DNA from: an uncultured Methanoregulaceae archaeon
GTDB lineage: Archaea > Halobacteriota > Methanomicrobia > Methanomicrobiales > Methanospirillaceae
Length of the DNA stretch: 64,000 nt
Assembly: GCA_963701095.1 (NCBI GenBank)
Contig: OY969564.1
Span: 1,760,001-1,824,000, forward strand
Direction: 5' to 3'
The translations under genes were made by a program, and so were the position numbers. The stretch's first letter is position 1. Every line of letters starts with the position of its first letter. Positions 1-64,000 of the stretch are shown one piece after another. The notes under the pieces were generated by a model. It was not told the origin of the DNA, searched no databases, and saw nothing but the letters and a program-made list of their open reading frames with translations.

Positions 1-588
1 CACAATAAGCATGCCATCTTCCACTATAAGACCCGGGTCTGTCGTGGTAAACGAACGACTGGTGTCGGCCCAGCTGATTACCGGCTCTACTTTTGTAACC
101 TTATCCCCGGATTCCCAACGGTCGAGTACAGCTTTCCCGCTTACGACACGGCCTACAACACCCCCGGTATCGTCAGCGCCGTGGTCTGCAATATGACGGC
201 TTTTTGAGAAGATGAGGTACGAGGTTTTCGGATCGTATCCCCCGCAACCGAGAATAACATCTCCTCTTTCGTAAAGACGAGGTTTGCGCAAAGGGTGGAT
301 ATCGGAAGGAAACGGCCCGAATGCAGCAGCGTATCGGTCGGTCCAGTGCAGGGCAAGCCTGCCAATGCTATCCTTCCGTCCGAGTACATCGACTTCAGTT
401 CCCGCAAGCTCAATGGTAATCTCTCCGGCAGTGGTCGTTACTGTGACGTTTTCGGTTTTTTCCTGTTCCTTAGTAGCAGGTCGGATAACAGCAACAGCAC
501 ATTCGCGGGGTTGGTCCGGAATGAGAGAAAGAAGTGTGCTTTGCTCGCCTACTTCGCGAGGTTCCCCATCGAGATAGACATGGATCAT
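1..588 (-). CDS. Methanogenesis marker protein 3 (partial, runs off window start)
   Basis: Manual translation from ATG at 588: MIHVYLDGEPREVGEQSTLLSLIPDQPRECAVAVIRP...VTTTAGEITIEL; lies directly downstream of atwA, the usual position. Confidence 0.8.
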   Translation of the reverse strand, partial: MIHVYLDGEPREVGEQSTLLSLIPDQPRECAVAVIRPATKEQEKTENVTVTTTAGEITIELAGTEVDVLGRKDSIGRLALHWTDRYAAAFGPFPSDIHPLRKPRLYERGDVILGCGGYDPKTSYLIFSKSRHIADHGADDTGGVVGRVVSGKAVLDRWESGDKVTKVEPVISWADTSRSFTTTDPGLIVEDGMLIV

Positions 589-597
589 GTATATCTC

Positions 598-2217
598 TCA
601 GGCGGGTGGTATGGCCTGGGTCATGATCTTACGTTCATCCTCGGTCAGGTGTGCGAGCACATCGGCAGTCTTTCCAATCTCTACAATCTTTCCGCCTCGC
701 ATCAGTGCAATCCGGTCACATATTTCGCGCACGAATTCCATGTCATGCGAGACCACGATGAAGGTTTCATCGATGTCGTCGCGCGAATGCATTATGGAAT
801 GTTTGACATCGATCTTGGTAATCGGATCCATTGTGCCTGTAGGCTCGTCAAGGATTACAATTTTGGGTTCCCGGATTAGAACCTGTGCGAGTGCGACCCG
901 GTGGCGTTCCCCTTCCGAGAGTTGCCCTGGCAACCTTTCAAGAATCTCTTTACTCTTCTCCTCAGTAAATCCGGCCATTTTCAAGGTGACAATAGCCTTT
1001 CGCATGGCCAGCTCCTTGGGGAATTCAAGGCCGATTGCATCCGTGAGATTATCAAGCACGTTACGATGGGGATAGAGGTCGTATTCCTGATGAAGCAGTC
1101 CGATATACTCTTTGGCTCGGCCCCGCTGTTCAACACCCGGCTTGGTCATATCAACCCAATCATCACCAATCTTGATGTTGATTTCTCCGCTTGTAGGCTC
1201 GATGAGTCCGGCTATGATCCGCGAAAGCGTTGTTTTCCCAGCTCCGCTTTTTCCGATGATGCCAAAGATCTCTTTTGTGTATACGTCGAAACTGACGCCA
1301 TTAACGGCTCTGACAACACCCCTGTCGACAGATATATATCGCTTGACAAGGTCCCGGGCAACGACTATCTTTTCTCCTGTCTCTGCATGTTCGAAGACCT
1401 CAGTATCGTCGCAGCCGGCCATAAATTCACTTATCACTTCTTTTGGCGAACCGATTTTTGCGATGGCACCGTCGACAAGCAGGATAGCGCGGCTGGCTAC
1501 ATCTTCTATCACCTGCGAGAAGTGGGATGTTACGACCATGCCCATATTGTTGGTTTTTGCCGCTTCAGTGAGCATTGAATGGACAATCTTTGCGGTTCCT
1601 GGATCCAGCGTACCGGTCGGTTCATCTGCAAAGAGTAAAAACGGCTCTTTTGCGAGTTGCCGGGCAAGCACGACACGTTGCTTTTCTCCCCCAGAAAGAT
1701 CTCGAGCTATATGCATCATCCGGTGAGAGAGCCGCACCTGGTCGATTAGGTCGGCTGCACGATTGATGGCTTTCTCCTGAGGGTAATCAATATCATCGAG
1801 AGCATGAAGGACGTTCTCGATTACCCGGTCATCACCATACAGGGCAAAGGTCCGCTGGAACATTATCGCTGTTCGCCGCATCACCCTTCGTTTTAGTGCA
1901 TCGTTTGTTTCATTCCAGAGATCCACATCGAGTGGCGCGAGCGTTCCGCCGCATTGCGGGCAAGGTTTCCCGGTGGAGCTCGCAACGTCTATGTAATCGC
2001 ACGAGGGACAAGCCGAAACATGGTAGATTATTCTGCCACTCGTTGGCGGTTGTTCCACACCTCTCATGAGGTGCATCAGCACGGTCTTACCGGCGCCGCT
2101 CCTGCCAATGATCCCCAGAATCTCACCTTCGGCGATTTCAAATGAGATATTTCTGAGGGCATGCGAGCCATCAAAATCCATACAGATGTTGTCGACCGTG
2201 ATCAATGGAGCCTTCAT
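598..2217 (-). CDS. atwA: Methyl-coenzyme M reductase system component A2 (dual ABC ATPase)
   Basis: Two Walker A motifs (GRSGAGKT, GKSGAGKT), LSGGE/LSEGE signatures, Zn insert CPSC...CPQC. Confidence 0.95.
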   Translation of the reverse strand: MKAPLITVDNICMDFDGSHALRNISFEIAEGEILGIIGRSGAGKTVLMHLMRGVEQPPTSGRIIYHVSACPSCDYIDVASSTGKPCPQCGGTLAPLDVDLWNETNDALKRRVMRRTAIMFQRTFALYGDDRVIENVLHALDDIDYPQEKAINRAADLIDQVRLSHRMMHIARDLSGGEKQRVVLARQLAKEPFLLFADEPTGTLDPGTAKIVHSMLTEAAKTNNMGMVVTSHFSQVIEDVASRAILLVDGAIAKIGSPKEVISEFMAGCDDTEVFEHAETGEKIVVARDLVKRYISVDRGVVRAVNGVSFDVYTKEIFGIIGKSGAGKTTLSRIIAGLIEPTSGEINIKIGDDWVDMTKPGVEQRGRAKEYIGLLHQEYDLYPHRNVLDNLTDAIGLEFPKELAMRKAIVTLKMAGFTEEKSKEILERLPGQLSEGERHRVALAQVLIREPKIVILDEPTGTMDPITKIDVKHSIMHSRDDIDETFIVVSHDMEFVREICDRIALMRGGKIVEIGKTADVLAHLTEDERKIMTQAIPPA

Positions 2218-2317
2218 AATTCCCTTGTATCTAATCTGGAAGTGGTGTCATATTACCTTTTATATGCTGCCCGCGATAGTCACGATCGGGAATTAGCGTA
2301 TAGTGCAAAAATTTTCT

Positions 2318-3124
2318 CTATAATAAATTCTTAATGATAGGTAGCACATCTCTCACGTGGCTGATGACATGATCGGCCACATCGAAAAGTTCACCCGGTC
2401 GGTTACCTGTCTGCTGCACGGTGAGAATTGCGGTATCAGCTTTTGTAAACGCACCCAGATCGTTTATTCCGTCACCGACCATGACCACGTGATCGTACTC
2501 GTTTTTCAGGTCCGTGATGATCTGCGCTTTGATGGTCGGCGTTGCTACACCGTAAACCCGGTCACGGGGAATGCCGAGATGATCAGCCATGATCTCCAAT
2601 TTTGTCGAGCGGTCTCCCGAAGCGATAAAGGTGGGCACACCCATACGGTGGAGGGCGGTGATAGTCTCTTTTGCGCCCTCAAATGGCCAGCCTCCCGCTG
2701 TTACCGTAAATTCTATAGACTTGTGTGCCATGTTGAGAATTGCCCCACTGTTGAGCGTCAGCATAGTCTCGCATCTGCAGACTCCCCAGACGTCCCGGAT
2801 ACATTCCTGAAGATCACTAACACGTGCTTGAGTATCAGCATACAGCATATCGCCGATCTCTTCTGCAGTTGTGATTTTTCTGGTGCAGCTGATGCCAAAA
2901 CCTACCTGATTTTCTGATAGGTATTCAGAAAGGAGCATATCCGGCGGGGCAGCGATAATATGTTTGGAGTGGACTGGTATGACGATCAATACGCGTTCCA
3001 GCGAGGCGAAGGTAAGTGTGGTGGTCTCTATCCCGGGCATCAGTACCTTCTTCCTGATATTCTTTGCGACCCGGTATGTGTTCAGAAGTGTTCCGGCACT
3101 GTCAAAAACCACGGCTACGGTCAT
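2318..3124 (-). CDS. HAD-superfamily hydrolase (soluble P-type ATPase-like)
   Basis: VFDSAGT, ASGD and MVGDGIND motifs. Confidence 0.85.
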   Translation of the reverse strand: MTVAVVFDSAGTLLNTYRVAKNIRKKVLMPGIETTTLTFASLERVLIVIPVHSKHIIAAPPDMLLSEYLSENQVGFGISCTRKITTAEEIGDMLYADTQARVSDLQECIRDVWGVCRCETMLTLNSGAILNMAHKSIEFTVTAGGWPFEGAKETITALHRMGVPTFIASGDRSTKLEIMADHLGIPRDRVYGVATPTIKAQIITDLKNEYDHVVMVGDGINDLGAFTKADTAILTVQQTGNRPGELFDVADHVISHVRDVLPIIKNLL

Positions 3125-3174
3125 TGTTTCACCCGGTAATAAACTCTATGTAGATTCCCCTCTCTATTGAAAGG

Positions 3175-4143
3175 ATGATGCTGATGATCGTACCTGAAAC
3201 TGCGGAGAAGATAAAGAGCATGGAGATCCGGGGGGCGGGAAGAATTGCAAGGGCTGTTGCCGTAGCTCTCCGGGATCATGCACGTTCGCTCCAGGTTCAG
3301 ACTCCAGATGCCTTCAGGCAGGAAATGGAGCATGCCGCAAAACTGCTCCTCGCTACCCGGCCGACAGCGGTATCCCTGCCAAATGCAGTCCATATGGTCA
3401 TGGCCGGTCTAAATCATGCCAAGACAACCGATGAAGCAAAGTCCGGCGTAATCAGACGCGCAGATGAATTCATTACATCGTCGCAGCATGCAGTAGAACA
3501 GATCGCGCAATTCGGGGCTAGTCACATACGAGACGGTGATACCATCCTGACGCATTGCAACTCTGAGGTTGCACTCGGATGTATTATCGAGGCCCACCGG
3601 CAGGGAAAAAAGATCGAGGTTTTTGCTACTGAAGTGCGGCCAAGAAACCAGGGGCTTATCACAATCCGGACATTAAACGATGCAGGTATAAAAACAAACT
3701 TTATCGTGGATTCTGCGGTCAGAACGTTCATCAACGATGTAGATCTGGTTATTGTAGGAGCCGACGCAGTAACCGTGAACGGAGCTGTAGTGAATAAGAT
3801 CGGGACGGCGCAGGTTGCCCATTCTGCCCGCGAGGCGCGGGTAAACCTGATGGTAGCTGCCGAGACCTATAAGTTTGCACCTCGAACAATCCTTGGTGAG
3901 TTCATCCGGATCGAAGAAAGAGCCGGAAACGAAGTTCTTGCCGATGATATCGCCCGGGCCCTTCCGTATGTTACTGTGAGAAATCCGGCTTTTGATGTTA
4001 CTCCCTCAGAATACATTGACCTGATCGTCACTGAGAAAGGTGCAATCCCGCCCCAGATGGCCTATGTAATCATCCGGGATTATCTTGGATGGGGAATTGA
4101 CGAATTTCACCTGGCGTTCGGGCCCGGTCTTAATGGAGAATAA
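3175..4143 (+). CDS. Ribose-1,5-bisphosphate isomerase (eIF-2B-like family)
   Basis: MEIRGAG, TRPTAVSL, THCNS, NKIGT, NPAFDVTP motifs. Confidence 0.9.
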   Translation: MMLMIVPETAEKIKSMEIRGAGRIARAVAVALRDHARSLQVQTPDAFRQEMEHAAKLLLATRPTAVSLPNAVHMVMAGLNHAKTTDEAKSGVIRRADEFITSSQHAVEQIAQFGASHIRDGDTILTHCNSEVALGCIIEAHRQGKKIEVFATEVRPRNQGLITIRTLNDAGIKTNFIVDSAVRTFINDVDLVIVGADAVTVNGAVVNKIGTAQVAHSAREARVNLMVAAETYKFAPRTILGEFIRIEERAGNEVLADDIARALPYVTVRNPAFDVTPSEYIDLIVTEKGAIPPQMAYVIIRDYLGWGIDEFHLAFGPGLNGE

Positions 4144-4270
4144 GTCAAAACCCTCCTGCACTGTAAACCAGAGCGATGTTTTTATTGAACAACACATCTC
4201 AGGAATAATTCAACCGGCAACCCGGCGTTTTATATGTTCGAGGATACGCTGGACTGCCAGGGGCACCATA

Positions 4271-5089
4271 ATGGAAATACCCTTTACTAAATTACACGGA
4301 AACGGTAACGATTTCATCCTTATCGATGAATATGAGGAAACGGTCATCCCCGATGATCTGAAGGCGCACTTTGCTGCACTTTACTGCGACCGGAGGTTCG
4401 GGATCGGTGCTGACGGGATTCTCTACCTCTTAAAGTCGGTTGATAATGATATCAGGATGAGAATTTTCCAGCCTGACGAAAGTGAGGCCGAGATGTGCGG
4501 CAACGGTGTCCGCTGCATTGCCAAGTATGCGCTTGATGCAGGGTATGTAGGAGAAACCTTCACCGTCGAAACTGCCGCAGGGCAGGTCGGAGTTACGGCA
4601 AAATACGCGGGTGAGGAGTTTACTGCGATCATCAATATGCCCACGCCCGGATTCACCCGCGGGGACATTCCGGCATCCGGCGATGGTGAATATAACGAAC
4701 ATATCGGAGGGTTAGAGGTCTATGCCGTAAATACCGGAGTACCCCACGCAGTAATCCTTATCGATGCAGTCGACACGGTAGACATTACTGCAGATGCCCC
4801 GGCAATACGGCACCATCCCTCATTTCCCGAGGGTGCAAACGTGAACTTTGTGGAAAAGACCGGCGATGATTCCCTGAAAATACGCACATTCGAACGTGGC
4901 GTTGAAGAGGAAACTCTTTCCTGCGGGACTGGAGCGACCGCAGCAGCCGCAGTCGTGCGCCGGCTCGGATACATGGGCGATACGATCCATGTTGAAACGA
5001 AGGGGGGACCTCTCACGATTCATTTCAATGATGGGGTAAAAATGGAAGGCCCGGCAGTCACGGTTTACACGGGCTTTATCAGCTACTAA
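4271..5089 (+). CDS. dapF: Diaminopimelate epimerase
   Basis: HGNGNDF, EMCGNG, NTGVPH, ETLSCGTG; start placed at ATG 4271. Confidence 0.95.
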   Translation: MEIPFTKLHGNGNDFILIDEYEETVIPDDLKAHFAALYCDRRFGIGADGILYLLKSVDNDIRMRIFQPDESEAEMCGNGVRCIAKYALDAGYVGETFTVETAAGQVGVTAKYAGEEFTAIINMPTPGFTRGDIPASGDGEYNEHIGGLEVYAVNTGVPHAVILIDAVDTVDITADAPAIRHHPSFPEGANVNFVEKTGDDSLKIRTFERGVEEETLSCGTGATAAAAVVRRLGYMGDTIHVETKGGPLTIHFNDGVKMEGPAVTVYTGFISY

Positions 5090-5128
5090 TTTTTTAGCAG
5101 ATTTTCCCGGTATCATCGAAGGAGAAGG

Positions 5129-5806
5129 CTACTCTCGTGCCCTGATTCCATCCTGAACCAGCTCAAAATCAAACCAAGCGCCTTCGGGTCGTGACCGGTG
5201 CTTGACAAGGGTCGCCCGCCGCCATCCGGCCCCCTCGAGCCTGTCCAGCCGGACGATAGCCTTTGATATATGTTCGAGCGATGTCCCACCCAATCCGGCA
5301 AACGTGTTCCTCGTCGTATCCATGTAGACCTGATTGGTTATGAGTACAGCCGGCTCGTACCTTTTTGCATATCCGAGAAGCTGGAGCATCTGCCGGGTAA
5401 GCATCTGCATGGCGTCACGGCCTTTCTCCAGATCGGTCCGGTAGAGCGCGGTTGCCGAGTCCAGTACAATAAGGCCGGGCTGGTGCTGACGGAGGACTTT
5501 GTCGGCTTCCACAATCATACTACCCTGTTGTTCGAAGTCTATAGGTTCGAAGAGGAAAAGCCGGTCTGCTATAGCCGCGGAATCGTTATCCGCGATCTGC
5601 CGGAACCGCTCTGTCGAGAAACCCTCGGAATCGATGAACACAACAGAATCCCCGGCCCGCAGGCAGGAGATGGCGGCAACCATGGACAGCGTACTTTTGC
5701 CGCTTGCCGGACCTCCAAAAATCTGGGTTATGGTGCGTAATTCAAGTCCTCCCCCCAGCAGACGGTCAAGGGCAGGATTCCCGCTGCTGCGCCGGTCGGC
5801 CTTCAT
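5129..5806 (-). CDS. radB: DNA repair and recombination protein RadB
   Basis: 225-aa RecA fold; GGPASGKS, LDSAT, ITNQV, KHR motif. Confidence 0.92.
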   Translation of the reverse strand: MKADRRSSGNPALDRLLGGGLELRTITQIFGGPASGKSTLSMVAAISCLRAGDSVVFIDSEGFSTERFRQIADNDSAAIADRLFLFEPIDFEQQGSMIVEADKVLRQHQPGLIVLDSATALYRTDLEKGRDAMQMLTRQMLQLLGYAKRYEPAVLITNQVYMDTTRNTFAGLGGTSLEHISKAIVRLDRLEGAGWRRATLVKHRSRPEGAWFDFELVQDGIRARE

Positions 5807-7023
5807 TTGCCACCCGGAACTTTCCGGTGCTTTTTTTCGCTGGTCATCATTTCTGCCGCAATCTGTGCAGCGGAGAGTACGTCCCGCACCGGTACACCCA
5901 GCTCTTCAGCGATACTCCTCGCTGCATCAAATTCCGGCTTGCATGTGTATACTATCCCATCCATCCACCCGCATTTCACCGGAAGATGTTTTTTATGTCC
6001 GCTTATAACAACGTCCACTTCTGTAAATGTCCGGTCTGCAGTGAAGCGGTGGATAGCGGGAATACACCTTATGCCAAGTGTTCCCAGTTCGCGTGCCATG
6101 AGTCTGGCAAAAGTCGCGGATAATGCTGGTTGTACGATAACTGTTACAAGGTATCCCGGCCGCCCTTTTTTCATGAGAATGGGTGTTGCACTCGCATCCC
6201 GGGCCCCGGCGGCCATGAACCGTGCCAGCGCCTCTCCGATCACCTCACCGTTAACATCATCAACGTTCGTTTCGAGGATATCAACAATATCCCGGGGCAT
6301 AGCTGCTACGGCATCAAAAGTCTCCACTACCATTGCCCGCAAGACGTTCGGTGTATGCTCTGGGTTTCTGCTCCCGGCGCCGTAACCGGAAGTGAGTATC
6401 GTATTTGCACCAAGATTGGCAGGTGCCATAGTAGTAAACTCGGCGAGGAGAGCGGCACCGGTAGGTGTGCAAAGCTCGGAATCATCCCCTCCATGAAGTG
6501 TTGAGAGCCCGGATCCTGTGAGTATCGCGACGGTAGCGGGCGCTGGAACCGGGAAGCGACCGTGGGACCCTGTTGCTGTACCGGATCCGAGTGCAATTGG
6601 CAGGACCGTGACGCCATCAACCCCAAGCGAGGAAAGTGCAGTACAGGCACCAATTACGTCAGCGACAGCATCGTCAGCACCGACTTCATGGAAGTGGACA
6701 TGCTTTCCGTGCACCATTTCTTCTGCCGCGTTGAGCCGTAAAAAGACACGGCGTGCCATGGCTCGTGCATCTTCCGGAACCTGCAAAGCCGCAGCATCCA
6801 ACCGTTTTTCCACTTCTGTGAATGTCCTGTGTTCCATCGTTGCATGGGTATTAACTTTCACAGCCCGGATACCGGCACGGTCGACGATTTCCACGGTTGG
6901 ATCTGGGACTATGGCCCGCATTGCGGTTATAACCCGCTCCTGGTCCGCTCCGCAGGCTATAAGGGCGGCTGTGATCATATCCCCTGCTGCGCCATGGAAC
7001 GGATCAAAAACAAGAATGCGCAT
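5803..7023 (-). CDS. larC: Nickel pincer cofactor biosynthesis protein LarC
   Basis: GAAGDM, VHFHEVG, PVPAPAT, TPTGAA, ETNVDD, MKKGRPG. Confidence 0.93.
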   Translation of the reverse strand: MRILVFDPFHGAAGDMITAALIACGADQERVITAMRAIVPDPTVEIVDRAGIRAVKVNTHATMEHRTFTEVEKRLDAAALQVPEDARAMARRVFLRLNAAEEMVHGKHVHFHEVGADDAVADVIGACTALSSLGVDGVTVLPIALGSGTATGSHGRFPVPAPATVAILTGSGLSTLHGGDDSELCTPTGAALLAEFTTMAPANLGANTILTSGYGAGSRNPEHTPNVLRAMVVETFDAVAAMPRDIVDILETNVDDVNGEVIGEALARFMAAGARDASATPILMKKGRPGYLVTVIVQPALSATFARLMARELGTLGIRCIPAIHRFTADRTFTEVDVVISGHKKHLPVKCGWMDGIVYTCKPEFDAARSIAEELGVPVRDVLSAAQIAAEMMTSEKKHRKVPGGK

Positions 7024-7065
7024 TTACAGTACCTATAAATCCCTGCGTATATGACCTTTAAGGTA

Positions 7066-9483
7066 ATGCCCGAAGTGCAACTGAAGGTCGATTCAGCTTA
7101 TCCCGGTGACCAAGGCGGAGGGAAAGCAAGACTTGATCCTGAAACCATGCTCCTTCTGAAGATTTCACCAGGGGATCTCGTGGTAATCGAGGGAAAACGT
7201 CGGACTGTGGCAAAGGTCTGGCGTTCCCTGGTTGAGGACTGGAACCAGCGGAAGATCCGGATCGACAATTTTACCCGTCTTAATGCCGGCGTGAGTATAG
7301 GAGATGCCGTCAAGGTATCGACACTGTCGGAGGAGATCGAGGCGAAACGTGTCGTGCTTGCTCCTCCCGAAGACCTGCCAAAAAAGATGCCGATTGCAAA
7401 TAACCCTCATGTCATTAATGGTCTGCTTGATTTCCCGGTTGTGAAAAACGACTCAATCCCTATTATGCTGGGGATGCCGTTTGTCCAGCCTCAGATCGTC
7501 GCGTTCAAGGTAGTGGAGATCGAGCCTGAAGAGGCCGTGATCATCACAAAAAACACCTCGGTCGAATTCTCTGATAAACCCGCCGCAGGATTCGAAGGAT
7601 TAAAAAGATTCTCGTATGAGGATATCGGAGGCCTAAAAGATGAGCTCCAGAGACTCCGCGAGACCATTGAACTACCCCTGCGACACCCTGAGCTCTTCCA
7701 GAAACTCGGGATTGAACCCCCCAAAGGCGTCTTACTCTATGGTCCGCCGGGAACGGGTAAAACTCTTATTGCAAAAGCGGTGGCAAGCGAGAGCGGGGCG
7801 CACTTCATCTCGATTGCCGGTCCTGAAGTTATCTCAAAATATTACGGTGAAAGCGAACAACGCCTGCGTGAGGTCTTTGAGGAGGCTCGGGAAAATGCAC
7901 CTTCAATTATCTTCATCGATGAACTGGATTCAATTGCACCCCGGCGTGAGGAAGTGACCGGAGAGGTTGAGCGCCGTGTCGTTGCCCAGCTCCTTACCAT
8001 GATGGACGGTCTTGAGGAACGGGGGCAGGTCGTTGTGATCGGCGCGACAAACCGGGTCGACGCGATCGATGCAGCCCTCCGCCGGCCCGGAAGATTCGAC
8101 CGCGAGATCGAGATTGGTGTCCCGAGCGAACCGGATCGGATCGAGATCCTGAAGATCCACACCCGGGGCATGCCGCTTGCTGAAGACGTTAGTCTCGAAT
8201 CTCTCTCCCAGCAGACCCATGGGTTCGTTGGAGCCGACCTTGCAGCCCTCGCCCGTGAGGCAGCTATACGAGCCCTGCGCCGATATCTCCCCGATCTCGA
8301 TCTCGATAAAGCGGAGATCGATCAGGAGACCCTCGACAAGCTACGGGTGTATGCAAGCGACTTCAGGAGTGCCCAGCGTGACGTGGGCCCAAGTGCAATG
8401 CGCGAAGTGATGCTCGAAGTCTCACATGTGAAATGGACAACCGTTGGAGGCCTTGATGCGGCAAAAACTGAGGTCCGTGAAGCGGTCGAGTACCCCTTAA
8501 CGCACCATGACCGGTTTGAAGATCTTGGTATCGAACCCCCACGAGGCGTACTGCTTTACGGCCCTCCGGGGACAGGTAAAACACTTATCGCAAAAGCGGT
8601 GGCAAGCGAGAGCGGTGCCAACTTTATTCCGGTCCGGGGTCCGCAACTGCTCTCCAAATGGGTTGGCGAGAGTGAACGTGCGGTGCGGGAGATCTTCCGG
8701 AAGGCCCGCCAGGTATCGCCATCGATTATTTTCTTTGACGAGATTGATGCCCTTGCTCCAGCGAGAGGGACATCGAGCGATTCACATGTAATCGACAATG
8801 TCCTTAACCAGATCTTAACTGAGATGGATGGCCTTGAAGAACTCAAGGACGTCGTCGTCATGGGGGCAACTAATCGCCCGGACATTGTAGATCCGGCGCT
8901 TCTTCGGGCCGGACGATTCGACCGGCTCGTCTATATTGGTGAACCGACGCTTGCAGACCGTGTCAAGATTATCGGTATTCACTTAGCGTTTATGCCACTC
9001 GAAGGTTCAAATCTCGAAGAAATTGTCGATCTAACCGACGGGTACACTGAGGAAATGCTGGGAGATTTGATCGAGAGTCTCGGGAAAAATGCCACTATAA
9101 CAGCAGCTATGATTAAAGCCGCCATCGTACCGGCAAAAGAGTCGAGCACCGGCGTCTCCAAGGGTGCGAGGCGACGACGTCTTGTCGAGCTTATGCATGA
9201 AAAGAATCTCTCATTCGAAGACCCGGCCCGGGATAGCCAGGTTACCGCCCTGGCGCAGATAACCGAAGGGTTTGTCGGTGCAGATCTCGAATCACTCTGT
9301 CGTGAGGCCGGTATGCTTGCCCTCCGGGAGCAGGGGATTGTCGTGACGCAGAGGCATTTCGAAGAGGCACAAAAGAAGGTCCATCCGACCATGAACGACA
9401 ATCTGCGGGATTATTATAACAAAATCCAGCAGCATTTCAAAGGCGGTCTTCCTGCAAAGGTCCAGCCGCCGGAATACCAGTAA
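7066..9483 (+). CDS. cdc48: CDC48/VCP family AAA+ ATPase
   Basis: N domain plus two AAA modules (GPPGTGKT twice, IDELD/FDEID); start either ATG 7051 or 7066. Confidence 0.95.
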
Positions 9484-9545
9484 TTTCTCTCACATTTTTC
9501 CAGATACTGATCCGGAAAACTCCGGAAAAAAGATTATCTGACAGA

Positions 9546-9878
9546 TTATTCATTTATCTGGCGTTCGTTGATCTTTGCAGCCATGATAAAATCGTTGAGG
9601 GTCAGTCCGCCGGCCGGGTACGAATAATATCCAACCTCAACATACCGTCCCTCCCGCATTGCGAGATCGGGGATATGCCCCTCCTCTGTGGACAGAGTCA
9701 GTACATCATTGAGGAACGCAATGGACTGTTCGCTTTTTTCAAAGGTAAACGTCCGGGTCAGGTGACCGTTTTCAAGCAACCAACCAGGCACTTCCTTCAA
9801 AAGTTCAACGGTATCTTTTCGGGTAATAGGTGGCGAGCCGGGCTTATAGGCTGAGCATTTTCTCTCCGCGAGTTCCAT
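9546..9878 (-). CDS. Pterin-4-alpha-carbinolamine dehydratase family protein
   Basis: LxRTFxF, EEGHIPD, GGLTLNDFIMAAKI; probable start MELAERKC. Confidence 0.85.
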   Translation of the reverse strand: MELAERKCSAYKPGSPPITRKDTVELLKEVPGWLLENGHLTRTFTFEKSEQSIAFLNDVLTLSTEEGHIPDLAMREGRYVEVGYYSYPAGGLTLNDFIMAAKINERQINE

Positions 9879-10053
9879 GCGTATGTGTCCGTCCTGCAAC
9901 CAAAAAAGGTTTTTCTCATAAAACGCACAATTGGCTTATTTTCCTTTAACTTCAGCCGGAAAACCAAGGATCCTGCTTTTCAGGTTACCCTAAACCATCC
10001 TGTCATACCGGCTTTACGTAAACACCTTAACACACCCGGCACAACAGAATACT

Positions 10054-12219
10054 ACGAACAGGACATCTATTTTCTCTACCCTGCACGAGTCCCTGCAGGC
10101 CGTTCTTTCCGAGCGGCTGGGCTGGTGCGAACTCCGCGAGGTGCAGGAGCAGGCATACGAAGCAATCCGCGGCGGAAGCGATGTACTGGTTATCGCACCA
10201 ACTGCCGGGGGAAAATCTGAAGCCGCACTTATCCCGGTTCTTGACACTATGCTAAAATCCGGGACAAAAGGAGTGGCCTGCATCTATCTCTCTCCTTTAA
10301 AGGCGCTCATAAATGACCAGGAAGAACGGATTGCCTCATTCTGCCGGCCTATCGGCCTCTCCCTTTCCAAATGGCATGGTGATGTTCCCAAGGGAGACCG
10401 GGGATGGAACCCGGACGACGCCCCCCAGTTCCTTCTCATTACTCCCGAATCTCTTGAGGTTATCCTGCATGAAAAAAGGCATGTCGCCGCACTTGCGAAC
10501 GTACAATACGTTATTGTTGACGAACTGCATGCTTTTGTTGAATCAGAGCGGGGTGTGCAGCTCAGGATCCTGCTTGACCGGCTCGACCAGATTACCAAAT
10601 CCCCCGTCCAGCGCATAGGTCTCTCGGCGACTGTAGGAAACCCGGATGAGGTGCTTTCCTGGTTCTCCGGCGGAAGGCGCAGCCGCCATCTGGTTGCTAT
10701 ACCATCGCCTGCTGCTGAAAAAAAATTCCTGTTTGTGATCGAACCCGATCCGGATCTCCGGATCAATGCCCTTGCCGGGCTCGTGTCCGGAAAAAAAGCA
10801 CTTGTGTTTGTCAATAGTCGCACCATGGCAGAGACGATCCTGCAGGAAGCAACTGGTCGGATAAAAAATCTGCATATCCACCATTCATCGGTCGCCCCCT
10901 CAAAGAAAAAAGAAGCCGAGGAGGCGTTCCATAGCAGTGAAGGGGCATGTATCATCTGCACAAGTACACTCGAACTGGGTGTAGATATCGGTGACCTTGA
11001 TATTGTGGTTCAGGTAGGTCCTCCGGATTCGGTATCCTCGTTTCTACAGAGGATGGGCCGGAGCGGACGGAGAGATCAGGCTGCATTTGTTGCATGGTTC
11101 CTTTCCGATCCCGGAGAACTTCTTTCCTGCTGTGCAGTAATTGAATGCGCCAAAGAAAAGAAAACAGAACCACTCAAACCACTGGAAAAACCCTGGAACG
11201 TGCTTGTCCAGCAGATCTTTCTTACTGTTTTTTCAGCATCACGCATCGGCCGGGGAGTGTTAGTTCGTAAACTTCTCTCATTCTTTGTATTTTCCCAACT
11301 TTTGGTCGACGATATTGAATATGTTCTCGGATTTCTGGTTTCTGAGGGGTATCTTTCGATAGATGGGGAGATAGTTATGCTTGGACCTATCTCCGAGAAG
11401 GTATTCGGACGATCGAATTACCGGGATCTCTACTCTGTTATCAAGGGTGGAGACGAATATCGGGCGATAACCCCGGAAGGGGACATCATCGGAACCCTTG
11501 ATGCACGGTTTGCGCACCGTAGTGACCCCGTTGATTTTGCGCTCGGGGGAACGACGTGGTCAGTGGTAAAGTGCGACGAACGCCATAATCTCGTAGTGGT
11601 AGTACCAGGCGGGAACGTTAAAAACAAATGCCGGGTTTTCAGATCTTCCGGGGGAGAATCTGCACTTTCGCTGGTGATCTGCAATACTGTTCAGCGAATA
11701 ATTGCCCGGGGAGAAACTGTCCTGCCCCTGGGACCCTCCGATACAGAAACACTCCGTCAAGCGATAGGCTCATTCCCGACCGGTATTCAGGAGCGGGGTA
11801 TATTTATTCGAGCGGAACGAGGAAATGCCGGCCGGGAGGTTGTCGTATACTCTTTTTTTGGACGCCAGTTCAACCGGGTGCTGGCATTACTCCTTAAAGG
11901 ACATCTTTGCCGGGTTCAGGTAAGATATGACGATCAACGGGTTCGGGTTACCCGAACTGGAAAGACCGGTGCTGCGGAACGGGTTGCCGAGGGTATAAGG
12001 GCCATACCAGCGTTTTCCCCGGATGAGATCATTTCATATCTCCCCCTTCCTTCTCCTGATCTTTGGAAGTTTGCAACAATGCTCCCACTTCCGCTCTTCC
12101 GGGAGATGGTGTTCGCCGATTATTTTCACACAAATGACGTGATTTGGATCCTTGCACATGTACCGGTTACCATCCTGCCGGATGAAGCACCGGATGCCCC
12201 TGCTAACGTAGAGGAGTAA
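10054..12219 (+). CDS. Lhr-like DEAD/DEAH-box helicase
   Basis: APTAGGKS, SPLKAL, DELH, LSAT, TSTLELGVD, QRMGRSGR; the frame stays open upstream of GTG 10141, so the start is uncertain. Confidence 0.88.
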   Translation, partial: TNRTSIFSTLHESLQAVLSERLGWCELREVQEQAYEAIRGGSDVLVIAPTAGGKSEAALIPVLDTMLKSGTKGVACIYLSPLKALINDQEERIASFCRPIGLSLSKWHGDVPKGDRGWNPDDAPQFLLITPESLEVILHEKRHVAALANVQYVIVDELHAFVESERGVQLRILLDRLDQITKSPVQRIGLSATVGNPDEVLSWFSGGRRSRHLVAIPSPAAEKKFLFVIEPDPDLRINALAGLVSGKKALVFVNSRTMAETILQEATGRIKNLHIHHSSVAPSKKKEAEEAFHSSEGACIICTSTLELGVDIGDLDIVVQVGPPDSVSSFLQRMGRSGRRDQAAFVAWFLSDPGELLSCCAVIECAKEKKTEPLKPLEKPWNVLVQQIFLTVFSASRIGRGVLVRKLLSFFVFSQLLVDDIEYVLGFLVSEGYLSIDGEIVMLGPISEKVFGRSNYRDLYSVIKGGDEYRAITPEGDIIGTLDARFAHRSDPVDFALGGTTWSVVKCDERHNLVVVVPGGNVKNKCRVFRSSGGESALSLVICNTVQRIIARGETVLPLGPSDTETLRQAIGSFPTGIQERGIFIRAERGNAGREVVVYSFFGRQFNRVLALLLKGHLCRVQVRYDDQRVRVTRTGKTGAAERVAEGIRAIPAFSPDEIISYLPLPSPDLWKFATMLPLPLFREMVFADYFHTNDVIWILAHVPVTILPDEAPDAPANVEE

Positions 12220-12320
12220 GGAATCCCGTTCCGAACGTACCATTGGCCGGACATACCCGGACAGATTTAAGGAGGGCTAACAATAATTACCATGAAATAT
12301 ACTGGTGATACGTGATCCTC

Positions 12321-12743
12321 ATGAAACACCTGCTCCCACTCTTAATTCTCGTTGTGGTCTTTCTCTTTATGACCGGTTGCACCCAGATGATACCACCAGC
12401 GCCGCCTGGGGTAACTGAGACATCTGCACCTACGGTTACCTATACACCCATCATAACCACTATTCCGGCGGTTTCAACATCAGCACCGTTATATGGGAAT
12501 GTAATCGTGATCCAGAAAATGGCATTTGTCCCGGCACAAATCACCATAAGCCGTGGAACATTGGCACGTTGGGTCAACGAAGATACGGTTACGCATTCGG
12601 TGATGTTTCCCGCTGCTGACAAAATTGATTCACTGGCTTTATCGCCAGGCCAGGCATTCACCGTGAAATTTGCCAACCCCGGGGTCTACAATTACTCTGA
12701 CAGTATCTATCCGAATATGGAAGGTGCGATTATAGTGACCTAA
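12321..12743 (+). CDS. Cupredoxin/plastocyanin-like lipoprotein
   Basis: Lipobox-like MTGC, P/T-rich linker, FVPAQITISRG...WVNED..HSV...PG..F...F..PGVY. Confidence 0.75.
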   Translation: MKHLLPLLILVVVFLFMTGCTQMIPPAPPGVTETSAPTVTYTPIITTIPAVSTSAPLYGNVIVIQKMAFVPAQITISRGTLARWVNEDTVTHSVMFPAADKIDSLALSPGQAFTVKFANPGVYNYSDSIYPNMEGAIIVT

Positions 12744-12827
12744 CCGGGTCAGTGACACGGGTGTTCAGACAATACTTAAATCGCACGTTCGTTGTCCCGG
12801 ATACAAACATAAAAAGGATTTATAAAA

Positions 12828-13034
12828 TTAAAAGCCGGTCAATCGATGAAGCAATGCGCCCACAATAATACCAAACATGGAAGACGATGCTGACAGCATC
12901 CCGAGCAGGACATAGCCCGCCACGACCCCTATTTTAAGGGGCGTATACGTTCGGTTGATATTGAGGCGTCGTACTACCCGAAATGATTTGGCGTCTGCGG
13001 TAATCTTCGGTTTGTTCTTTTTGATCCGGAACAT
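12828..13034 (-). CDS. Small membrane protein, unknown function
   Basis: GGAGG RBS upstream; basic N-terminus, hydrophobic C-terminus. Confidence 0.6.
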   Translation of the reverse strand: MFRIKKNKPKITADAKSFRVVRRLNINRTYTPLKIGVVAGYVLLGMLSASSSMFGIIVGALLHRLTGF

Positions 13035-13345
13035 AATCGTTTCCTCCGGGAATTGTGTTTTGATACCTGAAACAGCCGCCGTCAGGCACCTAAGGTATGT
13101 TATATTACGAACATGTTGTATTTAAAATCTTCCAATAAAAATAATAGAAAAATATCAAATAATTTTAGATTTAATTTAAATCTGGGACAAATTAGGTCAT
13201 ATTTGTGAAAATCTTCGAGGGGATTTCACAAAAAGTGATGGATACAGAAATCTCTACTGTGCTCAATAGACAATATATGCGATTCTTATTCCCTTTATGT
13301 TACAATTCGGAGAAAACAAACCTTTGAAAAAGAAAAGTGTTCAGA

Positions 13346-13430
13346 CGCCGAGGGGGAGATTTGAACTCCCGAGGCGCGAAGCGCCAGTAGCTTTCGAGGC
13401 TACCGCCTTCCCGGGCTAGACTACCTCGGC
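13346..13430 (-). tRNA. tRNA-Ser(CGA)
   Basis: Reverse complement gives GCCGAGG acceptor stem, anticodon arm GTAGC-CTCGAAA-GCTAC, long variable arm GGCGC-TTC-GCGCC, TTCAAAT T-loop, discriminator G. Confidence 0.95.
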
Positions 13431-13577
13431 ACCCGGATCAGATCATTTTCTTTGCGATTCCACTAATAGTTATCCCTGCGATGCGGCGCAGACAAAAAAA
13501 TCGTATAGATAATCAATAACCCACTATGCAGGAAAAGACCGTTTGTTAAAAAAAGGGTTGGATAATATCAGCCGGAT

Positions 13578-15176
13578 CTATCCCATCGGGGGAGCAGACG
13601 GGGCACCCTTGGACTGGGTGATCATCATGTCATCGACACGGATCAGCATAATGGCAGTTTCGGATGCACTTTGAATCGACTGGCGTTTTGAGCGGAGTGG
13701 TTCAAGCACACCCTCTTCGAACATATCGATGATTTCGCCATTGTAGACATTGAGCCCGGCATTCTTTTTCCCTTTTGCATGGGCGTTCTTGAGTGCTACC
13801 AGTTTGTCAATAGAATTGAACCCTGAATTCTCTGCAAGGGTGCGGGGGATGGTTTCATACGCTTTTGCGTATCCCTCGATTGCAAGCTGTACACGACCGC
13901 CGACAGATTCGGCGTAATCACGGATCTTCATTAAGAGCTCGGTCTCGACTGCACCGCCACCGACAACATAGGTGCCATCCTCAATAGCATCCATAACTAC
14001 ACGGGTACCATCAACGACTGCGCGCTCAAGTTCATCGAGAAGGTAATCGCTTGTGCCCCGGAGGAGGATAGTGATGGTCTTGGGATTCTTGCAACCGGAG
14101 ATCCTGGTTATGTCTGTATCGTTATCCTCTTCAACGACTTCAGCATGGCCGAGATCTTTCTTGGTCAGGTCCTCAGGTTTATTTACAATATTTGCATGCA
14201 GGGCCCGGGCGGCGTACTTGAGATCCTTTTCGGGGACATCTTCAACGGCATAGATACCGTTTTTGGCGAGGAAGAACTGGACCGAATCGGCAATGCCCTT
14301 CTGGCAGAATACCACGTTTGCGCCGGTGTCCACAATAGCGTCGGCAAGTTTCTTCAAGGTTGCATTCTCCTGTTCGGAAAATGCTGCAATCTGGTCTGCC
14401 GTGGTAATCTTTATTTTTGCCTTCACCTGGGTCTTTGTGATCTCCATTGGCATTGCAATGAGGGCTACTTTTGCCGAAGTTACCTTCTTTGGCATATCTT
14501 CGCTCACCCGTTTCTTGTCAAGGATAACGCCCCTTACAAGTTCGGCGTCGTCCATGGACCTGCCCTTCTGTTTCTTGATCATCACGTCGTCTTCATCGGC
14601 AAGGTATTTGCCGTTGACTTTCTCAGCGATGCCCATGACTGCATCGACAATAATACCGTCAAGTTTTCCCTTGACAGACTCGATTGACTTTCCGGTAATA
14701 GCGGTGTCAGCAATCTTCAACAGTGTCTTCCTGTCCTTGGGATCGACCTTGGAAGAAAGTGATTCTGTGATCTCGAGCGCTTTTAGCATGCCAAGCCGGT
14801 ATCCTTCTGCGATAACCGTCGGATGAATCCCCTGTTCAAGCAGGGATTCTGCCTGCTCCATCAGCGAACCGGCAATGACAACGGCCGTTGTGGTTCCGTC
14901 GCCGACCTCGTCATCCTGGGTATGTGCCACTTCAATGACCATCTTTGCACCGGGGTGCTGGACGGAGATTTCCTGTAATATTGTCGCCCCATCGTTGGTG
15001 ATGACGATGTCACCAGTGGAACCGACGAGCATTTTGTCCATGCCCCGCGGTCCAAGGGTAGTCCGGACCGCACCGGCAATCGCTTTTGCAGCCATGATAT
15101 TGGAGCGCTGCGCCTCCTTGCCGGTGTTCCGCTCCACATTTTCTCTTAAGATGATAATTGGTTGACCAGATAACAT
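13578..15176 (-). CDS. ths: Thermosome subunit (group II chaperonin)
   Basis: [25 protein letters not shown]. Confidence 0.96.
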
Positions 15177-15213
15177 AGGTGATCCTCTAATGCTGTAAAA
15201 GGTGGAATTGAAC

Positions 15214-15229
15214 TTCTATATAAATCATA
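15214..15229 (-). promoter_or_regulatory. Thermosome promoter: TATA box followed by GAA (heat-shock-type)
   Basis: Minus strand reads ATTTATATAGAA about 40 bp upstream of the thermosome ATG. Confidence 0.6.
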
Positions 15230-15237
15230 CTCTTGTT

Positions 15238-15263
15238 GGTTCTGATAAGTTGGTGGGGGTTTG
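15238..15263 (+). repeat. Left terminal inverted repeat
   Basis: GGTTCTGATAAGTTGGTGGGGGTTTG, preceded by target duplication CTCTTGTT. Confidence 0.92.
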
Positions 15264-15350
15264 GGTTTGCTCGCGGGTGGTGATAGGTAGCGAGTGGTAA
15301 CGCGCGAAATCTGCGTATGATTTAACTTCCCCAGAATTACACCACTCATT

Positions 15351-15554
15351 ATGCCAATGCTATCAGGAGGCCCACCTTACGAATCTCCCGAAATGAGAGA
15401 GATGGTAAAATCACTAATCCAGACCCTTAACGAGAGCAACAAAAAAGTAGAGCAATACAACAAAGCGATGCAGTACATGACTTTGACGTTAGTTGCTTTG
15501 ACAGTTGTATTGGTAATTTTAACAGTGGTTCAAGTGTTAAATCTCATTAAATAA
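15351..15554 (+). CDS. Small coiled-coil plus single-TM protein (cargo)
   Basis: 67 aa with C-terminal hydrophobic helix LTLVALTVVLVILTVVQVL. Confidence 0.65.
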   Translation: MPMLSGGPPYESPEMREMVKSLIQTLNESNKKVEQYNKAMQYMTLTLVALTVVLVILTVVQVLNLIK

Positions 15555-15589
15555 GGTTCTGTTGCATCGCGGTTGATGAAGTGCGAAAA

Positions 15590-16996
15590 TTAGAGATTTT
15601 GTAAGTACATGTTTTTAGACTTCGAGAAATAGTGTTTTGCCGGATTTATTGTTCCCTCTAATATTGCTTTTCGTATGCGTCTAGCTTCTTCTATATGGAT
15701 CAATCGTAATGGTTTGGAGAATTTCGTCCGGTAGAGTACTTCGTCCATAAAATATTCCGGTCGTGGAATCGTAGGCAATCCATCCACGTGCGGGAATTCA
15801 TCCAATTCAGAAAGATGTTTTTTTACATAATCCACATCAGCATCGATACACAAATCGATTATTGGGACTCTCCCGAATCGATTGTTTGGTGAGATTGTTC
15901 CACCAGATCCTTGACTGTATTTCAGATTCCCGTTTAATAACGAACTAAATGCTTGGATGCCGTAATCGGCAAAATATAATCCATACCATGACGATCTCGG
16001 TAATACAACCGGTAACGATGGCGTCTTTTCGTGGCAGATGTTTACAATTTCCGAAATAAAGTTTCTAAGTTGAGTGGATCTATAGGACTCTATCACCTTT
16101 TCATAACCAACCAGTGTCAATGCGACTCCGGAATAATTATTGTATGTGTTGCCTTGGGTGATCCCGGCATTTAACAAAGAGAATACTGTATTTTGGTTAT
16201 TCTGATCGTCGTTATCAAAAATATTTAGATCGATGTACAGATGGAAATAAGGAAGTACCTGTTTGGAGTCCTTTTTCATGTCATTGCAAATTCTTGAAGT
16301 TGCTGCGTTGGATGAGAGTATTCTTCGTTTGATACTATCGGGAGTATCTTTTCTTAATTGCGGGACTGGAGGGATTATTGTGGTGTTCGGGGATTTTAAT
16401 GCCATATTTACATTGTTTGCAACGTACGCCGGATAAAAATCATTTATTCTTGGATCGAGCCACGCCCTGTATACATCACTATTGCGCGTTCCTATTGGGT
16501 CGACCGCTAGAGATTTACTGATGGTAAATAGTTGAGCTTCAACAAAAGGTTGGAAGAATGGGGGAATTAGGGTCATTGCCCCATTCACATCTTTATTCTT
16601 CAATTTTGCTTTAAAATTTTGTTTGTTATTAGGTTTCCCAGACAGTGCATATTCGAGTAACGTCTCCCCATAAACGCCTTTGAAAAATTCAGGCGGGTCA
16701 TAATATATTAAAGAATAATTTTGAATGAAGTCACGAATTGGCATATTACCATATAAGTTTAGTTGATATGACAATGGCTGAACCAGTTCTGACCATCGAT
16801 TTGCCGGGATTAATATTGGATTACCAGGAGGGATCGCCTGCATATTGTCTAACAGTACACTTAGATCTTCCGCTCCTTTAATTTCGGGGAGGTATGAAGG
16901 TGCCGGACAGAATGTATTACCAATTTTAAAACTGGTTGCGGTTTTTGAGGGGTTGTCGTAGCGTAAATGGGGGGTTTGAATTGCAATTTCAGCCAT
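15590..16996 (-). CDS. Uncharacterised 468-aa protein, possible TGT/beta-protein-like TIM barrel (cargo)
   Basis: Long intact ORF whose start overlaps the upstream wHTH gene; fold guessed from alternating beta/alpha pattern and TGT-like termini. Confidence 0.6.
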   Translation of the reverse strand: MAEIAIQTPHLRYDNPSKTATSFKIGNTFCPAPSYLPEIKGAEDLSVLLDNMQAIPPGNPILIPANRWSELVQPLSYQLNLYGNMPIRDFIQNYSLIYYDPPEFFKGVYGETLLEYALSGKPNNKQNFKAKLKNKDVNGAMTLIPPFFQPFVEAQLFTISKSLAVDPIGTRNSDVYRAWLDPRINDFYPAYVANNVNMALKSPNTTIIPPVPQLRKDTPDSIKRRILSSNAATSRICNDMKKDSKQVLPYFHLYIDLNIFDNDDQNNQNTVFSLLNAGITQGNTYNNYSGVALTLVGYEKVIESYRSTQLRNFISEIVNICHEKTPSLPVVLPRSSWYGLYFADYGIQAFSSLLNGNLKYSQGSGGTISPNNRFGRVPIIDLCIDADVDYVKKHLSELDEFPHVDGLPTIPRPEYFMDEVLYRTKFSKPLRLIHIEEARRIRKAILEGTINPAKHYFSKSKNMYLQNL

Positions 16997-17558
16997 ACTT
17001 CATCACCTCATAATTTTGTTTTAGTTCTTTCAATGCCTCGATAAAATAATCTAATTTTTCTACGGGTAACATTACAGCTCCTTCGGACACTTCACCCTCA
17101 AGGATAGAGTAACTTTTCTCTACAATATAGAAATACAATGCATCTCGTTGCCCTTGAGTGATTGTAATATCTAAAAATGGGTTCTCATCTCCCACTCGCA
17201 CCAATCCAATCTGATGAAGAGGTTTCCCGTTCGGGAAATAATGCACAATGTTCCCACTTCGTTTTTGAGAGTACACTTCCCGCAGACCATTTAATTTTTC
17301 AAGATGTTTTTGGATAGTTTTTCTATCAAGGCCTGAAACTTTTGCGATTTCTGATACGGTAATCCCATTTTGCCCAAATTTTTTAACTGTGTTTCTTATT
17401 GTATCTCTAGTGACCAACTCTCGTGCGTCCGGGCTCAAATATTTCCTTTGTTCATTGATTAATTTCAAATCACGTAGATCTGATTTATAGACATTGTCGC
17501 TCTCAAGATCGGATAGTTTAAAATGAACCAAATCATTTGTGACCGCATCTAGTGGCAT
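16989..17558 (-). CDS. Winged-HTH protein with extra C-terminal beta/alpha domain (cargo)
   Basis: GITVSEIAKVSGLDRKTIQKHLEKL helix-turn-helix; GAGGT RBS upstream. Confidence 0.75.
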   Translation of the reverse strand: MPLDAVTNDLVHFKLSDLESDNVYKSDLRDLKLINEQRKYLSPDARELVTRDTIRNTVKKFGQNGITVSEIAKVSGLDRKTIQKHLEKLNGLREVYSQKRSGNIVHYFPNGKPLHQIGLVRVGDENPFLDITITQGQRDALYFYIVEKSYSILEGEVSEGAVMLPVEKLDYFIEALKELKQNYEVMKYG

Positions 17559-17671
17559 GTCATGTACCTCATATGGTGTACATATTTACATATGTTATAT
17601 AAATAGTTATTTATGTTTTTTATGTTTTATGAGTTTTCGGAGTTTTTCAATTATCAGTTTGACGTAATCCC

Positions 17672-18259
17672 CTAGTCTCCACTCCACCGTATCAGATCGT
17701 TGACTAAATTTTCAATAGGTCTGATTTTTCCCCCAAGGTTTGTAGTGCCCTCAAATGCCCAAGTCTGCCTCAAATAAGTATTATCAATATACACGCCGTC
17801 GAGGTAAGTTTCAGCAAGGGATCTGTCTTTTGTTGGTTTAGTGTGGGAACCCCATTCCGATTTCCATACGGGTGATCCTTGTCTACCCTTGTCCGGTGTG
17901 GCAAATACCACTTTTAAATCTGGTATTTGCCCTTTGTAAACCATTGAATAAAATAGCGTTTCGCTGAATCTCCCGTGTAAACTCGTTTTACAGCTTATCA
18001 ACGCGATTGGTTGGTTGTTTTCAAGATTTTTCACTACCAGGTCAACATCCCCCCAAACACGATTGTAACCGCGAACCGGGAGCAAAAACATTCTTCCCAA
18101 ATGTGTATCGTTATTAATTTCAGTATTGTTTAATACGAGCATTCTTTGATTTTCTGCCCGCAATCTCTCATTTACGAGAGTTTGAACGTGTGATTGAAAG
18201 GCATATCCCTCAGTTGTAACATTACTTTGTCTTGATCGGACTGCTTCATGAGTGGGCAT
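17672..18259 (-). CDS. Type II restriction endonuclease, PD-(D/E)xK fold, BsaWI-like
   Basis: GDVDLVV...ISCKTSLHGRFSE catalytic motif; adjacent to a DNA methyltransferase. Confidence 0.72.
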   Translation of the reverse strand: MPTHEAVRSRQSNVTTEGYAFQSHVQTLVNERLRAENQRMLVLNNTEINNDTHLGRMFLLPVRGYNRVWGDVDLVVKNLENNQPIALISCKTSLHGRFSETLFYSMVYKGQIPDLKVVFATPDKGRQGSPVWKSEWGSHTKPTKDRSLAETYLDGVYIDNTYLRQTWAFEGTTNLGGKIRPIENLVNDLIRWSGD

Positions 18260-18317
18260 AATCTCAAACTGAATATTATAATGAGAGATAAAAATAGCTG
18301 CTGGCTTGATTGGCAGA

Positions 18318-19210
18318 TTATGCGGGTAACTCTTGTTTTTTGTTCTTTCGTGTTTTCGCAGGTTTTTCTTTTACATTTGCATAAGCATCAAGTTTGAATT
18401 GCCCAAGTTTCCCCTCTTTTTTCAACCGGTCCAGAGCGATTTTGCAGTACTGGGGATCAACATCAATCCCTATTCCTTTGCGATTGCAGAGGTTTGCCGC
18501 TACAAGTGTTGAACCGCTTCCTAAAAACGGATCGAGAACAACATCGTCTTTGTAACTAAACAACTGGATACACGGCGGGGGAGTTCTATTGGAAATGGTG
18601 CGGGATGGCCAATCCGTTTTTTACTCTCGCCGCTGAAAGTCCAAAGTCCGTTAGTCCAATCCATAAAATCCTGTTTTGATATATCGGACACTTTTGACCC
18701 GCTGGTTTTCTTCCATTCTTTTTTATAGAAAACGACAATTAATTCAACCGGGGCAATAACGTAAGGGGCCGAAGCACTCAGCCACGATCCCCATGCGGTC
18801 CGGCGCGATATATTTCCTTCGTTCCAGACGATTGTAGAATGATATTTGAAACCAACATTCTCTTTTGCTATTGTTGTTAAATCGGCTCCAACGCTTTGCT
18901 GGCCACCTTTGTTTTTATCAAGGGGGATGTTTAAGCAGAATCTCCCGTCGTCTTTAAGCCATTCGTAGCAACGGGACATCCATTTTCTACTGAATTCCTT
19001 ATAGTCCTCATAAGTTAATTGATCGTCATGGGAATTGTATTTTATATCGACGTTATACGGCGGTGAGGTTACTATGAGATCAACAGACCCCGGCTCAATC
19101 TGATCGGTATCAAAAACGCTATCGTTTATTATAAGAAAACTGTCGTTTTTAAAGAGGGTTTTCGGGCTCAAAGATTTCGCTTTTTTGGACTTGTTAGATG
19201 TATTTTTCAT
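18318..19210 (-). CDS. Beta-class N4-C/N6-A DNA methyltransferase (frameshift near 18572)
   Basis: TSPPY and GHPAPFP in one frame, VLDPFLGSGST in another; adding one base restores ELPRRCIQLFSY. Confidence 0.88.
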
Positions 19211-19220
19211 TGGGCCACCA

Positions 19221-19367
19221 TTATTGCAACGGCTCAATTAATACAACTTTCACTTTCTTCCCGACCCAATCAATCGGGACGTAAACCCTCCCCGAATTAC
19301 CAGACACTTTTACCACCTTCTCAACGATCTGATAACCTTCAATCTTGATCTCCATCTTGTCGCTCAT
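19221..19367 (-). CDS. DUF2080-like transposon-associated small protein (48 aa, not in ORF track)
   Basis: Manual translation MSDKMEIKIEGYQIVEKVVKVSGNSGRVYVPIDWVGKKVKVVLIEPLQ; GNSGRVYVP..WVGKKV signature. Confidence 0.85.
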   Translation of the reverse strand: MSDKMEIKIEGYQIVEKVVKVSGNSGRVYVPIDWVGKKVKVVLIEPLQ

Positions 19368-19492
19368 GAAGTAGTTATATTGTAGTCTAAATGTATATAA
19401 TTTTCGCTAAAATTACAATCCTTAATGGCACTATAAGCGCATAGAAAGTATTAATACATTGTAGCTACATATTAGATATATAGTGAAATACA

Positions 19493-20680
19493 ATGGTACG
19501 CCAATTCACTGACCCAAGAGAATTAAGGGGACTGGCAATTCTCAGCCAGCCCGGTACGGTCATCCAGACCGGCAAGAATGTATGGGATGTTCGATCACAG
19601 AGCAAGGATGCCTATTACACCGTAGCCAGATTCTTCCCTGAGGACCGGAAGGCCAAGATCCTTTCTCAGGCAACCTGGACATGCACTTGCCCCGACTTTT
19701 TAACTCGCCATACGACGTGTAAACATCAGTACGCCGTCATGCTCTCGTTAAAACTTGCTGGTGATATAGAGGAGCACAGCACACCCGCACAGGTTGAGGA
19801 ATCTGAGCCAAATATTCTCTGCCCGGTCTGCAAGAGCGAGAATGTTATCAAGTGGGGAATCCGGAAAACAACATTCGGAGAGAACCAAAGGTTCCGCTGC
19901 CATGACTGCGGCCACAGATTTGTTATAGATAGGGGATTCTGCCGGATGAAGAACAGCCCGAAAACGATCACCCTCACCCTTGACCTCTACTTCAAAGGCG
20001 TATCACAGAGGAAAATTGCTGACCTCCTAAAACAGTTTGAGGATGTTAGCGTTTCCCAGCCCACAATCCTTGAATGGATTAAGAAATACTTGAAACTCCT
20101 TGCTAAGTATTCCGAGAAATACAAAGCCGACGTCGGTAACATTTGGCATTGTGATGAGACAACGGTGTTCATCAAGAAGGAGGGGGAAAAGAAGTATTAC
20201 CAGTGGATCTGGAACCTCATGGATGCCAAGACCCGCTACCTCCTTGCCTGCCAAGTCTCGGAAACCCGCTATGTCAAAGATGCACGCAAGCCGTTACAAA
20301 AGGCAAAAGAAGTGGCTCTAAATGTGCCGGACGCGATCGTAACCGATGGACTGCCAGCTTACCCTGAGGCAATCAAGGCAGAATATTATGGACTCGGAAG
20401 AATCCAGAACCCCCACATCCGGCTGAAAGATTTCGAGACAAAGCCAAACAACAATATCCTCGGAAGGCTTAACGGAACCTTCCGTGAGAGGACAAAGGTA
20501 GTGCGGTCATTCGATAGTGGAATTGGAGCTGAGGAGTTCGCTACTGGGATGCAAACCTATTACAATTATATCAGACCGCATCAGGGAATCGGTGGGCTTG
20601 TACCAGCTCAGCTTGCAAATATCCCAATTAATCTGACAGGGAACCGATGGGAAACGATGATCGGATTGGCAGTAAAATAA
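19493..20680 (+). CDS. IS6-like DDE transposase with N-terminal SWIM finger and Zn ribbon
   Basis: CTCPDF..CKH (SWIM), CPVC...CHDC, WHCDET (D221), IVTDG (D285), NNILGR (G where the catalytic E is expected), YNYIRPH. Confidence 0.9.
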   Translation: MVRQFTDPRELRGLAILSQPGTVIQTGKNVWDVRSQSKDAYYTVARFFPEDRKAKILSQATWTCTCPDFLTRHTTCKHQYAVMLSLKLAGDIEEHSTPAQVEESEPNILCPVCKSENVIKWGIRKTTFGENQRFRCHDCGHRFVIDRGFCRMKNSPKTITLTLDLYFKGVSQRKIADLLKQFEDVSVSQPTILEWIKKYLKLLAKYSEKYKADVGNIWHCDETTVFIKKEGEKKYYQWIWNLMDAKTRYLLACQVSETRYVKDARKPLQKAKEVALNVPDAIVTDGLPAYPEAIKAEYYGLGRIQNPHIRLKDFETKPNNNILGRLNGTFRERTKVVRSFDSGIGAEEFATGMQTYYNYIRPHQGIGGLVPAQLANIPINLTGNRWETMIGLAVK

Positions 20681-20688
20681 TTTTTAGT

Positions 20689-21213
20689 TTAATTTGTTTT
20701 TGGAATTGGGATAATGCCTGCTCTTTTCAGAACACTTTCAACTCTGTCAGAATAATTAGGTTTTAAAGCAGTGACTATTGCTACTAATTGCTTATCATTT
20801 GATCCCACGTCTGTGTTGTCTAAAACAAAATATGCTGTGGCAATAAGAGATAATTCTACGGCATTGAATTTTCCAAATTTTGTAACAATACGATCAATTG
20901 CATCGGTTGTTGATTTTGTAAGTTCAACGCCACTTAACAATTCAGTAGAATCGATTTTGATGTCATACCCCTTGTCTTCAATCCAGTCAATTTTTAATAA
21001 TTTAGATTCTCCGGCAAAAGTAACGTCTTGCGAGACTTGATTGGAATACGGCCCATAATGGTACATTTTGTAAGTATAATCTGTAATTCCCTCTCGATTC
21101 AAAAGGAATATTATTTTTTGTATTGCCGTCGTACCAACTTGATGTTTTGTGGAAGTCAGTAATTTTTGGGTAGTATACGTTATAATTTTCAATCTATCTT
21201 TAAGTTCCGTCAT
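20689..21213 (-). CDS. YwgA/DUF4065-like winged-helix protein (cargo)
   Basis: IQKIIFL...YKMYHYGPYS motif; start overlaps the HD gene stop. Confidence 0.7.
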   Translation of the reverse strand: MTELKDRLKIITYTTQKLLTSTKHQVGTTAIQKIIFLLNREGITDYTYKMYHYGPYSNQVSQDVTFAGESKLLKIDWIEDKGYDIKIDSTELLSGVELTKSTTDAIDRIVTKFGKFNAVELSLIATAYFVLDNTDVGSNDKQLVAIVTALKPNYSDRVESVLKRAGIIPIPKTN

Positions 21214-22462
21214 AATCCTAACCTCGCAATTATTTTTTTTGCTTTTTCATAATCCTCAGATTTAACATAAACTCTGGTAAATTTTGTGTTCCCTAATAAA
21301 GACATAATGCGTGAGTAGTGTGAAAGTGGATGGGCATGCCCATCTTTATCAATTATCATGATTCCAGCACTAGGATCAAGATCGTACCATGTTTTTCCCG
21401 GGTCGTCTTTGATGCATTCTATACCTTTACTTCCAAATGATTTAGAAATTTGATCTAGATTTGCTTCATGGTTTTCAGATAGGTTTTCAATTTTATAAAT
21501 GCATTTTAGATGATTTCTTGAACAAATTGATTTACACCAATAATTATTACTCGTAAGAATATTCACCCACACAGAATAATCATCATATTTTACAAATTCA
21601 TTAATTTCAGATGGAGGGGGGTATTCGTTGATGATAGATTTTAGTGCCCGATGAAGCATAATGTCATAAGACCTCCGCACATCGTGAAAAATGACTTGCG
21701 AATATATCTGATAACGCGCAAGTATCATTGCCTCTGCATTTTGCCATCCGTCTTCATTTATCCCAATAACGGGATCATCGGTTTCTGGGTGTGTTCCGAT
21801 TGAAATAGTTCCAAGAATCCTCGCTAAATCATATATTCCATATTTAACACCAATATGGTAAGAATCTCGTAAAAGATAATCGGCTCTATCTGCATCCAAT
21901 TGACTTGAAATTATTGATCCCCAGAATAGTTTCGATGCCCCCGCAGTTGGATCTCTTTCTAGCACTTGCGCAATCTCATCAGAAGAAATACGAAGATTTG
22001 CTTTATTATGGGGGTTTCCTTCTATCTTCTCTTTAGTGGGCCTTTAATCAAAGCAACAGTATAATCTTCATGAGTATAACGTTTATTTCCAGATTTAATT
22101 GGAAAAAGATCCTCCCCGGAGTGCGAAAATGGGCTATGGCCTATATCGTGAAGCAATGCAGCTAATCTAATTACAAATAGCTCTCGCTCCAATCCGATAT
22201 CTTCATACTGGAATTTATCTCTCAAAATATTGTTGTTTTCTTCGTAAGATCGAATAGTGTTAAACATCGCGTCTGCGACGTGCATTACCCCCAAAGAATG
22301 TTCAAAACGCGTGTGGGTTGCTGCCGGATAGACCATCTCAGTTAATGCGAGTTGTTTGATTCGTCTTAGCCGTTGAAAAATTGGATGAGATATAATGGAT
22401 TTTTCGAAATCGGTGAACTCTATGAATCCGTGAATTGGATCGCGAACTTCATTCCAATCCAA
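21210..22462 (-). CDS. HD-domain dNTP triphosphohydrolase-like protein, SAMHD1/YwfO family (frameshift near 22032)
   Basis: RDPIHG, FQRLRRIKQL, HTRFEHSLG, LLHDIGHSPFSH, LDADRADYLLRD; one A missing in an A-run; TTG start after GAGG. Confidence 0.88.
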
Positions 22463-22600
22463 TAGAACGCCTCTTTTTTGAATATATTTCCTGAAAGAAT
22501 ATATTTTTCTATATTGGTTTTGAAAATGTGTCAAATTTATCGGTTCATGGAAGTATGCTTGCGCGACCACCCGTGAGTTATCACTGGGGGTCAAATTTAT

Positions 22601-22626
22601 CGAACCCCCGCCAACCTATCAGAACC
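22601..22626 (-). repeat. Right terminal inverted repeat
   Basis: CGAACCCCCGCCAACCTATCAGAACC, followed by target duplication CTCTTGTT. Confidence 0.92.
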
Positions 22627-22655
22627 CTCTTGTTAATATGCCAGGAAAAAAAAGG

Positions 22656-23261
22656 TCAGTCAATACGGGATATTTTGAAGAGCGAATAGACCGGTACGCC
22701 ATCAATGTCCCGGATACCGCGCTTATCGAAAATAACCCATATTGCTACCGGGACTGCACCATGTTTCTTAAGGTATTTGACAACCTCACGCATCGTGTTC
22801 CCTGACGTGATAACATCATCGACAATAATGCACCGTTCCTTGGCCACAGGTGCAAAGTTCCCGCTGATTGACCCGACGGGATGGTCGCTGGCGTTCTGTT
22901 TTGAGGGATGATAGATAGCCAGCTGGGATGCTTCCTGGACTGATATAACCGTCGCTAACGGGATGCCGGAAAGAGCAATTCCCACGATAACATCTGCGGA
23001 TGCGGAAGCTGGGTCTTTCTGCGAACCATAATACCGGTTCATCAGCATTAAGGCGATCCCGTCAAGCAAAGGAGCCTGGCTGCTTACTGCCGTCCAGTCG
23101 ATGTGGACATCCTTTGGCGCTGCTGCACCACCATTTGCCTGGGTCAAAAGCCAGGTCACTGTTTCCATGGAGAGGGAAAGTTCGTCTGCAATCTGGCCGG
23201 GGCTGTGACCTTCTGATAAAAGAAGTTTAGCTCTGGCGATCAGATCGTCAAGGGAAGACAT
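22656..23261 (-). CDS. PyrE-like protein with N-terminal HTH (GfcR-type)
   Basis: [24 protein letters not shown] plus PRT motif [10 protein letters not shown]. Confidence 0.88.
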
Positions 23262-23281
23262 GCAAAAAGGTTCGTGGTAAT

Positions 23282-23737
23282 CTATTTAAGTTTTCTTTTT
23301 ATGGCCGAACCGCAGACCGGGCATTCGCCGTCTGTTTTAAAATACCGGCCACAGCCGCTGCACCGGAATTTCCACTGGATCTTTTTTGCCTGCCGTTGCT
23401 GGAGTGACAGGACAGGAATGCCTAAGCCAGAAGCCACGTTCTGGATCGCAAAATCGTCTGTAACGATAGTTGCCCCCAGCTCTCCGGCAAGGGCAAGGAC
23501 ATCACAATCGGTACCGGAGATCACCTGGAGATCGCCGGATTTTTCTGCCGCGACCAGAATCCGGGCCCGTTCACCGGCGTCCGGGAGACGCACCTGGAGC
23601 CCGGATTCGGTCAGGAGATCGAAACGGCATTTGCTGGCAAGATCAAGGAGCTCATCCACCACAGATGGTGTTGTGTAGTATTCCCCGGTGAGCGGGTAGT
23701 TCGCAAAAAAAAACGAAGCATCGAGGATGTATTTCAT
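23282..23737 (-). CDS. nob1: Nob1-like PIN endonuclease with Zn ribbon
   Basis: [17 protein letters not shown]...CPVCG. Confidence 0.88.
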
Positions 23738-23782
23738 GGTCCTTTCACCAAAACCGGAAAATGACCGGGCGTTTCGGCTTTT

Positions 23783-24628
23783 TCAGCCCCTGATGGCAGC
23801 AGCAATGCTTTTTGCGGCTGAGAACCTGCTACAGCTTCGTTCAATAGTGTCACTGCAGCATATATCCCGGACCTCGCCCACTTTAAGATGAGTATATGCA
23901 CCACCAATTAACACGCCGTGAACGCAGATGGCATACACATCGGTCGCTCCCTGTTTATACAACATGTTTGAAGCCGTGGCAATAGTACCTCCCGTTGAGA
24001 TAATATCGTCCACAATTACAACCGGCCGCGAAGCGGCACAGAGCTTTTTTGGTGCCATCTTTACTTCGACTCCCGATAGTCGGGTTTTTTCAAGATGATC
24101 ATAATCCCACCCCCCTTTAGATGCAACACTTTCTGCGAAAGCCAGTGCCCCGTCATCGGGGGCAAGTATCAGGGGATCGGACAGGCCCATAGATGCGATA
24201 CAGTCGCCAATATCTCCGGCGAGAGAAATATTGGTAACCGGTACTTTGAAGTAATTCAGCACTGACGGTTCGTGGATGTTGACCGTGATGCAATCCTTTA
24301 TTCCTTCCCCGAAAAGCCCCGCTATCGCCCGGGCACTTATCGGTTCGCCGTCCCTGAACCGTTTGTCCTGCCTGGCATACCCCATGTAAGGAAGCACAAG
24401 GTGATTTTTTGATCCTTCACAGGCATCGATGAGGAGGAGCAGCTGGATGAGCGCATCACTGTCTGTGATGCTTCCCACGATGACCGTTTCGTCATCCAGT
24501 TTGCCTGCGGCCAAGTATAACTCGCCATCAGGAAACCGGGAGAATTTCACATCGACCACAGTAGTATTCAACGCGGTGGCGATGCGGGCGGCAAGAATCT
24601 GGGATTTTTCCGTGCTTATCACTTTCAT
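23783..24628 (-). CDS. prs: Ribose-phosphate pyrophosphokinase
   Basis: FPDGE, PYMGYARQD, IVDDIISTGGT. Confidence 0.95.
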   Translation of the reverse strand: MKVISTEKSQILAARIATALNTTVVDVKFSRFPDGELYLAAGKLDDETVIVGSITDSDALIQLLLLIDACEGSKNHLVLPYMGYARQDKRFRDGEPISARAIAGLFGEGIKDCITVNIHEPSVLNYFKVPVTNISLAGDIGDCIASMGLSDPLILAPDDGALAFAESVASKGGWDYDHLEKTRLSGVEVKMAPKKLCAASRPVVIVDDIISTGGTIATASNMLYKQGATDVYAICVHGVLIGGAYTHLKVGEVRDICCSDTIERSCSRFSAAKSIAAAIRG

Positions 24629-24820
24629 GATACCATACCTGTTCCCGGGAAGGGTTCGGGAATTTCATTTCCCGCTTTACTATTACATTCTGCCGGTAGT
24701 ATTATTTTTGCCTAGGCTTTTGTGAGGTAATATCGGAGTGTTGCATACTGCTGAAAGTACTTAAACTATCATGCGTCAAAGTATATGCACACTAGAGGGT
24801 CAAAAAGAGGAAAATTTCCA

Positions 24821-26779
24821 ATGGAAAATTCAAAACCAGAAGGTCAAGAACAGGAAAATACTGCCGCTCCGATAGCACAGCCGGGAACGGTAGCTTCAGC
24901 ACCGGAAACGCCCGTTATTGAAGGGGCATCTTCCCAAATTCAGGTTCCGCCAAAGCTGATCGATCAGGTAATCGGCCAGGAACGCGCCGTTGAAGTAATC
25001 CGGAAAGCCTCAACCCAGCGCCGGCATGTGATGATGATCGGGAGCCCGGGCACCGGCAAATCGATGCTTGCAAAAGCAATGGCTGAGCTCCTGCCCAAAG
25101 AAGATCTTCAGGATATCCTTGTCTACCCCAACTCTGACGATCCTAACAATCCTATTATCCGGACAGTCGCCGCAGGACGAGGCAAACAGATTGTCTCCGC
25201 GCATAAGATAGAAGCCAAGAAAAAGATCCAGTTCAGGAACACTCTTCTCCTGATCCTCCTCATCGGTATTATTGGCTACGCGTTCATCACGTACCAGTGG
25301 CTCATGGGAATTATCGCGGCAGCCTTTGTATTCATGGCGCTCCGCTATACGATGCCCCGTGAAGAAGCAATGGTGCCGAAACTCCTTGTTTCAAACGACG
25401 TGAAGAGTAATCCGCCGTTTATTGACGGTACAGGGACCCATGCCGGCGCCCTTTTGGGGGATGTCAGGCATGACCCGTTCCAGAGTGGTGGACTTGAGAC
25501 GCCGGCACACGACCGGGTAGAAGCCGGCGCGATTCACCGGTCTAATGGGGGCGTGCTTTTTATTGATGAGATCAACACCCTCGATCCCCATTCCCAGCAG
25601 AACCTGCTGACCGCTCTCCAGGAAGGGGAATTCCCCATCACCGGCCAGAGTGAGCGATCCAGCGGTGCGATGGTGAGAACCGAACCGGTTCCCTGCAGGT
25701 TCGTTATGGTCGCCGCCGGAAATCTTGACGCAATCCAGGGCATGCACCCGGCACTGCGTTCCCGTATCCGCGGGTACGGGTACGAGGTCTACATGGCTGA
25801 AAGCATGGAAGACACGCCGGAGAACCAGCAGAAATATATCCGGTTCATTGCGCAGGAAGTCAAAAATGATGCGAAGATCCCGCATTTTGACAAGAGTGCC
25901 ATCGATGAGATTATCCGCGAAGCCCGCCGGCGTTCAAACCGCAAAGGGAACCTTACCCTGAAACTCCGTGATATGGGCGGTCTTATCCGGGTTGCCGGGG
26001 ATATCGCACGGCAGGAAGGTGCGACGCTGACGACAGCGGAGCATGTTATCACTGCAAAGAAGACAGCGCGATCGATTGAAGACCAGGTCTCTGATGAAGT
26101 CACCCGCCACCTGAGGGAGTACGAGATGACGGTTGTCGAAGGAACCCGGATCGGCAGGGTAAATGGCCTTGCGGTCACCGGCAGCGATGCCGGGTCCGTG
26201 CTGCCGATCATGGCAGAAGTAACACCTGCCATCGGTAAAGAGGGCGGGGAAGTTATCGCTACCGGGTTACTCAAGGAGATTGCGCAGGAATCCATCAAGA
26301 ACGTTTCCGCCATCCTGAAAAAGTTTACCGGAAAGGATGTGAAAAACATCGATATCCATATCCAGTTCATCGGTACGTATATGGGTGTCGAAGGCGATTC
26401 CGCGTCAGTCAGCGTTGCAACAGCCGTGATCAGCGCTATTGAAGGGATCCCTGTCAGGCAGGACCTGGCAATGACCGGTTCCCTTTCTGTCCGTGGGGAC
26501 GTCCTCCCGGTCGGCGGCGTGACCTACAAGATCGAGGCGGCAGCAAAAGCCGGGATAAAGACTGTGCTCATCCCCCGGATGAACATCAATGATGTGCTCA
26601 TTGAAGAGCAGTACAAGTCCATGGTGACCATTATTCCGGTCGATACCATTGATGATGTCCTCAAGCAGGCGCTTGTCCCGGAGAACATGGACGGGTTCCT
26701 TTCGAAGCTAAAACAGATGGCTGTTCGTTCGACCTCGGTTTTTGCTGATGTGCCGGCCATCAAAACAACGACGGCATGA
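24821..26779 (+). CDS. lonB: Membrane-bound ATP-dependent protease LonB
   Basis: GSPGTGKS, two TM helices, GDSAS catalytic Ser and YKIEAA Lys. Confidence 0.95.
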
Positions 26780-28115
26780 CAGAACCTCCCGGCATCCGGT
26801 ATTACGACCTGCGTCAGGTTAACGGCCAGTCTACGCATATCGATATCGATAAAGGTGTGATAGAATCTGCCGGAACCGTTTTTTTCAATAAGGCTGTAAT
26901 CCGGGTCTCGGGCCTAAAGGCTGGGGAGTACTCCAGCTCGACAATTACCATCATGAACACGGCAAAAAATTTGACGAATTATTAACATCTGCCCAAAAAC
27001 TCTCAGCCGTAGCCGATGATACGATAAACCTGGGAGATGCACCCCGCAGCCTGCGACCTGTCCCCCCGGTAAAAGAGGACTGTCGTGACGTTGATATTGA
27101 AGAAAAGGCATCACTCCTCCTTGCCATCGAGAAAGCTGCAGACCTGCCCCAGGTGACCAGCCGGCGGGCAAATTATCTTGAAAGGATCGAAAACGTCAGG
27201 TTCATAGACAGTTCCGGCAGTGAATACGGCTACGAGATCTGCCGATCCGGATTTTCGGTGATGGCTGTTGCTTCCCGCAACGGGACCGTCCAGATGGGAT
27301 ATGAACCGGATCATACTATCCGGGGGTTCAATCTCCGGCACCGGGAAGATATGGGAAGAAAAGCTGCAGAAACGGCAATTGCCCTTCTTGATGCCAGTGC
27401 TGCAAAAGGCGGAAAAATGCATGCCATCCTGGATCCGGAACTTGCAGGTGTGTTTGCCCATGAGGCAGTCGGCCACGCGAGTGAAGGTGACCTTATCGAG
27501 GAAGGTAATTCCGTCCTGAAAGGAAGGATTGGAGAGAAGATCGGGGACGCCCGCCTTACCATCGTTGATGACCCGTCCCTGCACGAATTCGGATTTGAGC
27601 CTGTAGATGCTGAAGGCATATCGGCGGACAGGACCGAAATCATCAGCGCCGGGAAGGTTAACGCATTCCTGCACAACCGTCAGACACTTGCCGCGGTGGG
27701 AAATGGCGTTGCAGGTCACGCCCGTGCCATGCCCGGGGAACCGCCGCTTGTCCGGATGAGTAATACCTTCATTGAAACGGGAGATGCCACCGACGAAGAA
27801 ATCTTTGCTGAATGCAAAGAGGGGATCTATCTTGTTGGCTCAAGAGGCGGGCAGGTAGATCCGGGCAGGGGTGTTTTCCAGTTCAACGCGGAGTACGGTT
27901 ACCTGATCGAGCATGGGGAACGGACACGGATGGTCCGCGACGTTTCGCTCTCCGGTGAGATCCTTACAACCCTTCACGGTATTTCCCTGTGTGGCAGGAA
28001 ACGGGTTATGCACTCGGGATACTGCGGAAAAGGCGGCCAGAGCGTGCCGGTGAGTGACGGAGCTCCTCTGATGTTTCTCCGTGATGCGGTGGTGGGTGGC
28101 AGTGGCGTGGATTGA
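26776..28115 (+). CDS. tldD: TldD family metalloprotease (frameshift near 26907)
   Basis: [23 protein letters not shown]-terminal IRV/LGPKGWG split by one missing base. Confidence 0.88.
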
Positions 28116-29392
28116 GGACCTGTTTAAAGAAGGTGAAAAACGGGTCGAAGAACTTGAGGTATATTGTTTTTCGGGGACTTCGGTCTCTGCCGATCTGAAA
28201 CAGAGCCACGTAAGTCTCTGCTCATCATCCGTCGAGAGCGGCCTGTGCATACGGACCATCAATAAGGGAAAGATAGGATCGTCAAGTACAAATGATCCGG
28301 GTCAGTGGCAGGCATGCCTTGACGCTGCCATTGCAGGTGGCAGAGCTCGCTACGCCGCAGGAATGGAGAGGATTACCGGATCCTGTCATACTGCCGTCGA
28401 CTCATTTAACATACGATCCCCGTATTATAGTGGAACCGGCAACGGCACAGACTCTTCTCGACGGCATGCTTGAGGGAGCTGCAACTTACCCTGATGCGAT
28501 GGTTACTTCCGGTGGCGCAGGAATTTCGGTCGGCGAAATTACCTTTGCCAACAGCCATGGTGCCCGTTATATATCCCGGCACTCGGAAGTATCAATCTCG
28601 CTTGAAGCGATCAGTGGCCAGTCTACGGGGTATGAATTCGACAATGCCTGTGTCCATGGAAGGGTTAACCCGCATCGTGTAGGGGAACAGGCCGCATTCT
28701 TTGCGTCACGGTCAGCCGGCGGAAAGGATGTTCCCTCCGGTGAATATGATGTCATCCTTTCTCCTATGGCATACGCGGACCTTCTTTCCGGGATCTTTGT
28801 GCCGGCATTAAACGGGCGAAACGTATTGCAGGGCCGCTCGAAGCTGGCAGGAAAGATTGGAGAATCTGTTACATCTCCTATACTATCCATGTTTGACGAT
28901 CCTCACTTGAAGGATACCTCCGGAAGCACGTGGTTTGATGCTGAGGGAACACCCACCCGGCGGCTGGACTTCGTTAAAAACGGGGTTCTCAACGGGTTTG
29001 CGTACGATCTCAAGACTGCCTATAAAGCCGGGAAACAGTCTACCGGGAGTGCAGTCAGGGGAGGATTTGCCGGGCTTCCCGCTATTGGGCACCATAATTT
29101 TGTTGTAGACGGGAAACGTGAAGATGTACTTGACGAACCGGCAATCTATGTGCATAGCGTCGTGGGAGCCCACACTGCAAACCCCCTGAGCGGGGACTTT
29201 TCAGTCGAGATGTCGAACCCCTTCTGGGTAAAAGATGGTGCCCTTGCAGAACCGGTCCGGGGAGCAATGCTCACGGGCAATTTCTTCGATCTCCAGTATC
29301 AGGTAACTGCCCTAGGTAAAGAGAGCCGGGCCGTTGGATCCTTTATTGTTCCCCCGGTAAAATTCAACAAGGTCAGGGTTATTGGGAAATAA
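28102..29392 (+). CDS. pmbA: PmbA/TldE family protein (frameshift near 28335)
   Basis: Follows tldD; FDAEG, STGSAVR, GAHTANPLSGDFS. Confidence 0.85.
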
Positions 29393-29788
29393 AGATCTTT
29401 TAATCCTGTGTTCTCCGGTTCGTACCGTGATGAAGGAATCGATAAGGGTATTCTATTCTCATGGTTTGCGTGTGAACGCTCGTTCATGTGCGTTTCTCCA
29501 GAGCCCGATTTTTGCATGTCCCTATGAGAGTCTATGCGGATTTATCTGTCCGAGGTAAAAGGTATGGATATAGGCCACTTGCCCAGTCAATATTACGTCG
29601 GTGATTTTTGCATGTCCATAAAGAAGGGCACAGATCAGGTGGATAATAGGATGAAACATAAGCTTTTCAAGTGTGCAACGGGTATGGAAATTATGCAAAA
29701 AGGTCCATTGGATATTCCGATGGAATTATGAGAAAGGAAAGTATCGTTAAACACTTCCGTTCCAAACAATCTCCCTTTACTTGAGAGG

Positions 29789-30167
29789 TCATCCGGCTAA
29801 AAGATGGGGTAGAATCACAGAGGCGTTATTGAGTATAACGACGGTATACATGACGATCAGTACTGCATATAAAGCAGTACCTGATCCCTTGACCCGGGCT
29901 TCTGCAATGATAGCGACGGCGATAACAAGGATAAGAATACCGATTTTGAGGAGCATGTGCAGGAACGGCGAGTTCACTACCCCGGACATCATGGGATTGA
30001 GTCTCCATTCCTCCCAAATTAAGAATGAGCTGAGTGGTCAGAATGTCAAGCAGGAAAAGACCTGCAAGAATAGAGGGAAGGATTATCCATAGCGGGATAC
30101 TTGTTCCAGCTTTTTCGGGACGAATATGGCAGTCATTCCGAAGAACTCCCCTGCTCCTATCGGCCAT
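29789..30167 (-). CDS. DUF5658-like small membrane protein (frameshift near 30003)
   Basis: LDILTT...GGME/NPMM motif split across two frames. Confidence 0.6.
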
Positions 30168-30426
30168 ACTTATAGTCCCTAAAATAAATACTTTCCTATG
30201 ATGATATAATTTAAATTCATAGTTTTCAAAGGAAATTCTCTGCAATTTGAAAGCTAATTGTTAATAATGTAGTTTTTTTAAACATAATTAGTTTACTTAT
30301 TCTCAATAAAATATAGTAACTCTTTAATATTCTTGGTATAACCGCCATTTTGCGAATTTGAAGTCAAAACTTCCAAAATCCATATGTTCAAATATTGGTT
30401 CCGCGTATGAAAATCTTGGTGAGTAT

Positions 30427-30636
30427 ATGAAAATCAGTGCACGAAACATGTTGAAGGGAAAAGTAAAAATGATCATACCGGGCAGTGTAAATTCGGAAAT
30501 TACGATTGAGCTCCCAGGTGGGCAGGAAATTACCTCCATCATCACGAAGAAATCTGTGGAAAATCTCGGTCTTTCTGTTGGTAAGACTGCCTATGCAGTT
30601 ATAAAATCCAGCGAAGTAATGATCGCGATAGACTAA
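30427..30636 (+). CDS. Mop/TOBE molybdate-tungstate binding protein
   Basis: MKISARN..KG...SIITKKSVENLGL..G..AYAVIKSS. Confidence 0.92.
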   Translation: MKISARNMLKGKVKMIIPGSVNSEITIELPGGQEITSIITKKSVENLGLSVGKTAYAVIKSSEVMIAID

Positions 30637-30769
30637 TCTCAAACTCTTTTTAGGTGTCTATAAGCGAATCAATTTGGATTCTAAGTGAGTTCTAAATGCC
30701 AAACAACCAGTTCAGGTAAACGTCGAAAAGGGTGTTTAAGAGAGTTAATTGTAAGTTCTGGGAGCACTT

Positions 30770-31342
30770 TCATTCGATAACCGTATAGTACGATCCCTCG
30801 GCACAGTTCCGGCACATCACGTTGCCATCTATTACGGTATGACGGTTGTCCGATATCTGCTCCCCGCATTTACTGCATACGGCTCTCCCCACGGGAAACC
30901 CGGGCTGGTCTTCTTTTGGAATAGTAATCTGGACTTTTTCAATCTTAAGGATCTCATCTTCCGGAATTTTTGCAAGTAATTTGATAACCTCTTTTATGTC
31001 CAGCTTATCGTGTTCAGCCCGGTTCTTTTCATGGATCGATACCCGGACTGCTTTACCCGTGTCTGTGTTCACAAACGTCGCGGCGAATTTCCCGAAATCC
31101 TTGTGCTTGAGGCTGCGGTGCCCCAGAGAACAGCCGGTAATTGCCTGGACAGCATCGGTACCACACCGGTCGATCTCCATATATACAATGAGATTGTGGA
31201 TCGGTTTTTCAGGATCTATTCCCAGTTCGCGAAGACCGGCAATGGATAACCGGGTTCCTAGAACAATACCGGGGCAGACATGCCCGTGAGATGCTTTTGC
31301 TTTTTCAAACAATGTTTCGAAATCGCTCATTTCAACCATCAT
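30770..31342 (-). CDS. FmdE family protein with C-terminal Zn finger
   Basis: HGHVCPG, CGTDAVQ, GKFAATF, CSKCGE...CRNC. Confidence 0.9.
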   Translation of the reverse strand: MMVEMSDFETLFEKAKASHGHVCPGIVLGTRLSIAGLRELGIDPEKPIHNLIVYMEIDRCGTDAVQAITGCSLGHRSLKHKDFGKFAATFVNTDTGKAVRVSIHEKNRAEHDKLDIKEVIKLLAKIPEDEILKIEKVQITIPKEDQPGFPVGRAVCSKCGEQISDNRHTVIDGNVMCRNCAEGSYYTVIE

Positions 31343-31350
31343 CCTTTCTT

Positions 31351-32265
31351 TTATCTTCGATTATAAGGTGCGGTCACTTCGGGTAGTCCCCTGGTCCACC
31401 AGATGTGTGCTCCAAGGGTTTCTCCACCCAGCACAAATCCATCGTTTTCCTGGCGCAGGATCGACTGGAAGTAATTGCTGACCGTTTCTTTATGGGCGGC
31501 TGTGGAACACTTTAATCTCTGGGAAAAATCGTTGACCGCATCGTCGATGGAGGCATAAACTGACGGCGGGAATTTTACTTCAACCTGGAGATTTGCATGG
31601 ATTTCCATCTCGCAGAGCACCTGCCAAAGCCAGTCGGCCATGGGTTCTCCAGGGAATTCCCCTCCGTGGAGGAGCGGCCAGAGATCCTTGTTTACCTGGA
31701 CCCATGCAGGAGGTGTGAGGAACCAGAAGAGGTGAACGGTACCGGCACAGCATTCCTGCATTTTTGCAAGAGCTTTCCCGATATCCATCATCGTAAGTGA
31801 ATAAGATGCGATGACCACATCGAATTTACCGTCAAGTTCCTCTATGGTAACATCCTCCCAGCGCTTAGGGATGATCCTGATATCCCGCACTCCCTTTTCA
31901 TGCATGTTCTCCGCCAATGCCTCCCGCATGACCGGAGAGGGTTCGACGACCGTAACCTCGCACCCGTGTTCAGCAAGTGGTACTGCGTATGTTCCCGGGC
32001 CGGTGCCAATATCAAGGACACGGGATCCGTTGGGAATAGCTAAAGCAGCGGCGCGGGCACCATCGTCACTGTTGTGCTTTTTCCTGCCTTTCATGTAGAC
32101 GCTATCAATCATTTTTCTGTTTTTCCAGAACTGGTGGGCATTACCATATCCCGGCACAGCACAGTGGGCCAGTTTCAGTTTACGCCACTGTTCCCTCCAG
32201 AAAAAGGGATCTTGTTTTGGGAATGCAGGCTTCTTGAGCTCAGCAGCAATAGTTCGTGATTTCAT
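31351..32265 (-). CDS. Class I SAM-dependent methyltransferase (paralog 1)
   Basis: VLDIGTGPG, WEDV, DVVIASYSL, AHIWW. Confidence 0.88.
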   Translation of the reverse strand: MKSRTIAAELKKPAFPKQDPFFWREQWRKLKLAHCAVPGYGNAHQFWKNRKMIDSVYMKGRKKHNSDDGARAAALAIPNGSRVLDIGTGPGTYAVPLAEHGCEVTVVEPSPVMREALAENMHEKGVRDIRIIPKRWEDVTIEELDGKFDVVIASYSLTMMDIGKALAKMQECCAGTVHLFWFLTPPAWVQVNKDLWPLLHGGEFPGEPMADWLWQVLCEMEIHANLQVEVKFPPSVYASIDDAVNDFSQRLKCSTAAHKETVSNYFQSILRQENDGFVLGGETLGAHIWWTRGLPEVTAPYNRR

Positions 32266-32288
32266 GTAAACACAATGTTTTCTCTTTG

Positions 32289-33139
32289 TTAGTTATCGTC
32301 CGAATCTGATACCGGAACCGTTCCCCCGGATTTTTCCAATGCGTCCAGTGGATTGGGAGCTGTTCCGGTCACGATCGCGACCGTGACATCGAGGTAGTTT
32401 CCTTGTATCGTAATCTGGAACTGGCCTGAGCTGTACACGGGGATAAAGCGTGGGCCAGGTAATGAGGTAGTACTTACCGTAGTCTGGCCGTTAACTGACG
32501 TGGTTGTATATCCAGTTGTGGAAATCTCGTAGTGGCCGATATCGGAGTGTACTGCCGGCCATACCCATCCTCTGCCACAATCTCATTGGTCTGGTTGTCC
32601 CGGATGGTGATCGACATATACGGGTTGTTTACCGGAACAAGAATCGTTCCTCTGCATGAATCGGGATCTGCGAGACAGTCAAACTTGGGATTGACCATAT
32701 ACACAACATACAAGGGTCCCTGTGCTACATTTACGAGAAGACCTACTGCATTGCCGGTAAGCGTATAGGTCTTGGTAAATTGCGGTCTCAGGTACTGGAA
32801 TGCAGGCTGGAGAGGCGTTTCATTGATTTTAGTCGCGTTAGGAAAAACATACGGATCTGGCGTCACGTCGGGTGTTACCTCAGTAACGATATCTGACATG
32901 GCAGGGGTCATAAAAACACCCGGATCTGCTGTTAAATTACTTTGCGGGATCACAGATGGTGAGGTGTTTGGAATGGCTGTTACCACTGGCGTGATAGATA
33001 TGTTGCCGGTTGCCGATCCCCCGCTAATGGCATTCTGGGCGATTTTGATACACCCGGTTGAACCTGCCATGAGAACGATTAGGAGGAAAAGACCAAGCGG
33101 GAGGCATCCTGCCGGCGCCTTTCTTTTCTCAATCCTCAT
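32289..33139 (-). CDS. Secreted or lipoprotein hypothetical (frameshifted near 32540)
   Basis: Signal peptide with STGC, P/T-rich linker; continues in another frame (GPRFIPVYSSGQFQITIQGNYLDV) to TAA at 32289. Confidence 0.6.
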
Positions 33140-33187
33140 AATATTCATTTCCTGCGGGGTGTGTCCGTGTGATTTCAACCATCTCCC

Positions 33188-34852
33188 TCAAGTCCCACCT
33201 TTAAGAACAACAACTTCCGCAACGGTGTTTGCATATGCATCGTCTTCGCCCCCGTAACTCATCTGGCCGAGGGAAAGACCCGGCCCTGTCAGATCGAGAT
33301 AATAGTACTTCTTTCCATCGATCGGGTAATAGTACCCGTTGCAGTTATCACAGGCTACCCCGACGATTGCATGACCGGCGTCCCTGCCAGCCACTTGGGG
33401 TAAAAGCACGATCGCAACATCGTAGTTCATATCTTTAAGAAGGGCTGCAGCAAGGATTGAATCATCAATGCAGTCACCGTTTCCTTCAACAAGGGTCTCG
33501 ACCGGGTATTTCCAGTAATCATTTGCATCAGTCGTTGTCTGTCCGGTCGCCGGATCGGTATGCAGTGCATAGGGTATTGACTGCACAAACGCAGTGACCG
33601 TGTGATAATCATCCCTGGCTGCCAGGTTCTGGTTGCCACTGGTGTCCTTGAGCTGCCCGATCAGGTCATAGAGGTAGAATTGGTCCTCATCGCTGAGCGT
33701 ATAATTGTCAAGCGCGGTTGCATTTGTTGGATGCGTCTGGTTTTTGTAATAGTAATACAGGCTTTTTGGAATATGCAGGGTTACCGATTCCGCACGTCCC
33801 CGTGAAAACCAGCTGTATGTTTTCTCGAATACCTGGTCCGTTCCGGCTGAGGTATCATTGCCTCCTGAGTTGTAACTCAGAAGGGAAGGCTTACTGGTAT
33901 CGTTGGGATCCGTGCTGAGCGTCGCAAAAATTTCCAACGTTTCCCCGCCGGTAAGATTAAAAGAGGCATCCTGGGTCGTGTAATTAGGTTTCTGAAAATC
34001 AAGGCTGTAATATCCCGCAGGAACACCTTCAAAGTTTGCAGGAGTCATGGTTTTGTAGGTGCCATTTAGGAACAACGCAGCGCCGTCCGGTGAGGAATCG
34101 ATAATAATGGTACCGGTATCGGGGATTTTTTCAAGATCTGCCTGTACAAGCCCGGATGTGCCACCCTGAACCACAATGGTCTGCGTATAATTCATATACC
34201 CCGGTTTCTGGACGATGAGGGTGTGGTTGCCGGCAATAACACTTGAAAACAGTGTAGGCGTTGTTCCAAAAAGGGTCCCGTCAAGGTAAGCAGTTGCATT
34301 TCCCGGAGATGATACCACATCCAGGAATCCGGTTTGAGGGACCGGGACCAGGAACTCGTTGTAGGTAGGAATCATTCCGGGTCCGGCGGTTACAGTGTCA
34401 GTATAATCCTCATAGCCGGATTTACGGATCAGGATTGCATGGGGACCCGGATAAAGTGCATCAATCAGGAGTGGTGTTGTTCCCTGCTGCAGTATCCCAT
34501 CAACAAAGATGCTCCCTCCGGGAGGGTCCGAGGTGATGTAAACGCTCCCTCGATCATCTGTGCGCTGGAGGTTTGCCACAATTGCCTGGGGAATTCCGGG
34601 TTCCAGTGTCACATCATCGATGTAATCAGCATAGCCATTTGCACTCATTATGATGGTATGGTTGCCGCAGGGAAGTTCAAGTTCTTCTTGAGGGACAGTG
34701 CCAATCAGGGTTCCGTCAATGCTTATTGCCGCACCGTCGGGAATAGAAAGCGCGGTGAGTGTACACGAATCTGTAGATGCGGCTGCTGGAACAAGAAAAA
34801 GAACCTGCATGAAGAGCAGGATGATAATAGGAATTAAAAACCGGGTTTTCAT
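33188..34852 (-). CDS. Secreted PEGA-repeat protein with C-terminal transglutaminase-like domain
   Basis: Signal peptide, four S.P.GA...DG...G.TP PEGA repeats, GDC...GHA...YLD catalytic triad. Confidence 0.85.
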   Translation of the reverse strand: MKTRFLIPIIILLFMQVLFLVPAAASTDSCTLTALSIPDGAAISIDGTLIGTVPQEELELPCGNHTIIMSANGYADYIDDVTLEPGIPQAIVANLQRTDDRGSVYITSDPPGGSIFVDGILQQGTTPLLIDALYPGPHAILIRKSGYEDYTDTVTAGPGMIPTYNEFLVPVPQTGFLDVVSSPGNATAYLDGTLFGTTPTLFSSVIAGNHTLIVQKPGYMNYTQTIVVQGGTSGLVQADLEKIPDTGTIIIDSSPDGAALFLNGTYKTMTPANFEGVPAGYYSLDFQKPNYTTQDASFNLTGGETLEIFATLSTDPNDTSKPSLLSYNSGGNDTSAGTDQVFEKTYSWFSRGRAESVTLHIPKSLYYYYKNQTHPTNATALDNYTLSDEDQFYLYDLIGQLKDTSGNQNLAARDDYHTVTAFVQSIPYALHTDPATGQTTTDANDYWKYPVETLVEGNGDCIDDSILAAALLKDMNYDVAIVLLPQVAGRDAGHAIVGVACDNCNGYYYPIDGKKYYYLDLTGPGLSLGQMSYGGEDDAYANTVAEVVVLKGGT

Positions 34853-34863
34853 TTTTTCCCTCG

Positions 34864-35834
34864 TCAAGATGGTCTAGTTTTTATGACCGGGTGACATGCA
34901 CTCGATGCATGGTTGTTATCACTTGACTTTTGTTGGACGCCGGACTCAGTTTTAACATTTTCCGACCGCTGGTCCGGAGCATTCCACCAGATATGGGCAC
35001 CGAGAGCACGGCCGTCGACGAAGTACCCATTTTCGGTTTTCTTCAATGTACGGTGGAAATACTCGCGAAGGATGTCCATCTGCTGAGGTGTTGTACAGTT
35101 CATGCGGCCACTGAATTCAGTAACTGCATCCTCAAGTGAAGGATAGACCGCAGGATCGCACCGGGTTCAACGGTAAGGTTTGCGTAAATCCCCATCTCGC
35201 AAAGCGCCTGCCAGAGACAGTCTGAAGTCGGTTCACCGCAGAAGTCCGACCCGTGCAGCTGGTTCCATACGCCGGCATTGACCTGTGCCCAAAGGGGTTG
35301 GGTTAAAAACCAGAAAATATGGACAGTTCCCCGGCATGACTGCTGCATTTTCAAAATGGCCTCACCGATATCGGTAACCATGAGGCTGTAGGAAGCGACG
35401 ACTGCATCGAAAGGTACGCCAAGTTCTTCTAGTGTCACGTCCTCCCACCGTTTGGGAATGAGGGTGATCTCCCGGCATTTTTCTTCCCGCTGGTACTCAC
35501 GCAGGGCCTCTCCCATGACCGGCGAGGGCTCAATAGCCGTGACGTCGCACCCATGCGCAGCGAGGGGAACTGCGAGCACCCCTGTGCCTGCACCGATATC
35601 CAGGACCCGTGATCCGTCCCTGACATTCATTCCCGCGATCCGGGTTTCGGCCATATCCCGCCATTCGTTTAGATCGTGAATAAAGTGACTTTTTATTGCC
35701 TTTTTATCGTTCCAGAAGCTATTGCCCTCAGTCTTACGTGTTTCAAGAAGGGCGAGCCTCTTTCGCTGCCACCGGTCCCGCCAGTAGGTTTGTCCATAAT
35801 TCGGTGTTCCGTGGACCGAACCATCCGGTGTCAT
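34864..35834 (-). CDS. Class I SAM-dependent methyltransferase (paralog 2; frameshift near 35150)
   Basis: VLDIGAGTG, WEDV, ASYSL; C-terminal LGAHIWW lies in the 34864-35103 frame. Confidence 0.82.
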
Positions 35835-35971
35835 GTCTATATTATTGTACTAACTTTTTCATTTATTAAATACAATGATTAAACGTTGCTATAGATGCAT
35901 CAAGTCTTTATGCATGGGATCTTTGAAGTCTCCATTTTACCTATAAAGGTGAGAATCCCGGGGTATTACCA

Positions 35972-37671
35972 TTAAGTTTCAGGAAGGCCTACCTCGTGAT
36001 TAAATTTGGTATATTCCTCAGGAAGGGAATATTGAAAGATATCCGGGTGGAGGATATTTGCAACATCCATAAGCCCGAGAGCCCACCGCTGGGAACTGCC
36101 AGCGAGGTCCGTATTAAGGGTGTATACCCTCCCGGTATCAAGTGCCCGGCAGGATATCCCGAGTTCTTTGCACGTACTGATGAATTCTGCAACGGGAGTT
36201 GCGAAATTGCCCGATATAATAATAACCTCAGGATCAAGCGCATTGAGTTCTTCGACCGTGTATTCCGGGTTTGCACTTTCAGTTAAGCCGAGTTCCTTGT
36301 TAAGGCTCATCCCCCCCGCAATCTCGACAAGCTGATTTTCGGTTTTTACGGCATAGAGCGGGAGGAGCGGGTGACTGAGAACCGCGTAAACCCGGGGTTT
36401 TTCAGCAGTCGAAGCCTTTTGCTGGATATCAGTTATGACATGCTGTGTGTATCCTATCAAATGGTTTGCTTGGTCTTCGTGGTGAGCGAGCGTGGCGAGA
36501 TACCGTATCATATCGAAATATTTTCCGTACGTGCTCATATGATCCTGGAAATTGCTGATATAGCCGTTTTCGATGACTGTATTGCAGATCCGGTCGATTA
36601 CCCGTTCATCGGTTACTCCGAGAGTACCTAATATTTTGCTGATAAACTGCATGCCCATGATCGACCGGTACCCCCCAAGGATCTGGACTTCGCCTTCGAA
36701 AATGGGATCGATCTCACCCCGAAAGGGGAAGTGGTAACCGCAGCTGCATTTGCCATCCGACGGGCATGAGAGCACCCGGGCCGCCATCGGACCGAAAAAG
36801 ACCCGGTGGATGATCGTTTTCCCGCAAACCGGGCAACGTGAATCCAGTTCAGTCGTCGCACACGTGTTGAACAGGTACACATGATCGAAGTACCGGCGCA
36901 GATCGGCGCAGAGCTGCTCTCCTTGAGCCCGGTGGGAGCGATAGGTTCGAGGTTTTCATGGGTCGCCATAAAGCGCATCACCTGGAACGGGATAGATCGC
37001 GAGATTACACTGATCCGCTCTGCCGCTCCGATTACTTCCAGCTCCCTTCCGTTGAGGTACATAACGGAAACCTCGACGGCGACTCCGGCATCGTAGAGGG
37101 TTTTCAGGTTGCGGTAGGTCGGTACTGCCGATACTGCCCCACACTCGCGGTACCGTTCGTCAGTCGACCCTTTGAGGCCAATATTGACAAAGTCCAGGTA
37201 CGGCAGCATCATCTGCAACGTTGCTTCTGTCATGTAACCGTTGCTGGAACAACCGACAAGGAATCCCTCCTTTTTTGCGGCCTGTGCGACTTTTAAAAAA
37301 GTGGGGAGGGAAACCGTGGGTTCATTCAGGCAGAACGTGATGCCCCGGCAGGCATATCCCCGTGCTATGGCGAGGATCTCATCTGGTGTGTGGTGGTTGA
37401 GGATATCCTGCAGGGTTCCTTTACGGATAGTCTGGAATTCAGATATGCATCCTTCACAGGTAAAGTTGCAACCTATGGTGCTGAGGAGGAGGAAGATACT
37501 ATTGGGGTAAAAGTGAAGCATCGGAATAGATTCGCTTGAGACCGGGTAGATATTGAGATAACTGTCTGGATAGTTCTCCGTAATCGTGCCCATACTGTTT
37601 CGATACATACGGCAATACCCGTTCTGGCTTTCCTGTATATCACAGGCCCGTTCACAATAGCTGCATCTCAT
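35972..37671 (-). CDS. Radical SAM protein (AmmeMemoRadiSam-like) fused to a periplasmic-binding-protein-like domain (frameshift near 36932)
   Basis: CxxCxxxC N-terminus, GCNFTCEGC; adding one C joins the 36628-37671 and 35972-36880 frames; C-terminus KPRVY...VEIAGG...EELNALDPEVI. Confidence 0.8.
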
Positions 37672-38571
37672 GGAAATTTTCCTTTGACGTGTTTTGGTAC
37701 TGTTTGATGACTTCCTGCCATGGTGGATTTCCGATAGACATTTGTCTTCTCTGCAGATTTTCCGAAGAAATGGTAACCGGAGCCTCCTTCAGCAATGGTG
37801 TCGAGCAAGACATCTGGAGCGATGACCACGTCACCGCCCAGCAACGTAACGCCGCGCCGGAAGAACGCATCCGGAAGCATGCTGGCAGTCGGTCCAACAA
37901 CAATGATTGTTGTCCCGGGTTTAGCGGTGGCAAGTAAAGGTTCAAGTGTATTATTGAGAAGGGTTGTACCCGTGATGATGAGCATGTCCGCCCTTTGGAT
38001 TGCTGCCTCAGTCTGATTTTTTGGGATGATAAAGGGGAGTTCATCAGGTTTTAGGGTGCGTGGGTCGAGTTCAAGGATCCCAAACGGCTTTCCCCGGGTT
38101 TTCAGTCGCTTGAGGATTGGGACAAGTGCCCCGACCACGACTACATATCCCTCATCAGGAATAGGGGTTGTGTCGAGTACATCTTTGCCGGTTTCCCTGC
38201 CGAAATGCAGATCGACCCTCCTCTTCCTGCAGCTTTCCGAGAGTGCGCTTACAATAGCGATGCCAACCGCCTTCTTCAATGGGGGTGCTTGTGGAAGATC
38301 CCTAATGAATTCAGCAGCACTGCAGCCGGTAAATCGTCCTGGGAAAGGCATGGCCCGGGCAGAACTGGGGCAGCAGACTGCGTCCGGGATCTCTTTTATA
38401 GGCGTAAAGCAGATGCCCCCGGAACCGTCGCTGAGTTTCACACCGGTAAAGAAAATCCCTATGACGACTCGTTCAATAGAAATTTTTTCGAAATCGCTGC
38501 AAAGGGTTTTCCGTATCTGTGTGATGGTCTCTTCAAGAATCGAACCGGGCCGGTTGAGGTACTTCTGCCAT
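37668..38571 (-). CDS. DUF364 family (putative heavy-metal chelation, Rossmann-like) protein
   Basis: VIGIFFTGVKL, ITGTTLLNNT, VVGPTAS; frame open well upstream of 38441; start uncertain. Confidence 0.8.
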
Positions 38572-38579
38572 ATGTATCT

Positions 38580-39428
38580 TTAACCCTCTTTTTCCCACCA
38601 GATCTTTGCCTGTGATGACTGCATTTTCATGAAATACTGTCCATTTTCGCACTGGAGCGTTTTCTGAAGATGTTTTTTGAGTACGGCGATTTGCCTCTCC
38701 TCTTTGAGATGCAGGACTTCCCGTTGATCGTCCACTGCTTCGTCGAAACTTGAAAAACTGATCGTACGATCCGCACGGGAAATTTCAACATTGGCGGAAA
38801 CTCCCATCTGGTAGAGCAGATTGAAAATAATGTTGGGCGTCCGGTTTGTAGCTGGTTGTTCTCCAAAGAGTTCCTCCCATATTTCGAGATATTGTCTATG
38901 ACGAGGCGACACTAGATCTGCAAACCAGAAGATATACACGTATTTCCGGGAAACGGCGTCCATCTTTTCAATGGCATCCCGAAGGTCAGGTACGCCGAGA
39001 GAATAGGATGCAACTACCACGTCATACGGCGGGTTGAGATCTCGTTGGATATCCACATCTTCCCACGTTTTCTGGATGGTTGTAATATTGTGAATTTCGC
39101 TATCACGGATATTGTTGTGAAGGCATTCGAGCATCCCGGAAGAGGGCTCAACGGCCGTAACATGCCGGACCATTCCGGAGAGCGGGATAGCAAGTGTCCC
39201 GGGGCCGGCGCCGATATCGAGGACCCTGGAGTCCGGGTCGATCTTCATGGCAGAGATGCGTTCCCGTGCATCTCTCCAGTTGTCTTCTTTGACCATATGG
39301 TCGAATTTTCTGCACCGTGCTGGATCCGACCATCTCGCGGCGCAGCTCGCACATTCGTCTTGGGCTCTTTTCTCTTTTTCCCTCTCTTTCCAGACTTCGT
39401 TCCAGTCTATGGCACTACTGTCCTGCAT
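38580..39428 (-). CDS. Class I SAM-dependent methyltransferase (paralog 3)
   Basis: IDWNEVWK, VLDIGAGPG, WEDV, DVVVASYSL, AKIWW. Confidence 0.88.
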   Translation of the reverse strand: MQDSSAIDWNEVWKEREKEKRAQDECASCAARWSDPARCRKFDHMVKEDNWRDARERISAMKIDPDSRVLDIGAGPGTLAIPLSGMVRHVTAVEPSSGMLECLHNNIRDSEIHNITTIQKTWEDVDIQRDLNPPYDVVVASYSLGVPDLRDAIEKMDAVSRKYVYIFWFADLVSPRHRQYLEIWEELFGEQPATNRTPNIIFNLLYQMGVSANVEISRADRTISFSSFDEAVDDQREVLHLKEERQIAVLKKHLQKTLQCENGQYFMKMQSSQAKIWWEKEG

Positions 39429-39450
39429 GTCCTGTAGTATCTGTATTTGT

Positions 39451-39471
39451 TTAACAACTGTATATGGTTAA
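39451..39471. promoter_or_regulatory. Candidate operator TTAAC-N11-GTTAA
   Basis: Dyad upstream of the methyltransferase operon; same dyad and spacing at 43184-43204. Confidence 0.45.
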
Positions 39472-39685
39472 TTGAATTATTTTGATAAATGATTAATTTG
39501 ATCAATGTATTTTCGGCGCCCAAAATCCGGCGAGACCGGTTGAAATCATTGGATAATACAAGAATATAATTGCGGCAATGAAGTAAGTGATCATCAGATA
39601 ACCGAACAATCTGGCGGCACGTACCCCTTTAAAGGGGTGTCGGTTATTGTTGATCTCATATGCGATCCAGATGGCTGCCATAATA

Positions 39686-39949
39686 CTATAGAGCCATACA
39701 AAGGATCGGAAGAAGGATCACGAGATGGGGAAGGGCGTTCTGGTACGGTTCCAGGAGAGCAAGCCAGTAGGTTCCTTTGAACGCATCTTGAACCGTACCT
39801 ATAAGGGCAAAGAAAAAGAGCGCTGCAAGGATGAGCCAGCCCCTTATATACTCCCCACTGTTGTAAACCGGGACAGACTGCAGAAACTGCACCAGGTCCC
39901 TGCCAGTTTTTCCCTTTTAATTGATAGGTAACAATCACGGGATACCATG
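39686..39949 (-). CDS. Small hydrophobic hypothetical protein (start uncertain)
   Basis: Two hydrophobic segments in the 39686-39892 ORF. Confidence 0.35.
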
Positions 39950-39956
39950 ATGCTAG

Positions 39957-40592
39957 TTACCCGGTGATCGTGACTACGGGTTCCGAGATCCGGATTCCGC
40001 TCGAAGAGTCAATTATATCGAGATAGAATCTCTTCCCAATATTGGTTGGATTTACGAACATGATCGTCCATAAATAGAAATCGGGATCGCCGCTGAAGGT
40101 CCATTCGCCATTGACTAAGGAAAAGTATCCTTTTGAAGGATATGGTTATGATGAATTCTCAAACGTTGCAGGATTACAGTTGGTGATGTTCACGTACCAA
40201 GTGTCTCTCGGGTTGAACGATGTGATGTCGTAACCGTCTATATTATCCGTTACAGGGTTGCGGAAAGCAATCGGTGTCCCAGCGGAATTGGTAACATTTG
40301 AAAGGTCGACGACACTTATGGTGCTTGTACCAAGGTTCGGGCCGAAAGAAGGTCCGTTTCTGGTCTCTATAATAAGACTGCTTGTCGGGAGCGCCTCGCC
40401 GCCGGCATTGGTGATTGTCATCCCTGAAGTGACACTGAATGTACCTATGATGACTGCAGTGGGTGCTTTCGTCTGGCCATTCACGAGTCCACCAGAAAAT
40501 CCGCTAACGATCGCAGCTATGATGATGGTCACAACGAGCATCAACATAACACCGACTATCGGCGAGGCTGCATGTTCGCTGACCGTTTTCAT
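39957..40592 (-). CDS. Archaeal type IV pilin (Pilin_N/DUF1628), copy B' (frameshift near 40146)
   Basis: AA|SPIVGVMLMLVVTIIIAA class III signal; C-terminus ...FVNPTNIGKRFYLDI...VTITG ends at TAA 39957. Confidence 0.85.
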
Positions 40593-41356
40593 GATCCCTC
40601 CGTAACCGGGACGCCCTCACTGAAGATCGTAGCACCTGTAGGAGTATATATCACCTTGACATCCACCTTATCCCCACCCCGGAGTTGCTCCCAGCCGCCA
40701 CCGAGAACAGATATCGTTGGATCTACCGTACTACCTGCAGTAAATTCAGAGCCGGAGACATAGGAATAGGGGGTTACACCGTTGTATCCCCCATTGAAAT
40801 ATGAACCTCGGGGTGGACCGTAAGCTGGATAGGCAAAAAGGCCGACGCCCGCTTGAAGCGTGTAATTCCCGAAATAACCATCAGGATAATTCCAGTCCTC
40901 TGTACCCTGAATAATTCCTTTTCCCACTCCAAAAGGTACTGTCGCACCAGTCCAAAGTTCACCCACGTTCTGGCTGTTCGGTAGTGAGGTGTTTCCCCCG
41001 ATAAAGAAGGTTCCATCAGCAATTTTGGCCATAGATGTACCTGCCAAATCTGCACTGGTGTTGTCCTTCATCGTGGTGGTCCAGGAAGTCACAATCTTGA
41101 GCTGATTCGTATTGATCGGCTGACTTACCCCAAGTACATTTCCTGAGAATCCACTATCCAAATAACTTCCAGTATTAACAATCTGAACATCCATGGTAAG
41201 GGTCGGGGATTTTTGATGCCCCCCTACCAACCCCCCCGCAAATCCGCTGACGACCGCTGCTATGAGGACAGTCACAATCAGCATCAGCATAACGCCAACG
41301 ACCGGCGAGACTCCATCTTCGTCATTTTTTTCCATCATTCGTTTCAGATACTGCAT
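40589..41356 (-). CDS. Archaeal type IV pilin, copy A'
   Basis: DG|VSPVVGVMLML; C-terminus GGGWEQL..GD.V.VKVIYTPTG. Confidence 0.9.
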   Translation of the reverse strand: MQYLKRMMEKNDEDGVSPVVGVMLMLIVTVLIAAVVSGFAGGLVGGHQKSPTLTMDVQIVNTGSYLDSGFSGNVLGVSQPINTNQLKIVTSWTTTMKDNTSADLAGTSMAKIADGTFFIGGNTSLPNSQNVGELWTGATVPFGVGKGIIQGTEDWNYPDGYFGNYTLQAGVGLFAYPAYGPPRGSYFNGGYNGVTPYSYVSGSEFTAGSTVDPTISVLGGGWEQLRGGDKVDVKVIYTPTGATIFSEGVPVTEGS

Positions 41357-41633
41357 ATTGTTCCCTCTGAAATTCTTGCGCTTACCTCAACAAACGAACG
41401 CTCTTTTATATAAATCATAAACTGAAAAGAGGCTGGATCTCCTAGATGAAATGCTGAATATATCGGTTGTGTAATTTTTCCATATGAAGGGTGGTCAAAT
41501 CGCATCATTCACCCACTCATAGGAAAAATAAAAAAGTGAGATGAGGATGTTATTCCGGCAAGAACGCAATCGTCCCTGTCAGGTTTCCCTTTTTTCCAAA
41601 TGATTTACAGCAAATGAAACTCCACAATTCTGA

Positions 41634-42275
41634 TTATCCAGTGATCGTGACCTGCGACTGCGAGATCACGGCTCCGCTTGCCTGGTCATAGACATCGAGA
41701 TAGAACGCCTTCCCGATGTTTGCAGGGTTCACGAAGTTGAGGGCCCAGAATCCATCCGTTGGAGTGGTGAAACCCCATACACCGTTATTATTGGCGGGGA
41801 GGATATAGGATCCATGTTTCGACAGGGCCGATGTGGCGGACTCTGATAATACTGGGTTGCAGTTTGTGATGTTCAAGTACCATGTGTCGCCCGGGTTGAA
41901 CGAAGTGATATTATATCCATCGATCGATTGGGTACTCGGGTTCCAGAACGCAACCGGTGTGCCGGCCGAGTTAGTAACGAGCGTGAGGTTTAAATCACTT
42001 ACTGTAGTTGACCCAAGTCCTGGGCCGAATGTCGGTCCGTTCGATGTCGTGATAAGGATACTGCTTGATGGAAGTGAGTCTCCACCCGCATTAGTAATGG
42101 TCATACCTGAAGTAACACTGAAGGTTCCCGTGATAGTTGCCTGCGGTGCTTTTGTCTGGCCTTTCGCAAGGCCGCCAGCAAATCCGCTGACAACTGCTGC
42201 GATAATAATAGTCACGACCAGCATCAGCATGACACCGACGACTGGTGAGACTGCATTTTCCTTGTAATGCTTCAT
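41634..42275 (-). CDS. Archaeal type IV pilin, copy B
   Basis: NA|VSPVVGVMLML; paralog of 39957-40592. Confidence 0.9.
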   Translation of the reverse strand: MKHYKENAVSPVVGVMLMLVVTIIIAAVVSGFAGGLAKGQTKAPQATITGTFSVTSGMTITNAGGDSLPSSSILITTSNGPTFGPGLGSTTVSDLNLTLVTNSAGTPVAFWNPSTQSIDGYNITSFNPGDTWYLNITNCNPVLSESATSALSKHGSYILPANNNGVWGFTTPTDGFWALNFVNPANIGKAFYLDVYDQASGAVISQSQVTITG

Positions 42276-42279
42276 AATT

Positions 42280-43089
42280 TTAAGCCTCCGTAACCGGGAC
42301 ATCCTTGCTAAAGATTGTAGTACCCGTTGGCGTATAGATTACCTTGACGTGCACTATATCACCTACTGCGAGCTGTTCCCAGCCCCCACCCAGAACTGCT
42401 ATTGCGGGATCAACACCATTCGCCATGAAGCTCGATCCACCGACATAATCATTCGGTAGAATGTACCCTCCGTTAGTGAGAGATGCATGCCCGGGAGACC
42501 CGGCCATTGTCTCTCCGCCTCCCGCGCCGAAGGGTACGGCAAAGAGAGTAACCCCCTGCTGAAGTGTGTACTGCCCGAAGTAGCTGGAATTATATTCGTA
42601 AGGATCGGTAATATCCGAAACAAAGGAGCCCATTCCAAACGGTGCAACCGAGGCAGCTATTTGTGTCGGATAAGTCCCCATGCCAGGATTAAAGTTACCT
42701 AGATTCGGGGCATTCGGTAACGATGAGTTTCCACCACTAAAGACAGTCCCATTCGCTATTGCTGCCTGAGAAGGAGAAAGGTCATAGCTTGCATCGTTTT
42801 TCATCGTAGTAGTCCACGTGGTAACAATTTTGAGCTGCGAGGTAGCAATAGGCTGGCTCACTGAGTTCACGTTTGCGAAGAACCCGCTAGCGATATAACT
42901 CCCGGAGTTCACCACCTTGACATCCATCGAAATTGTCGGGGACTTTTGCTGCCCTCCGACTAGGCCGCCTGAAAATCCACTGACGACCGCTGCGATGATG
43001 ATTGTCACGACCAGCATCAGCATAACTCCAACGACCGGTGAGACCGCATCTTCGCCCTTTTTTCTTGTCATTCGTTTAAGATAATGCAT
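42280..43089 (-). CDS. Archaeal type IV pilin, copy A
   Basis: DA|VSPVVGVMLML; GAGG RBS before MHYLKRM; paralog of 40589-41356. Confidence 0.9.
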   Translation of the reverse strand: MHYLKRMTRKKGEDAVSPVVGVMLMLVVTIIIAAVVSGFSGGLVGGQQKSPTISMDVKVVNSGSYIASGFFANVNSVSQPIATSQLKIVTTWTTTMKNDASYDLSPSQAAIANGTVFSGGNSSLPNAPNLGNFNPGMGTYPTQIAASVAPFGMGSFVSDITDPYEYNSSYFGQYTLQQGVTLFAVPFGAGGGETMAGSPGHASLTNGGYILPNDYVGGSSFMANGVDPAIAVLGGGWEQLAVGDIVHVKVIYTPTGTTIFSKDVPVTEA

Positions 43090-43183
43090 GTTTTCCCTCT
43101 TTGAAATGCCTGAATTGCAGTGGTGGATCAATTTCTCGGGATCAAAACCACCATGCAAGTTTATTCGTTGTAATTTACTATAT

Positions 43184-43204
43184 TTAACAATTATCATTTG
43201 TTAA
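43184..43204. promoter_or_regulatory. Candidate operator TTAAC-N11-GTTAA
   Basis: TTTAACAATTATCATTTGTTAATCAATTATT upstream of the pilin cluster. Confidence 0.45.
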
Positions 43205-43445
43205 TCAATTATTATTAATATAAACCGGTTAACTTTGCATCATTTTTAACAGAGATATTTTTTTATAGTAATTAACATCATTAGGCTACGAATTAAGTCG
43301 TTAAAAATATGATCTGGAGCGAAGAATTTATAATATATATATAGTATTTTAATATAAGATTCGTCATTTTTCATAATGGTGATCCCCAGCTGGAATAATA
43401 AAATAGAAAGTATTGTTATTCCCCAATTTGCTAAAAATAATTTAA

Positions 43446-43895
43446 TTATGATGCGTTAGGTTCAGCGACTATTGGAGTAGTTTCCACCATGGCTGGTGCT
43501 TCCGGTGGTACATAATATTTTGCGTTCTTTTTCTTGGTGAGCCAAACCAGTTTTCCCTCGACAAACCCAAATGATTCCATAAATATGACCTGGACTGTCT
43601 TTGGAATTCCCGAAACTACCGCTGCGTTCGGGACGATCAGGAACTGTCCTTTTGGCGCCTTTCCTTTCATGGATGCGACCAGTGCCTCAAGCGCGAGCGT
43701 CGATGGATCCTCATCATAGGAAACTGCAAGTGCCACGTTCTCGGTCCTGCCCCTGACATCCCGGGAAAGAATGAATGTCATATCTCGTCTATAGGGTGAT
43801 GGAACCTCTCGGCACGACCAGCCATCCCACGCTTTGAAATGTGCGCGAATCTCCTTTTGAGCAAAGGTCTGCATGATATCCTTAGATGAACCCAT
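43446..43895 (-). CDS. Hypothetical protein
   Basis: 149-aa ORF flanked by AT-rich intergenic DNA. Confidence 0.65.
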   Translation of the reverse strand: MGSSKDIMQTFAQKEIRAHFKAWDGWSCREVPSPYRRDMTFILSRDVRGRTENVALAVSYDEDPSTLALEALVASMKGKAPKGQFLIVPNAAVVSGIPKTVQVIFMESFGFVEGKLVWLTKKKNAKYYVPPEAPAMVETTPIVAEPNAS

Positions 43896-44169
43896 ATGTG
43901 ATCATAGTGCGTGGTTCACACTACCATATATCTTTTTTGAATATTGTTTATTTTCAAGTAAAGTAAATAAAAAAAGGTTATCTTATAAAACATATTGTTT
44001 GCGGATGGTTTATTTTCCACATATAATGTCCTACCAGAGAAATCGAACAAAGTTTATTTGTAAATTTATATCTCTAAACATTAGAAAAAATTAAAGAAAA
44101 ATGGTTAAATAACTCTGCATGCGATTAATCACTACGATTCCGTTATTACCGGGTATCTGAGGTTATCAG

Positions 44170-45819
44170 ATGAACCATTCCGTCCGTCACAACCATCAAT
44201 CTATCAGTATTTTTTTTGCCATCTGTGGCATTAGCATCCTGTTATTTTGTTTTATAGCTGGGTGCGTGGATGATTCCTCATCTTCAGCAAATATAGGAAA
44301 CCTGTCAAACGTCCCTGCAAACGATGTCATCATTCCCGTGAATTCCCCTTCGTCGATGAGCTATACCAGCAATATGCAGAAAGGGGGAGTTCTGTCAGGC
44401 TCGCTCATCTATGAAGGCCTTGTAATCAAAGACATTGACGGCAAATTTGATCCTGCACTTGCACAGAGCTGGAATGTTTCAGATGATGCAAAGACATGGA
44501 CATTCCATTTGGTCCAAGATGCAACATGGAGTGATGGTGCCTCCTTCTCCTGCGCCGACGTCAAGTTCACCAATGATTACATGAAAGCCCACAATCTCAC
44601 TATGGGATATGTTCTTTCGGATGTCCAGTCGGTAGAATGCCCGGACAATAATACGGCAGTTTTTACCCTTATTACACCTTATTCCGCCTTCCTTGACCAG
44701 ATCTCACGAACACCGGGAATTACCATTTCGCCGGAACATATCTGGCAGAACATCGCTGATCCCCAGCATTACCAGGACAGCCAGATGATCGGAACCGGCC
44801 CATTTATCTTTACCCAGGCCGTTCCAGGCTATTACCAGTTTACAACCAATGAAAACTATCATGGCAGGGTTCCGGTCATTCCTGGTGTGGTCCTCAAAAT
44901 GATCACCAATCCTGACAGCCAGGTACTGGCATTGGAAAACGGTGAGATTGATGTGGTCTCTGGAATTACACCGGCAATGGCGCAGAGCTTGTCCGGTGAT
45001 TCAAATATTTCGGTCTACTCGATAAACGACACAGGTGAATGTGAAGTTGCTTTCAACATGGCTCGATATCCCGCTAATATCTCGGCATTCCGGCATGCGA
45101 TGAGCCACGCGGTCGATCGAGACACGATTAGCTCAATATTTGGCACCGGTAGGCCGACTGAAACAACGTTCCTGTTGCCGACTCTTGCAGGGGATGCTGT
45201 TAATCCCGTTGATGTTGGTATGTACAATTATAATCTGACAGAGGCTCAGGAAATGCTTGCAGCTGCAGGTTTTGTCAAGAACTCCGATGGGATGCTGGTC
45301 GGTCCTGACGGAAATCCTATAACAATCACCATTCCTCTCGGCAGCAAAGGTGACGCTGTGAATGGCAAGGTCATCCCTGTGCTCAAGAATGACTGGGCGC
45401 AGCTGGGGATCAGCGTGAGCACAGTATATTATGAGGATCCAACCCAATACCGAACAGCTTCAAACGCCAACCCGGTGTTCATCGATTCCTTCCCGGTTCT
45501 CCTTCACGATGATCCGGATGCCCTAGGTAATTTTGCAGTCACGCCATTACAGGAAACAAACTACTACAACTACAATAACCCGGAATACAACAGCCTTGTG
45601 GCTCAGGTTAAAAACGCCACGAACCAGACTGCAATTCTAGAGATGGTATATAAAGAGCAGGATCTCCTCGCCCAAGATGTGCCGACGGTACCGGTTGCAA
45701 GTACCGATACCCTCGTGGCGTACCGGACAGACCGGTTCACCGGTTGGGACATCGGGCCTGGATACCACAGTATCCTGGATCCAAAAGTTTTAGAGAACTT
45801 AACACCGGTTCAGCCCTGA
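44170..45819 (+). CDS. Opp/Dpp/Nik-type ABC transporter substrate-binding lipoprotein
   Basis: IAGC lipobox, PALAQSW, WSDG, GTGPF. Confidence 0.92.
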   Translation: MNHSVRHNHQSISIFFAICGISILLFCFIAGCVDDSSSSANIGNLSNVPANDVIIPVNSPSSMSYTSNMQKGGVLSGSLIYEGLVIKDIDGKFDPALAQSWNVSDDAKTWTFHLVQDATWSDGASFSCADVKFTNDYMKAHNLTMGYVLSDVQSVECPDNNTAVFTLITPYSAFLDQISRTPGITISPEHIWQNIADPQHYQDSQMIGTGPFIFTQAVPGYYQFTTNENYHGRVPVIPGVVLKMITNPDSQVLALENGEIDVVSGITPAMAQSLSGDSNISVYSINDTGECEVAFNMARYPANISAFRHAMSHAVDRDTISSIFGTGRPTETTFLLPTLAGDAVNPVDVGMYNYNLTEAQEMLAAAGFVKNSDGMLVGPDGNPITITIPLGSKGDAVNGKVIPVLKNDWAQLGISVSTVYYEDPTQYRTASNANPVFIDSFPVLLHDDPDALGNFAVTPLQETNYYNYNNPEYNSLVAQVKNATNQTAILEMVYKEQDLLAQDVPTVPVASTDTLVAYRTDRFTGWDIGPGYHSILDPKVLENLTPVQP

Positions 45820-46015
45820 TAAGCGATTGTTCCCATGAGAAAAAAGACTCCAAAAAAGGAACCATTTTTTTCTGCGAATACAGCTTGGGTTCATGACGTC
45901 CCTTGGATTGACTTATTCCCGTATGAATCGGTTTTCATTTCCGTAATCGAAAAATTCAAAGGAACATAACGATGACCGTCCTCAACCATTCACAGGGATA
46001 TGGAGGAAAACGCGT

Positions 46016-46998
46016 ATGATAAGCGGGAAATATCTTTTGCGCCGCCTCTGTTACAGCGGGGCTTCGTTTTTCGTCTGCATCACCATTACCTTTTTCCTTC
46101 TCCATCTCATGCCCGGCGACTATATCACCAACTATCTTCTCTCGCTTTCAAACACCATCCCCCAAGCAGCAGTGGATCAGTTCCGCCACCAGTTCGGTCT
46201 TGATCTTCCCATCAGTGACCAGTATATCTTCTATATTGTAAACATACTCCACGGACAATGGGGTTACTCGTATGCTTACGGCCAGCCTGTGTTCTCGATG
46301 ATTATGGAAAAACTCAGCTGGTCACTCATCATTATAGTACCGGCGACAGTTCTGGGGATCCTGATCGGCATAATTATCGGCGCATGGTCCGGGTGGAGAT
46401 CCGGGGAAAAAAGGATCTGGCAATATTCAATATCATGATTGTGATCCGGGCGATCCCAGAGTTCTGGTGGGCGATCATGGCCGTGCTCGTCTTCTCCTTT
46501 TATCTCCGATGGTTTCCCCTCGGAGGATTCAGCAGCATCAGTGTTCTTTCAACTGGTCTTTCTATCCCGGACCTGTTGTACCACGCCCTCCTCCCTGTCG
46601 CCCTAATGACGTTTTTTATTGCAACCGGGAATTACTACGTCATGCGGAATTCGATGATTTCCGTTATAGGAGAGGATTACATCACCACCGCACGTGCAAA
46701 GGGGCTCGATGAGCGGGGGATCCTCTGGCGTCATGCCCTTAAAAACGCCCTCCTTCCCATAGTGACAATCACGACGTTCCAGTGCGCTGCAATCATTATG
46801 GGAAACGTGTTTATTGAGACTGTTTTTTCCTGGCCAGGGATCGGGTTCCTGACTACTGAAGCTCTTACGAATCGAGATCTTCCTCTGCTCGAAGGCATAT
46901 TCCTCCTGGATTCGCTGATGACCATATGTGCTATGCTGCTTGCTGACATCCTCTCATCGATGATCGATCCGCGGATCAGGATGGGAAATGATGAGTAG
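46016..46998 (+). CDS. ABC permease, DppB-like (frameshift in A-run near 46410)
   Basis: MPGD, YITTARAKGL, ETVFSWPGIG. Confidence 0.88.
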
Positions 46999-47812
46999 GC
47001 GAGCAATATTTTGGGTGGGAATTGCAGTCCTGCTCGCATATATAGTCATAGCCCTCGCAGCCCCACTGATTGCACCTCAGGGTCCTCAGGCTATTACCGG
47101 CAAACCACTTCAGCCACCAGATAATCATCATCTGTTTGGGACAAACGAAGTGGGTCAGGACATCTTTGCCCAGCTTGTCTTTGGGGCCCGTATTACCTTG
47201 CTCTTCGGATTCTGCTCTGCGGCTCTTGCTGTCGGGATTAGCACAAGCGTTGGGATAGTTATAGGGTATTATGGCGGTATTGTCGACGAGATTGTCTGTA
47301 GAGCTATTGATGTGGTCATGCCTATTCCGATGTTTGTCCTTCTTATCGTCCTCACAACATTCTTTTCGCCGGGCATCCTTCAGGTCAGCCTGCTTATGGG
47401 GCTGATGGGCAGTGTTTATGGCATACGCATCATGCGTGCGCAGGTCCTATCGGTCGCCCGTACCGGTTTCGTGGAAGGTGCGAGGGCGATTGGCGCCTCT
47501 GATTTTCGTATCATGTCCCGGCATATCCTGCCCAACGTAATGTCGCTGGTTATGGTCAAATTTGTAAGTTCATCCCAGCAGCTCCTCCTCATGGGTGTCG
47601 GCCTAAGTTTTATTGGACTTTGGGATACAACGACCGTGGACTGGGGGACGATGATTCAGAACGCGTATTCGCAGGGTGGTATGGCATTGGGTCTTTGGTG
47701 GTGGATACTGCCTCCAGGGATTGCAGTAATCGGGATTTCCCTCGCCCTTGCAATGATCGGGTACAGTTTCGAAGAGAAGTTTAACCCCCGTGTAGAGGTG
47801 AACAGGATATGA
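46988..47812 (+). CDS. ABC permease, DppC-like
   Basis: HLFGT..GQD, ARAIGAS, HILPN. Confidence 0.92.
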   Translation: MMSRRAIFWVGIAVLLAYIVIALAAPLIAPQGPQAITGKPLQPPDNHHLFGTNEVGQDIFAQLVFGARITLLFGFCSAALAVGISTSVGIVIGYYGGIVDEIVCRAIDVVMPIPMFVLLIVLTTFFSPGILQVSLLMGLMGSVYGIRIMRAQVLSVARTGFVEGARAIGASDFRIMSRHILPNVMSLVMVKFVSSSQQLLLMGVGLSFIGLWDTTTVDWGTMIQNAYSQGGMALGLWWWILPPGIAVIGISLALAMIGYSFEEKFNPRVEVNRI

Positions 47813-48804
47813 ACATTCCCGATTCGCTTGAGAACGCAAACAGGAACAATCCGGAGGCAAAAGGAATGGCACTGATCCAAATCGCTGGCCTGAAAGTGGT
47901 TTTCTCCACACGTTCTGAAAAAATAAGGGCTGTGGACACGGTTGATCTTACCATTAATGAAGGTGACACATTAGGCCTTATTGGTGAATCCGGGTGTGGA
48001 AAGACGGTTATGGGTATGGCCATGATGGGTCTTCTTCCGACAAACGCTGATATCAGTGGCATCATCCGTTATGCCGGGAAGGATCTCCTTACCGCACCCG
48101 AATCTATGATGCAAAAGATGAGGGGAAGAGAGATTGCCATGATCTCCCAGAACTCCGCAAACACGCTCAACCCGGTAATGAAAGTGGGTGACCAGATCGC
48201 AGAACCACTCCTGATCCACCATCTGTATTCCGCGGACGAGGCGAAAAAGGAGGTAATACGGCTGCTTGGCGCTCTTGGATTTGAGGATCCCGTGCAGGCT
48301 GCAGGCCGTTATCCCCACGAATTTTCTGGGGGGATGCGGGAACGCGTTCTTATTGCGCTTGCCCTTATCTGCAATCCCCGGGTTATTATCGCCGATGAGC
48401 CCACATCAGGGCTGGATGCGGAAGTCAAGATCGAAATTCTTCATCTGATCAAAGAGAAGGTTACCGGGAACCGGACTTTGTTTCTTATCACCCACGATCT
48501 GGGAACAGCTTCGTTTCTCTGTACCCGGCTCGTCGTTATGTATGCAGGGGAGATCGTAGAAACAGGGCCGACAAAAGAAGTGCTTTCCCGACCATTCCAT
48601 CCCTATACCAAAGGTCTCCTTGCATCTCTTCCTTCTGCCGGCCTCAATACTATCCCAGGGACTAGTCCTTCACCTTCATCACTCCCGGCGGGCTGCAGGT
48701 TTTCTGAACGATGCATAGCGGCGATGGAGCGATGCAGGAAAGAACACCCCCCCATGAAAGAGGTTGGTGATAATCGCCAGGTACGGTGTTTCCTTTATGA
48801 TTGA
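47809..48804 (+). CDS. ABC ATPase, DppD-like
   Basis: GESGCGKT, FSGGM, HPYT, C-terminal Cys cluster. Confidence 0.92.
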   Translation: MNIPDSLENANRNNPEAKGMALIQIAGLKVVFSTRSEKIRAVDTVDLTINEGDTLGLIGESGCGKTVMGMAMMGLLPTNADISGIIRYAGKDLLTAPESMMQKMRGREIAMISQNSANTLNPVMKVGDQIAEPLLIHHLYSADEAKKEVIRLLGALGFEDPVQAAGRYPHEFSGGMRERVLIALALICNPRVIIADEPTSGLDAEVKIEILHLIKEKVTGNRTLFLITHDLGTASFLCTRLVVMYAGEIVETGPTKEVLSRPFHPYTKGLLASLPSAGLNTIPGTSPSPSSLPAGCRFSERCIAAMERCRKEHPPMKEVGDNRQVRCFLYD

Positions 48805-49603
48805 ACTTGAAGAAATAACCAAAGTTTATTCAAGAGGTTTTCTTCGCCGCCAAAAAACCATCGCAGTAAATAATGTCTCAATCTCGATTAAAAGGGGTAA
48901 AACGCTGGGCCTTGTCGGGGAGAGCGGGAGCGGTAAGTCTACGCTAGGCCGGATTGCACTCCGGCTTATCGAACCTTCGAGCGGGACGGTCCGGTTCGAC
49001 GGCATTGATCTGACCCGGCTTAAGGGATCGAAACTCCGGAAACTCAGGCCACGGATGCAAATATTGTTTCAGGACCCCGATACTTCGCTTGATCCACGTA
49101 TGACCATCCGGGAGTGTATGGCAGAACCCCTAATCATAAGCAATCGAGCCGGCCCAGAAGAGATGGAAGATCGTATTCTTGGCCTGCTCGGGCAGGTCGG
49201 GCTCCAATCCGACCTGATCGACCGGTATCCGTTCGAAATATCCGGTGGCCAGAAGCAGAGAGTTGCACTTGCCAGAGTCCTTTCCCTCGACCCCGATTTT
49301 ATCGTTGCCGATGAACCCACTGCCGCTCTTGATCTCTCGGTTCAGGCGCAGGTGCTCAGTCTGATAAAGTCCATTCAGAAAAAGTCCAATCTTACGATCC
49401 TTTTCATCTCCCACGACCTCCAGGTTATCGAACAGATGAGTGATTCTATTGCAGTAATGCATCACGGGTCGATAATTGAACAGGGAACACCGCAGGACAT
49501 TCTCCATATACCGATGGAACACTATACACGGAATCTGGTGGCGGCGGCATATGGAAGTGACGCGTGGCTGGGAAAAATTAAAGATTTGCGAGCCAAATCA
49601 TAG
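48797..49603 (+). CDS. ABC ATPase, DppF-like
   Basis: GESGSGKS, ISGGQKQR, ADEPT. Confidence 0.92.
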   Translation: MIELEEITKVYSRGFLRRQKTIAVNNVSISIKRGKTLGLVGESGSGKSTLGRIALRLIEPSSGTVRFDGIDLTRLKGSKLRKLRPRMQILFQDPDTSLDPRMTIRECMAEPLIISNRAGPEEMEDRILGLLGQVGLQSDLIDRYPFEISGGQKQRVALARVLSLDPDFIVADEPTAALDLSVQAQVLSLIKSIQKKSNLTILFISHDLQVIEQMSDSIAVMHHGSIIEQGTPQDILHIPMEHYTRNLVAAAYGSDAWLGKIKDLRAKS

Positions 49604-49638
49604 AAATTTTGCATTATTTTTATGTTATGAACAAAATT

Positions 49639-49717
49639 GGTTCTGTCAACTTTATGTGGGATGAATTATTTTCTTTTTTGGTGAAAAGTTACAATCCCCC
49701 ACCAAGTTAACAGAACA
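49639..49717. mobile_element. ~79-bp miniature inverted-repeat element, copy 1
   Basis: GGTTCTGTCAACTT...CCCCCACCAAGTTAACAGAACA; direct-repeat partner at 50712. Confidence 0.7.
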
Positions 49718-49766
49718 AAAAGACAAAGTTTAGAGGTTTTCAATTTGTGTTTTTCAAAAAATAAGG

Positions 49767-50570
49767 TTATATCCCTGCAACAGGCACAGTTACCGGCGGT
49801 GCCGGTGGTGCGGCATGATCGTACACGCGGGATAAATAGCGTGCCGAGAAGACTATAATAAGGGGATACAGCGCAAGGTGGATGACCACGCCGAGGTACG
49901 GGATCAGCGCTAAGACTGAGGTAAGAAGGAAGAAGGCGATCACAATTACCATGAGAATAACAAAGGCAAGAATGTAGGATCCTAGGCCGATTGCCCCTAC
50001 GGTATTCAGGAGAGCAAAAACGCGAATCCCCTCGCGGATACTACCTGTGCGGGCAAAGCGGATGCTGCCCGGGATAATGCAGAGAATGGTTACAATTGCA
50101 AAAACCAGTGCGACAAACACAAGGAGCACAAGGAGAAGCCTGAGACCCGGCGATGTCATGCCTCCAAGACTGGTAAAGGCCACGAAGAAGCCGCTTGCAG
50201 CACCAAGGATGATGGTGGTCGGCACTATCCAGAGGAGTTCGACAATCATCAGTTTTATTCCGTCAAGATAAATCTGCCCCCAGTGATCGAATACCGGGGC
50301 GGGTTTTGTGCCGCGGAGGACCCTGACGATATATCCTCCCGTGAAAAACGAGAGGAGAAACCCTGCAAGGATGAGTGCAATGAACTGGACCCACGGGAAG
50401 GCACTCCAGTCAATGGTTTTTCCGGCCTCCAGTTTTTCCGGATCGAACAGGAACACCATCAGAGCAAAGGGGAAGCTGCAGATGAGAAAAACTAGCCATG
50501 TTTTCCAGTTGCCGACAAGGGCGTTCCGGGAATAATCGATCGAATCCGAGATAATTTCTCTATACTCCAT
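49767..50570 (-). CDS. DUF4013-like multi-pass membrane protein
   Basis: GYIVRVLRG..PAP.FD.W...LDG.K, RFARTGS; probable start MEYREIISDS. Confidence 0.82.
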   Translation of the reverse strand: MEYREIISDSIDYSRNALVGNWKTWLVFLICSFPFALMVFLFDPEKLEAGKTIDWSAFPWVQFIALILAGFLLSFFTGGYIVRVLRGTKPAPVFDHWGQIYLDGIKLMIVELLWIVPTTIILGAASGFFVAFTSLGGMTSPGLRLLLVLLVFVALVFAIVTILCIIPGSIRFARTGSIREGIRVFALLNTVGAIGLGSYILAFVILMVIVIAFFLLTSVLALIPYLGVVIHLALYPLIIVFSARYLSRVYDHAAPPAPPVTVPVAGI

Positions 50571-50711
50571 GAATATCGTACGGAGGACTGTATTATAATA
50601 ATAACGAAATTTTCTTTGCATGATTCCATGACCTCCCTCCAGGAAACTGCTCAAAACCTTGCTCTGGAAAAAAGCTCAATGATGAGAAACAGGATGCTGC
50701 TCGGGGAATTT

Positions 50712-50790
50712 GGTTCTGTTAACTTTACAAAGGATGAATTATTTTTTCTTCGGTGAAAAGTTGCAATCCCCCGCCAAGTTAACAGAATCC
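50712..50790. mobile_element. ~79-bp miniature inverted-repeat element, copy 2
   Basis: GGTTCTGTTAACTT...CCCCCGCCAAGTTAACAGAATCC. Confidence 0.7.
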
Positions 50791-50857
50791 GAAAATCCTG
50801 TGATGTGAGGAGGACCGTGAATCGTCGAGCCCCACCGACCTGTCAATACCAATTACA

Positions 50858-51562
50858 TCATTCCACATTCACTTTCCTGTCGTAGATAATACTCCCGCTC
50901 GGGATATGGATGATCCTGATTTCTACAACAGAACCTGTGCCGAATCCACCCTTCTGAATCTGATCTATCACGTTAAATCCGAGAAGGTAATCCATACCCG
51001 GGTTATCATGCGGGTTGGTAATCGGATCACCATCACATGAATCACTGCTAATGGGATTATTACCGCAAAAGAGCGCAGCGGTAGTCAGGTAATAACCGGG
51101 GCTGAGAATCGCCGATTCATCGCCAAACCAAGCGCTGTTCACTGTCGGAGAATTGCTAATAAATGAACCGAATTGTTTTCCCGTATTTAAGACTAATACG
51201 CCGCTGTACTGGCTTGAGGTAAACCCTTGCCAATTAGCGTTTCCGGGTACCGCCACCTCGCCACTGAGGTTTCCGGAGAACACAGAACCACCGGTGCTCG
51301 TATAAGCCGTTACAATCTTTAAGTCCTTGGTTGGAAGAGAATCGCCACTAATTTCATGGATGGTCATGGTCGGGGTGTAGAAGCAGCCATCCTGGTCTTG
51401 CAGCGCATAGATATGGACATCAAACGCTGCGGAGGGTGCTGTATGCGGTGTCCCAACTAAACCACCTGAAAACGCAGAGACAATTGCCGCAATAATGATG
51501 GTCACGACAAGCATAAGCATGACGCCAACGACCGGCGAGACCGCATGTGTGTTCTGCCTCAT
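50858..51562 (-). CDS. Archaeal type IV pilin
   Basis: HA|VSPVVGVMLML; C-terminus IIHIPSG..IYD. Confidence 0.9.
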   Translation of the reverse strand: MRQNTHAVSPVVGVMLMLVVTIIIAAIVSAFSGGLVGTPHTAPSAAFDVHIYALQDQDGCFYTPTMTIHEISGDSLPTKDLKIVTAYTSTGGSVFSGNLSGEVAVPGNANWQGFTSSQYSGVLVLNTGKQFGSFISNSPTVNSAWFGDESAILSPGYYLTTAALFCGNNPISSDSCDGDPITNPHDNPGMDYLLGFNVIDQIQKGGFGTGSVVEIRIIHIPSGSIIYDRKVNVE

Positions 51563-51564
51563 TT

Positions 51565-53688
51565 TCAGTACGCCTCCATTTTAATCTCGTCGATGTGGAG
51601 AGTGACATAAACCGGCCTCTCTATCTGATTATAAATATTATATCTATAGTAATGGGACAGGGGATTAGTGGCGCTGTCGGGGATGATAAGATTGTTACTA
51701 CAGGCAACCCTGACCGTATCGAAAAAAGTCTCATTTAAAGCATCTACAGTCGCATTCCCGAAAGGTTCTTGATCTGATCCAAATGAAATCTGAGTAACCG
51801 GGTAGAGATTAGGTATTGTTGTTATATTAGAGGTAAGCTTGAGCGTACCATACCCGTTGCTGCTGACAAACGAATGTTCGGGAGATGCGGTGATATTAAC
51901 TGCCCAGAGATCGAGGTTGGAACAAGACCCGCTGATAGGGGAATACGACGTGGGCAGATGTATGGGCTTTGGCAACAACCCTTCAGAATACGTGAAATTG
52001 TCGGCTGGTGACGTCTTGGATGTGCCGCTGAGAGTGGTTACGGTGACATCAACAGCATCTACGGGTCCGGATGAATCCGCTGGCGGGCTGACTACGGTTA
52101 TTGAAGTATCGCTGTTTACCGTTATGTTGCCGGTACTATTCGGGATTGTGCCGAATTTAACATTGTTTGCTCCGGTAAAACCAAATCCGGTGATAGTTAC
52201 TGACGTTCCGCCAGCAAGCGGACCGGCTGTCGGTGAGACACCAGTGACAGTCGGGACCGACGTATATGTGAACTGATCCGCCGGAGGATTTGGCAAGGAT
52301 GTGCCACCGGGAGTGGTCACAGTAACATCACCAGATACTCCATTCGGGCCCGGGCTGTATACTGTGATTGAAGTATCACTGTTAACCGTCATTGCACCGG
52401 TGGCATTCGCAATACCGCCAAACTCAACACAATTCGCTCCGGTAAAGCCAACCCCGGTGATGATTACCTGGGTCCCACCAGCGAGTGGACCCACGTTAGG
52501 TGAGATGCTGGTAACTACCATCACCGGTGTTTTTGCATACGTGAACTGATCAGCTGGCGGATTCGGCAAGGATGTGCCACTTGGAGTGGTCACAATAACA
52601 TCGACCGGGGCAGTTTGACCGCCCTGCGGGCTGTATACTGTGATTGAAGTATCGCTGTTAACCGTAAACGAAGGTGCCGGATAGCCAGAGCCAAACTCTA
52701 CCCTCGTCGCACCGGTAAATCCGGACCCGGTGATGGTTACTGACATGTTACCAGCGAGTGGACCGGCTGTCGGTGAAACACCGGTAACAATCGGGACTTG
52801 TGTATATGTGAACTGGTCGGCTGGCGGATTCAGAAATGATGTGTTGCCTGGATAAGGAGTAGTCACAGTAATATCAACAAGTCCGGTTTCGTTATCGGAC
52901 GGGCTAACCGCGGTGATTGAATTATCTCCGTTGACTGTAAACGCAATTGCCGGTATGGACCCAAACGTTACATTGGTCGCTCCAGTAAAGCCAACACCGG
53001 TGATGATAACAGGAGTCCCACCAGCGGGTGGACCGGCTATCGGTGAAATGCTGGTGACAACAGGTTGCTCCGAGGAGGTTGTTGGATAAACCGGGATCTC
53101 AGTTTGGTTTGGCATATAGTCAACACTCGCGAATGACTTGGCAAATAGTGCAAGCGATCCCGATTCGGTCGCGTTGGTAACGTTGTCCATAGTGTCGTAT
53201 GACAGAGGTGTGATAAGTGTACCGTATTTGGTCACGTTGATATAGCCATATTGCCACTGGTATCCCTGGTCCTGCCAGAAATTACCCACAGGTTCATACG
53301 AGAAATTGATTAGAGTTCCATTTTCCTCAATTGGTGTCGTCCCGTAAAAGAAGGAGATATTGTAGATAGTACTCTGACTCACTCTCGTCTGGTTACGATC
53401 CTGGACGACATCCAGTGTCCCGCTTGATTTAATTGGATTAAACAGAATATCCCCGCCACCAAGCTGGACTGGTTCACTAAATGCGAGATGATTCTGGTGA
53501 GATGATGCTGCGTTATCGATATCCGAAGAAAAATGCTCGAACGCAGTTTCCACATTTTGGATATGCTCTATCTCCGAGGATTCTTTCATTGACGGGATGT
53601 AGATCGCATTCCAGATCGAATAAAAAGTAACAATTGCTGCAAGGATCAACATCACGGCGATGACCGGGGCAATCGCATCGTCCTTCAT
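51565..53688 (-). CDS. Large pilin-like protein with four IPT/TIG repeats
   Basis: DA|IAPVIAVMLIL signal; four P.VT.ISP..GP.AGG..V.ITG.GFTGA...FTY repeats. Confidence 0.85.
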   Translation of the reverse strand: MKDDAIAPVIAVMLILAAIVTFYSIWNAIYIPSMKESSEIEHIQNVETAFEHFSSDIDNAASSHQNHLAFSEPVQLGGGDILFNPIKSSGTLDVVQDRNQTRVSQSTIYNISFFYGTTPIEENGTLINFSYEPVGNFWQDQGYQWQYGYINVTKYGTLITPLSYDTMDNVTNATESGSLALFAKSFASVDYMPNQTEIPVYPTTSSEQPVVTSISPIAGPPAGGTPVIITGVGFTGATNVTFGSIPAIAFTVNGDNSITAVSPSDNETGLVDITVTTPYPGNTSFLNPPADQFTYTQVPIVTGVSPTAGPLAGNMSVTITGSGFTGATRVEFGSGYPAPSFTVNSDTSITVYSPQGGQTAPVDVIVTTPSGTSLPNPPADQFTYAKTPVMVVTSISPNVGPLAGGTQVIITGVGFTGANCVEFGGIANATGAMTVNSDTSITVYSPGPNGVSGDVTVTTPGGTSLPNPPADQFTYTSVPTVTGVSPTAGPLAGGTSVTITGFGFTGANNVKFGTIPNSTGNITVNSDTSITVVSPPADSSGPVDAVDVTVTTLSGTSKTSPADNFTYSEGLLPKPIHLPTSYSPISGSCSNLDLWAVNITASPEHSFVSSNGYGTLKLTSNITTIPNLYPVTQISFGSDQEPFGNATVDALNETFFDTVRVACSNNLIIPDSATNPLSHYYRYNIYNQIERPVYVTLHIDEIKMEAY
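51988..53064 (-). repeat. Four tandem ~265-bp IPT/TIG coding repeats
   Basis: Recurrent DNA such as GGACCGGCTGTCGGTGA and GTGATTGAAGTATC; boundaries approximate. Confidence 0.8.
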
Positions 53689-54134
53689 GGCTGGTCCTCG
53701 CTGACCACACCGGAGAAGAGCACTGCGCTTTCCGTGGAAAGGGTGATTTTTTCATCCCCGTAAAGCGGTGCTCCGGCATTGATGGTGATATTACCGCCTA
53801 GATCGAAGACTGAACTATTGGGTTCAGCGGGATCGGGCACAAAATAAAAAGGTGGGTTCCCGTTTAATGTATATGTTGACTGGTTGGTCTGGTTTGAGAC
53901 GATCACCTTCAGCGTGTTGATCTCTACCCAGTCGCCCCCTTTGTGCCAGAACGTTACATTTCCGGTGGTATCGTTGGTCATCATGATAGTTACGGTCGGA
54001 CTGCGTTCAGAAGGGAGATAATTCGAGAGCTGGGAAGTAAATACCGCGACGAGGATCAGTACAACTCCTATCATGAGCATTTCTCCAACTACTTCCGAGA
54101 CTGCCTCATTCCTGCTATTGTTTTTTTGTCGCAT
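53685..54134 (-). CDS. Archaeal type IV pilin
   Basis: EA|VSEVVGEMLMI, HKGGD. Confidence 0.9.
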   Translation of the reverse strand: MRQKNNSRNEAVSEVVGEMLMIGVVLILVAVFTSQLSNYLPSERSPTVTIMMTNDTTGNVTFWHKGGDWVEINTLKVIVSNQTNQSTYTLNGNPPFYFVPDPAEPNSSVFDLGGNITINAGAPLYGDEKITLSTESAVLFSGVVSEDQP

Positions 54135-54143
54135 GCTCCTCCA

Positions 54144-55975
54144 TTACACCACGAAGATGAACATTGCCACCGCTGCCGCGAGAAGGACCATGCTGTGCTT
54201 GAACCCGGCAAGGATGCTGTTTGAGCTGAACTGGCCGGCCATAATGCCGGAGAAGAGACCGAGTATGATACCGATGTCAAACATCTCCGTCACGTTTCCT
54301 GCGATATTATAGTTAAGGTTGAAAGAAGAGAAACTCGCCATGAAGGGTCCATTGAGCTGGTATGCGGTATAGAGAAAGATCCCAAAAGAGAGGTAGATGA
54401 TCATGACGTACACGATGGCGGTATTGGTCCGTTCGCTCCTGAGCTTCAGGTAGTGTTCGAAATCGGTGATGGCGATGACGAAAATATCCCTAAGATTTGA
54501 TGTGATCTCGCTTGCCTTCACTAACAGTGAGATAGCCCGTTTGACCGAGACAAGGCCAATCCGTTCTTCCATGCGCACCAATGCAGCGTTGATATACGCT
54601 CCCGTACTGACCTCCCGTGATACTGTGGCAAGTTCCGAACTCAACAAGCCCAGTTTTGCATTGGAAATGCGGTGAATTGCGTCAGGGAGCGTAATGCCAA
54701 TTTCAATCATATCAGAGAGCTCACGGAGGAACTCGGGGATATTGGCCTCCACATTGTCGACATACCACCGCCGTCCTTCGTAGGCTATAGAGACAGGTGC
54801 CATGAACCCGACAAGGATAAGGCAGATCCCACCTTCAAATGCATTCTTCGGGAAAAGGAAACCAACCCCTCCGGATATAAGAAGTAAAGCAAAAAGCCCG
54901 GCACAGATAGTCCCGGCAATCAGTCCGTAGTTATAATTGGTAATATACGTGCGGAACGGATGACGAAGCATATTGTAAATTCTGCGTTCTTTTCTTTTCG
55001 CTTCAAGGGACTTGTAAAATGACGCCTCCTCTTTGAACGGGTAATTTTCGACGGTCACCCCAGAGCTAAGCCCGGTATCCTCCATCTCTCTCCGGCTTAT
55101 CTCAAGATTTTCCGGGGGCAGCATGATAGAGAGCATCCAGATCATGATGATGGCACCGACCGGGATCACCAGGTACATAAAAGGGAGGAGCCAGCCCATT
55201 GCCGATTGGCTTGTCATACCCTGCGCAACGATCATGATTATAAGAGCAATCGGACCGGCAACAAATGCTGAAACATAGACCTCTGCCATGATCTCGATGG
55301 TCTTGAGTAACAGATCCAGTTCTCTTTTTGCCTGTTCGTGGAAGAACACGGTTTTTGAGGAGAGGTATGCAGTGATATCGCCACCGCTTTCGTAAACCAC
55401 ACCCAGATCGTTAATGAAATCACGGAATAGAGGTGAAGGTGTTGTTTTCTGGACGTTGCGCAGTGCAGTTATCAGGTCGTCGCCGAAGAGCTCCACGTCC
55501 CGGACCACCTGGCCAAACTCGAGCGAGACCTCGCCAAACATCGATTTTTCCTCGTAAATCCTTTTTATCACTTCGAATGGCGACATCGTGGTAGAAAGGG
55601 CCTGCATGTAGGAGACTGCATAGGGCAGATCGAGATCGATCTTTGTTTTTCTCCCTTGTGCCAGTAACACCGGGTAATAGACTTGGAAGAGATAGACGCC
55701 CGGTACGCATATCGCAAATAAAAAGAGCCAGAACAACAACGGCGGGATCAGCGTAAATAATCCGAAATCATATCCTGTGATTTGAACGAATGCAAAGAAC
55801 CCGAAGAATAAGGCAATAGATGCAGCTGAGTTAATCCGTGTTGTGCGCAGGTATTGTTCTGCAGTGTAGGGAAGATGGGCTGAACGGAGATCCTTCTTGA
55901 GGTTCGTCCCGAGAACCACGAGCTCAAACCGCTCAAATGATGCCCCAGCGATCTCATACTTGAGTTAACGGTCAT
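54144..55975 (-). CDS. Type IV pilus membrane platform protein (T2SS-F/TadC/ArlJ-like; frameshift near 55960)
   Basis: Two GspF domains (DLPYAVSYM, TTPS, IPEFLREL). Confidence 0.88.
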
Positions 55976-55976
55976 C

Positions 55977-58058
55977 TCAATCCCCGAGATCCTGGATCGC
56001 GTTCGCCAGATCGATTATATCCGGATGCGGGGCGTCGATGGCCATGTTCAGGAATTCTTCTCTCCTCTTAAGCTCAATTGCCACCTGTTCCATTGACCAG
56101 TTTCTCATAGAGGCAATTTCTTTAAGTACCCGCGACGGCGCCTCTGTTTTACTGAACCGGTTGTTGCCGATATCCCATTCATAGAGTTTCACCGGTATGA
56201 TGATTCCCTGATCGTCAACCGATATTTCGTGAATTGCAGAACAGCGCCGTAACCGGATACTGCCGAAGGAATAGACAGCCTGGTTCACGACAAGATCGAG
56301 AGCGGTAAACATAACAGACGGGACGTTGATCGGCTCATGGGTGAGCCGGTTGATGGCTTCCTGGACACTCCCGGCATGGAGGGTTGAAAGCGTCGCATGG
56401 CCGGTATTCATCGCCTGGAACAGTGTCTGGGCTTCCTTACCGCGGACTTCCCCGACAATAATAAACTCCGGCCGCTGACGCATGGACGATTTCAGGAGCG
56501 AGAAAAGATCGACGTCTCCTTGAACCCCCGGTGTATTCAGTTCCCTTGTTTGTGTGGCAAGCCAGTTCTTGTGGGGGAGCTGGATTTCGCGGGTATCTTC
56601 CAGAGACACAATTTTTGAGTTCAGTGGGATAAACAGAGAAATCGCGTTCATTGTCGAGGTTTTTCCGCTTGCCGTTCCCCCGGCAATAATCAGGCTTTTC
56701 CTGTGCTCGATAACCAGCCAGAGGAAGGCAAGGATCTCGCTGTTGTACGTCTCGAACTTGATAAGATCGAGTGGTGTCATAGGATCTGCACGGAATTTAC
56801 GGACGGTAAATGAACTGCCGTTGGTGGATATGACATTGCTGTACGTGATCTGAACCCGCGAACCGTCGGGGAGTGCTGCGTCCACCATCGGGGTTGAAAG
56901 TGAGATCTGTTTGTTGGCTTTCTGGGCGAGTTTTAAGACGAACTGGTTGAGCTCGCCTCTCCGGAAGATGACACTTGTCCGGAGGCTGCCGAAAACTCGG
57001 TGAAAGACAAAGACCGGCATGTTTTCACCGTTGCAGCTGATGTCTTCAAGAGCCGGGTCGTGCATAAGTGGTTCAAGCAGACCGAATCCTGAAAGGTCAC
57101 GTTGAAGGTAATAATTGAGTATCGGTAGCCGATCCGGACTTATTGTGGGATCATTCTCCAGAAGAATACGGTACACATTTTTGGCTTTAAGCAGATCAAC
57201 AGGAGATTTTTCCGGATTGTCAAAAATGATCACCTCACGAAGGTAGTTGTAGGTTTCCTGAAGGACAATTTTCTCCCTGGCGGTAATTACCGGTTCGACT
57301 ACCGTGTAGACTAAACCCAGGTTTCCCTGTCGAATGATTTTAATATATACAAAGGGAGACTGGACCCAGTACACATTCAGGCAACTGCCACCCGGTTTTT
57401 CGCAGAGCTCCGGAGACTCTGGAATGGGATCAACGTCGGTGGGTCTCGGCACAAACTTTGGGATGTCATTTTCATCTGGCAAGAGAATTGCCATTTGGCC
57501 GGGGGCAAACCTGGATACCGCTCCGAGGCAGACAGTTCCAAATGCGGCAATCGAAAGAATGCCAGAGGGCACGAGAATGGCGATTGGCACATTGACGAAA
57601 AACGCGATATATGCGGTAGCGATACCCACTAGACAACAGGCAAGAATTAATGAATCTCCCCGGTCAGTCCGGTTCCCCAACGACCGGGTCATCCTGAGAT
57701 ACGGTTCAAAAAATTCATGAGCTGATTGTTTGTTATCGGGTTTTGCAGTAAGGTTCTTGTTCGGGGTAAGGACCGGAAACGATGCGCTATCCATTGATGC
57801 ACTAAGTACCGGAGAAAAGCGGGCCCGGGCCCCGATAATAAAGAGAATCAATGCGACAAGAGAGATGACTGACAGGATCCCCATCAAAGGAATAGGCATA
57901 TCGATGAAAAGGACGACGATGCCAGTAACCACAGCCACGACCGCCATGGTCAGGAGCAGGAACGTTCCCTTTAACGAACGGCCGGAAAGAGCAGAAATGG
58001 TTTTCTGGTAGTAGTTTCCGGGTCTACCGGCGAATGGCCCCCTAAAAATCTCCGTCAT
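55977..58058 (-). CDS. Type IV pilus assembly ATPase (PilB/ArlI-like) with N-terminal TM segments
   Basis: GGTASGKT, EDTREI, RQRPE..IVGEVRG, TGH. Confidence 0.92.
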   Translation of the reverse strand: MTEIFRGPFAGRPGNYYQKTISALSGRSLKGTFLLLTMAVVAVVTGIVVLFIDMPIPLMGILSVISLVALILFIIGARARFSPVLSASMDSASFPVLTPNKNLTAKPDNKQSAHEFFEPYLRMTRSLGNRTDRGDSLILACCLVGIATAYIAFFVNVPIAILVPSGILSIAAFGTVCLGAVSRFAPGQMAILLPDENDIPKFVPRPTDVDPIPESPELCEKPGGSCLNVYWVQSPFVYIKIIRQGNLGLVYTVVEPVITAREKIVLQETYNYLREVIIFDNPEKSPVDLLKAKNVYRILLENDPTISPDRLPILNYYLQRDLSGFGLLEPLMHDPALEDISCNGENMPVFVFHRVFGSLRTSVIFRRGELNQFVLKLAQKANKQISLSTPMVDAALPDGSRVQITYSNVISTNGSSFTVRKFRADPMTPLDLIKFETYNSEILAFLWLVIEHRKSLIIAGGTASGKTSTMNAISLFIPLNSKIVSLEDTREIQLPHKNWLATQTRELNTPGVQGDVDLFSLLKSSMRQRPEFIIVGEVRGKEAQTLFQAMNTGHATLSTLHAGSVQEAINRLTHEPINVPSVMFTALDLVVNQAVYSFGSIRLRRCSAIHEISVDDQGIIIPVKLYEWDIGNNRFSKTEAPSRVLKEIASMRNWSMEQVAIELKRREEFLNMAIDAPHPDIIDLANAIQDLGD

Positions 58059-58445
58059 AGCAGCCCGTCCTGTTGGTTATTTCGTACAGATTGAAAGGTA
58101 GTCTAAATGCCCTGGTCATCCCGGAACCGGAATGGATATCCTTATGCCCCGTCTGCACGATGGTATCATAAGGAAGAGAATATTTGTTGTTGTACGGGAT
58201 ATTGTTTATGCTTTTCATTTTATCTAAATAATAAATAAACGTCTTTTGTTTATCAAAATCAAGAATACAAATTCTCACCTATTACTTTTTCTAGGCGAAT
58301 TCACATGCTGATCCATTTTATGAACCATATGATGTGGGGTTGATTGCTGGTTTTTCGGAACAAAACGGAAGAAAATAATCATCTCTAAAAAGGGACGAAT
58401 TGGAAGCGATTTATTAAATATCAACGAGGTATAACCGGAAACCCT

Positions 58446-58709
58446 ATGAGTGATCTTCTCCTTGCAGTCGTTTTTATCATCGTTATCCTGGTCATCGCAT
58501 ACTATGTAATAAAAAATTTATCGGTCCTTTTGATCAATGCCATTCTCGGTCTCATCTGTTTGTTCATTCTCAACACGCTCAATGTCATGCAATGGGTAGG
58601 TAAACCTGAACTTGGGTACGGCCTTGCAACGATCCTTATCGCCGGAATTGGGGGATTACCTGGCGTGTTTATCCTTATCCTGCTCAATTTGTTCGGTATT
58701 ACCGTATAA
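58446..58709 (+). CDS. BofA-like small membrane protein
   Basis: NAILGL..L..LN...GIGGLPGV pattern. Confidence 0.75.
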   Translation: MSDLLLAVVFIIVILVIAYYVIKNLSVLLINAILGLICLFILNTLNVMQWVGKPELGYGLATILIAGIGGLPGVFILILLNLFGITV

Positions 58710-58785
58710 AAAATGCAAAAAGGGCCTAGGGAACGGATCCCCGGGAGGTTTACCGGATCATTTAGGGATAGGTGACAGTGGCGTA

Positions 58786-59484
58786 TTAGAAAACGTTTGC
58801 TTCAGAATATACCGTTACCTGCGTCTGTTCGATTTCATAGGGTTTGATTTCCCGTGAATGAGACGACATTCTCATTTTCACAACTTCAAGGGCGAGGTGA
58901 ACATCCGTGAGATCGCTTGAATGCACATAACGGAGCAGGATCACGGTATCGGCAAGATATTCGATCAGACCGTGCCGGCTGGAGAAAGCGTTGTCGCTGT
59001 TAGTTTCGGAGGTCATCATCATTGTGCATTCCTTATCCCGCAGCCCTTCGATGAACCGGAACATCTCACGGCGTCGCTCAGAATCGCTGCCAAAAAGATC
59101 CTCAAAAAGGGAGATCGGGTCGATTACGACCCGGCTTGCATCGATCTCGCTGATAAGGTTCGGGAGTTCATTTTTGATACGGTTGTTTGCCAGGTTAAAA
59201 TCGGTCGGATCGAGCTTGATGATATAGAGGGATTTGTTCAGGAACGGCTCAACATCCCAGCCTTTCTGTGTCATGTAAAGGATAAGCCTGTCTTCTCGTT
59301 CCTCAAGACTGATATAGATTACCCGCTCTCCCCGCTTGAGTCCCTCCCAGATAAAATCGAGGGAAAAGGTCGTTTTCCCCGTACCGTACGTCCCGATAAC
59401 TGCACAAATACTTCCGGCAAGCAGTCCGCCACCCAGCATATCGTCAAGTCCGGAGATCCCCATCTTCACACGTTCCCCGTTCAT
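58786..59484 (-). CDS. KaiC/RAD55-like ATPase
   Basis: GISGLD.MLGGG, GTYGTGKT, ISLEE, VKMR. Confidence 0.88.
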   Translation of the reverse strand: MNGERVKMGISGLDDMLGGGLLAGSICAVIGTYGTGKTTFSLDFIWEGLKRGERVIYISLEEREDRLILYMTQKGWDVEPFLNKSLYIIKLDPTDFNLANNRIKNELPNLISEIDASRVVIDPISLFEDLFGSDSERRREMFRFIEGLRDKECTMMMTSETNSDNAFSSRHGLIEYLADTVILLRYVHSSDLTDVHLALEVVKMRMSSHSREIKPYEIEQTQVTVYSEANVF

Positions 59485-60307
59485 ATTACCATCCTGATAT
59501 TGCTTACCTCAAATCCACCGGTCGTAGATATCCTGACTGCAAACTTGACGAGATCCTGCTCCTCGAGGTATGGCATGACACCCCTGAATTTCTCAAAGAA
59601 CATGACCCGCTGGCGCCGTGAGCCGGTGCTCTCTTCCCACCGAAAAAGAAAGACTGCATCGGCGATGTCGGCAAGTTCAATTTCGTTGGCTGCATCAATG
59701 ACACCCCTGCTGAGCAGGAGGAAAATGGTGAGATCCCTCGTTTTCGAGAGTCGCTGGAGGCCCCGGAGAAAGGCAGTCAGGTCAGCCCAGAGATTGGGAA
59801 GGGCCTTCTGGGTGGCAATATCGGTGATCGAATCAAGGACGATCATGCTCTCCGGTTCTGCCGCGGCAAAAATCTCTGCAAGCCTCATGAAAAGATTCGC
59901 ATGTTCAGATCGTTTCTGAAGCCGGGTCAACGTGTTGCTATGGCTGTACCAGGAATCCGGTACAATACTACGATCAAAATAGAGATCTGAAAGATCCTCA
60001 AAGATGATGCCCTCCATCTCGCTATTCATTTCATCGGTGCGAAAAGATTGAACAATTTCTTGGCGGACATCAGCCTCGAGCGGGTGAAAGTGATATACAG
60101 GATTTTCTTGGGGGTAAATGTGCTGGTATCCTTTGATTGTTTCATTGCTGAAAGGATGTTTACCGTCGAACTGTAGACAAATTCATAGTGTCCGGCGCCC
60201 AAATCCCCGAGAAGGAGTGTCAGGGTACCCTGCGGGATACCCCCGCCAAGGATGGGATCGAGCGATGCGATCCCCGTGGGCATCCTGGTTTTCTGTGTAT
60301 TCTGCAT
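59481..60307 (-). CDS. KaiC/RAD55-like protein with degenerate Walker A (frameshift near 60075)
   Basis: PTGIASLD.ILGGG, GDLGAGHY, LDS, EKFRG. Confidence 0.8.
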
Positions 60308-60516
60308 CTGGCACTCCGTCTATCCGTTGAATTATATTGTTTTAAAATCTCTGGGGATAACTATAAAGATATCTGTCCCTGAACGACGGATTTCTTCAAT
60401 CAAAAAAATCGTATACGTCATGGATTATAGCCCGTTCTTGGAAAATACTATTTATATAAGTATCTGCCGAACTATTAACGAAGAAGAGAAATGCACCTTT
60501 CATAAGGAGCAGGTTT

Positions 60517-62228
60517 ATGCAGATTTCAGATTTTTTTCAAGGATTTAAAGAGTACCTGTCCCGGATAGGGGTTGCACGGAGAAATGCAGATATTGAACAT
60601 TTGCATGCGGGAAGCGACAGTCCCCCGCCAAGTGCACCAAAGATACGCGAGGCCAGCTACCGTTACTATTTTCAATTCTTTAATAAACAGCAGAAAAACC
60701 AGATCGAGGAGTACGATTTTGCAAAGCATGGACCGCTCGTAAAGGCCGGGCTGCCGCAGGGGTACGACCTGCTCGATCAGTACTGGATAGAAGAGGGATT
60801 GACGCTGGTGTTCATAGCCCTCAACCGGAAAACGAACCAGACTGAATACCTCCTTTTTGAACCCCCCCTCTCGGATTTCGAGTATGAGCTTCTCGAGCGT
60901 CTCCATGAGGATCTTCTTGATGTTCTTATTTTGTCATCGGACGAGATTAAAAAAGACCGAAAAAAGATCCTGCTTACAAAAGTGCACGGTCTTCTGGAAG
61001 ACTACGGGCTTGTCCTGGACCTGAATACACTTTTCAAGATAGAATATTATCTTCTCAGGAATTTTATCGGCTGGTCACGTATCGATCCCCTGATGAAAGA
61101 TCCCCATCTTGAAGATATTTCCTGTGACGGAAGCAGAATCCCGATATTCCTGTACCACCGGGAACACCGGAACATCAAAACAAACATTGCATTTGAAGCC
61201 GATGTCCTCAATTCTCTTGCTATCACTCTCGCCCAGCGTTCTGGTAAGCATATCTCGACCGGTTCACCGATGCTGGATGCCACGTTGCCCGACGGATCGC
61301 GGCTCCAGCTGACCCTTGGGACGGAGGTTACGACAAGGGGCACATCGTTTACCATCAGGAAATTCCGTGAAGATCCGTTTTCACCTATAGAGCTGATGGA
61401 ATATGGTACATTTTCGAGCGACGAGCTCGTATATTTCTGGCTTGCTATTGAAAACGGTATGAGCCTGCTCTTTATCGGGGGAACTGCATCCGGGAAGACC
61501 ACATCCCTGAATGCAGTTTCACTTTTTATCCCTCCTATTGCAAAGGTTGTCAGTATCGAAGATACCCGGGAAATCACGCTTTACCATGATAACTGGATTG
61601 CCAGTGTTACCCGGGAAGCACTCACCGAAGGTGGCAATGCTATCAATATGTTTGATCTCCTCAGGGCTGCGATGCGTCAGCGGCCGGAATACATTATTGT
61701 CGGGGAAGTCCGGGTCCGGAGGCGCAGACACTCTTCCAGGCGATGAATACCGGCCACACAACGTTCTCTACGATGCATGCAGGAAGCATCGACGCAGCAA
61801 TTCACCGGTTGGAAAATGCGCCCCTAAATGTGCCTCGCAATATGGTCCAGGCTTTAAACATCATCAGTGTCCAGGCACTCATTTACCGCGGAAACGAACG
61901 TGTCCGAAGAGTGCAGGAAGTTGTTGAAATCGTCGGTATCGATCCGGCCACCGGGAACCTCAAGGTTAACAATGTCTTCGAGTACGATCCCGTCAATGAT
62001 ATTACAAAATATACCGGCAGATCGCAGATTTATAGCACAATTTCAGAGAAACGCGGATGGACCAGAGCCCAGCTTGAAACAGAGATAGCCGTGAGAAAAA
62101 GCCTGCTTGACGCGATGCACACACAGGGAATCCGGGACTATATCTCGGTTGCCTCCCTCTTCCACGACTATAATATAAACCGTGCAGCAGTGCTTGCGCA
62201 CACAGATGATCTCAGACAGGTACTGTGA
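60517..62228 (+). CDS. Second type IV pilus assembly ATPase (frameshift in G-run near 61713)
   Basis: GGTASGKT, RQRPE; adding one G restores GEVRGPEAQTLFQAMNTGH. Confidence 0.9.
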
Positions 62229-64000
62229 TGAATTTCCGCCATACTCTTCAGAAATGGCTGCTTCGCGATCCTATCCGGTACCACGGTGTTCACGCAGATC
62301 TCATCTCGTCCCGGTCCGGTCTGACGCTCGAACAATACCTCTGGAAATCCATCAGGATCTCCGTACTCGTCGGGATTCTTTTTGGGATCCTGGGGTACGT
62401 TGTGAGCCGGCTTCTCGTTCTGGAGGTTCAGTCAGGAAAAGGTGTCTATAACGTCCTCAATCTGCAGCTTCCCCAAAGTTTAGGTTTTCTCACCAGTCTG
62501 ACTTTTGTAGTATCGGCAAGTGTCGTTATCTCTTTTGTTTTTGGCGCTTATGTCGCCTTTCTGTTCCTGGTCCGGCTCCCCCGTATCGAGAAGAACAACC
62601 GGAAGGTCAAGATCAACCTGACGCTGCATAATGCAGTAGCCTACATGTACGCAATGCGTCGTGGCGGAGCGCAGCTGATGACCATTTTTTATGCCATTTC
62701 TGAAAACGCTTCCATCTATGGTGAAGTCGCGCTGGAGTTCCGGCAGATCACCCGTGATGTTGATTATTTCGGATCTGACGTTATTACAGCTGTACGGCAC
62801 CTCTCGGAAACAACACCATCAGAAAAACTCAAGGATTTTCTCGAGGATCTCCTGTCTGTGATCGGGAGCGGGGGAGATCTCTCTGAGTTTCTGGCAAGCC
62901 GGGTGAGATTGTACCAGGAAGAAGCACGGTTCGAACAGAAACAGTTCCTGACTATTCTTTCGATGGTAGCGGAGTCATATGTTACCCTCTTTGTCGCCGG
63001 CCCTCTTTTTTTAATCATTATCATGGTGGTCATGGGGATGATGGGAGGATCTGCTGTCCTCCAGCTCTCTATTGTTATCTATGCAGTCATGCCCATTGGG
63101 TCACTGATTTTTATGCTCCTCATCGATCTTATCTCGGGAAAGGCAGAAAAGGCCGAACGCTATACCCGGGAAAAAGAGCTTAACACGTACGCGGATATAG
63201 CGCTGGTTAAAAAAACCGGTGAAGAGCACCTGTTTGACCAGCTCAAAAAATACGATAAGATACGAGTCCTGACCACTTTTATCCGTCATCCTCTTGAAAA
63301 TTTTGTCAATGATGTCAATCATACATTAATTGTTACAGTACCATTAGCGATTCTTTACCTGGCGCTTGTTATCTTCAATACCCCTCCCTACGCGGATCCG
63401 GAACTTTTTATTGAAGTCATTAATGCCCATGTAGTAATTGCCATCCTGATCGTTCTTGTTCCCTACGCAATCTTCTACGAGATCTGGGCCCGTAAGGTCA
63501 AAGGAATCCAGATCATGATCCCGGATTTCCTTGAACGAATGGCCGGCATCAACCGGGTTGGCCTGACGATGGCCCAGGCTATCGGTATTATGGTCAACAC
63601 CAATCTCGGCCTCCTCAGCTACGAGATCCGCCGGATCAAACGCGACATGGATTGGGGGGCGAATTTTTCCGATGCACTTATACGGTTTGAACAGCGGATC
63701 AGTACCGCTTCAATTGCACGGACTGTGACTCTCATTACAAAAGCTAGCGAGATGAGCGGGCAGATTGGGGAAGTTCTTGCAATTGCTGCAAGTGATGCAA
63801 AGATGAGTGAAACCCTTAAAAAAGAGCGTCACGCTGAGATGTTCATCTACACTGCTATCGTTTACCTCTCGTTCTTTGTTTTCCTTTTCGTCGTTGCTGT
63901 CTTATCAACTCAATTCCTTCCGGTCCTCGCTCATATCGGGGCATCCGGGATATCTATGGCAGGCCCCATCTCCGGTATCGGATCTGTTCCTATCAGGGCA
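62228..64000 (+). CDS. Second type IV pilus membrane platform protein (partial, runs off window end)
   Basis: Manual translation from ATG 62228: MNFRHTLQKWLLRDP...LHNAVAYMYAM...TTPSEKLKDF...IPDFLERMA. Confidence 0.85.
   Translation, partial: MNFRHTLQKWLLRDPIRYHGVHADLISSRSGLTLEQYLWKSIRISVLVGILFGILGYVVSRLLVLEVQSGKGVYNVLNLQLPQSLGFLTSLTFVVSASVVISFVFGAYVAFLFLVRLPRIEKNNRKVKINLTLHNAVAYMYAMRRGGAQLMTIFYAISENASIYGEVALEFRQITRDVDYFGSDVITAVRHLSETTPSEKLKDFLEDLLSVIGSGGDLSEFLASRVRLYQEEARFEQKQFLTILSMVAESYVTLFVAGPLFLIIIMVVMGMMGGSAVLQLSIVIYAVMPIGSLIFMLLIDLISGKAEKAERYTREKELNTYADIALVKKTGEEHLFDQLKKYDKIRVLTTFIRHPLENFVNDVNHTLIVTVPLAILYLALVIFNTPPYADPELFIEVINAHVVIAILIVLVPYAIFYEIWARKVKGIQIMIPDFLERMAGINRVGLTMAQAIGIMVNTNLGLLSYEIRRIKRDMDWGANFSDALIRFEQRISTASIARTVTLITKASEMSGQIGEVLAIAASDAKMSETLKKERHAEMFIYTAIVYLSFFVFLFVVAVLSTQFLPVLAHIGASGISMAGPISGIGSVPIRA

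Follow-up and report, generated by a model that had tools for sequence, protein, structure and literature searches.

A 7,389-bp stretch at positions 15238-22626 of the window, the 64,000-nucleotide piece of a methanogen chromosome that we analyzed, is likely a single IS6-like cargo transposon that was inserted as a unit and whose present copy is probably a stranded, fixed defence islet with intact cargo. The element is an IS6/IS1-like, passenger-carrying IS, a member of a little-described family of archaeal transposons that carry cargo and are centred on the Methanoregulaceae. New here are the assembly indels behind two apparent frameshifts, the E324G change in the transposase, a TGT-fold cargo protein as predicted by modeling, and abutting elements spaced by 8 bp.

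The element is flanked by an 8-bp target-site duplication (TSD), CTCTTGTT, at 15230-15237 and 22627-22634, and relatives carry a single copy of this stretch. Terminal inverted repeats (TIRs) at 15238-15263 and 22601-22626 match at 23 of 26 positions, and this pair ranked first in a repeat search of the window (24 nt, 92%). The 16-mer tip was found without mismatch in the window solely at the element's two ends; with up to three mismatches it had four window matches, a count reached in 0/100 shuffles. An end profile was built from 26 ends of relatives only, excluding the window's own ends, and its best two matches in the 2,625,686-bp genome were the two ends of the element; nhmmer put the left tip exactly at 15238 (E = 2.6e-5) and the right one exactly at 22626 (E = 5.7e-12). 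The features by which the first-pass annotation had delimited the element, TIRs at 23/26, a shared subterminal motif and a perfect 8-bp duplication, were all present where it had placed them.

It had also suggested looking for an empty site at the junction of the pyrE-like and thermosome genes, and this site was unoccupied in 9/9 congeneric genomes. In all nine loci examined (L006-L014) the flanks are joined, with the thermosome upstream region ~36 bp from the 3' end of the pyrE-like gene. TSD, empty sites and family-typical ends together bear out the earlier claim that the element moved as a single unit. Its arms are foreign in composition, with a GC content of 0.35-0.42 vs. 0.49-0.55 in the flanks. 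Neither an excision footprint nor an excised joint was found among the congeneric empty sites and the contigs of four runs. One joint in the run contigs (X1, linking 15222 to 22646) was rejected as an excised joint of the window element: because it contains 27 other letters and flank mismatches, it is the empty site of a co-occurring relative.

Ends, core genes and family

The left end (15238-15305, plus strand; nhmmer match 15238-15304, alignment of 28 ends) consists of the tip GGTTCTG, site 1 (15242-15261) and site 2 (about 15282-15300), with an extra half-site, CTCGCGGGTGGT, at 15270-15281. The right end (22558-22626, minus strand; nhmmer match 22626-22560, same alignment), read on the minus strand, has the tip GGTTCTG, site 1 and site 2 (TGATAACTCACGGGTGGT). 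A near-copy of CTCGCGGGTGGT lies as its reverse complement at 22566-22577, and the subterminal 12-mer noticed earlier makes up one half of a bipartite site that is larger and repeated. Ends in the family are ~66 bp long, each with two copies of a co-varying bipartite site of ~18 bp: sites 1 and 2 of the same end are identical at 0.87 and 0.86 (two half-sites), compared with 0.66 and 0.64 for half-sites of different elements. The GGTTCTG tip is kept in 37 of the 42 ends of bounded relatives, the remainder being off by one base. These ~18-bp sites are putative transposase binding sites.

The sole transposase is central, as had been claimed, its ORF (19493-20680, plus strand, 395 aa) lying 4,255 bp from the left tip and 1,946 bp from the right one. 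It contains a SWIM domain (C64, C66, C76, H78), a Zn ribbon (C110, C113, C136, C139), an HTH and an IS6-type DDE core (D221, D285). Scores exceed the cut-offs for Pfam DDE_Tnp_IS240 (44.7 vs. 27 bits), Pfam SWIM (25.4 vs. 19.6 bits) and the IS1/IS1595 Zn domain NF050000 (39.4 vs. 28 bits). The best NCBIfam model is IS6 (1.9e-32), at a score below its curated cut-off (112.6 vs. 125 bits), and the IS1 model scores lower still (78.8 bits, cut-off 100). In a tblastn search of plasmids, 446 records matched; among the best 25 of the 446, 17 overlap a gene annotated as an 'IS6 family' or 'IS6-like' transposase, while the other 8 overlap no annotated gene or lie in unannotated records. The strongest of these matches, to an IS6-family transposase of clostridia, has 29.8% identity over residues 110-386 (E = 3e-26). 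The pattern D-E-T, D, E(+7 R)(+9 R) aligns with the E-QDH---K of IS240C and fits the description of the DDE motif in passages of Harmer & Hall (PMC6807381). Of the IS6 relation proposed earlier, the likeness stands (DDE_Tnp_IS240, GGnnnTG tips, 8-bp TSD, plasmid annotations) and strict membership fails at the NCBI cut-off.

Codon 20462-20464 of the transposase reads GGA, giving Gly324 (E324G) where the family has Glu, which motif alignment suggests is the catalytic glutamate of the DDE triad. Glu occupies this position in 118 of the 120 homologues listed, and the two Gly324 entries among them both represent the window protein, one of them in an alternative-start form. No variant at this codon was seen in the contigs of the four runs, and no second full copy of the element was found in the genome, which elsewhere holds fragments only. 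Because Gly replaces the putative catalytic Glu and the genome has no other full copy, the window copy is probably immobile and stranded, and the 'mobile' of the first-pass annotation does not suit it.

Beside the transposase lies a divergent gene for a small DNA-binding protein of 48 aa (19221-19367, minus strand), identified earlier as DUF2080-like and matching NF033496 (DUF2080, AbrB/MazE-like; E = 1.5e-16), whose 3' end overlaps the start of the methylase ORF by 17 nt. The 125 bp between the two genes (19368-19492), with a palindrome at 19442-19463, may act as a divergent control region. A small divergent gene was present in every element, and DUF2080 itself in just 4 of 22; the others encode AbrB/MazE-like, Zn-ribbon or RHH-like proteins, types that were assigned by eye where Pfam gave no match. 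The 'fixed core' once described as DUF2080 plus transposase is thus constant in having a small divergent gene, and not in DUF2080.

Among 38 fetched loci, mostly metagenome-assembled contigs, 25 hold a full or nearly full transposase, and in 20 of these profile matches mark both boundaries. All but L038 (TSD 6/8) of these 20 have an 8/8 TSD; with a second element in L017, likewise perfect, the proposed scan of homologues for GGTTCTG-type ends and 8-bp duplications yielded perfect TSDs in 20 of 21 bounded relatives. These range from 2,614 to 10,983 bp. The family core joins a ~395-aa transposase with SWIM, Zn-ribbon, HTH and IS6-type DDE domains to a divergent gene for a small DNA-binding protein; in relatives this core is central, with variable, often defence-like cargo on both arms, the arrangement that had been predicted from the window. 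Nine of the 21 lack a recognizable defence-type domain. Genomes have few copies (1-4 matches each), and related elements occur on predicted viral contigs and in co-occurring populations. At nine junctions in relatives, two elements abut with exactly 8 bp between their tips; the window copy has no abutting neighbor.

Cargo genes

The passengers are the genes between core and ends. The left arm carries an operon of DUF2080, methylase and BsaWI-like endonuclease (type II restriction-modification), a pair encoding winged-HTH and TGT-fold proteins, and a small membrane ORF; the right arm has genes for an HD (dGTPase/SAMHD1-like) hydrolase and a Panacea-domain protein. The N4/N6 DNA methyltransferase (18318-19237, minus strand) is split in the window, with PF01555 on both pieces (PADLOC MTase_II, E = 3.5e-68), by a 1-nt assembly deletion near 18572. 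The HD + HD_assoc_2 phosphohydrolase (21210-22594, minus strand; PF01966 and PF19276; PADLOC dGTPase on the N-terminal piece, E = 7.5e-12) is split in the same way near 22032. Both apparent frameshifts are assembly indels and both genes are intact, since one extra base follows 18572 and 22032 in 4/4 runs and restores the frames; the four runs are not independent, as they belong to a single study and two of them may represent the source sample.

The endonuclease (17672-18259, minus strand, 195 aa) matches PF18643 RE_BsaWI (E = 7.5e-11, 42.5 vs. 26.2 bits). The SocA/Panacea-domain, antitoxin-like protein (20689-21213, minus strand, 174 aa; PF13274, 27.0 vs. 25.7 bits) also matches PADLOC PDC-M19A (7.2e-10) and the DarG C-terminal region (8.4e-9), and its gene overlaps the end of the HD gene. 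A 67-aa ORF with a hydrophobic C-terminal stretch (15351-15554, plus strand) has sub-threshold family matches only, as does the winged-HTH protein for HTH families (16989-17558, minus strand, 189 aa). The latter gene overlaps that of an unannotated 468-aa protein (15590-16996, minus strand), and the two recur as a module in the relative L018 at 49% and 40% identity. For the 468-aa protein there was no match in Pfam, NCBIfam or PADLOC, and its 20 homologues are all unnamed; its predicted fold is that of tRNA-guanine transglycosylases (TGT). In the AF2 model (pLDDT 82.4, pTM 0.86) the top 50 Foldseek hits were all TGT, and VIA-align Z scores were 21.4 for ArcTGT, 20.0 for TGT, 18.5 for QTRT2, 17.0 for Cap10 and 13.8 for DpdA, compared with at most 14.3 for generic TIM barrels.

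PADLOC results on the window cargo are single-protein HMM matches, and the winged-HTH protein, the endonuclease and the HD_assoc piece likewise had none. Of the anti-viral cargo proposed earlier, the defence-like domains stand; antiviral function is read from domain names, and for the restriction-modification and Panacea modules an addiction or stabilization reading is as good. The cargo is most likely antiviral, element-stabilizing, or both.

Transposition, persistence and known systems

In the model that we favor, the element landed whole in the gap that separates the pyrE-like gene, at its 3' end, from the thermosome gene promoter, duplicating 8 bp. Transposase subunits would bind the four end sites and pair the ends, and the tips would then be transferred to target DNA cleaved with a stagger of 8 bp; the small divergent protein probably regulates the divergent promoters. 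It is very improbable that this is not one transposon but a chance repeat pair, or an island moved by an integrase, a Tn7-like element or a composite of two ISs. Its size and central transposase are unusual for an IS, but it contains no integrase, resolvase or TnsABC-type gene, it has a single transposase and no internal family end (best internal profile match 15548-15580, E about 0.9-1.2), and 20 of 21 relatives share its architecture with perfect TSDs. We also doubt that the window copy still moves, whether because Gly324 is tolerated or because a related transposase from another replicon acts in trans. Its two ends are undamaged and give good scores with the family profile, and relatives on predicted viral contigs and in co-occurring populations could be such a source. 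However, substitutions of the DDE glutamate abolish catalysis in studied transposases and integrases, Glu is otherwise invariant among the homologues listed, the genome offers no other full copy, and a foreign transposase may not recognize these ends, because end sites co-vary with the element.

How the family moves is more evenly balanced. By analogy with IS6 and IS1, replicative copy-in via a cointegrate is somewhat likelier than cut-and-paste, to which we give a little less than an even chance: all bounded copies are simple insertions flanked by a TSD, copy number is low and the loci hold no cointegrate-like structure (directly repeated identical copies), but neither an excision footprint nor an excised joint was found, and IS6/IS26 and IS1, the catalogued families closest to this one, form cointegrates according to parts of PMC6807381 and PMC7986276. 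That the passenger modules are addiction or stabilization devices and not host defence is possible, though we think it unlikely. Loss of the element would then unleash the endonuclease or the HD enzyme, keeping the transposon in the lineage. The pairs of methylase with endonuclease and of enzyme with Panacea-type antitoxin-like protein suit such a role, the small gene beside that of the transposase resembles antitoxins of the AbrB/MazE fold family, with DUF2080 counted among antitoxin domains in part of PMC10440598, and the window copy persists despite a disabled transposase. Against this, restriction-modification, dGTPase, dCTP-deaminase-like, GmrSD/NsnA, SoFic and PDC-M30A systems are catalogued as anti-phage (PADLOC matches), and the two roles are not mutually exclusive.

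Among known systems, the nearest IS6/IS26 groups are clade VII/h, the long Zn-finger clade of clostridia, and archaeal 'IS6' clades. GGnnnTG tips (some relatives have GGTTCTGTTGCG) and an 8-bp TSD are described for IS6/IS1 in passages of Harmer & Hall (PMC6807381), who there argue that even the catalogued archaeal 'IS6' elements are a separate family, and of Varani et al. (PMC7986276), where the single IS6 member on record with a passenger is ISDsp3. The DDE_Tnp_IS240 core and its D-E-T, D, E with a basic residue at +7 are also shared. In contrast to IS6/IS26, the present family adds a SWIM domain and a small divergent regulator gene, has ~66-bp ends with two site copies instead of 14-20-bp IRs, spans 2.6-11 kb and encloses its passengers between a single pair of ends, and has a transposase below the NCBI IS6 cut-off, without the bacterial signature E-DH---K.

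A possible counterpart in the IS1 family is the ISMhu11 subgroup of ISfinder, which is listed with lengths up to about 4.6 kb; ISMhu11 itself comes from a Methanomicrobiales host. The N-terminal zinc-binding domain of our family is of IS1/IS1595 type (NF050000), but the IS1 model score is below cut-off and lower than that of IS6. IS1 and IS6 have GGnnnTG ends in common (Harmer & Hall, PMC6807381, in part), and IS1 TSDs are 8-9 bp. If this subgroup and our family are the same, the family is already catalogued, although descriptions of its cargo, of how its ends are built and of its arrays may still be lacking. Tn7-like elements with defence cargo, as presented in parts of Benler et al. 2021 (PMC8649781), are likewise single, end-delimited and variable in their often defence-type passengers. 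Unlike them, the window element lacks TnsA/B/C/D-type machinery and a dedicated attachment site, has an 8-bp and not a 5-bp TSD, and encodes a single small DDE transposase from another branch of the superfamily.

IS30, IS911 and IS21 insert next to resident inverted repeats; similarly, in relatives a new element adjoins a resident tip with a spacer of TSD length, although the abutting elements are different members of the family and do not form dimers of a single IS. Lastly, the 468-aa cargo protein shares its predicted TIM-barrel fold with the TGT superfamily (ArcTGT, bacterial TGT, DpdA, Cap10), from which it differs in its 9-10% identity, with no detectable sequence similarity or Pfam match, in having no CxCxxC...H zinc motif among its invariant residues, and in its pairing with a winged-HTH protein.

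Boundaries and insertion as a unit

The 26-bp terminal inverted repeats proposed in the first-pass annotation match at 23 of 26 positions, the left end running from 15238 (GGTTCTGATAAGTTGG...) and the right end to 22626 (...CCAACCTATCAGAACC), and the perfect 8-bp target-site duplication (TSD) described there was confirmed, with CTCTTGTT at 15230–15237 and again at 22627–22634. In a repeat search of 14500–23500, the 15238/22626 pair ranked first among inverted repeats, and the 16-base tip occurs without mismatch at just two places in the 64-kb window, the two ends. From the repeats, the flanking CTCTTGTT and the uniqueness of the tip, we place the element at 15238–22626, a length of 7,389 bp holding 11 ORFs.

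An 11-kb query across the region, searched in 30 related genomes, matched up to ~15244 and resumed at ~22645, and the two matches were adjacent in the relatives. The expected empty site was found at all nine congeneric loci examined (L006–L014; L numbers denote loci in relatives), where the pyrE-like gene, which is PRK02277-type, ends next to the region upstream of the thermosome gene, the two being contiguous across a spacer of ~36 bp. The empty site reconstructed for the window equals those of the relatives in length to within one base, and a 137-nt habitat short-read contig from a co-occurring relative has the same empty arrangement. The element was thus inserted in one piece with an 8-bp duplication. 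Its passengers and its one transposase are enclosed by a single pair of ends, and a TSD surrounds the whole, as in a passenger-carrying IS (tIS) or unit transposon. Two other structures were considered. The sole joint resembling an excision product, from 15222 to 22646 in run X1 (one of four short-read runs whose contigs were compared with the window), has 27 other letters and five flank mismatches, and is therefore another strain's empty site. A nested or composite structure was also rejected, the best internal end-like match having an E of about 0.9–1.2.

Counted from the thermosome start codon, the insertion is 54–61 bp upstream (region 15176–15237), immediately beyond a conserved TTTATATA (minus strand, about 15219–15226). 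The empty-site comparison shows TTTATATA upstream of the thermosome gene in all relatives, and it is likely the TATA box of that gene. As the duplicated 8 bp preserve the sequence ahead of this likely TATA box, the promoter of the chaperonin gene was probably spared by the insertion. An Rfam search of 14800–23000 returned no match.

Family-specific ends and a core with a variable partner

Scanning one genome per species yielded 38 loci, 25 with a full or nearly full transposase, and a profile of the first 70 bases of 28 ends was searched against all of them. Twenty of the 25 could be bounded on both sides, with a perfect 8-bp duplication in 19 and six of eight bases matching in the remaining one, L038; no bounds were placed for the other five (L023, L033, L037, L040 and L048). 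A second element at L017, with its own transposase, is likewise perfectly flanked, so that a perfect TSD surrounds 20 of 21 bounded relatives, which range in size from 2,614 to 10,983 bp. The prediction that transposase homologues would also lie between GGTTCTG-type ends with 8-bp duplications was thereby borne out: GGTTCTG forms both tips of the window element and 37 of the 42 tips of the bounded relatives, the other five being one base off. When the profile was rebuilt without the window's ends, its two best matches genome-wide were the window tips, exactly at 15238 and 22626. Since an independent profile pinpoints these tips, the ends belong to the transposase family, to which they are specific, and the intervening 7.4 kb moved as one piece.

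Each ~66-bp end consists of the tip followed by two copies of a bipartite site (site 1 and site 2), about 40 bases apart. The first half of a site reads TGATAAG, TGTTGCG, TGGTGCG or TGATACG and is followed, after 3–4 bases, by a second half reading CGGGACTT, CGGTTGAT, CGGGTGGT or CGTGACTT. The shared subterminal motif CTC(G/A)CGGGTGGT seen in the first pass is present, but it is the second half-site of this larger unit. Half-site identity is 0.87 and 0.86 between site 1 and site 2 of one end vs. 0.66 and 0.64 between different elements, a co-variation to be read as description only, given that the elements share ancestry. The bipartite sites are putative transposase-binding sites.

At E 1e-20, matches occur in 28 of 301 genomes of the order, with 1–4 per genome. 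By group, the counts are 17/48 in the genus and 22/120 in the family, and 3/20, 1/39, 1/55, 0/12 and 0/54 in other families. Public proteins include 382 transposase homologues at E 1e-5, named by NCBI only as 'DDE-type integrase/transposase/recombinase'. The tip GGTTCTG and a duplication of 8 bp also mark a more distant branch (33–36% identity), two elements of which, L056 (2,584 bp) and L058 (2,937 bp), lie on predicted viral contigs.

In Pfam, the 395-aa transposase has a SWIM domain (25.4 bits vs. 19.6), a Zn ribbon and, over residues 218–358, DDE_Tnp_IS240 (44.7 bits vs. a gathering score of 27). The best NCBIfam model is the IS6 equivalog NF033587, at 112.6 bits under its cut-off of 125; the IS1 equivalog NF033558 scores 78.8 bits, under its cut-off of 100, and covers only the Zn ribbon to mid-core, and an IS1/IS1595 zinc domain exceeds its NCBIfam cut-off. 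A tblastn search against plasmids returned 446 records. Among the 25 matches listed, the annotation includes an IS6-family or IS6-like transposase in 17, and the other eight have no gene underneath or no annotation; the best plasmid match, at 29.8% over residues 110–386, is of a long clostridial Zn-finger type. A PDB sequence search gave a weak match to an IS256-type transposase (E 0.0029), which spans the first two Asp and not the Glu.

Invariant residues in a 19-member alignment include CxC...CxH, two CxxC pairs, D221-E222, D285 and N320-N321, while E324, followed by R331 and R333, is nearly invariant. In an alignment with IS240C, the E of 'E-QDH---K' falls in column 324; this motif holds the DDE glutamate and the lysine at +7, and archaeal members have E--F---K-R (Harmer & Hall, PMC6807381). 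The family therefore has a complete triad with its +7 K/R (D221, D285, E324 and R331), but the window copy does not: its codon at 20462–20464 is GGA, placing Gly at 324. Glu occupies this position in 118 of the 120 homologues listed, the two with Gly being the window's protein and its alternative-start copy, and the contigs of the four runs contain no variant at the codon. Changes of the DDE glutamate are known to abolish activity in the transposases and integrases studied. Taking this role together with Gly324, the near-universal Glu in the homologues and the absence of a read variant, we consider the resident transposase very probably catalytically dead, judging from its sequence. With only short fragments of such a transposase gene elsewhere in the genome, the term 'mobile' cassette used in the first-pass annotation does not apply to the window copy, which illustrates how a mobile cassette with a disabled transposase and intact cargo may turn into a fixed host asset.

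A small divergent gene and the transposase face each other across 125 bp, with a palindrome within. The window's small gene is DUF2080 (NF033496, E 1.5e-16), and since its 3' end overlaps the start of the methylase ORF by 17 bases, it heads the restriction-modification operon. By tblastn and jackhmmer, DUF2080 was detected in just three relatives, and it was from this that we recognised the small gene as varying in type. It is present at the same place in all 22 elements (the window's and the 21 bounded relatives). Typed from Pfam matches, with the remainder assigned by eye, four are DUF2080, most are AbrB/MazE-like, two are Zn ribbons and two are RHH-like. The proposed fixed core of 'DUF2080 plus transposase' is thus upheld as a transposase with a small divergent gene, but not as DUF2080, which occurs in only 4 of 22. 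Given this variation, the core is better described as a transposase plus a small DNA-binding protein.

Cargo of the window element and its relatives

Two cargo genes are split in the assembly, the methylase near 18572 and the HD gene near 22032, as pseudogenised cargo would be. However, each of the four short-read runs carries one additional base at both positions, which joins the frames; both apparent frameshifts are assembly errors, and the cargo frames are intact. The four runs belong to a single study, two samples of which may be the source. The genome is a single contig of 86% completeness that probably has many one-base indels, and in view of this completeness and the indels at 18572 and 22032, genes that appear split elsewhere in it should be distrusted.

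In the left arm, a BsaWI-like endonuclease (RE_BsaWI, E 7.5e-11) adjoins an N4/N6 methylase (N6_N4_Mtase; PADLOC MTase_II, 3.5e-68). This adjacent pair of endonuclease and cognate-type methyltransferase, with intact frames, is a predicted type II restriction-modification system. The arm also contains a 67-aa hydrophobic ORF, a 189-aa winged helix-turn-helix (wHTH) protein and a 468-aa protein, the latter two without a family match in Pfam, PADLOC or NCBIfam. The 468-aa protein has just 20 homologues, none named, and an ESM Atlas search with it returned unnamed clusters only. Its structural model has a pLDDT of 82.4 and a pTM of 0.86, and the best 50 Foldseek matches are all tRNA-guanine transglycosylases (TGT). 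VIA-align Z scores are 21.4 for ArcTGT, 20.0 for TGT, 18.5 for QTRT2, 17.0 for Cap10 and 13.8 for DpdA, with other TIM barrels at 14.3 or less. The protein is accordingly modelled with a TGT-type TIM-barrel fold; a CxCxxC motif is absent from the invariant residues of its homologues. The same two-gene module of TGT-fold and wHTH proteins occurs in the same arm of the relative L018 (40% and 49% identity).

The right arm carries an HD + HD_assoc_2 hydrolase, of which the N-terminal piece was scanned; this piece matches PADLOC dGTPase at 7.5e-12 and falls far under the cut-offs in NCBIfam. A Panacea-domain protein, just over its cut-off (27.0 bits vs. 25.7), overlaps the upstream HD gene. The GC content of the arms is 0.35–0.42, that of the outside 0.49–0.55 and that of the transposase gene 0.49. 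In the window (22594) and in five relatives (L015, L016, L017b, L024 and L025), an inward right-arm ORF has its start within the end sequence, 7–35 bp from the tip, and the window's upstream pyrE-like gene is oriented in the same way as this ORF.

To survey the relatives' cargo, 153 ORFs of at least 45 aa were called in the 21 bounded relatives, of which 120 (70 + 50) were scanned with Pfam and 82 with PADLOC; the scans omitted transposases and most of the shortest ORFs. Nine of the 21 have at least one PADLOC match at E 1e-5 or better. These matches comprise type II, type I/IIG and type IV restriction components, dGTPase (2.3e-55), NsnA/GmrSD (3.5e-74) adjoining a RiboL-PSP HEPN protein, SoFic, PDC-M30A (1.2e-62) adjoining a radical-SAM protein, a DarG/PDC-M19A-like protein and a weak ZorE-like HNH match. 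Pfam added Panacea proteins, further methylases, a dCTP-deaminase-like protein, nucleoside deoxyribosyltransferase, ParB_N proteins and an M48 peptidase. As far as domain names go, scans of 120 (Pfam) and 82 (PADLOC) of the 153 ORFs thus support the variable anti-viral cargo proposed in the first pass: it is variable and often defence-like, but nine of the 21 relatives had no defence-type domain among the ORFs scanned. The unannotated passengers, among them the TGT-fold/wHTH pair, form a set enriched in candidate new defence systems. The left arm of L015, an 8-kb relative, holds two small regulator-type genes (7913–8110 and 9702–9884) and two methylases. Such an arrangement is expected if two elements merged and one core was lost, a possible route of cargo accretion.

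How these elements move can be sketched. The transpososome would be built on four sites, two per end, the small divergent protein may regulate, and the cargo may act as defence, addiction or both. For transposition itself, we lean towards copy-in through a cointegrate, which we think somewhat probable; cut-and-paste is a serious possibility, although we doubt it. We hold with good confidence to the overall picture of one-piece insertion, family-specific ends, a lost catalytic Glu and intact cargo, along with the mechanism and cargo roles as inferred here.

Neighbouring tips, older traces and comparison with known systems

Nine tip-to-tip junctions with a spacer of exactly 8 bp, which is the target duplication, were found in eight of the 38 loci: L016 7818/7827, L017 8289/8298 and 12750/12759, L020 12642/12651, L025 3551/3560, L026 11438/11447, L029 977/986, L031 7490/7499 and L034 13838/13847. 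One further junction, at L019, has a 39-bp spacer. Three L017 elements share ATTTTAGC, and abutting neighbours are often of different subtypes, some with their own transposase. This suggests that a new insertion can land directly beside a resident GGTTCTG tip, giving stacked elements; if real, tip-adjacent stacking in the relatives would be a mechanism for building defence islands. At the relatives' empty sites (L006, L008, L012 and the run X1 contig), a tip-like heptamer (GGTTCTG, GGGTCTG, GATTCTG or CGTTCTG) comes right after the equivalent of the 8-bp target. These heptamers fit tip-adjacent targeting, yet the occupied site lacks one, the window's right flank reading AATATGC instead. A bolder reading is that an uncatalogued IS6/IS1-superfamily lineage builds methanogen defence islands by landing exactly 8 bp from a resident GGTTCTG tip, stacking end to end for later cargo merging, and that the TGT-fold and wHTH proteins form a new nucleic-acid-modifying or base-exchanging defence system. 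As a whole, we regard this as unlikely.

Transposase remnants are almost always C-terminal (from residues 260–353 to 395) and come with the element's right arm and right end; N-terminal remnants are rare. They occur at L017 (7398–7523), L022 (3105–3257), L039 and L041–L050, and among matches in genomes of the order; the L022 remnant has on both sides the 8 bp that also flank its intact neighbour. The breakpoints are heterogeneous, and a single hotspot was therefore rejected. In the 2.63-Mb genome that holds the window (G000:C1), two solitary family ends lie outside the window, at C1:819095–819159 (minus, E 6.4e-5) and C1:679643–679672 (plus, E 1.3e-3), with no partner end found within about 14 kb of either. 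These ends and the transposase fragments at C1:1542517 and C1:895586 are traces of earlier elements. Two MITE-like units of ~78 bp, at window positions 49639–49717 and 50712–50789, have the form GGTTCTGT[CT]AACTT ... AAGTTAACAGAA[CT] and flank a DUF4013 gene (49767–50654). They are 89% and 82% alike over their two repeat blocks, their tips resemble the distant L058-type branch, and no clean duplication was seen around them.

To our knowledge, IS6-type elements are tiny insertion sequences whose passengers move only as paired copies. ISfinder lists an IS1 subgroup, ISMhu11, which originates from a related methanogen and has lengths up to about 4.6 kb; the literature searched contained no text on it. 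If this is the same group, the family is already catalogued, though its cargo, end structure and stacking probably are not. No description of this transposon family was found in the literature searched, including the accessible text of PMC13343696.

The element shares with IS6 and IS1 its catalytic core, tips and duplication length (PMC6807381, PMC7986276); IS6 terminal repeats start with GG and have G at position 7, GGnnnTG (PMC6807381). The GG-starting tips and 8-bp TSD named as IS6 features in the first-pass annotation stand, as does DDE_Tnp_IS240; the transposase lies under the NCBIfam IS6 cut-off, and the element is not compact. It departs from IS6 and IS1 in its size and two-site ends, in having a SWIM domain and a regulator gene, and in enclosing passengers between a single pair of ends. 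IS6 elements are about 0.7–1.8 kb with one ORF, whereas this one is 7,389 bp with 11 ORFs and ~66-bp ends, and even its smallest relative is 2,614 bp. The inverted repeats of IS6 are 14–20 bp, and a single IS6 member with a passenger gene is recorded (Varani et al., PMC7986276). Tn3 and Tn7 differ in having a large TnpA with a resolvase or TnsA/B/C, and a 5-bp rather than an 8-bp TSD; no Tn3/Tn7-type domains were found among the 14 ORFs scanned, which gave just a sub-threshold TnsD HTH match (E 0.002). Among transposons, Tn7-like elements are known to carry defence genes (PMC8649781). Elements of the present kind, which gene-level annotation misses, can be found by three marks: the tip GGTTCTG, a pair of co-varying sites at each end and a duplication of 8 bp. 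The vehicles by which archaea exchange defence genes are poorly known, and these elements offer a concrete one that is defined by its sequence: here an IS6-type catalytic core drives single, precisely bounded 2.6–11-kb elements, which carry genes of restriction, nucleotide-depletion and toxin-antitoxin type from one methanogen genome to another.
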